Shown piece after piece: positions 1-24,000 of a stretch of 24,000 nucleotides of DNA. Both the position numbers and the translations under genes were made by a program. The notes beneath the pieces were generated by a model. That model had not been told where the DNA came from. It made no database searches and worked only from the letters and a program-made list of their open reading frames with translations. Source of the stretch: Nevskiales bacterium (lineage in GTDB: Bacteria > Pseudomonadota > Gammaproteobacteria > Nevskiales > Nevskiaceae); NCBI GenBank assembly GCA_028698335.1, contig JAQVDP010000021.1:37622-61621 (forward strand), read 5' to 3'. Position 1 is the stretch's first letter. Each line of letters starts with the position of its first letter.

Positions 1-137
1 TCGGCGTGGCCACGCTGCCATGGCCGGTGATCGGAACCGGGCTGACCGTCGCGGCGCTGCTCGCGGCGCTGGTCGGACTGCCGCCGGCGCTGCACGCGCG
101 CCGCCTCAACATCGTCGACGCGCTGACCGAGCGCTGA
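1..137 (+). CDS. ABC transporter permease, FtsX/MacB family, C-terminal fragment (5' end cut by window edge)
   Basis: The frame starting at nt 3 reads GVATLPWPVIGTGLTVAALLAALVGLPPALHARRLNIVDALTER*. This is the same terminal TM-plus-basic signature that ends the next ORF (LLPALRAARVPIVEALRAR*). Stop TGA is at 135-137, followed by the GAGGAG RBS of the next gene. Confidence 0.65.
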   Translation, partial: GVATLPWPVIGTGLTVAALLAALVGLPPALHARRLNIVDALTER

Positions 138-147
138 GGAGCCGGAC

Positions 148-1326
148 ATGCTCAAACAGATCCTCGCCGTCACCGCGATGAGCCTGCGCGGCCTGCCGTC
201 GCGTGTCGGCACGTCCTCGGTGATCGTGATCGGCATCGCCGGCGTCGTCGCCGTGCTGGTGTCGGTCCTGGCAATGGCGCTGGGTTTTCGCCAGACCGTG
301 GCCGGCAGCGGGCGACCGGACCGGGCGATCGTGCTGCGCGGCGGTTCCAACGCCGAGCTGTCCAGCGCGCTGACCCGCGACAGCGTCCTGACGATCATGG
401 ACAGCGCTGGCGTGCGCCGCAACGCGGACGGCAAGCCGATTGCCTCCGCCGAGGCCGTCGTGATCGTCAACCTGCCGAAGATCAGCGACGGTTCGGACTC
501 CAACGTCACCCTGCGCGGCGTCGGACCGCGCGCGTTCGAGGTCCGGCCCGAAATCCGCCTCGTCGAGGGTCGCATGTTCGAACCCGCGGTGCGCGAGGTG
601 ATCGTGGGACGCGCTGCGCAGCAACAGTTCCAGGGACTCCAGGTCGGCAGCACCATCGCCTTCCGCGACAGCGACTGGACCGTCGTCGGCGCCTACGAGA
701 GCAACGGTGATTCCCACGAATCCGAGCTGATGGCCGACAGCGAGACCGTGCTGTCGGCGTACCGCCGCAACGGCTTCCAGTCGGTGACCGCGCTGCTCGA
801 TTCTGCCGACGCCTTCCCCGCGTTCAAGGACGCGCTGACGACCGACCCGACGCTGACCGTCGACGTCAAACGCGAACCGGAGTATTACGCCGAGCAGTCG
901 CGGCAGCTCACCACCGTGCTCAACTTCCTGGCCTACTTCGTCGGCGGCATCATGGCCGTCGGCGCGATGTTCGGTGCGCTCAACACCATGTATTCGGCAG
1001 TGTCGAGCCGCTCGACCGAGATCGCGACGCTGCGCGCGATCGGCTTTTCGTCGACGCCGGTCGTCGTTTCGGTGATGGTCGAGGCGCTGGTCCTGGCCCT
1101 GATCGGCGGTTGCGCCGGCGCCCTGATCGCCTGGCTGTTCTTCAACGGCAACGTCGTCAACACGCTCGGTCAGAACTTCAGCCAGATCGTGTTCCGTCTG
1201 ACGGTGGACCCGGCACTGATCGGACTCGGGATCGTATGGGCGCTGCTGATCGGCCTGTGCGGCGGACTGCTGCCCGCGCTGCGCGCCGCGCGTGTGCCGA
1301 TCGTCGAGGCCCTGCGCGCCCGCTAG
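148..1326 (+). CDS. ABC transporter permease, FtsX/MacB family (N-terminal TM, large periplasmic domain, three C-terminal TMs)
   Basis: 392-aa ORF. GAGGAG lies 5 nt upstream of ATG 148. N-terminal TM is SSVIVIGIAGVVAVLVSVLAMAL. A roughly 230-aa periplasmic domain follows, then the FtsX core (STEIATLRAIGFS, LLPALRAARVPIVEALR). It sits in tandem with a second permease upstream. Confidence 0.9.
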   Translation: MLKQILAVTAMSLRGLPSRVGTSSVIVIGIAGVVAVLVSVLAMALGFRQTVAGSGRPDRAIVLRGGSNAELSSALTRDSVLTIMDSAGVRRNADGKPIASAEAVVIVNLPKISDGSDSNVTLRGVGPRAFEVRPEIRLVEGRMFEPAVREVIVGRAAQQQFQGLQVGSTIAFRDSDWTVVGAYESNGDSHESELMADSETVLSAYRRNGFQSVTALLDSADAFPAFKDALTTDPTLTVDVKREPEYYAEQSRQLTTVLNFLAYFVGGIMAVGAMFGALNTMYSAVSSRSTEIATLRAIGFSSTPVVVSVMVEALVLALIGGCAGALIAWLFFNGNVVNTLGQNFSQIVFRLTVDPALIGLGIVWALLIGLCGGLLPALRAARVPIVEALRAR

Positions 1327-1364
1327 GGGCCCATCAACGCGACGGCGGTCTCAGCGAGCGGGGC

Positions 1365-2564
1365 TCAACCCGGCAGACGCAGCCACAGCACTGCGGCAAT
1401 GACGATGGCCCCGATCAGGATCGCCGCGGCGATCATCGCGGCGCCCCGATCGGATCCCCACGGCGCGGCGGGGATCGCCCGCGGCGATTCGCGGTCCGCG
1501 CTCCGAGCCGCGTCGAGCGGCACCGTCTCCGGCTCGACGGGCGTCGTGACCTCCCGCGTCCCCGTAACCGCCGGCTCGCCGGTATCGCGGCTGTCGTCGA
1601 GGATGTCGAGCGCATCGAACAGCGCGATCCGGAACTCGTAGGCGGACTGGAAGCGATCCTCGATGTGCAGCGCCAACCCCGTGCGCAGCGCCTGTTCGAA
1701 CTTGACGTCGTCCAGGCCCATCGGCCGCATCACCGCATCGTCTCCGACCCGGTCCAGGGCGGCGGGCGGGATCTTGCCGGTGACCATCCGGTACAGCGTC
1801 GCGGCCACCGCATAGACGTCGGTCCATGGCCCCAGTCGCCCCTCTTTCTGGTACTGCTCGAGCGGCGCGTAGCCCTCGGACAACAACACCAGTCCGCCAC
1901 CGTCGGCCGAGCGCGTCGCATCCCGCGCGGCGCCGAAATCGAGCAGGATCGCGCGACCACCGCTGGCCAGATAGATGTTCTGCGGCTTGATGTCCCGGTG
2001 GATCACGCCGTGGTCGTGGACGAACTGCAACCCTTCGAGAACCGGCCCCAGAAAACGGACCGCGACTTCGGCCGAAACATGCCCCTCCCTCAGCGTTGCC
2101 ATGTAGTCGCCGAGGCTGATGCCCTCGTAGTAGTCCATCACCAGATACGCGGTATTGTTGGCGCGGAAAAACGCCCGCACACGCACGATGTTGGGATGGT
2201 CGAAGCGCGCGATGACACGCGCCTCGGCGAGAAAGTCCTCGAGCCCCTCGCGGTAGGCCGCTTCGTGCTCCGGGCTGTCGACGACCACGTCCGTCGACGT
2301 CTCCGAGCGACCGGCCAGACGTCGCGGCAGGTACTCCTTGATCGCGACCCGCTGCTGCAGGTGCACGTCCCAGGCGATGTAGGTGATGCCGAATCCGCCT
2401 GGGCGGCCGAGCACGCTGCCGACCCGGTATTGTCCGCCGATGATCACGCCGTGCGGCAGGTACAGCGCGGTGCGCGGCGCCGACTCGTCGTAGCCGCAAT
2501 GGGGGCAGACCGCCAGGCTATTCTTGTTTTCGAAGCACCCCGGACAGTGCTTTTGATAAATCAT
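1365..2564 (-). CDS. Hanks-type Ser/Thr protein kinase with N-terminal zinc ribbon and C-terminal TM anchor
   Basis: 399 aa. Zinc ribbon: CPGCFENKNSLAVCPHCG (CxxC-N11-CxxC). Kinase motifs are all intact: GRPGGFGITY (G-loop), VAIKEY (catalytic Lys), HRDIKPQN, DFGAAR, GYAPLEQ. A single TM (AAMIAAAILIGAIVIAAVLWL) lies 4 residues from the C-terminus. Confidence 0.9.
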   Translation of the reverse strand: MIYQKHCPGCFENKNSLAVCPHCGYDESAPRTALYLPHGVIIGGQYRVGSVLGRPGGFGITYIAWDVHLQQRVAIKEYLPRRLAGRSETSTDVVVDSPEHEAAYREGLEDFLAEARVIARFDHPNIVRVRAFFRANNTAYLVMDYYEGISLGDYMATLREGHVSAEVAVRFLGPVLEGLQFVHDHGVIHRDIKPQNIYLASGGRAILLDFGAARDATRSADGGGLVLLSEGYAPLEQYQKEGRLGPWTDVYAVAATLYRMVTGKIPPAALDRVGDDAVMRPMGLDDVKFEQALRTGLALHIEDRFQSAYEFRIALFDALDILDDSRDTGEPAVTGTREVTTPVEPETVPLDAARSADRESPRAIPAAPWGSDRGAAMIAAAILIGAIVIAAVLWLRLPG

Positions 2565-2702
2565 GCCGGTCCGACCCTATCCGCTGAGCGGCGATCCCGC
2601 CGCGACCATTGTATCGGCCATCGGCGACCGTTCGTGCGCCCCCCATGTGCGTTGGCACGGCAGCCCGGCTGGGCGTGCTAAATTTGCGACCATAATTTGC
2701 GC

Positions 2703-3692
2703 ATGGGTAATGACGGATCGGTCCAATCCCCGGCGACTCAGCAAAAGGATTCCTCCGCGATCGTGGCGATGAACAGTGACCCCGACATCAGGATCGGCGC
2801 GCTCGCGCTGGCGGAGTTCAGCGACCCGCGTCGCGCGCTGATCACCGACGCTGCGCTCAACCCGGACGAGATCCGGCGCCTGTCGCAGGCTGTCGAGGCG
2901 CATTCCGGCGAGGCATTGGAACTCAGCCTGCGGCGGATGCTGGCTTACTTCGGGAACAGCCAGGACGCGCTCAGGTTTGCGGAGGCGGTCCAGTCAGAGA
3001 TGACGGCAATCCGCGCCAAGGACCCCGAACGTCATTCGCTCAGCGCGCGTGTGATGCTTGGCCATGGCCGCATGACGATCCGCGACGGCCGCCCCAGCGG
3101 CGACTGGACCTATCGCCTCAACGGCATGCTGTCGCGCGTCCCCGCGCACGGCATCGCCGCGCTCGAGGGCTTTGTCGAGACCCTGCCGCAGACCGATCCC
3201 AAGCCGGCGCCGACCGAGCTCGCGCCCGGCGTGTACCTGATCCAGGAGATCGCCTCCGAAAACGTCGAGACCCAGCTCGCCTCGCCGCTCCAGAACGAGT
3301 CCGGCGTATTCACGTCGATCACGCTGCGCCTGCACGGCCAGCCGCGCGTGCTGCGCAGCTCCGACTGTCCGGTATTGATCGGCCGCGACTCGAAGTGTCT
3401 GGTCCAGCTCAAGTCGGAAACCGCCTCGCGCATCCACGGCCGCATCGAATACGGACAGGGGCGCTTTCACTACGTGGACGACAGCCGCAACGGCACCTTC
3501 GTGCTCACCGGCTCCGGCGAGGAGGTCAAACTCTGGCACGATCGCATCGCCCTGGTCGGCGACGGCGCACTGAGCGCCGGTGCGCCGCTGGCGAAGCAGA
3601 CCGGGGAGATCGTGCGTTTCAGCTGCCATTCCTCCCCCCTGTCGATGATGGGAGCCGCGCCGGAGGGTGACACCATCCGGCTCGGTCGGTGA
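2703..3692 (+). CDS. FHA-domain protein (C-terminal FHA; N-terminal domain of uncertain type)
   Basis: FHA signature is complete: VLIGRDSKCLVQL...ASRIHGRIEY...FHYVDDSRNGTFV (Gly-Arg, Ser-x-x-His, Asn-Gly), about nt 3369-3560. The start is uncertain: the ORF opens at TTG 2697, the first ATG is 2703, and GTG 2763 and ATG 2769 are also possible. Confidence 0.85.
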   Translation: MGNDGSVQSPATQQKDSSAIVAMNSDPDIRIGALALAEFSDPRRALITDAALNPDEIRRLSQAVEAHSGEALELSLRRMLAYFGNSQDALRFAEAVQSEMTAIRAKDPERHSLSARVMLGHGRMTIRDGRPSGDWTYRLNGMLSRVPAHGIAALEGFVETLPQTDPKPAPTELAPGVYLIQEIASENVETQLASPLQNESGVFTSITLRLHGQPRVLRSSDCPVLIGRDSKCLVQLKSETASRIHGRIEYGQGRFHYVDDSRNGTFVLTGSGEEVKLWHDRIALVGDGALSAGAPLAKQTGEIVRFSCHSSPLSMMGAAPEGDTIRLGR

Positions 3693-3693
3693 C

Positions 3694-4641
3694 ATGCGCA
3701 CCCGGTTGACGCCCGAGCGGATCCGCGCGCGCTTCGTCGAGTGCGCCACGGCCAAGTTCGCCGGCAACGTCCCCGACTTCGTGCGTCTGCGCAAACTGGT
3801 GGACGACAACGGCGGCCGCTTTCTGAATGACCACGGCGCGATCCGGACCGCCGATCCGCGTCTGCGCGACCTGTTCATCCGCGCCGCCCAGGTGCTCGGG
3901 CTGCATCGGGAACGCGAGTACGCGTTTCCGGACAAGCATCTGCTGTCCTGCGACCTGCAGGTGATCGGCGAAGACGCCGAGCAGTTCAAGATTTTCGTCT
4001 CGCAGGTCGACCTCGAAGCGTTCCCGTCCGACGTCTGGCGGCTGATCGAGGAGGACTGCGCACAGCAGGCCGCCCACGTCGACCACGCCCCGTTCGTCAC
4101 GCTGATCGAGCGCTTCGAGGCACATGGCGCACTGGACGCCGCCGATGCCGATGCCTTCGTCGATCATTTCGTGCACCGCCTGATGCAGCGCAACGGGCCG
4201 CCGATGTCCCGCAGCACCCTCGAAGCCGTCGCCGCGGTCTCGGGAGAGGCCGCCAGCGCACTGGCGCTCGGCCCGGACTTCAATCACGTCACCATCGACG
4301 TACGTGCGGCGGGTTTCGACAGCATCGAAGCCATGGCCACGACCATGCAGTCGCTCGGCATGCGCATGCTGCCGCAGATCCAGGGTGCGCCCGGCAGCAT
4401 GCTGCGCCAGACCGCGACACTCGCGGCCAGCATCGCCACCCCGGTGCTCGAAGCCGACGGACGCAGCGGCAGCGCCCGGACCGAGAAGCAGTTCGTCGAG
4501 ATCATCGAACGCGGCCAGGCCACCGACGCCGACGGCCATCCGCTCTGGCGCCAGGACGGCCGCCCCCTGATCTACCGCAATTTCCTGTCCGCCAACGCCG
4601 CGCGCATCTTCGATGCCGCCGCGACCAGGACCGTGCGGTGA
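3694..4641 (+). CDS. DUF1338 / 2-oxoadipate dioxygenase-decarboxylase (HglS/YdcJ)-like metalloenzyme
   Basis: Family-typical blocks with the His/His/Glu metal triad pattern: NDHGAIRT, PDFNHVTIDV, KQFVEIIERG. ATG 3694 lies 1 nt after the FHA gene stop (TGAcATG). The 3' end overlaps the next gene's start (GTGA). Confidence 0.65.
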   Translation: MRTRLTPERIRARFVECATAKFAGNVPDFVRLRKLVDDNGGRFLNDHGAIRTADPRLRDLFIRAAQVLGLHREREYAFPDKHLLSCDLQVIGEDAEQFKIFVSQVDLEAFPSDVWRLIEEDCAQQAAHVDHAPFVTLIERFEAHGALDAADADAFVDHFVHRLMQRNGPPMSRSTLEAVAAVSGEAASALALGPDFNHVTIDVRAAGFDSIEAMATTMQSLGMRMLPQIQGAPGSMLRQTATLAASIATPVLEADGRSGSARTEKQFVEIIERGQATDADGHPLWRQDGRPLIYRNFLSANAARIFDAAATRTVR

Positions 4642-5888
4642 CGAGTCCTTCCGCGTCGGAATCCCTGCAAACCGCCGAACTGCAGAAGCTGCTGAAGCGG
4701 CCGCTCTGGTCGCAGCGCTTTCCGCCCCACCTGGAGCGGCGCTTCCGCCGCGACTCGGCGGAACGCTCGACCCGGCTCACCCGCGGCACGTTCACGCTGG
4801 CGCTGCTGGTCCTGGCGACATATCTGCTGATCGACGTGATGACGGTACGGCGCCTTGCCGATCCGATCGTGGCGATTCTGCTGGGTGGCATCTGCGGCCC
4901 GCTCACGCTGATCGGCGCCGCGGGCAGCTACGTCCCGCACTGGCACCGGAGCCTGATGCGTCTGCTGCCGTTCATGATGCTGATCGTCGGAGTCGCGATC
5001 GCGGCGGCTGCAGGCCGTTGCCTGGAGCTGGGTCTGCCGCCCCCCTACGAGCTGATCGTGCTGCAGCTGATCAACATCCAGTTGTTGAGCGGATTGCCGT
5101 TCCGCACGACCTTCCCCGTCGCGCTGGCGACCGCCGCGGCGCTGGCACTGATCGAGGGTGCCGACCAGGCCGACCCCCAGCGCCTGGTGTGGAATCTCAG
5201 CTTCGTCCTGTTCACGCTGGCCACCTGCAGCCTCGGCAGTTTTCTCGGCGAACAGGTTTCGCGCCGCAGCTGGCTGCAGGCACGCCTGCTGAACCGGCTC
5301 GCCCATCACGACGAGCTCACCGGTCTGTACAACCGCCACGCCCTGATCCTGCGCGCGGAACTGCTGCTCGAGGCGGCGGCGCGTGATCACTGCCCGGTCT
5401 CGGTGATCCTGTGCGATACCGACTACTTCAAGCGGCTGAACGACCGTCTCGGCCACCTCGCCGGTGACGAGGCCCTGCGCAACGTCGCCGATGCACTGCA
5501 GCAGGCCACACGGCGCAGCAGCGATCTGACCGCCCGCTGGGGCGGCGAGGAATTCCTGATGGTGCTGTACGACTGCGACCGCGATGCCGCCGTGGTGCGG
5601 GCCGAGGCGGCGCGCGAGCAGATCCAGCGCCTGCGCATCGCCAATCCGGATGTGGACGGCGGCATCCTGACCATGAGCTTCGGCTGCGCCACGCAGCCGG
5701 TCGGCGTCCGTGTCGCCCTCAATACGCTGGTCGGCGCCGCCGATGCGGCGCTGTACCGGGCCAAGACATCCGGTCGCAACCGCACCTGCGTGCAGCCTCC
5801 GCCGGAGGCTGCCGGCGAAGACGCACTCAGCTGCCCGGCGGCGCAACCGGCGGCCGCGGCGGCCAGAAGAAGTCCTGCGGGCGACTGA
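4638..5888 (+). CDS. Membrane-bound diguanylate cyclase (GGDEF domain, GGEEF active site, RxxD I-site)
   Basis: 416 aa. The N-terminal half has about 5-6 hydrophobic helices. The GGDEF domain shows HHDELTGLYNRHAL, DTDYFKRLNDRLGHLAGDEAL, and RSSD-LTARW-GGEEF (GGEEF at 5541-5555, RxxD five residues upstream). GTG 4638 overlaps the upstream stop by 4 nt. Confidence 0.9.
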   Translation: MTSPSASESLQTAELQKLLKRPLWSQRFPPHLERRFRRDSAERSTRLTRGTFTLALLVLATYLLIDVMTVRRLADPIVAILLGGICGPLTLIGAAGSYVPHWHRSLMRLLPFMMLIVGVAIAAAAGRCLELGLPPPYELIVLQLINIQLLSGLPFRTTFPVALATAAALALIEGADQADPQRLVWNLSFVLFTLATCSLGSFLGEQVSRRSWLQARLLNRLAHHDELTGLYNRHALILRAELLLEAAARDHCPVSVILCDTDYFKRLNDRLGHLAGDEALRNVADALQQATRRSSDLTARWGGEEFLMVLYDCDRDAAVVRAEAAREQIQRLRIANPDVDGGILTMSFGCATQPVGVRVALNTLVGAADAALYRAKTSGRNRTCVQPPPEAAGEDALSCPAAQPAAAAARRSPAGD

Positions 5889-7884
5889 CGAAACGCTTCA
5901 GCAGCGCGACGATCAGCGCGCGGCGGTTGGTCAGCGACACCCGCTGCGCACGCATCGCCACGTACAGCGCCAGGCTGAAGCTGACCGCAAGATTCAGCAG
6001 GCCGATGACCGAGACGCCCAGCACCGCTGCGGGCAGCAGTTGCCAGAGCGGAACCTCCTGCAGCGCTGCCATCGCGTAGGTCGTATTGGCCGAGGTGAAG
6101 GTGACGTGCAGCGTGTCCATCGGAACGCCGAACACGCGCCCCAGCGCCCCCACCGACCCCAGCATCACGCCGAAGAACACGCTGCCCATCAGGCCGCCGA
6201 GGTTGTTCTCGACATAGCTGGCGACGCCCTCGGCGACACGGACCCCGAACAGGCGGCGCAGCCAGCGCAGTTGCCGCACCCGGCGCGGAATCCGGCCGTA
6301 CGCGGCCTTGTTGTCGTAGTAGCCCGAGATCAGTCCGGTCGCGAACAGGCAGATGCCGGTGATCGCGGCCCAGATCCAGACGTGCGGACTCAGCGGATCG
6401 GTGTCCGCCAGCAGATGGGTCGCCTTGGTCGGTGACAGATACGGCTCGCCGTGGCGCATCCAGTGCGTTTGCGCCACGAACAGCGCCAGCGGCACGGCCA
6501 CCACCAGATTGCCGACCAGGGCGATGAACTGACTGCGGAACGTGCGCACCATCAGATCGGCCAGGCGGCTCATGCCGTGCTTGTCCTCGCCGGTCTCGAT
6601 CGCCTGGGCGATCGCATTGGCCGTCATCGCCGGCTGTTTGGTGGCGAGCGAGAAATGGAACACGTACATCAGCACGAACGCGGCGGCGTAGATGCCGCTG
6701 TACACCAGGGCCTCGACGAAAGGAGCCCGAGTCGGGTCATACACCGACAGCTTGACCAGCGACGCCAGCACCACGATCAGGCCCGCCCCCATTGCCGACC
6801 GGAACAGCCGGAAGAACTCCGCCCGGCTGCTGGTGATGTACTGCTCGCCGGCCTTGCTGGCATTGGAGACGATGCGCGTCGACAGCAGATCCAGCGTCTG
6901 CGTCCACAGTTCGCCGACGCTGTTGCGGCGGTTCTCGGCCCGTACCACCTGCTTGAAGAACCGCACGCGCAGCTCGTTCAGATCGTGAGCGGCACGCCGC
7001 TCGAGCAGCAGCAGCAGCAGTTTCAGCCGCGCGATGTTCTGGGTCAGGCGCGCCAGCAGCACCGTGAGGCTGACGCTGGCGCCGGTCTGCGCGGCCTGCT
7101 TGCGCACCTTGCCGAGGATCTCGTCGCACTGCCCCAGCAGCACCAGCAGGTGCTTGTCGTCGACCGCCGGATCGCGCTTGTCGCTGATCGCCTGCCGGCG
7201 TTCATCGATGAAATGGCGCATCTCGACGTTCTGCGTCAGGAACGGCGATTCGTAACGCTCGATCGCCGGATGGTTGCGCACCAGCTCCGGCTCCAGCCCC
7301 ATCGCCGCGATCCGGTACGACGTCACCTGCAGCGCCTCGAGAATCTGGAACGGCATGCGGCGACCGTCGGTGCCGCTGAGCACCGCGCCGAAATCCAGCG
7401 CATCGAGCAAGCCCACCCATTCGGCATCAGCGATCGCCTCGACCCAGACGTGATCGTCGCGCCGCTCGAACAGGATGTAGAGCGCGTCGCTGAGCTGCTC
7501 GGTGTCGAGCTCGTCGGGCAGCACCTTGGCCCCGAGCCGGTGCCACAGGCCGCTGAAGAACCCCTCGTTGGCAAGAATTCCCGAGTCGGTCAGCAACCGC
7601 AGCGGCTGCTTGGTCGCGGTCAGCCACAGCACGCTGTTGCGAACGCCGGCGCGCGCCGCCGCGTCCTCGCGCACGACTTCGGTCAGCAGCTTGAGGCGCT
7701 GTTGCGCCGGCTCGGCTCGCGACGCCCGGCGCGGCCGCAGCCAGCGCACCAGTGCCCGCAGCGCGGCCAGACGCTGCTCGTCGCCGGCACCCTGCAACTG
7801 CCCGAGCACGCCGTCGAGGCGCTGGCGGTCGCGCTGTTGCTGCCGCTGGGTTGCGGCCGCCTGTTCGCCCGCCCGACGGTTCAT
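5827..7884 (-). CDS. Large polytopic inner-membrane protein of unknown function (possibly the family mis-named site-specific recombinase, Pfam PF10136)
   Basis: 685 aa. The N-terminus is soluble and Arg/Gln-rich (LAALRALVRWLRPRR). There are at least 6 hydrophobic segments, e.g. GAGLIVVLASLVKLSV, YSGIYAAAFVLMYVF, FIALVGNLVVAVPLALFV, VWIWAAITGICLFATGLISG, LGGLMGSVFFGVMLGSVGAL, LLPAAVLGVSVIGLLNLAVSFSLALYV. The family assignment is from memory of N-terminal motifs only. Confidence 0.7.
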   Translation of the reverse strand: MNRRAGEQAAATQRQQQRDRQRLDGVLGQLQGAGDEQRLAALRALVRWLRPRRASRAEPAQQRLKLLTEVVREDAAARAGVRNSVLWLTATKQPLRLLTDSGILANEGFFSGLWHRLGAKVLPDELDTEQLSDALYILFERRDDHVWVEAIADAEWVGLLDALDFGAVLSGTDGRRMPFQILEALQVTSYRIAAMGLEPELVRNHPAIERYESPFLTQNVEMRHFIDERRQAISDKRDPAVDDKHLLVLLGQCDEILGKVRKQAAQTGASVSLTVLLARLTQNIARLKLLLLLLERRAAHDLNELRVRFFKQVVRAENRRNSVGELWTQTLDLLSTRIVSNASKAGEQYITSSRAEFFRLFRSAMGAGLIVVLASLVKLSVYDPTRAPFVEALVYSGIYAAAFVLMYVFHFSLATKQPAMTANAIAQAIETGEDKHGMSRLADLMVRTFRSQFIALVGNLVVAVPLALFVAQTHWMRHGEPYLSPTKATHLLADTDPLSPHVWIWAAITGICLFATGLISGYYDNKAAYGRIPRRVRQLRWLRRLFGVRVAEGVASYVENNLGGLMGSVFFGVMLGSVGALGRVFGVPMDTLHVTFTSANTTYAMAALQEVPLWQLLPAAVLGVSVIGLLNLAVSFSLALYVAMRAQRVSLTNRRALIVALLKRFVSRPQDFFWPPRPPVAPPGS

Positions 7885-8070
7885 GCGGACACCAGCGGCC
7901 GTCGGAACGCCGCGGAAACGGAAATGGAATTGGGGATCACGAAGCGGGACACGGCGCGCCGGCGGCGCAGGTCCGCCTTTTTGTCATGCCCGGGCCGGCA
8001 TCCGCAAGCCCCTTGCCGAAAAGATGCGCCGCGACCGCACGACGGCGGCCGCGGCCGGGCGAAACCGCAT

Positions 8071-8847
8071 TTACTTCTCGACGAACGCGCGCTCGATCAC
8101 GTAGTCGCCGGGCGTGCCGATGTTCGGCGAGATCTCGAAGCCGCGGGCATCCAGCAGCGCCGCGGTGTCGGCCAGCATGCTGGGGCTTCCGCAGATCATC
8201 GCCCGGTCGCTGGCGGCGTCCAGGGGCGGGATCCCGAGATCCTCGAACAGCTTGCCGGACTCGATCAGGTCGGTCAGCCGACCCCGGTTGCGGAACGGCT
8301 CGCGCGTCACCGTCGGGTAGTAGAGCAGCTTGTCGCCGACGATCTCGCCGAAAATCTCATCCTGGCGCAGGTCACGCGTCAGATAGTCCTGGTACGCCAG
8401 CTCGCTGACCTGGCGGACACCGTGGATCAGCACGATCTGCTCGAAGCGCTCGTACATCTCGGGGTCCTTGACCAGGCTCAGGAACGGCGCCAGCCCGGTG
8501 CCGGTGCTGAACAGGAACAGGCGTCGCCCCGGGCGCAGGTCGTGCAGCAGCAGGGTGCCGGTCGGCTTGCTGCTGACGAAGATCTCCTGTCCTTCCTGCA
8601 GATGCTGGAGACGCGAGGTCAGCGGACCGTCCGGCACCTTGATGCTGAAGAATTCCAGGTGGTCCTCGTGGTTGGCGCTGGCGATGCTGTAGGCGCGCAG
8701 CAGCGGCCGGTTCTCGACCTGCAGACCGATCATCACGAATTGACCATTCTCGAAGCGCAGCCCGGCCCCGCGCGTGGTCCGGAAGCTGAAGAGAGTGTCG
8801 TTCCAGTGACGGACGCTGAGAACGCGTTCGGTGGTCAGTGCGGCCAT
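8071..8847 (-). CDS. fpr: Ferredoxin-NADP+ reductase
   Basis: 258 aa from the internal ATG (8845-8847). The ORF-track extension to 9090 is an Arg/Pro-rich artefact. Motifs: RAYSIAS (FAD binding), LFLFSTGTGLAPF (NADP binding), MICGSPSM, C-terminal GDYVIERAFVEK*. Confidence 0.9.
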   Translation of the reverse strand: MAALTTERVLSVRHWNDTLFSFRTTRGAGLRFENGQFVMIGLQVENRPLLRAYSIASANHEDHLEFFSIKVPDGPLTSRLQHLQEGQEIFVSSKPTGTLLLHDLRPGRRLFLFSTGTGLAPFLSLVKDPEMYERFEQIVLIHGVRQVSELAYQDYLTRDLRQDEIFGEIVGDKLLYYPTVTREPFRNRGRLTDLIESGKLFEDLGIPPLDAASDRAMICGSPSMLADTAALLDARGFEISPNIGTPGDYVIERAFVEK

Positions 8848-9129
8848 GCCGGGAGGTCCTTCGATCGTGGATGCGAATGGCCCCGCTGCGCGGGGGCAAT
8901 GAATGGAGGGTCGGATCCGCCTACAAGTTCCGTCGCCGGAACCCGGTGATCCGATGCCGCCGCGATTTATAGCGGATCGGCGCCGGAATATTGATATACC
9001 GATTCGATCCGGCCGCGGCCTCACCCGATTGATGGAGGGTGCCGGAGCAACCGCCGCCACGCCCCGCCGCGGGCACCCGTCGCTAAGCAATTGGATTTGC
9101 TCGCGGATCGCTTCGGCGACCGCAGTTAT

Positions 9130-9211
9130 GCACAGGTTTTGTGCTGTTCATGCACCGCTTTGAACACAACAGATAGCGGTTGACTCGCCCCGAAACCACA
9201 AGATATGGTTG
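9130..9211 (+). promoter_or_regulatory. Candidate nrdA promoter (-35 TTGACT 9180-9185, -10 TATGGT 9204-9209, 18-nt spacer) overlapped by candidate NrdR boxes
   Basis: Two related CACAA..GATA..GGTTG elements: ACACAACAGATAGCGGTTG (9164-9182) and ACCACAAGATATGGTTG (9195-9211). They are about 30 bp apart, close to the tandem spacing typical of NrdR boxes. A third palindromic GCACAGGTTTTGTGC lies at 9130-9144. No scoring matrix was applied. Confidence 0.35.
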
Positions 9212-9326
9212 CGTCACTGCCACGCGTCGCCCTTCCGGGGTCACCCGTGGCTTCGTCAATTCTGCGTTCGCCAGCGGCAACGCGCCTCGTCCTATTTCTC
9301 GGCTTCTTTGGGGGGAACCTACGACC

Positions 9327-12257
9327 ATGCAGACCCAGACCCGCGGTGCCACCACCGAATCCCAGCGCCCGCCTCAGGCGCCGGCCCACACGGCCGAACT
9401 GGCCGCGACGGCCCCCGGCGCCGTCCGCGTGATCCGCCGCAACGGCAAAGTCACCGCGTTCGACGCGTCGAAGATCCAGATCGCGGTCACCAAGGCCTTC
9501 CTCGCCGTCGAGGGCTCGGCCGCCGCGGCCTCGGCGTCGATGCGGCAGAAGGTCGACGGCCTCACCGATCAGGTCGTCCAGGCTCTCAACCGGCACATGT
9601 CCGGTGGCGGCACCCTGCACATCGAGGACATCCAGGATCAGGTCGAACTGGCACTGATGCGCAACGGCGAACACAAGGTCGCCCGCGCCTATGTGCTGTA
9701 TCGCGAGGAGCAGAACCGCAAGCGCGCCGCCGAAGCCGCGACCCAGAAGGCCGAGGCTCAGAAGCCGGCGCTGTCGATCACCCGTGACGACGGTTCCACG
9801 GTCGCGCTGGACGAAGCGCGCATGCATCGTCTGGTCGGCGAGGCCTGCACCGGACTGGAAGGCGTCAACGCCGACGAGATCGTCACCGCGGCACTGCGCG
9901 ACCTCTACGACGGCATGCCGGAAGCCGAACTGTCGCAGGCGCTGACCCTGGCCGCCCGCGCCCGCATCGAGAAGGAGCCGAACTACACCTACGTGTCGGC
10001 GCGCCTGCTGCTCGACGCGATGCGCCACGAGGCACTGAAGTTCCTGGGCATGCCCGAATCGCGTCCGACCCAGGAAGAGATGAAGGGCCTGTACCCGGCC
10101 TACTTCCGCGAATACATCAACAAGGCGGTCGAGCTCGAACTGCTCGACCCGAAGCTGGCACTGTACGACCTCGACATGCTCGGCAACGCGCTGCTGCCGG
10201 AACGCGACCAGCAGTTCGATTACCTCGGCCTGCAGACGCTGTACGACCGCTATTTCATCCACGCCAACAAGACGCGCTTCGAGCTGCCGCAGGCATTCTT
10301 CATGCGCGTGGCGATGGGCCTGGCGATCAACGAGATCGAACGCGAGACCAAGGCCATCGAGTTCTACACGCTGCTGTCGAGCTTCGACTTCATGTCGAGC
10401 ACGCCGACGCTGTTCAACTCGGGCACGCTGCGCCCGCAGCTGTCGAGCTGCTACCTGACCCAGGTCCCGGACGATCTGCACGGCATCTTCGGCGCGATCC
10501 ACGACAACGCGATGCTGTCGAAATTCGCCGGCGGCCTCGGCAACGACTGGACGCCGGTGCGCGGCATGGGCGGCTGGATCAAGGGCACCAACGGCAAGTC
10601 CAACGGCGTCGTGCCGTTCCTGAAGGTCGCCAACGACACCGCTGTCGCGGTCAACCAGGGCGGCAAGCGCAAGGGCGCGGTCTGCGCCTACCTCGAGACC
10701 TGGCACCGCGACATCGAGGAGTTCCTCGAACTGCGCAAGAACACCGGTGACGACCGCCGCCGCACGCACGACATGAACACCGCCAACTGGGTGCCGGACC
10801 TGTTCATGAAGCGCGTCATGGAAGAGGGCCAGTGGACCCTGTTCTCGCCGGAGGAAACGCCCGACCTGCACGATCTGATCGGCGACGCCTTCGAGAAGCG
10901 CTATGCCGAATACGAGCGTCTCGCCGACGAGGGCCGCATCAGCAACTTCAAGCGCATCCCGGCAGTACAGCTGTGGCGCAAGATGCTGTCGATGCTGTTC
11001 GAGACCGGCCATCCGTGGATCACCTTCAAGGATCCGTGCAACCTGCGCTCGCCGCAGCAGCACGTCGGCGTCGTCCACAGCTCGAACCTGTGCACCGAGA
11101 TCACCCTGAACACCAAGGCCAACCAGGAAATCGCGGTCTGCAACCTCGGCTCGGTCAATCTGCCGGCACACATCACCGACGACGGCCAGCTCGATCTGGC
11201 CAAGCTCGAGAAGACCATCAGCACCGCGATGCGGATGCTCGACAACGTCATCGAGTACAACTACTACTCGGTACCGACGGCGCGCAATTCCAACATGCGG
11301 CATCGTCCGGTCGGGCTCGGCATGATGGGATTCCAGGACGCGCTCTACAAACTGCGTCTGCCGTACGAGTCGGACGAGGCGATCCGCTTCGCCGACGAGA
11401 CGATGGAGGCGATCAGCTACTACGCGATCAAGGGCTCCAGCGACCTGGCCGGAGAGCGCGGCAAGTACTCCAGCTTCGACGGCTCGCTGTGGTCGCAGGG
11501 CATCCTGCCGATCGACTCGATCCGTCTGGTCGCCGAGGCACGCGGCCCGCAGTACCTGCAGCAGGACACCGGCATGTCCGGCCGCTTCGACTGGGACACC
11601 CTGCGCGAGCAGGTCAAGACCGTCGGCATGCGCAACTCCAACTGCATGGCGATCGCGCCGACCGCCACCATCGCCAACATCACCGGCGTGTCGCAGTCGA
11701 TCGAGCCGACGTACCAGAACCTGTACGTGAAGTCGAACCTTTCGGGTGAGTTCACCGTCGTCAACGAATACCTCGTCAACGACCTGAAGAAGCTCGACCT
11801 GTGGGACGAGGTCATGGCGCACGATCTGAAGTACTTCGACGGCAGCGTGCAGCAGATCGACCGCGTTCCCGACGCGCTCAAGGCGATCTACAAGTGCGCG
11901 TTCGAGGTCGACCCGAAGCGCCTGGTCGATGCCGGCAGCCGCCGCCAGAAGTGGATCGATCAGGCGCAGTCGCTGAACCTGTACATGGCCCAGCCCAGCG
12001 GCAAGAAGCTCGACGAGCTGTACAAGCATGCCTGGAGCACCGGCCTGAAAACGACCTACTACCTCCGCACCATGGGCGCGACCCACGCGGAGAAGGCGAC
12101 GATCAACGACAACCGCCTGAACAAGGTCGGCCAGTCCAGCGCCAGCGGCGTGTCGGCGGCACCCGCAGCCGCTCCGCAGCCGGCCGCGGCGGCCTCCGAC
12201 GTCGGCGGCGCCAAGGTGTGCTCCATTCTCGACCCCGACTGCGAGGCCTGCCAGTAA
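9327..12257 (+). CDS. nrdA: Ribonucleoside-diphosphate reductase class Ia, alpha subunit, with tandem N-terminal ATP-cones
   Basis: 976 aa. ATP-cone 1: VIRRNGKVTAFDASKIQIAVTKAF. Second cone-like segment: ITRDDGSTVALDEARMHRLV. Catalytic blocks: VNQGGKRKGAVCAYLETWHRDIEEFLELRKNTGDDRRRTHDMNTANW, SNLCTEITL, CNLGSVNL. C-terminal CxxC shuttle: DPDCEACQ*. ATG 9327 follows a G-rich RBS (GGGGGGAA, 9310-9317). The ORF-track start at 9180 is an unsupported extension. Confidence 0.97.
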   Translation: MQTQTRGATTESQRPPQAPAHTAELAATAPGAVRVIRRNGKVTAFDASKIQIAVTKAFLAVEGSAAAASASMRQKVDGLTDQVVQALNRHMSGGGTLHIEDIQDQVELALMRNGEHKVARAYVLYREEQNRKRAAEAATQKAEAQKPALSITRDDGSTVALDEARMHRLVGEACTGLEGVNADEIVTAALRDLYDGMPEAELSQALTLAARARIEKEPNYTYVSARLLLDAMRHEALKFLGMPESRPTQEEMKGLYPAYFREYINKAVELELLDPKLALYDLDMLGNALLPERDQQFDYLGLQTLYDRYFIHANKTRFELPQAFFMRVAMGLAINEIERETKAIEFYTLLSSFDFMSSTPTLFNSGTLRPQLSSCYLTQVPDDLHGIFGAIHDNAMLSKFAGGLGNDWTPVRGMGGWIKGTNGKSNGVVPFLKVANDTAVAVNQGGKRKGAVCAYLETWHRDIEEFLELRKNTGDDRRRTHDMNTANWVPDLFMKRVMEEGQWTLFSPEETPDLHDLIGDAFEKRYAEYERLADEGRISNFKRIPAVQLWRKMLSMLFETGHPWITFKDPCNLRSPQQHVGVVHSSNLCTEITLNTKANQEIAVCNLGSVNLPAHITDDGQLDLAKLEKTISTAMRMLDNVIEYNYYSVPTARNSNMRHRPVGLGMMGFQDALYKLRLPYESDEAIRFADETMEAISYYAIKGSSDLAGERGKYSSFDGSLWSQGILPIDSIRLVAEARGPQYLQQDTGMSGRFDWDTLREQVKTVGMRNSNCMAIAPTATIANITGVSQSIEPTYQNLYVKSNLSGEFTVVNEYLVNDLKKLDLWDEVMAHDLKYFDGSVQQIDRVPDALKAIYKCAFEVDPKRLVDAGSRRQKWIDQAQSLNLYMAQPSGKKLDELYKHAWSTGLKTTYYLRTMGATHAEKATINDNRLNKVGQSSASGVSAAPAAAPQPAAAASDVGGAKVCSILDPDCEACQ

Positions 12258-12363
12258 GGGCCGGGCAGCGATCATCCCGGCCGTCACCGGCCGGGAGCCT
12301 GCTTCGGCGGCACCATCGACCCACCGGCCTTGCCCCAGGCCGAGGGGCCGAGCCGACGATCCG

Positions 12364-12396
12364 ACGGACATCCGACTTCCCGGGTGTCCGTTTTTT
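12364..12396 (+). terminator. Rho-independent terminator downstream of nrdA
   Basis: ACGGACA (12364-12370) pairs with TGTCCGT (12385-12391) around a 14-nt loop. The T at 12391 closes the stem and begins the run TTTTTT (12391-12396). Confidence 0.7.
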
Positions 12397-12559
12397 GTCG
12401 CCGCCGCCCACTCCGGCTCGCCGCAGCACCGTTAGGTCAATTTTTTCCGACCGCTTGGGGGTTCTCGCCCTTGTGCCGCCGCGTGGCAAACGGCTTACTG
12501 GTTCGATCGCCGGATACCGACAGCCCGTATCCGGATCACGATCCCAGATGAGGAAAGCC

Positions 12560-15500
12560 ATGATGTCACGCACCTTCGTGGCGCTGCTGTCGGCAGCGCT
12601 GACTTCGGCAACGGCCGCCGCCGCGGTCTCACCCCCCGCCGGAGCCGCCGCACAGTCCCACGCCGCCGCGCGGCCGAACTACGACGCGTTCTACGCCAAG
12701 AGCCGCGCGACGACGGCGACCACCGGCGCCACGAGCCTGCGCGCCAAGCAGGTCGCCCGCCAGCGCTCGGCGGCCGGTTATGCGTCGCAGTTCGACCCCC
12801 TGCGTCAGCAGGCCACGTTCCTGTGGGCGACCGACACCGCGCCGGTCAGCGTCGGCCCGGTCAAGGCCGCCGCGCTGCCCGAAGCGCTGGGCCGCCGGTA
12901 TCTGGGCAAGTACGCGGGCACGCTCGGACTCGATCGCAGCGCGATCAGCTCGGCCAGGCTCATCGGCGCGCAGAAGATGCGCGGCGGCAGCACGATCTCG
13001 CGCTTCCAGCAGCGCGTCGGCGACATCGAGGTGTTCGGACGTCAGCTCAACGTTCTGACCGGCGCCGACCAGCGCCTGGTTGCGATCTCCGGCAGCTTCG
13101 ATCGTGGCATCGTCAGCAAGTCCGGCTTCGCGCGCGCGCCGGAGCAGGCGATCACCGCCGCCGTCGGCGACCTCGGCGGCAGCATCGTGCCGGTCGCGAT
13201 GAGCACCGAAAAGTCCGCTGGCGGATACCTGAGCTACTCCAACTACGCGACGAATCCGGACTACCTCCTGGAGCGCCCGGTCCGCGTCAAGCAGGTCTAC
13301 TTCCCGCTGCCCGGCACCCTGGAACCGGCGTACTACATCGAAGTGATCGGCCGTGCCGCCGGCTCGAAGCGGCAGGATGGATACAGCTACGTCGTCTCGG
13401 CGAGCACCGGCGAGATCCTGTTCCGCAACAACCTGATCGCCCACGAGGGCGGCAGCACCGCATACACCTACCGCGTCTTCGCCGATCCCAGCGGCATCAA
13501 GCAGCCCTACGACTCGCCGCTGGGCAACAGCAGCGTGCCGTTCGCAGGCGCCACCCCGCAGGACGTGCCGGCACGCCAGTCGGCCACCGCCAATCGCGTC
13601 ACCCTGGTCAGCGGCCCGATCAGCACCGGCGACGCCTGGCTGCCCGACGGCGCGACGACGACCACCGGCAACCACGCCGACGCCTACCTCGATACCGGCC
13701 TGCAGCTCGATCCCGGCATCTACCTGAACAACCAGCCGTTCGACTGGCCCGGCGACGGCTACGTGCCGCTGACCGGGGACCTGCGCAGCGCCTCCACCGA
13801 CACCGCGACCTTCGACTATCCGATCGCCGCCGACGACGATCCTGCGGCCAGCGACGCCAAGCAGGCCGCCATCGTCAACCTGTTCTATATGAACAACTGG
13901 CTGCACGACTGGTGGTACGACCACGGATTCGACGAAGCCGCCGGCAACGCGCAGACCGACAACTACGGCCGCGGCGGCATCGACGGCGATCCGATCCAGG
14001 CCCAGGGCCAGGACGCCGGCGGCCGCAACAACGCCAACATGCTGACCCCTGGCGACGGCAGCTCGCCGCGCATGCAGATGTATCTGTTCGATGGCTCGAT
14101 CTCGGGCGAGGTCTGCCAGCAGTCGCCGAACGACAACTGCCCGTCCACGGCGGCGGGCGACGGCTACCGCTTTTCCGGTGCCAGCTTCGGCCCGTCGGAG
14201 TTCGACGTCACCGGCGAGCTGGTGCTGATCGACGACGGCTCCGAGCCGGTCACCAACGGCTGCAACGACAACCTGCTGATCCCGGATCCGATCGGGCTGG
14301 GCCTGGTCCCCGACACACCGCTGCCGGACCCGACCCTGGCCGGCAGCATCGTGCTGATCGACCGCGGCAGCTGCTCATTCACCACCAAGGAACAGTACGC
14401 GATGCTGTCCGGCGCCGCGGCGATGATCGTCATCAACAACGGCGAAGGCGAACCCATCTCCATGGGCAACGCCGACATCCCGATCGACGTCGGCTTCACC
14501 ACCGACGGCCTCTACATCACGCCGGCAGTGATGATCAGCAAGGCCAGCGGCGACGCCCTCAAGGCGCAGCTCGCGGCCGGCGACAGCATCACCATGCGTG
14601 TGCTGCGCGAGCCGTCGATCGACTACGACGGCACCCTCGACAATCTGGTGATCGCGCACGAGTACTTCCACTACGTCAGTAACCGTCTGATCTCGGACGG
14701 CAACGGCCTGAGCAACAACCAGGGCGGCAGCCTCGGCGAAGGCTGGGGCGACATCTCCGCGTGGATGCTCTCGGTGCGCGAGGATGACGTCAACGTGCCC
14801 GGCAACGGAGCCTGGCAGGGCGCCTACCCGTCCGGCTACTACGTGCTCGACAGCTTCTACTACGGCATCCGCCGCATGCCGTACTCGGCGGACTTCGGCA
14901 AGAACCTGCTGACCTTCAAGCACATCGAGGACGGTGTGCCGCTGGAGGGCGACGCACCGGTCGGCTTCGGCACCGATGGCGCGACCAATTCGGAAGTGCA
15001 CAACGCCGGCGAGGTGTGGGCCAACACGATGTTCCACGCCTACACCATGCTGCTGACCGATCCGCGCCACAGCTTCTCCGAAGCGCAGAGCCGGATGAAG
15101 GACTACATCATCTGCGGCATGAAGATGACGCCGAGTTCGCCGACCTACACCGAGGCGCGCGACGGCGTGCTGGCCTGCGCAAAGGCCAATGACGTGGTCG
15201 ACTTCAGCCGTATGGCGAAGGCCTTCGCGCTGCGCGGCATGGGCGTCGAGGCCGTCTCCCCGGCGCGCGACAGCACCGATCACGCCGGCGTGGTCGAGAG
15301 CTATGTGGCGGTCATCGCCCAGGCACCGAGCCTGATCGCCGGCAGCGACGACGGTACCGGCGACTGCGACGCCGACGGCATCCTCGACGCGGGCGAATAC
15401 CGGACGCTGCGCTTCGAACTGCTCAACAACGGGGCCTATGCCGCCGGCGACACGGTGCGCTACACCCTGAGCAGCGACAGCGCCGCGCTGGGTTTCGTCG

Positions 15501-16447
15501 ACGGCAACACGCTCAGCTTCACCGCCGGCGCGATCGGCGAGACCAGCACCGCGGACATCCTCGTCGAGCTGTCCGAGACGGCACCGTCGCCGCTGACGGT
15601 CACGCTGACGCTGACCGCCTCGCCGCTGGCGACACCGGATCCGGTCGTGCAGTACCCGGACAGCGTCACCCTGACCCTGCTGGCCAACTACGACGCCGCG
15701 CAGACCGCCACCTCGGACGACTTCGAGATCCCGGCCCTGTCGGTCGGCGACTGGACGGTCAACAGCACCGGGACGACGACGGTCTGGAGCATCACCGACG
15801 AGAACGACATCACCGGCAGCGGTCTGGCCTGGTTCGCCCCGGATCTGGATACCCAGACCGAGATCCAGCTGGTCTCGCCGGCATTCGTGGTGCCGGCCGA
15901 TACCGGCTTCACGCTGGGCTTCGACCACTACTACGAGTTCGAGGAGGTCGGACCGCTGCTGCCGACCGGCTATGACGGCGGCTACATCGACGTCAGCGTC
16001 GACGGCGGCGAATGGGTCGATGCCGAAACCTTCGGCGTCAGCTTCGCCAACGGCTACGACGGCACCATTCAGGCCAACGGCCGCAGCGGTTACACCGGTT
16101 CCAGTGGCGGTGTCGTCACCGAGACGCTGGACTTCGGCACCCTGGTCGCCGGCCACAGTGTGCGGGTCCGCTTCAGCGTCGCGTCCGACGAGCTGACCGG
16201 CGCGTTCGGCTGGATCGTCGACAACCTCACCACCACCGGCGCCGAACCGGCGTTCACCGCGGTCAGCGAGGAACTCGGCGTCTGCGACGTGACCCCGCCC
16301 GACAGCGGCGGCGGCAGCGGCGGCGGCAACACCGGCGGTGGCGGCACGGGCGGATCGAGCTCCGGCGGCGGCGCCATCGGCGGCGGCATGATCGCCCTGT
16401 TCGCGCTGCTCGCCGCGGCACGGCGGCGCCGTCGAACCCTGCACTGA
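12560..16447 (+). CDS. Secreted M36 (fungalysin-type) zinc metalloprotease with FTP propeptide, inserted PA domain, C-terminal MAM/lectin-like domain and Gly-rich/TM/Arg sorting tail
   Basis: 1295 aa from ATG 12560 (GAGGAAA RBS at 12550-12556). Signal peptide: MMSRTFVALLSAALTSATAAAA. FTP-like block: ISRFQQRVGDIEVFGRQLNV. PA domain: GSIVLIDRGSCSFTTKEQYAMLSGAAAMIVINNGEG. Zinc site: HEYFHYVSNRL (HEYFH at 14657-14671) plus GEGWGD (Glu 14738-14740), which is the M36 pattern. Tail: GGGAIGGGMIALFALLAAARRRRRTLH*. Confidence 0.85.
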   Translation: MMSRTFVALLSAALTSATAAAAVSPPAGAAAQSHAAARPNYDAFYAKSRATTATTGATSLRAKQVARQRSAAGYASQFDPLRQQATFLWATDTAPVSVGPVKAAALPEALGRRYLGKYAGTLGLDRSAISSARLIGAQKMRGGSTISRFQQRVGDIEVFGRQLNVLTGADQRLVAISGSFDRGIVSKSGFARAPEQAITAAVGDLGGSIVPVAMSTEKSAGGYLSYSNYATNPDYLLERPVRVKQVYFPLPGTLEPAYYIEVIGRAAGSKRQDGYSYVVSASTGEILFRNNLIAHEGGSTAYTYRVFADPSGIKQPYDSPLGNSSVPFAGATPQDVPARQSATANRVTLVSGPISTGDAWLPDGATTTTGNHADAYLDTGLQLDPGIYLNNQPFDWPGDGYVPLTGDLRSASTDTATFDYPIAADDDPAASDAKQAAIVNLFYMNNWLHDWWYDHGFDEAAGNAQTDNYGRGGIDGDPIQAQGQDAGGRNNANMLTPGDGSSPRMQMYLFDGSISGEVCQQSPNDNCPSTAAGDGYRFSGASFGPSEFDVTGELVLIDDGSEPVTNGCNDNLLIPDPIGLGLVPDTPLPDPTLAGSIVLIDRGSCSFTTKEQYAMLSGAAAMIVINNGEGEPISMGNADIPIDVGFTTDGLYITPAVMISKASGDALKAQLAAGDSITMRVLREPSIDYDGTLDNLVIAHEYFHYVSNRLISDGNGLSNNQGGSLGEGWGDISAWMLSVREDDVNVPGNGAWQGAYPSGYYVLDSFYYGIRRMPYSADFGKNLLTFKHIEDGVPLEGDAPVGFGTDGATNSEVHNAGEVWANTMFHAYTMLLTDPRHSFSEAQSRMKDYIICGMKMTPSSPTYTEARDGVLACAKANDVVDFSRMAKAFALRGMGVEAVSPARDSTDHAGVVESYVAVIAQAPSLIAGSDDGTGDCDADGILDAGEYRTLRFELLNNGAYAAGDTVRYTLSSDSAALGFVDGNTLSFTAGAIGETSTADILVELSETAPSPLTVTLTLTASPLATPDPVVQYPDSVTLTLLANYDAAQTATSDDFEIPALSVGDWTVNSTGTTTVWSITDENDITGSGLAWFAPDLDTQTEIQLVSPAFVVPADTGFTLGFDHYYEFEEVGPLLPTGYDGGYIDVSVDGGEWVDAETFGVSFANGYDGTIQANGRSGYTGSSGGVVTETLDFGTLVAGHSVRVRFSVASDELTGAFGWIVDNLTTTGAEPAFTAVSEELGVCDVTPPDSGGGSGGGNTGGGGTGGSSSGGGAIGGGMIALFALLAAARRRRRTLH

Positions 16448-16468
16448 CCGGTCCCTCGCGACTCCGGG

Positions 16469-16505
16469 GCCCGTCGCATCTGCATCGATGCGGCGGGCCT
16501 TTTTC
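16469..16505 (+). terminator. Rho-independent terminator downstream of the protease gene
   Basis: GCCCGTCGCATC (16469-16480) pairs with GATGCGGCGGGC (16487-16498): 11 Watson-Crick pairs plus one G-T. The loop is 6 nt and CTTTTTC follows. Confidence 0.8.
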
Positions 16506-16670
16506 ATGGGTTTCGCACACCCCGACCGCCGTCGCGGCCGACGCGACCGGAACGGGGGGCGAATTCAAGTATCACTCCGCACTACAATAGAACCGCTGCC
16601 CGGGCCATCGGAGAGGGTGGGTCAGCGCAGCCAAGCTGTTTCGAGAACTAGAAAAGGCAGCCAGATCGAC

Positions 16671-17513
16671 ATGGTCACGAAAACCAAGCGGACACAGACG
16701 AAGAACGGGACCGCCAAGCCGGCGCCCTACCGGATCAAGGACGTTTCCGAACTCACCGGCGTCTCGCGCGAAACGATCCGCTTCTACATCAACGAGGGCC
16801 TGCTGCCGCCGCCGGAGAAATCGGCGCGCAACATGGGCTGGTACACCGAACGGCATATCGAACTGCTGCACCTGATCCAGAAACTGCAGCGCGAACAGTT
16901 CCTGCCGCTCAAGGCGATCAAGTCGCTGGTCCACGGCTCGTCCGACTTCGAGTTCACCGCGCAGCAGGAAGGCGTACTGGCCCAGATCCGCCACCAGCTC
17001 TCGTTCGGCAGCCGCGGCCTGCTGCCGTCGGAGAAGCCCAGCGCCATCGCCCGCGACCTGGGCCTGACGCGCAAGGAGCTCAAGGAGTTCAGCGAGATCG
17101 GCCTGTCGCTGGAAAAGGACGCCACGGTCAGCGACATCGAGGTCGCCGAACTGTGGACCAAACTCAAGAAGAACGGCCTGAGCGAGGACCGGGGCTTCAG
17201 CCCGAAGGATCTAGGCTATCTGGTCGAGCTGGTCGATCTGGCCGTGCAGCAGGAGCTGCGCCTGTTCGAGAAGAAGATCCAGATGATGTCGCCGGACGAA
17301 GGTTCGCGCCTGTCCGAGATCGTCATCCCGACGCTGAGCCGGGTCTTCGCGATCCTGCATGAGCGGCGGCTGGGCATGTTCATCCAGCGCTATCTGGAAC
17401 AGCGCGCGGAGACGCGCGCGCCGAAGCGCTCCGCGACCGCGACGGCCCGCGGCAAGGCCGCGAGCCAGAAGGCAGCGGTCCGCAAGGCGACCACGCGTCG
17501 CGCCAGGGCCTGA
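16671..17513 (+). CDS. MerR-family transcriptional regulator with long helical C-terminal region and basic Ala/Lys/Arg tail
   Basis: 280 aa from ATG 16671. MerR HTH: YRIKDVSELTGVSRETIRFYINEGLLPPPEKSARNMGWYTERHIELLHLIQKL. C-terminal tail: RAPKRSATATARGKAASQKAAVRKATTRRARA*. The ORF-track start at 16488 would run through the upstream terminator. Confidence 0.85.
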   Translation: MVTKTKRTQTKNGTAKPAPYRIKDVSELTGVSRETIRFYINEGLLPPPEKSARNMGWYTERHIELLHLIQKLQREQFLPLKAIKSLVHGSSDFEFTAQQEGVLAQIRHQLSFGSRGLLPSEKPSAIARDLGLTRKELKEFSEIGLSLEKDATVSDIEVAELWTKLKKNGLSEDRGFSPKDLGYLVELVDLAVQQELRLFEKKIQMMSPDEGSRLSEIVIPTLSRVFAILHERRLGMFIQRYLEQRAETRAPKRSATATARGKAASQKAAVRKATTRRARA

Positions 17514-17548
17514 CTCGCGGCGCCGGCCGCGATCCTGCCTGTCGGCGC

Positions 17549-18379
17549 ATGCGTACGGACGTCATCGGATGGTCGATTCTGCTCGCCGCCGCTGCGGCTT
17601 TCGGCGCCTTCATCGTCGGCCAGCTGCACTGGGGCGAAGCCCTGCGCCCGGCCGCATATGCCTATCCGGCCACCGGGCCGGAATGCCCGGCAACGACCGC
17701 AGCTGCGCCACCGCCTGACGACAGCGGTCTGCCCGGCTACACCGTCCGCACCCCGAGCAACTACGATCCGCGCCGCGCGCACCCGTTGCTGATGGTATTC
17801 AGCCCTGCCGGCAGCAACCGCGCACTGACCGAACGCTTCACCGGCCTGACCCACGATGCCACCGCGCAGGGCCTGATCGTCGCCTACGTCGACAGCCTGC
17901 GCCTGAGCCGGGACGCGGTGGCCCGCTTCGCCCGGGTGGTCTCGGCGATCGAGCGGCAATGGTGCATCGATCCGCGACGCATCAGCTTCACCGGGCATTC
18001 GGATGGCGGCAGCGTCTCCGAGCTGATCGCCCTGCTCGACACCGGCATCGACGTCGCCCCCGCCGCCGTCGTCGCCAGCGCCGGCGGCCTGATCGATACC
18101 GACTTCGCCGAATTCGAATGCCGCCGCCCGATCGACGTCACGCTGTATCACGGCCGCGATGACCGCCATTTCCCCGGCTACGGCGCATCCGCCGCGCGCG
18201 GCTGGGCGCAATGCCTGGGCTGCGACGCCAGCCCGGACACCGACACCGAGGGCTGCGCGGTCTACCGGAACTGCCGGGGCGCGCTGAAGTACTGCGAGCA
18301 GCCCGGCGGACACTGGCGCTGGCCCGACATCAACAGCGCAATCGTGGCCAAGGCCGCAGCGGCCGTCGCGACCGACTGA
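17549..18379 (+). CDS. Alpha/beta-hydrolase esterase, PHB-depolymerase/LpqC-like family, N-terminal signal-anchor
   Basis: 276 aa. Hydrophobic N-terminus: WSILLAAAAAFGAFIV. Nucleophile elbow: FTGHSDGG (GxSxG). Cys-rich C-terminal block ending CEQPGGHWRWP, as in esterases of the PHB-depolymerase family. It starts 35 nt after the MerR gene. Confidence 0.55.
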   Translation: MRTDVIGWSILLAAAAAFGAFIVGQLHWGEALRPAAYAYPATGPECPATTAAAPPPDDSGLPGYTVRTPSNYDPRRAHPLLMVFSPAGSNRALTERFTGLTHDATAQGLIVAYVDSLRLSRDAVARFARVVSAIERQWCIDPRRISFTGHSDGGSVSELIALLDTGIDVAPAAVVASAGGLIDTDFAEFECRRPIDVTLYHGRDDRHFPGYGASAARGWAQCLGCDASPDTDTEGCAVYRNCRGALKYCEQPGGHWRWPDINSAIVAKAAAAVATD

Positions 18380-18412
18380 CGCCACCCCCGCATCCTGGCG
18401 GCTCCGGCCGGA

Positions 18413-19594
18413 TCAGGCCGCCTCGTAGATGCTGACCACGCATGCGCCGCCGATGCCGAGATTGTGGCCGAGGCCGATGCGCGCCGCCGGCACCTGGCGC
18501 GCCTGCGCCTCGCCCCGCAGCTGTTCGACCAGCTCGGCGCACTGCGCCAGCCCGGTCGCCCCCGGCGGATGCCCCATCGACATCATGCCGCCGGACGGAT
18601 TGACCACCCAGCGCCCGCCGTAGGTGTTGTCGCCGTCGACGACCATGCGTTCGCCCTCGCCCGGCGCCGCCAGGCCGAGGGCCTCGTAGGTGATCAGTTC
18701 GTTGCTGGCGAAGCCGTCGTGCAGCTCGACGACGTCGACATCCTCGGGGCCGAGGCCCGCCATCGCGTAGGCGGCGTCGGCGGCGCCCTGGCTCATGTCG
18801 TAGCCGACCGTGTAGATGATGTCCGCGGCATCGAGCGTCGCCGGCCGATCCGACACCATCGCCTGCGCGCGGATGCGGACGCAGCGGCGCAGCCCGCGCC
18901 GGCGCCGGAATGCCTCCGAGCAGACCAGCACCGCCGCCGCGCCGCTGGCCGGCGGGCACGCCATCAGGCGGGTCAGCGGCGCCGACAGCGCCGGCGACGC
19001 CATCACCTCGTCGGCCGACAGCTCCCGCCGCAGCAGCGCGTAAGGATTGTGGCGTGCATGACGGCTGGCCTTGGCGCGCACCTGCGCGAAGCTGCTCGCC
19101 GCCGTTCCGTACCGGGCCATGTGCGCCGCGCCCGCCGCCGCAAAGTAGCGGATCGCCTGCGGCGCTTCGCTGTGTCCGATCAGGGCCTCGGCCGCCAGCT
19201 CGATCGGCTCGGTCGGCGCCGGGCGACTGACGTCGCGCGGAAACGGCAGTTCGGGGCGCAGCTGGTCGAAGCCGAGTGCCAACGCACAGTCGGCCGCGCC
19301 GCTGGCCACCGCCTGCCGCGCCAGAACCAGCGCGCTGGCGCCGGTGGCGCAGCTGTTGTTGACGTTGAAGATCGGAATCCCCGCCATTCCCAGCCCGTAG
19401 AGGGTGCGCTGGCCGCAGGTCGAGTCCCCGTAGACATAGCCGACGAAGGCCTGATCGACATCCATGAAGTCGAGCCCGGCGTCGGCCAGCGCGGCGACAG
19501 CGGCGCGCGCGCCCAGATCGTGATAGGGCGGACTGCCGCCCGGCTTCACGAACGGCACCCGGCCGACGCCGGCGATATGGATGGAGTCATTCAC
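18413..19594 (-). CDS. Thiolase-superfamily protein, SCP2/lipid-transfer-type (acetyl-CoA acetyltransferase-like)
   Basis: 393 aa from GTG (19592-19594, GAGAG about 9 nt upstream). Motifs: IHIAGVGRVPF, VNNSCATGASAL (nucleophilic Cys), GHPPGATG, GLGHNLGIGGACVV. There is no second C-terminal catalytic Cys, as in SCP2-type thiolases. Confidence 0.85.
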   Translation of the reverse strand: MNDSIHIAGVGRVPFVKPGGSPPYHDLGARAAVAALADAGLDFMDVDQAFVGYVYGDSTCGQRTLYGLGMAGIPIFNVNNSCATGASALVLARQAVASGAADCALALGFDQLRPELPFPRDVSRPAPTEPIELAAEALIGHSEAPQAIRYFAAAGAAHMARYGTAASSFAQVRAKASRHARHNPYALLRRELSADEVMASPALSAPLTRLMACPPASGAAAVLVCSEAFRRRRGLRRCVRIRAQAMVSDRPATLDAADIIYTVGYDMSQGAADAAYAMAGLGPEDVDVVELHDGFASNELITYEALGLAAPGEGERMVVDGDNTYGGRWVVNPSGGMMSMGHPPGATGLAQCAELVEQLRGEAQARQVPAARIGLGHNLGIGGACVVSIYEAA

Positions 19595-19837
19595 GGATCG
19601 GTTCTCTCGGTGGAGGGGCGGACAGCCCGGGCGCCGCACGAAGGCCTGATTGCTGCACCGCAATATGGCGCAGCTCTGGCCCGAATCATCAATTGTACGT
19701 AGTGCAACTACTCACTCTAGACAAGCCCAAAATCCTGTGCAAGACTTCGCCGCAATGGATCCGGAAAACCGGACCAGAGTGCCGGCAGCCGCGTTTCGGC
19801 CGGCTCACGAGACGTGCAAAAAAGTCAGGAGAGCTTC

Positions 19838-20656
19838 GTGACCACTACAGTCGAAACCCCCCGTGCCACCCCGGACAAGCCCATCCGTGCGCCTTGGAAG
19901 GCGTTCTTCGGAATGCTGGCGTTCTCAGCGGTGGTCTTCACCGTTTACCGCATCTACCAGCACGAGACCGCGTTCACCTTCGGCCTCGATTACTTCAACC
20001 CCGAGTTCGCCACCTACTGGATGAGCGTCCTGTACGCGGAACTCGCCATCGAAGTGCTGCTCGGCGCCGCGATCGTCGGCTATCTGTGGACGACACGCGA
20101 CCGCCACCTCGACAAGATCACGCCCGCCGAGGAACTGCGCCGTTACCTCGTGCTGATGAGCCAACTGCTGCTGTTCGGCGCGATCGCCTACGTGGTGACG
20201 TCGATCTACACCGAATCCGACGCCGCCTGGCATCAGGTCACGGTGCGTGACACCGACTTCACGCCGACCCACATCGGGCTGTTCTACTTCGGCGTTCCGG
20301 TCTTCATCCTCAGCGTGCTGACCGCATTCGTCTATGCCCGCACCCGCATCCCCGCCTTCGCCAGCAAGGTGTCGCTGCCGTTCGCACTGCTCGTCGCCGG
20401 CCCGGTGATGATCATGCCGAACCTCGGCTTCAACGAGTGGGGCCACACCTTCTTCTACGCTGAAGAACTGTTCGCGGCACCGATCCACTGGGGCTTCGTG
20501 CTGCTGGGCTGGGCCACCTTCGCCGCCGGCGGGCTGCTGGTGCAGATCCTGAGCCGCATCGTGCAGCTGACCCAGGTCATCGGCTCGGCCAGCGCGCAGC
20601 AGACCGACATCCAGGTCGAAGCCGCCGCCAAGGCGGAGCTGAACGCGGCTGCCTGA
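19838..20656 (+). CDS. amoC/pmoC: Copper membrane monooxygenase subunit C (PmoC/AmoC family)
   Basis: Full-length similarity by eye to M. capsulatus PmoC: ESDAAWHQVTVRDTDFTPTH and NEWGHTFFYAEELFAAPIHWGFVLLGW. CuC ligands Asp/His/His are at 20219, 20231 and 20270. CuD ligands Asn/His/His are at 20432, 20444 and 20486. The preferred start is GTG 19838, 5 nt after AGGAGAG (19827-19833). The ORF also opens at GTG 19814. Confidence 0.95.
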   Translation: MTTTVETPRATPDKPIRAPWKAFFGMLAFSAVVFTVYRIYQHETAFTFGLDYFNPEFATYWMSVLYAELAIEVLLGAAIVGYLWTTRDRHLDKITPAEELRRYLVLMSQLLLFGAIAYVVTSIYTESDAAWHQVTVRDTDFTPTHIGLFYFGVPVFILSVLTAFVYARTRIPAFASKVSLPFALLVAGPVMIMPNLGFNEWGHTFFYAEELFAAPIHWGFVLLGWATFAAGGLLVQILSRIVQLTQVIGSASAQQTDIQVEAAAKAELNAAA

Positions 20657-20686
20657 TTCCAAACACGCTGTAACCTCGCTTCACAA

Positions 20687-20722
20687 GGGGAGCCGGCTTC
20701 TTTGCGGCTCCCCCGTTTTATT
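20687..20722 (+). terminator. Terminator-like GC-rich hairpin in the subunit C / subunit A intergenic spacer (possible attenuator or mRNA-processing/stability element)
   Basis: GGGGAGCCG (20687-20695) pairs perfectly with CGGCTCCCC (20705-20713) around a 9-nt loop, followed by CGTTTTATT. The xmoA RBS GGGAGGAG (20724-20731) and ATG 20734 follow immediately. Confidence 0.55.
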
Positions 20723-20733
20723 CGGGAGGAGAA

Positions 20734-21486
20734 ATGTCTCAAGAACTAGCCGCCTCGGCCGTGCACAGCACCGCCGAGCAGCATCGGGTGCACGTCCAGG
20801 TCGACCTGCTGGCGATTCCGCTGGTCGTCCTGCTCTTTGCTGCCGTCTTCAGCTTCCAGTTCGCCCTGCTGGTCGGCGACTGGGACTACTGGATCGACTG
20901 GCGTGACCGCCGTTGGTGGCCGCTGGTGACCCCGCTGGCCCTGACCATCCTGCCGGCCGTGTTCGGCTACTTCCTGTGGGAACGCCTGCGCCTCCCGCTC
21001 GGCGCGACACTCACCATCATCGCGCTGACCGCGGCCGCGTGGATCAGCCGCTACCTGAACTTCCACCTGTTCGCGAACTTTCCGATGAACATGGTGTGGC
21101 CGTCGGCGTACATCGGCCTGGGCCTGATCGTCGACTGCATCCTGCTGCTGACCGGCAGCTTCTTCTGGACCGGGCTGTTCGGCGGCTTCGCCTTCGGCGT
21201 GCTGCTCTACCCGATGAACTGGCCGCTGCTGGCGCCGTTCCAGGTCCCGGTGGAGATGCACGGCACGATGCTGACGGTGTCCGACCTGATGGGCTTCGAG
21301 TACATCCGGACGGCCATCCCGGAGTACGTCCGCATCATCGAGCAGTCGACCCTGCGCACCTTCGGCGAGGCCGTCACCCCGCTGACCGCGGTCTTCGCCG
21401 GCTTCCTGAACATCATGAACTTCTGGTTCTGGACCTGGATCGGTTACCTCGGCAGCAAGGCGCTGTGGCTGCGCAAGATCGTCTAA
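20734..21486 (+). CDS. amoA/pmoA: Copper membrane monooxygenase subunit A (PmoA/AmoA family)
   Basis: 250 aa. Blocks shared with PmoA: GDWDYWIDWRDRRWW, LWERLRLPLGAT, NWPLLAPFQVPVE, IRTAIPEYVRIIEQSTLRTFG. A strong RBS precedes the start. Confidence 0.95.
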   Translation: MSQELAASAVHSTAEQHRVHVQVDLLAIPLVVLLFAAVFSFQFALLVGDWDYWIDWRDRRWWPLVTPLALTILPAVFGYFLWERLRLPLGATLTIIALTAAAWISRYLNFHLFANFPMNMVWPSAYIGLGLIVDCILLLTGSFFWTGLFGGFAFGVLLYPMNWPLLAPFQVPVEMHGTMLTVSDLMGFEYIRTAIPEYVRIIEQSTLRTFGEAVTPLTAVFAGFLNIMNFWFWTWIGYLGSKALWLRKIV

Positions 21487-21500
21487 GGAGAGCGAGAACA

Positions 21501-22736
21501 ATGAAACGACTGATCTCCCTGACCTGCTCGGCGCTGGTCGCGATGCTGAGCCTGGTCGCCGCGATGGAGCCGGCCCAGGCCCACGGCGAACGCGCGCAGA
21601 TGCCACAGCTGCGCATGCGTTCGGTGCACTGGTTCGACATCAACGTCTCGACCGTGAACATGCAGATCAACGATCTGATCAAGGTCACCGGCAGTTTCAT
21701 GCCGTCGAACTACTGGCCCGAGCACGTCCAGTCCATCGAGAAGACCGCGTTCCTCAACATCGGCGTTCCGGGCCCGTCTTTCGTGCGCCTCGACTCGCGG
21801 GTCAACGGCGTGCCGATGATCCGGTCGACCGCGTTCAAGAAGGGTGAGCTGTACAACTTCGAGATCACCCTGAAGGCGCGCAAGACCGGCCGCTACCACG
21901 TCCACCCCGTCATCAACGTCGAAGGCACCGGCCCGATCATCGGACCGGGTCTGTGGGTCGAGGTCGGCGGCGACGAGGCCGCCTTCGAGAACAGCGCCAC
22001 CACGCTGCTCGGCAAGACCATCAACCTCGAGTCCTACGGCCTCGCCAACGCGGCGTTCTGGTCCGGCCTGTGGTTCGTGATCGGCCTGGCGTGGTTCGCC
22101 TACTGGCTGCTCAAGTGCCCGATCGTCGTGCCGCGCTTCAAGCGCGTCAACGAACTCGGGCCGGCCGAGGCCGACAAGATCATCACCCCCAACGATCGCC
22201 GCGCCGGTCTGGTGTTCCTGGTTCTGGCCCTGTCGGTCGTCGCCGGCTCCTACATGTACACGCAGGAGAAATGGCCGATCACCACGCCGCTGCAGACCGG
22301 CAAGATCGAGGTGCCGCCGATCGACGTCGACCTGCCCCTGCAGGTGCGTCTGCAGGACGCGCGCTATCGCATCCCGGGCCGCAGCTTCCGCATGGAACTG
22401 GAAGTCACCAACAGCGGCGACAGCCCGGTCATGGTCGGCGAGTTCGCCGCCGGCAACCTGCGCTTCATCAACAGCGACGTGCTGAAAGTGACGCCGAAGG
22501 ACGAGGACGACCTGGTGGCCACCGACGCGCTGCGCGTCGAGGGCGGTCCGATCGCACCGGGCGAGACCCGCACCATCGTCGTCTATGCCGACGACGCCCT
22601 GTGGGAAACGCAGCGCATGACGACGATGATCGCGTCGCCCGACGCGCTGGTGGCGGGCATGCTGTTCTTCTTCGACGCCAACGGCGAACGCTTCCCGGTC
22701 GAAGTCGGCGGCATGATGATTCCGGAGTTCGTCTGA
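21501..22736 (+). CDS. amoB/pmoB: Copper membrane monooxygenase subunit B (PmoB/AmoB family)
   Basis: 411 aa from ATG 21501 (GGAGAG at 21487-21492). The signal peptide ends AQA|HGE, so the mature N-terminus is His28 (21582-21584). YHVHPVINVEGTGPIIGPG supplies the other two CuB-site His residues (21897, 21903). There are two central TMs and a C-terminal cupredoxin block: APGETRTIVV...LFFFDANG. The ORF-track entry 20913-22736 is an out-of-context 5' extension. Confidence 0.95.
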   Translation: MKRLISLTCSALVAMLSLVAAMEPAQAHGERAQMPQLRMRSVHWFDINVSTVNMQINDLIKVTGSFMPSNYWPEHVQSIEKTAFLNIGVPGPSFVRLDSRVNGVPMIRSTAFKKGELYNFEITLKARKTGRYHVHPVINVEGTGPIIGPGLWVEVGGDEAAFENSATTLLGKTINLESYGLANAAFWSGLWFVIGLAWFAYWLLKCPIVVPRFKRVNELGPAEADKIITPNDRRAGLVFLVLALSVVAGSYMYTQEKWPITTPLQTGKIEVPPIDVDLPLQVRLQDARYRIPGRSFRMELEVTNSGDSPVMVGEFAAGNLRFINSDVLKVTPKDEDDLVATDALRVEGGPIAPGETRTIVVYADDALWETQRMTTMIASPDALVAGMLFFFDANGERFPVEVGGMMIPEFV

Positions 22737-23344
22737 TGTGGCGCAAGCTCGCGGCGGCCACGGCCCTGATCCTGGGCCTGGCCGCCGGCCCCGCCTTTTC
22801 CCATGGCGGGGTCTCGGTCGAGGACGACGTCTGCATCATGCGCATCGGACCGTATCGCGCGCATTTCACCGGCTACCAGCCCGAATACCGTGCGACGCAG
22901 GAGTTCTGCGAGGACATCCCGGTGGTCGCACCGGCGATCATCGTGCTGGACTTCATCGACAACGCGCTGCGTGGCATGGACGTCGAGTTCAACCTGCTGC
23001 GGGATCGCGAGGGCCTCGGCGCCAACGCCCGCTACGAGGATCTCGGGTCGATGGAGCAGATCCGGCAGCACAGTCTGTTCAACGTGCCCGCCGCCAGTTA
23101 TCCCCGCGGCACGATCACGCTCGAACCGAAGCTGGAGGAGTCCGGCTGGTACATCGGCGTGCTCAGCGCCACCGACCCGAAGACCGGCGGCACCCTGCAC
23201 TCGGTGTTCCCGTTCCGCGTCGGCTTTCACAACTACTGGAAATACGCGATCGCGTTCGCCCTGATCGTCGCACTGTCGGTGACCGTCTACCGGGTCACCG
23301 GGCGCAAGCACAGGGCGGGCGCGACGCCCCCATCCCCCGCCTGA
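22736..23344 (+). CDS. Small secreted protein with C-terminal TM anchor, translationally coupled to subunit B (fourth gene of the CuMMO operon; family not recognised)
   Basis: ATG 22736 overlaps the xmoB stop (TGATG). 202 aa. Signal peptide MWRKLAAATALILGLAAGPAFS|HGG leaves His23 at the mature N-terminus. The periplasmic domain is about 150 aa with Cys33, Met35, His43 and Cys58. C-terminal TM: YAIAFALIVALSVTVY, then a basic tail. GC3-rich codon usage matches its neighbours. Confidence 0.7.
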   Translation: MWRKLAAATALILGLAAGPAFSHGGVSVEDDVCIMRIGPYRAHFTGYQPEYRATQEFCEDIPVVAPAIIVLDFIDNALRGMDVEFNLLRDREGLGANARYEDLGSMEQIRQHSLFNVPAASYPRGTITLEPKLEESGWYIGVLSATDPKTGGTLHSVFPFRVGFHNYWKYAIAFALIVALSVTVYRVTGRKHRAGATPPSPA

Positions 23345-23354
23345 ACGGGCGCCC

Positions 23355-23528
23355 GCTGATCGCGCCGGCACACGGGACCGGACCGGCCACTCCGATCAGC
23401 AGGCACCTCACCTTGTCCACCCCGATGCCCGCCCTCTCTCTCCTGCAGGACCGCATCCCCCCAAGCGGTCCCGCCGATCCGCAAGTCCCCCCGATTCAAT
23501 TGCGGCGGCACGCACGGGCGGGCATCGG
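23355..23528 (+). other. Highly structured intergenic RNA region (two long-range helices; two hairpins displaying UCCCCCC loops)
   Basis: Hairpin 1: GCTGATCG (23355-23362) pairs with CGATCAGC (23393-23400), with inner GCCGG/CCGGC. Helix 2: CCGATGCCCGCCC (23422-23434) pairs with GGGCGGGCATCGG (23516-23528), 13 bp perfect. Helix 2 encloses GGACCGC/GCGGTCC (23448-23454 / 23465-23471, loop ATCCCCCCAA) and CCGCAA/TTGCGG (23479-23484 / 23500-23505, loop GTCCCCCCGATTCAA). Confidence 0.45.
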
Positions 23529-23613
23529 TGTGTGGTCAAATCGCGGCTTGTACCCGCGCGGACGTCTTCCCTTCTCCACCTGCATTCCCCGCGCGGCGCA
23601 CTGAGGACAACGC

Positions 23614-24000
23614 ATGCAGCGCGGAAAATGGTTCATCACGTTCCTGACCATCGCGGTCATCGCCGGCGCCGCGGGACTCGGCTGGCGCCAGCTCAACCCG
23701 CCGACCACGTCGGGTGGTTCGATTGTCGACGCCGAACCGGAGGTACCGTGCCCGCCGCTGGCCAACGCCGAATGGCGTGCCGCGCAGACCATCGACGGCG
23801 TCGAGATCGAGGCCGATCCGTCCTGCGAGCCGGACAACCCGGCCGTCGTCGCGGCGGTGGTCAAGGGTACCAATCGGGCGGTCAAGGCGCTGATGGACAC
23901 GCGTCTGGCCCGGGATACCGTGATCAAGCGCAGGGATCTCGACGGCGACGGCGATCCGGACGAGATCGAGATCAAGCTCGAGGTCACCGAACTCAACGGC
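23614..24000 (+). CDS. N-terminally membrane-anchored periplasmic protein, 3' end truncated by window (possible cupredoxin/multicopper-oxidase-like start; unproven)
   Basis: ATG 23614 lies 6 nt after GAGGA (23603-23607). It translates as MQRGKWFITFLTIAVIAGAAGLGW (signal-anchor), then 2 Cys, then the acidic loop DLDGDGDPDEIEIKLEVTELNG. Third-position GC is high throughout. It is absent from the ORF track only because it has no stop within the window. Confidence 0.6.
   Translation, partial: MQRGKWFITFLTIAVIAGAAGLGWRQLNPPTTSGGSIVDAEPEVPCPPLANAEWRAAQTIDGVEIEADPSCEPDNPAVVAAVVKGTNRAVKALMDTRLARDTVIKRRDLDGDGDPDEIEIKLEVTELNG

Follow-up and report, generated by a model that had tools for sequence, protein, structure and literature searches.

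Does the fourth gene of a copper membrane monooxygenase (CuMMO) operon, xmoD, encode a new kind of copper-handling subunit, or a known partner of these enzymes that has escaped annotation? The question arose from a 24,000-nt window, the whole stretch of DNA that was analyzed, in which xmoD directly follows xmoC, xmoA, and xmoB. The first-pass annotation, made from the letters of this DNA, had proposed a candidate new copper-handling subunit, possibly of an unrelated family. Among the conserved partners of copper membrane monooxygenases, enzymes with methane, ammonia, and short hydrocarbons as substrates, PmoD/AmoD is the least understood, and the answer bears on it.

Layout of XmoD

The following features were assigned to the target gene:

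22736-23344, plus strand: xmoD, 202 aa, PmoD/AmoD family, class Cx9HxnC
22736-22801, plus strand: signal peptide, residues 1-22, with n-region MWRK, h-region LAAATALILGLAAG, and c-region PAFS (sequence inspection)
22802-22804, plus strand: codon of His23 ("H1"), predicted residue 1 of the mature protein, followed by an invariant Gly-Gly-Val
22802-23236, plus strand: periplasmic cupredoxin-like PmoD domain, residues 23-167, from the 6CPD profile match and Foldseek
22832-22834, plus strand: codon of Cys33, within the periplasmic domain
22862-22864, plus strand: codon of His43, within the periplasmic domain
22907-22909, plus strand: codon of Cys58, within the periplasmic domain
23237-23299, plus strand: C-terminal transmembrane helix (residues ~168-188), with the basic residues RKHR after it as a cytoplasmic tail

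Cleavage before His23 (PAFS↓HGG), which the first-pass annotation had already predicted, was inferred from sequence and conservation: Ala at -3 and Ser at -1 are as expected for signal peptidase I (the -3/-1 rule), and all 79 homologues have A, G, S, or T at -1. The signal peptide of XmoB ends in the same arrangement (EPAQA↓HGERAQ), as had been pointed out. The periplasmic domain of ~145 residues begins with a 10-residue extension, HGGVSVEDDV, the first residue of which is the invariant His, and is followed by one C-terminal membrane helix. This layout, also as first described, was borne out by a hydropathy maximum at about 167-189, just before RKHR, and by the AlphaFold model (pLDDT 88), in which helices span residues 2-16 and 168-188. 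XmoD would, thus, be exported through its Sec signal peptide, with His23 at the predicted mature N-terminus, and be tethered to the inner membrane by the C-terminal helix, with a cupredoxin-like beta-sandwich in the periplasm.

Relationship to PmoD and AmoD

XmoD is a member of the already described PmoD/AmoD copper-protein family, and adds no new kind of protein or subunit. A profile of XmoD homologues (alignment A1), run against PDB sequences with hmmsearch, matched the whole domain of the PmoD from Methylocystis sp. Rockwell (PDB 6CPD; E = 7.8e-20, profile positions 31-163). Pairwise BLASTP between XmoD and this PmoD gave 26% identity (E = 3e-16), and the best Foldseek matches of the AlphaFold model were 6cpd_A and 6cpd_B (E = 1.5e-11, TM 0.83-0.86, rmsd 2.7 Å). 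The next Foldseek matches, to AA10 LPMOs and CrdA, were too weak to serve as evidence and were rejected (E from 2.8e-4 upward; LPMO TM 0.31-0.42).

Cys33, His43, and Cys58 align with Cys41, His51, and Cys65 of PmoD. No PmoD/AmoD motif had been recognized in the first reading of the sequence; the family motif C1...H2...C2 is, in fact, present as C33-IMRIGPYRA-H43...C58, that is, Cx9Hx14C. XmoD combines the signal peptide, 6CPD-type domain, two cysteines, C-terminal helix, and CuMMO linkage by which the family is defined. Within the family it falls into the Cx9HxnC subclass (C1-x9-H2...C2, no Met at C1+8 or C1+9) and outside the CuA-forming subclass (Cx7MxHxnC), having Arg41 where the ligand Met sits. 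No membership in CopC, YcnI, or PCuAC was found with the Pfam profiles CopC, DUF1775, and PCuAC. In Fisher et al. 2018 (supplementary data), an orthologue from Solimonas aquatica was already catalogued as the Cx9HxnC-class PmoD of a CuMMO operon, and the N-terminal His was tracked as the position "H1".

Database searches returned 462 XmoD homologues with E <= 1e-3 (90% clustering). The Cx9HxnC clade comprised 140 genome loci; its carriers are Gamma-, Beta-, and Alphaproteobacteria, none of them a known oxidizer of methane or ammonia. Conservation was assessed in the window protein and 79 genome homologues, with identities down to 42%; start codons and residues were set by HGGV-anchored ORF calling, and those of the family representatives by HMM-anchored alignment.

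Operon Context and Linkage to xmoCAB

The neighborhood of xmoD consists of the following features:

19814-20656, plus strand: xmoC, CuMMO subunit C, GTG start, 280 aa (Pfam AmoC, 4.1e-79)
20734-21486, plus strand: xmoA, CuMMO subunit A, 250 aa (Pfam AMO, 7.3e-79)
21501-22736, plus strand: xmoB, CuMMO subunit B, 411 aa, stop codon TGA at 22734-22736 (Pfam Monooxygenase_B, 4.7e-123)
22724-22727, plus strand: GGAG, resembling a Shine-Dalgarno sequence, within the 3' end of xmoB and 8 nt upstream of the xmoD start codon
23614-24000, plus strand: next gene, a membrane-anchored multicopper oxidase of 525 aa that runs off the window and is not part of xmoD

Public gene calls give xmoC a later start (272 aa), and its match to NCBIfam AmoC_BACT (6.5e-86) lies under the equivalog cutoff. 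The xmoB stop codon and the xmoD start codon (22736-22738) have one base in common, TGATG at 22734-22738, which was confirmed by direct reading. A simple scan found no terminator-like site between xmoB and xmoD, and a promoter and terminator scan around xmoD gave nothing informative.

In all 80 related genome loci, xmoA and xmoB lie directly upstream of xmoD on the same strand, and xmoC is upstream in 71 of the 80. The predicted role in copper handling, for which linkage to CuMMO operons was the proposed check, is upheld by this arrangement. Copper proteins also surround the gene, namely the multicopper oxidase and a cupredoxin-like protein; the oxidase gene follows xmoD in 36 of the 80 loci, and is seen in full at loci L083 and L084, with Pfam Cu-oxidase_2 and Cu-oxidase_3 domains. 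A stop-start overlap of 1 or 4 nt between xmoB and xmoD was found in just 32 of 79 loci, the other 47 having no clean overlap of this kind and predicted spacings of up to 193 nt. Translational coupling is, therefore, characteristic of the close clade, and the family as a whole does not require it. Of the obligatory co-expression with the monooxygenase proposed earlier, co-expression is supported and the obligation is not; xmoD would be transcribed with xmoCAB and, in the close clade, probably translationally coupled to xmoB.

One possibility is that XmoD is a stoichiometric fourth subunit, the C-terminal helix of which docks on XmoC and corresponds to the unassigned helix of pMMO and AMO. Strict adjacency to xmoB at every locus is consistent with this, the start-stop overlap suggests matched expression, and a review recounts an earlier proposal that this helix belongs to PmoD/AmoD. 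However, the sequence of the membrane helix is poorly conserved in alignment A1, and the 47 loci with no clean overlap also speak against this reading, making a structural role of this kind unlikely. XmoD is probably neither a catalytic nor a core structural subunit.

Proposed Copper Site and Role

Residues H23, G24, G25, V26, D31, C33, H43, C58, and E59, among others, are invariant in all 80 sequences. The first-pass annotation had placed Cys33, Met35, His43, and Cys58 correctly; Met35 was rejected as a ligand because its position varies (M in 44 sequences, L in 19, and I in 17). Among the PmoD/AmoD family representatives, C1 is present in 145 of 145 and C2 in 144 of 145. A predicted copper-binding cluster would lie near the N-terminus of the domain, formed from His23, Cys33, His43, and Cys58, with Asp31 and Glu59 as further invariant residues.

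Biochemical studies of the family by Fisher et al. 2018 indicated which kind of site this may be. All PmoD classes tested bound copper, but only Cx7MxHxnC proteins formed CuA, which needs Cys41, Met49, and His51; a Cx9HxnC representative bound copper without CuA features. It could be argued that XmoD nonetheless forms a homodimeric CuA center, as in Methylocystis PmoD, and passes electrons to the monooxygenase, since it belongs to the same fold and family, and two of the three CuA ligands, Cys41 and His51, have their counterparts in Cys33 and His43. The third ligand, Met49, is replaced by Arg41; none of the 80 sequences has Met at this position, the residues found there being R, K, T, L, S, and Q. 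Given that the M49A variant of PmoD lost CuA, and that the Cx9HxnC protein formed none (Fisher et al. 2018), a CuA center in XmoD is highly improbable. Because the Met of the dimeric CuA center is always absent in the clade, its members most likely bind mononuclear copper, like the tested PmoD of the Cx9HxnC class.

XmoD is, accordingly, best regarded as an exported, membrane-tethered PmoD/AmoD-family protein that binds mononuclear copper and is accessory to the monooxygenase, a reading to which a probability of roughly 80% is assigned. Its most likely function is to load or maintain the copper sites of XmoCAB, or to support their redox state, as an accessory factor. Two observations on related proteins bear on such a role. 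Knockout of pmoD in Methylosinus trichosporium OB3b caused a copper-dependent growth defect, and a heterologous pMMO was able to oxidize acetone when supplied with the PmoD of the Methylacidiphilum pmoCAB3 cluster.

The 6CPD crystal contains an intramolecular disulfide between the two invariant cysteines (Fisher et al. 2018), suggesting that these residues may be structural rather than ligands. If the Cys33-Cys58 disulfide were redox-active, XmoD might be no copper protein but a thiol-disulfide or redox-sensing factor of the periplasm; universal conservation within the family, which is limited to these two cysteines, would fit such a function. On the other hand, copper binding by every PmoD class tested, the loss of the copper center in the C41S variant (Fisher et al. 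2018), and the genes for copper proteins nearby speak against it, and this alternative is given very little credence.

Family Models and Annotation

In a Pfam scan of XmoD, the one match at E <= 1 was to DUF4179, lay over the membrane helix, and was judged spurious; an NCBIfam scan gave no match. The crystallized PmoD domain and AmoD-type relatives also match no Pfam or NCBIfam model. Since the libraries miss PmoD itself, the blank scan of XmoD says nothing about novelty, and the "hypothetical protein" labels of its homologues are explained in the same way; current family libraries have no PmoD model, and such genes stay "hypothetical". The suggestion that XmoD represents a new, unrelated family that converged on a PmoD-like layout, which appealed to this lack of matches and to homologues all annotated as hypothetical, is refuted by the significant sequence and fold homology to 6CPD and can be set aside.

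The N-Terminal Histidine

The mature N-terminal His is not peculiar to this gene. It is a feature of the family: 128 of the 137 representatives (about 93%) carry His at H1. This near-universal residue bears on which copper site most PmoD proteins form. Tentatively, the invariant H1 (A↓HGGV) may be a copper ligand that acts through its free alpha-amine and imidazole in a manner resembling a histidine brace, together with the cysteines alone or also with His43. Because of the prevalence of His at H1, most PmoD/AmoD proteins could have such a site as their conserved core, and the operon-embedded Cx9H clade might then provide the dedicated copper-insertion factor of alkane-type CuMMOs. The balance of probability is against this proposal, although it deserves consideration.

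If real, the H1 site would have been missed because of the proteins that were studied. The recombinant PmoD constructs tested carried an extra N-terminal Ser-Met, and did not reproduce the native His N-terminus (Fisher et al. 2018), and the crystallized PmoD (Met49242_1452) naturally has no H1 His, with Glu at this position where XmoD has the invariant His that starts its N-terminal extension. No paper linking PmoD to a histidine brace was retrieved in a full-text literature search. The presence of H1 and that of H2 are uncorrelated across the 137 representatives (odds ratio 1.3, p = 0.67), so an obligate joint H1-H2 site gains no support from this comparison, which neither supports nor excludes a joint site.

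The predicted N-terminal His on a periplasmic beta-sandwich is reminiscent of histidine-brace proteins, such as the CuB site of PmoB, CopC, YcnI, the PCuAC-domain protein PmoF, and AA10 LPMOs. These proteins have no sequence homology to XmoD, and the likeness is one of resemblance only, not of membership.

Comparison with Known PmoD and AmoD Proteins

The CuA-forming Methylocystis PmoD (Cx7MxHxnC) resembles XmoD in its signal peptide, cupredoxin-like domain, and C-terminal helix, in its pair of invariant cysteines, and in a conserved His that stands 10 residues past the first of them; it is likewise encoded directly after the CuMMO B subunit gene. It differs in Met49, where XmoD has Arg, in its overall sequence (just 26% identity), and in its host enzyme, that of XmoD being a non-methane, non-ammonia CuMMO of Nevskiales-type Gammaproteobacteria.

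The motif class and H1 of XmoD are found in the Cx9HxnC PmoDs of Fisher et al. 2018, such as MettrDRAFT_0370 of M. trichosporium OB3b and Ga0070002_104146 of S. aquatica; the latter (locus L002) is the direct orthologue of XmoD, with 66% identity. The Cx9HxnC PmoDs of methanotrophs were described as mostly near copC and outside pmo operons, whereas the XmoD clade is in the operon at all 80 loci. A large Cx9HxnC clade is, thus, strictly operon-linked outside the known methane and ammonia oxidizers, and these enzymes fall outside the generalization that a PmoD encoded within the operon has a Cx7MxH or Cx8MH motif.

AmoD and AmoE (orf5 and orf4) of ammonia-oxidizing bacteria are family members encoded at the same position, following amoB, and in many of them the mature N-terminus is likewise A↓HGG. 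They are of the Cx8MHxnC and Cx7MxHxnC classes and their host enzyme is ammonia monooxygenase; in AmoD, a Met stands beside the His, where XmoD has Ala.

Gene Position and Linkage to the Monooxygenase Operon

The plus strand of the window carries a copper membrane monooxygenase (CuMMO) operon, in which the subunit genes xmoC, xmoA and xmoB are directly followed by an open reading frame, named here xmoD.

Features of the CuMMO operon
19814-20656, plus strand: xmoC, Pfam AmoC (4e-79)
20734-21486, plus strand: xmoA, Pfam AMO (7e-79)
21501-22736, plus strand: xmoB, Pfam Monooxygenase_B (5e-123)
22724-22727: GGAG sequence motif, 8 nt upstream of the xmoD ATG
22736-23344, plus strand: xmoD, open reading frame of 202 aa

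The scores of the window CuMMO did not reach the NCBIfam AmoA, AmoC and TIGR equivalog cutoffs, consistent with an enzyme outside the canonical methane and ammonia monooxygenases. The ATG of xmoD (22736-22738) shares one base with the TGA of xmoB (22734-22736), and a simple scan between the two genes found no terminator-like hairpin. XmoD begins with a typical Sec signal peptide (MWRK, followed by LAAATALILGLAAG and PAFS) that has Ala at position -3 and Ser at -1 and is directly followed by HGGVSVEDDVC. The domain of approximately 145 residues contains cysteines only at positions 33 and 58, and is followed by a hydrophobic helix (residues ~168-188) and RKHR. On re-reading, the open reading frame, overlap, signal peptide, domain and helix were as the first-pass annotation had described them.

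A search of 5.8 billion proteins returned 462 homologues at E ≤ 1e-3; among the matches listed, these are about 200 aa long and are, without exception, annotated "hypothetical protein". The hosts include Nevskiales (Sinimarinibacterium, with 74% identity, Panacagrimonas, Nevskia, and Solimonas) and Burkholderiales (Polaromonas, Hydrogenophaga, and Rhodoferax). A one-genome-per-species scan identified 140 loci; the best 80, retained for analysis, extend to marine gammaproteobacterial and alphaproteobacterial metagenome-assembled genomes. Searches of the 80 loci by tblastn with the window XmoC, XmoA and XmoB revealed xmoA and xmoB directly upstream of the xmoD homologue, on the same strand, in every case (80/80). 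Homologues unlinked to CuMMO operons, which would have spoken against the initial interpretation, are thus clearly not what was found. A match to xmoC was present in 71 of the 80 loci. Four of the other nine (L029, L030, L036, and L075) begin within ~2.3 kb upstream of the match, and their xmoC may have been cut off by the contig end; L032, L047, L055, and L065 have xmoA-B-D and, upstream, over 3 kb of sequence without an xmoC match. Two xmoC-like matches upstream of xmoA in L012 (1860-3657), L016 (1761-3613), and L043 (430-2634) suggest tandem duplication of the C-subunit gene. The xmoB stop and xmoD start overlap by 1 nt in 23 of 79 loci and by 4 nt in 9 (32/79 together), and the other 47 have predicted spacings that vary from a small overlap to a gap of 193 nt at most. 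The proposed translational coupling of the two genes is thus retained as a feature of the closer clade, and not as an obligatory family trait.

Judged by its sequence, xmoD is a real, conserved gene. Among 80 sequences (the window XmoD and 79 of the best 80 loci, with identity down to 42%), the invariant residues are H23, G24, G25, V26, D31, C33, H43, F44, G46, Y47, P49, R52, F57, C58, E59, D72, R79, G125, G137, G141, F158, P159, F160, and V162. Met35, initially singled out as notable, occupies a position that varies between M, L, and I. In the 79 homologues, His23 is preceded by A (50), G (26), S (2), or T (1), and position -3 is occupied mostly by A, V, L, G, or S. This pattern makes cleavage before His23, as originally proposed, a conserved prediction.

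XmoD Belongs to the PmoD/AmoD Family

[quoted passage not shown] Rockwell (6CPD; E = 7.8e-20). The aligned region, profile positions 31-163, takes in essentially all of the crystallised domain, and pairwise BLASTP of XmoD and 6CPD gave 26% identity (E = 3e-16). An AlphaFold2 model of XmoD, built on the same alignment, was confident (mean pLDDT 88, pTM 0.76) and predicted a beta-sandwich flanked by the signal helix and the C-terminal helix. The top two Foldseek matches in the PDB were 6cpd_A (E = 1.5e-11) and 6cpd_B (E = 4.7e-11), with target-normalised TM scores of 0.83-0.86 and an rmsd of 2.7 Å, and all other structures were far behind. In the profile alignment, Cys33, His43 and Cys58 of XmoD correspond to PmoD Cys41, His51 and Cys65, of which the cysteines were described as "universally conserved" and the histidine as a ligand (Fisher et al. 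2018, PMC6189053). A protein counts as PmoD/AmoD if it has a signal peptide and a C-terminal membrane helix, if its periplasmic domain holds two strictly conserved cysteines, and if the genome encodes a CuMMO (PMC6189053); XmoD has the signal peptide, the domain with both cysteines and the C-terminal helix, and its genome encodes a CuMMO. Sequence and predicted fold both indicate that XmoD is a PmoD-family member.

The first-pass annotation correctly saw a copper-related, operon-linked protein of PmoD-like layout. It recognised no PmoD/AmoD motif, although the profile match and the aligned Cys33, His43, and Cys58 provide one, and its suggestion of a new, unrelated family is refuted by the homology to 6CPD in sequence (profile and BLASTP) and fold (Foldseek). 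The crystallised PmoD domain and AmoD-type relatives (P0192 and P0207) match no model in either Pfam or NCBIfam, which explains why the whole family is annotated as hypothetical and why it was initially missed. In some longer family members of about 330 aa (P0154 and P0183), the PmoD domain is followed by a YtkA-like domain (PF13115, E = 1e-12 to 3e-10).

Motif Class of the Putative Copper Site

XmoD orthologues were already catalogued as PmoD in 2018. The supplementary tables of PMC6189053 list Ga0070002_104146 of Solimonas aquatica DSM 25927 (198 aa, contig 165511-166107) as PmoD of class Cx9HxnC, group "other", with "PmoD in CuMMO operon = 1"; this is the XmoD orthologue at our locus L002 (contig range 159577-172092; 66% identity). 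Hydrogenophaga/Polaromonas-type sequences beginning ...AWAHGGVGIEDDKC are also in that dataset (PMC6189053).

The purple homodimeric CuA centre requires Cys41, Met49, and His51, the Cx7MxHxnC motif, and representatives of other motif classes, including a Cx9HxnC protein, bound copper and gave no CuA spectra (PMC6189053). The XmoD motif is C33-x9-H43-x14-C58, in which the equivalent of Met49 is Arg41; no Met occurs at this position in 80 homologues, which have R, K, T, L, S, or Q instead. Based on this residue and on the behaviour of the Cx9HxnC class, the XmoD site is predicted to hold mononuclear copper and not CuA. Cx9HxnC genes often lie near copC, and PmoDs within operons are mainly Cx7MxH or Cx8MH (PMC6189053), whereas the XmoD clade is Cx9H and yet operon-embedded in 80/80 loci examined. 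This is a modest extension of the PmoD picture to the CuMMOs of bacteria not known as methane or ammonia oxidisers.

The N-Terminal Histidine

A full HMMER run against 1.84 billion representatives (50% identity) yielded 681 from the family (E ≤ 1e-3), and the best 150 of these were placed in an HMM-anchored alignment for residue counts. The histidine upstream of the first cysteine (H1; His23 in XmoD) was present in 128 of 137 covered sequences (93%), the first cysteine in 145/145, the second in 144/145, and the histidine between them (H2; His43) in 118/145, making H1 the best conserved potential ligand after the two cysteines. The sequence A|HGG occurs both in the Cx9H type, with Ala before H2, and in the AmoD-like Cx8MH type, with Met before H2. 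These distributions indicate that H1 is a hallmark of the family and no peculiarity of xmoD. H1 does not obviously depend on H2, as 23 representatives keep H1 without H2 and the presence of the two was uncorrelated across the representatives (odds ratio 1.3, p = 0.67).

The same histidine appears as column "H1" in the table of Fisher et al. 2018, where it denotes the His upstream of the first cysteine (PMC6189053). The crystallised PmoD (Met49242_1452) has Glu at this position, whereas many other homologues have His. All published PmoD constructs carry a vector-derived Ser-Met ahead of the first native residue (PMC6189053), which places a free amino-terminal His outside the published tests; the primers of two constructs begin exactly at H1 (ATG-CAT-GGG... 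and ATG-CAT-GAC-GGC...). No paper connecting PmoD to a histidine brace came up in a literature search. After PmoD, the Foldseek matches of the model (22736-23341) were AA10 lytic polysaccharide monooxygenases (LPMOs) and the H. pylori copper-resistance protein CrdA, with low TM scores (~0.31-0.42 for the LPMOs and, target-normalised, 0.64 for the small CrdA). AA10 LPMOs are N-terminal histidine-brace copper enzymes, and the likeness of the predicted structure to these proteins is only a lead. Any novelty would lie in this candidate N-terminal His site, common to most of the PmoD family.

Proposed Role of XmoD

Expression of xmoD with xmoCAB and export of its product are strongly predicted. Cleavage before His23 would then leave a PmoD-fold domain in the periplasm, anchored by the C-terminal helix. 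By analogy with the family, copper would be bound in mononuclear form at an N-terminal cluster of His23, Cys33, His43, and Cys58, perhaps with Asp31 and Glu59, and the protein might support the monooxygenase via copper loading or maintenance, or redox support. Copper binding and support of the monooxygenase are the most likely role. Two studies of the family support a functional link: a pmoD knockout of Methylosinus trichosporium OB3b is reported to have a copper-dependent growth defect, and a heterologous pMMO was able to oxidise acetone with the PmoD from the Methylacidiphilum pmoCAB3 cluster.

It is possible that XmoD is a stoichiometric CuMMO subunit, but the unassigned helix in pMMO/AMO has so far not been attributable to PmoD in the literature, and the membrane helix is poorly conserved in alignment A1. 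Copper binding, which is seen across the PmoD family, makes a purely redox-active disulfide protein a less likely reading. The lack of the Met speaks against a CuA electron-transfer dimer.

Genomic Neighbourhood

Genes flanking the operon
17549-18379: 276-aa protein, no Pfam match
18413-19663, minus strand: thiolase-like gene, divergent, upstream of xmoC
23614-24000, running past the window: multicopper oxidase, 525 aa, N-terminal membrane helix, Pfam Cu-oxidase_2/3 in full-length copies

The oxidase gene starts downstream of xmoD after a 269-nt gap. In longer contigs that have the identical gene, the oxidase is followed by a His-rich protein of 146 aa (MAHEHHHDH..., weakly matching Big_7/DUF4399) and one of 196 aa whose C-terminus is cupredoxin-like (...YFVHCDVSQHTEKGL...). 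Full copies of this copper gene set lie downstream of xmoD in L083 (3983-6637) and L001 (6649-9292). Among the best 80 of 140 loci, the oxidase is found after xmoD in 36, and the gene for the 196-aa protein in 32.

Upstream of xmoC, the region 16488-19663 also encodes a MerR-family regulator (Pfam MerR_1, 2e-21; 280 aa by gene calls), and the arrangement of regulator, 276-aa protein and thiolase-like gene is repeated in contigs L081 and L082. Further upstream, a very long open reading frame (11801-16447; 1548 aa counted from its first GTG and ~1295 aa according to public gene calls) contains Peptidase_M36 (fungalysin) and PA domains, and appears unrelated to the monooxygenase operon.
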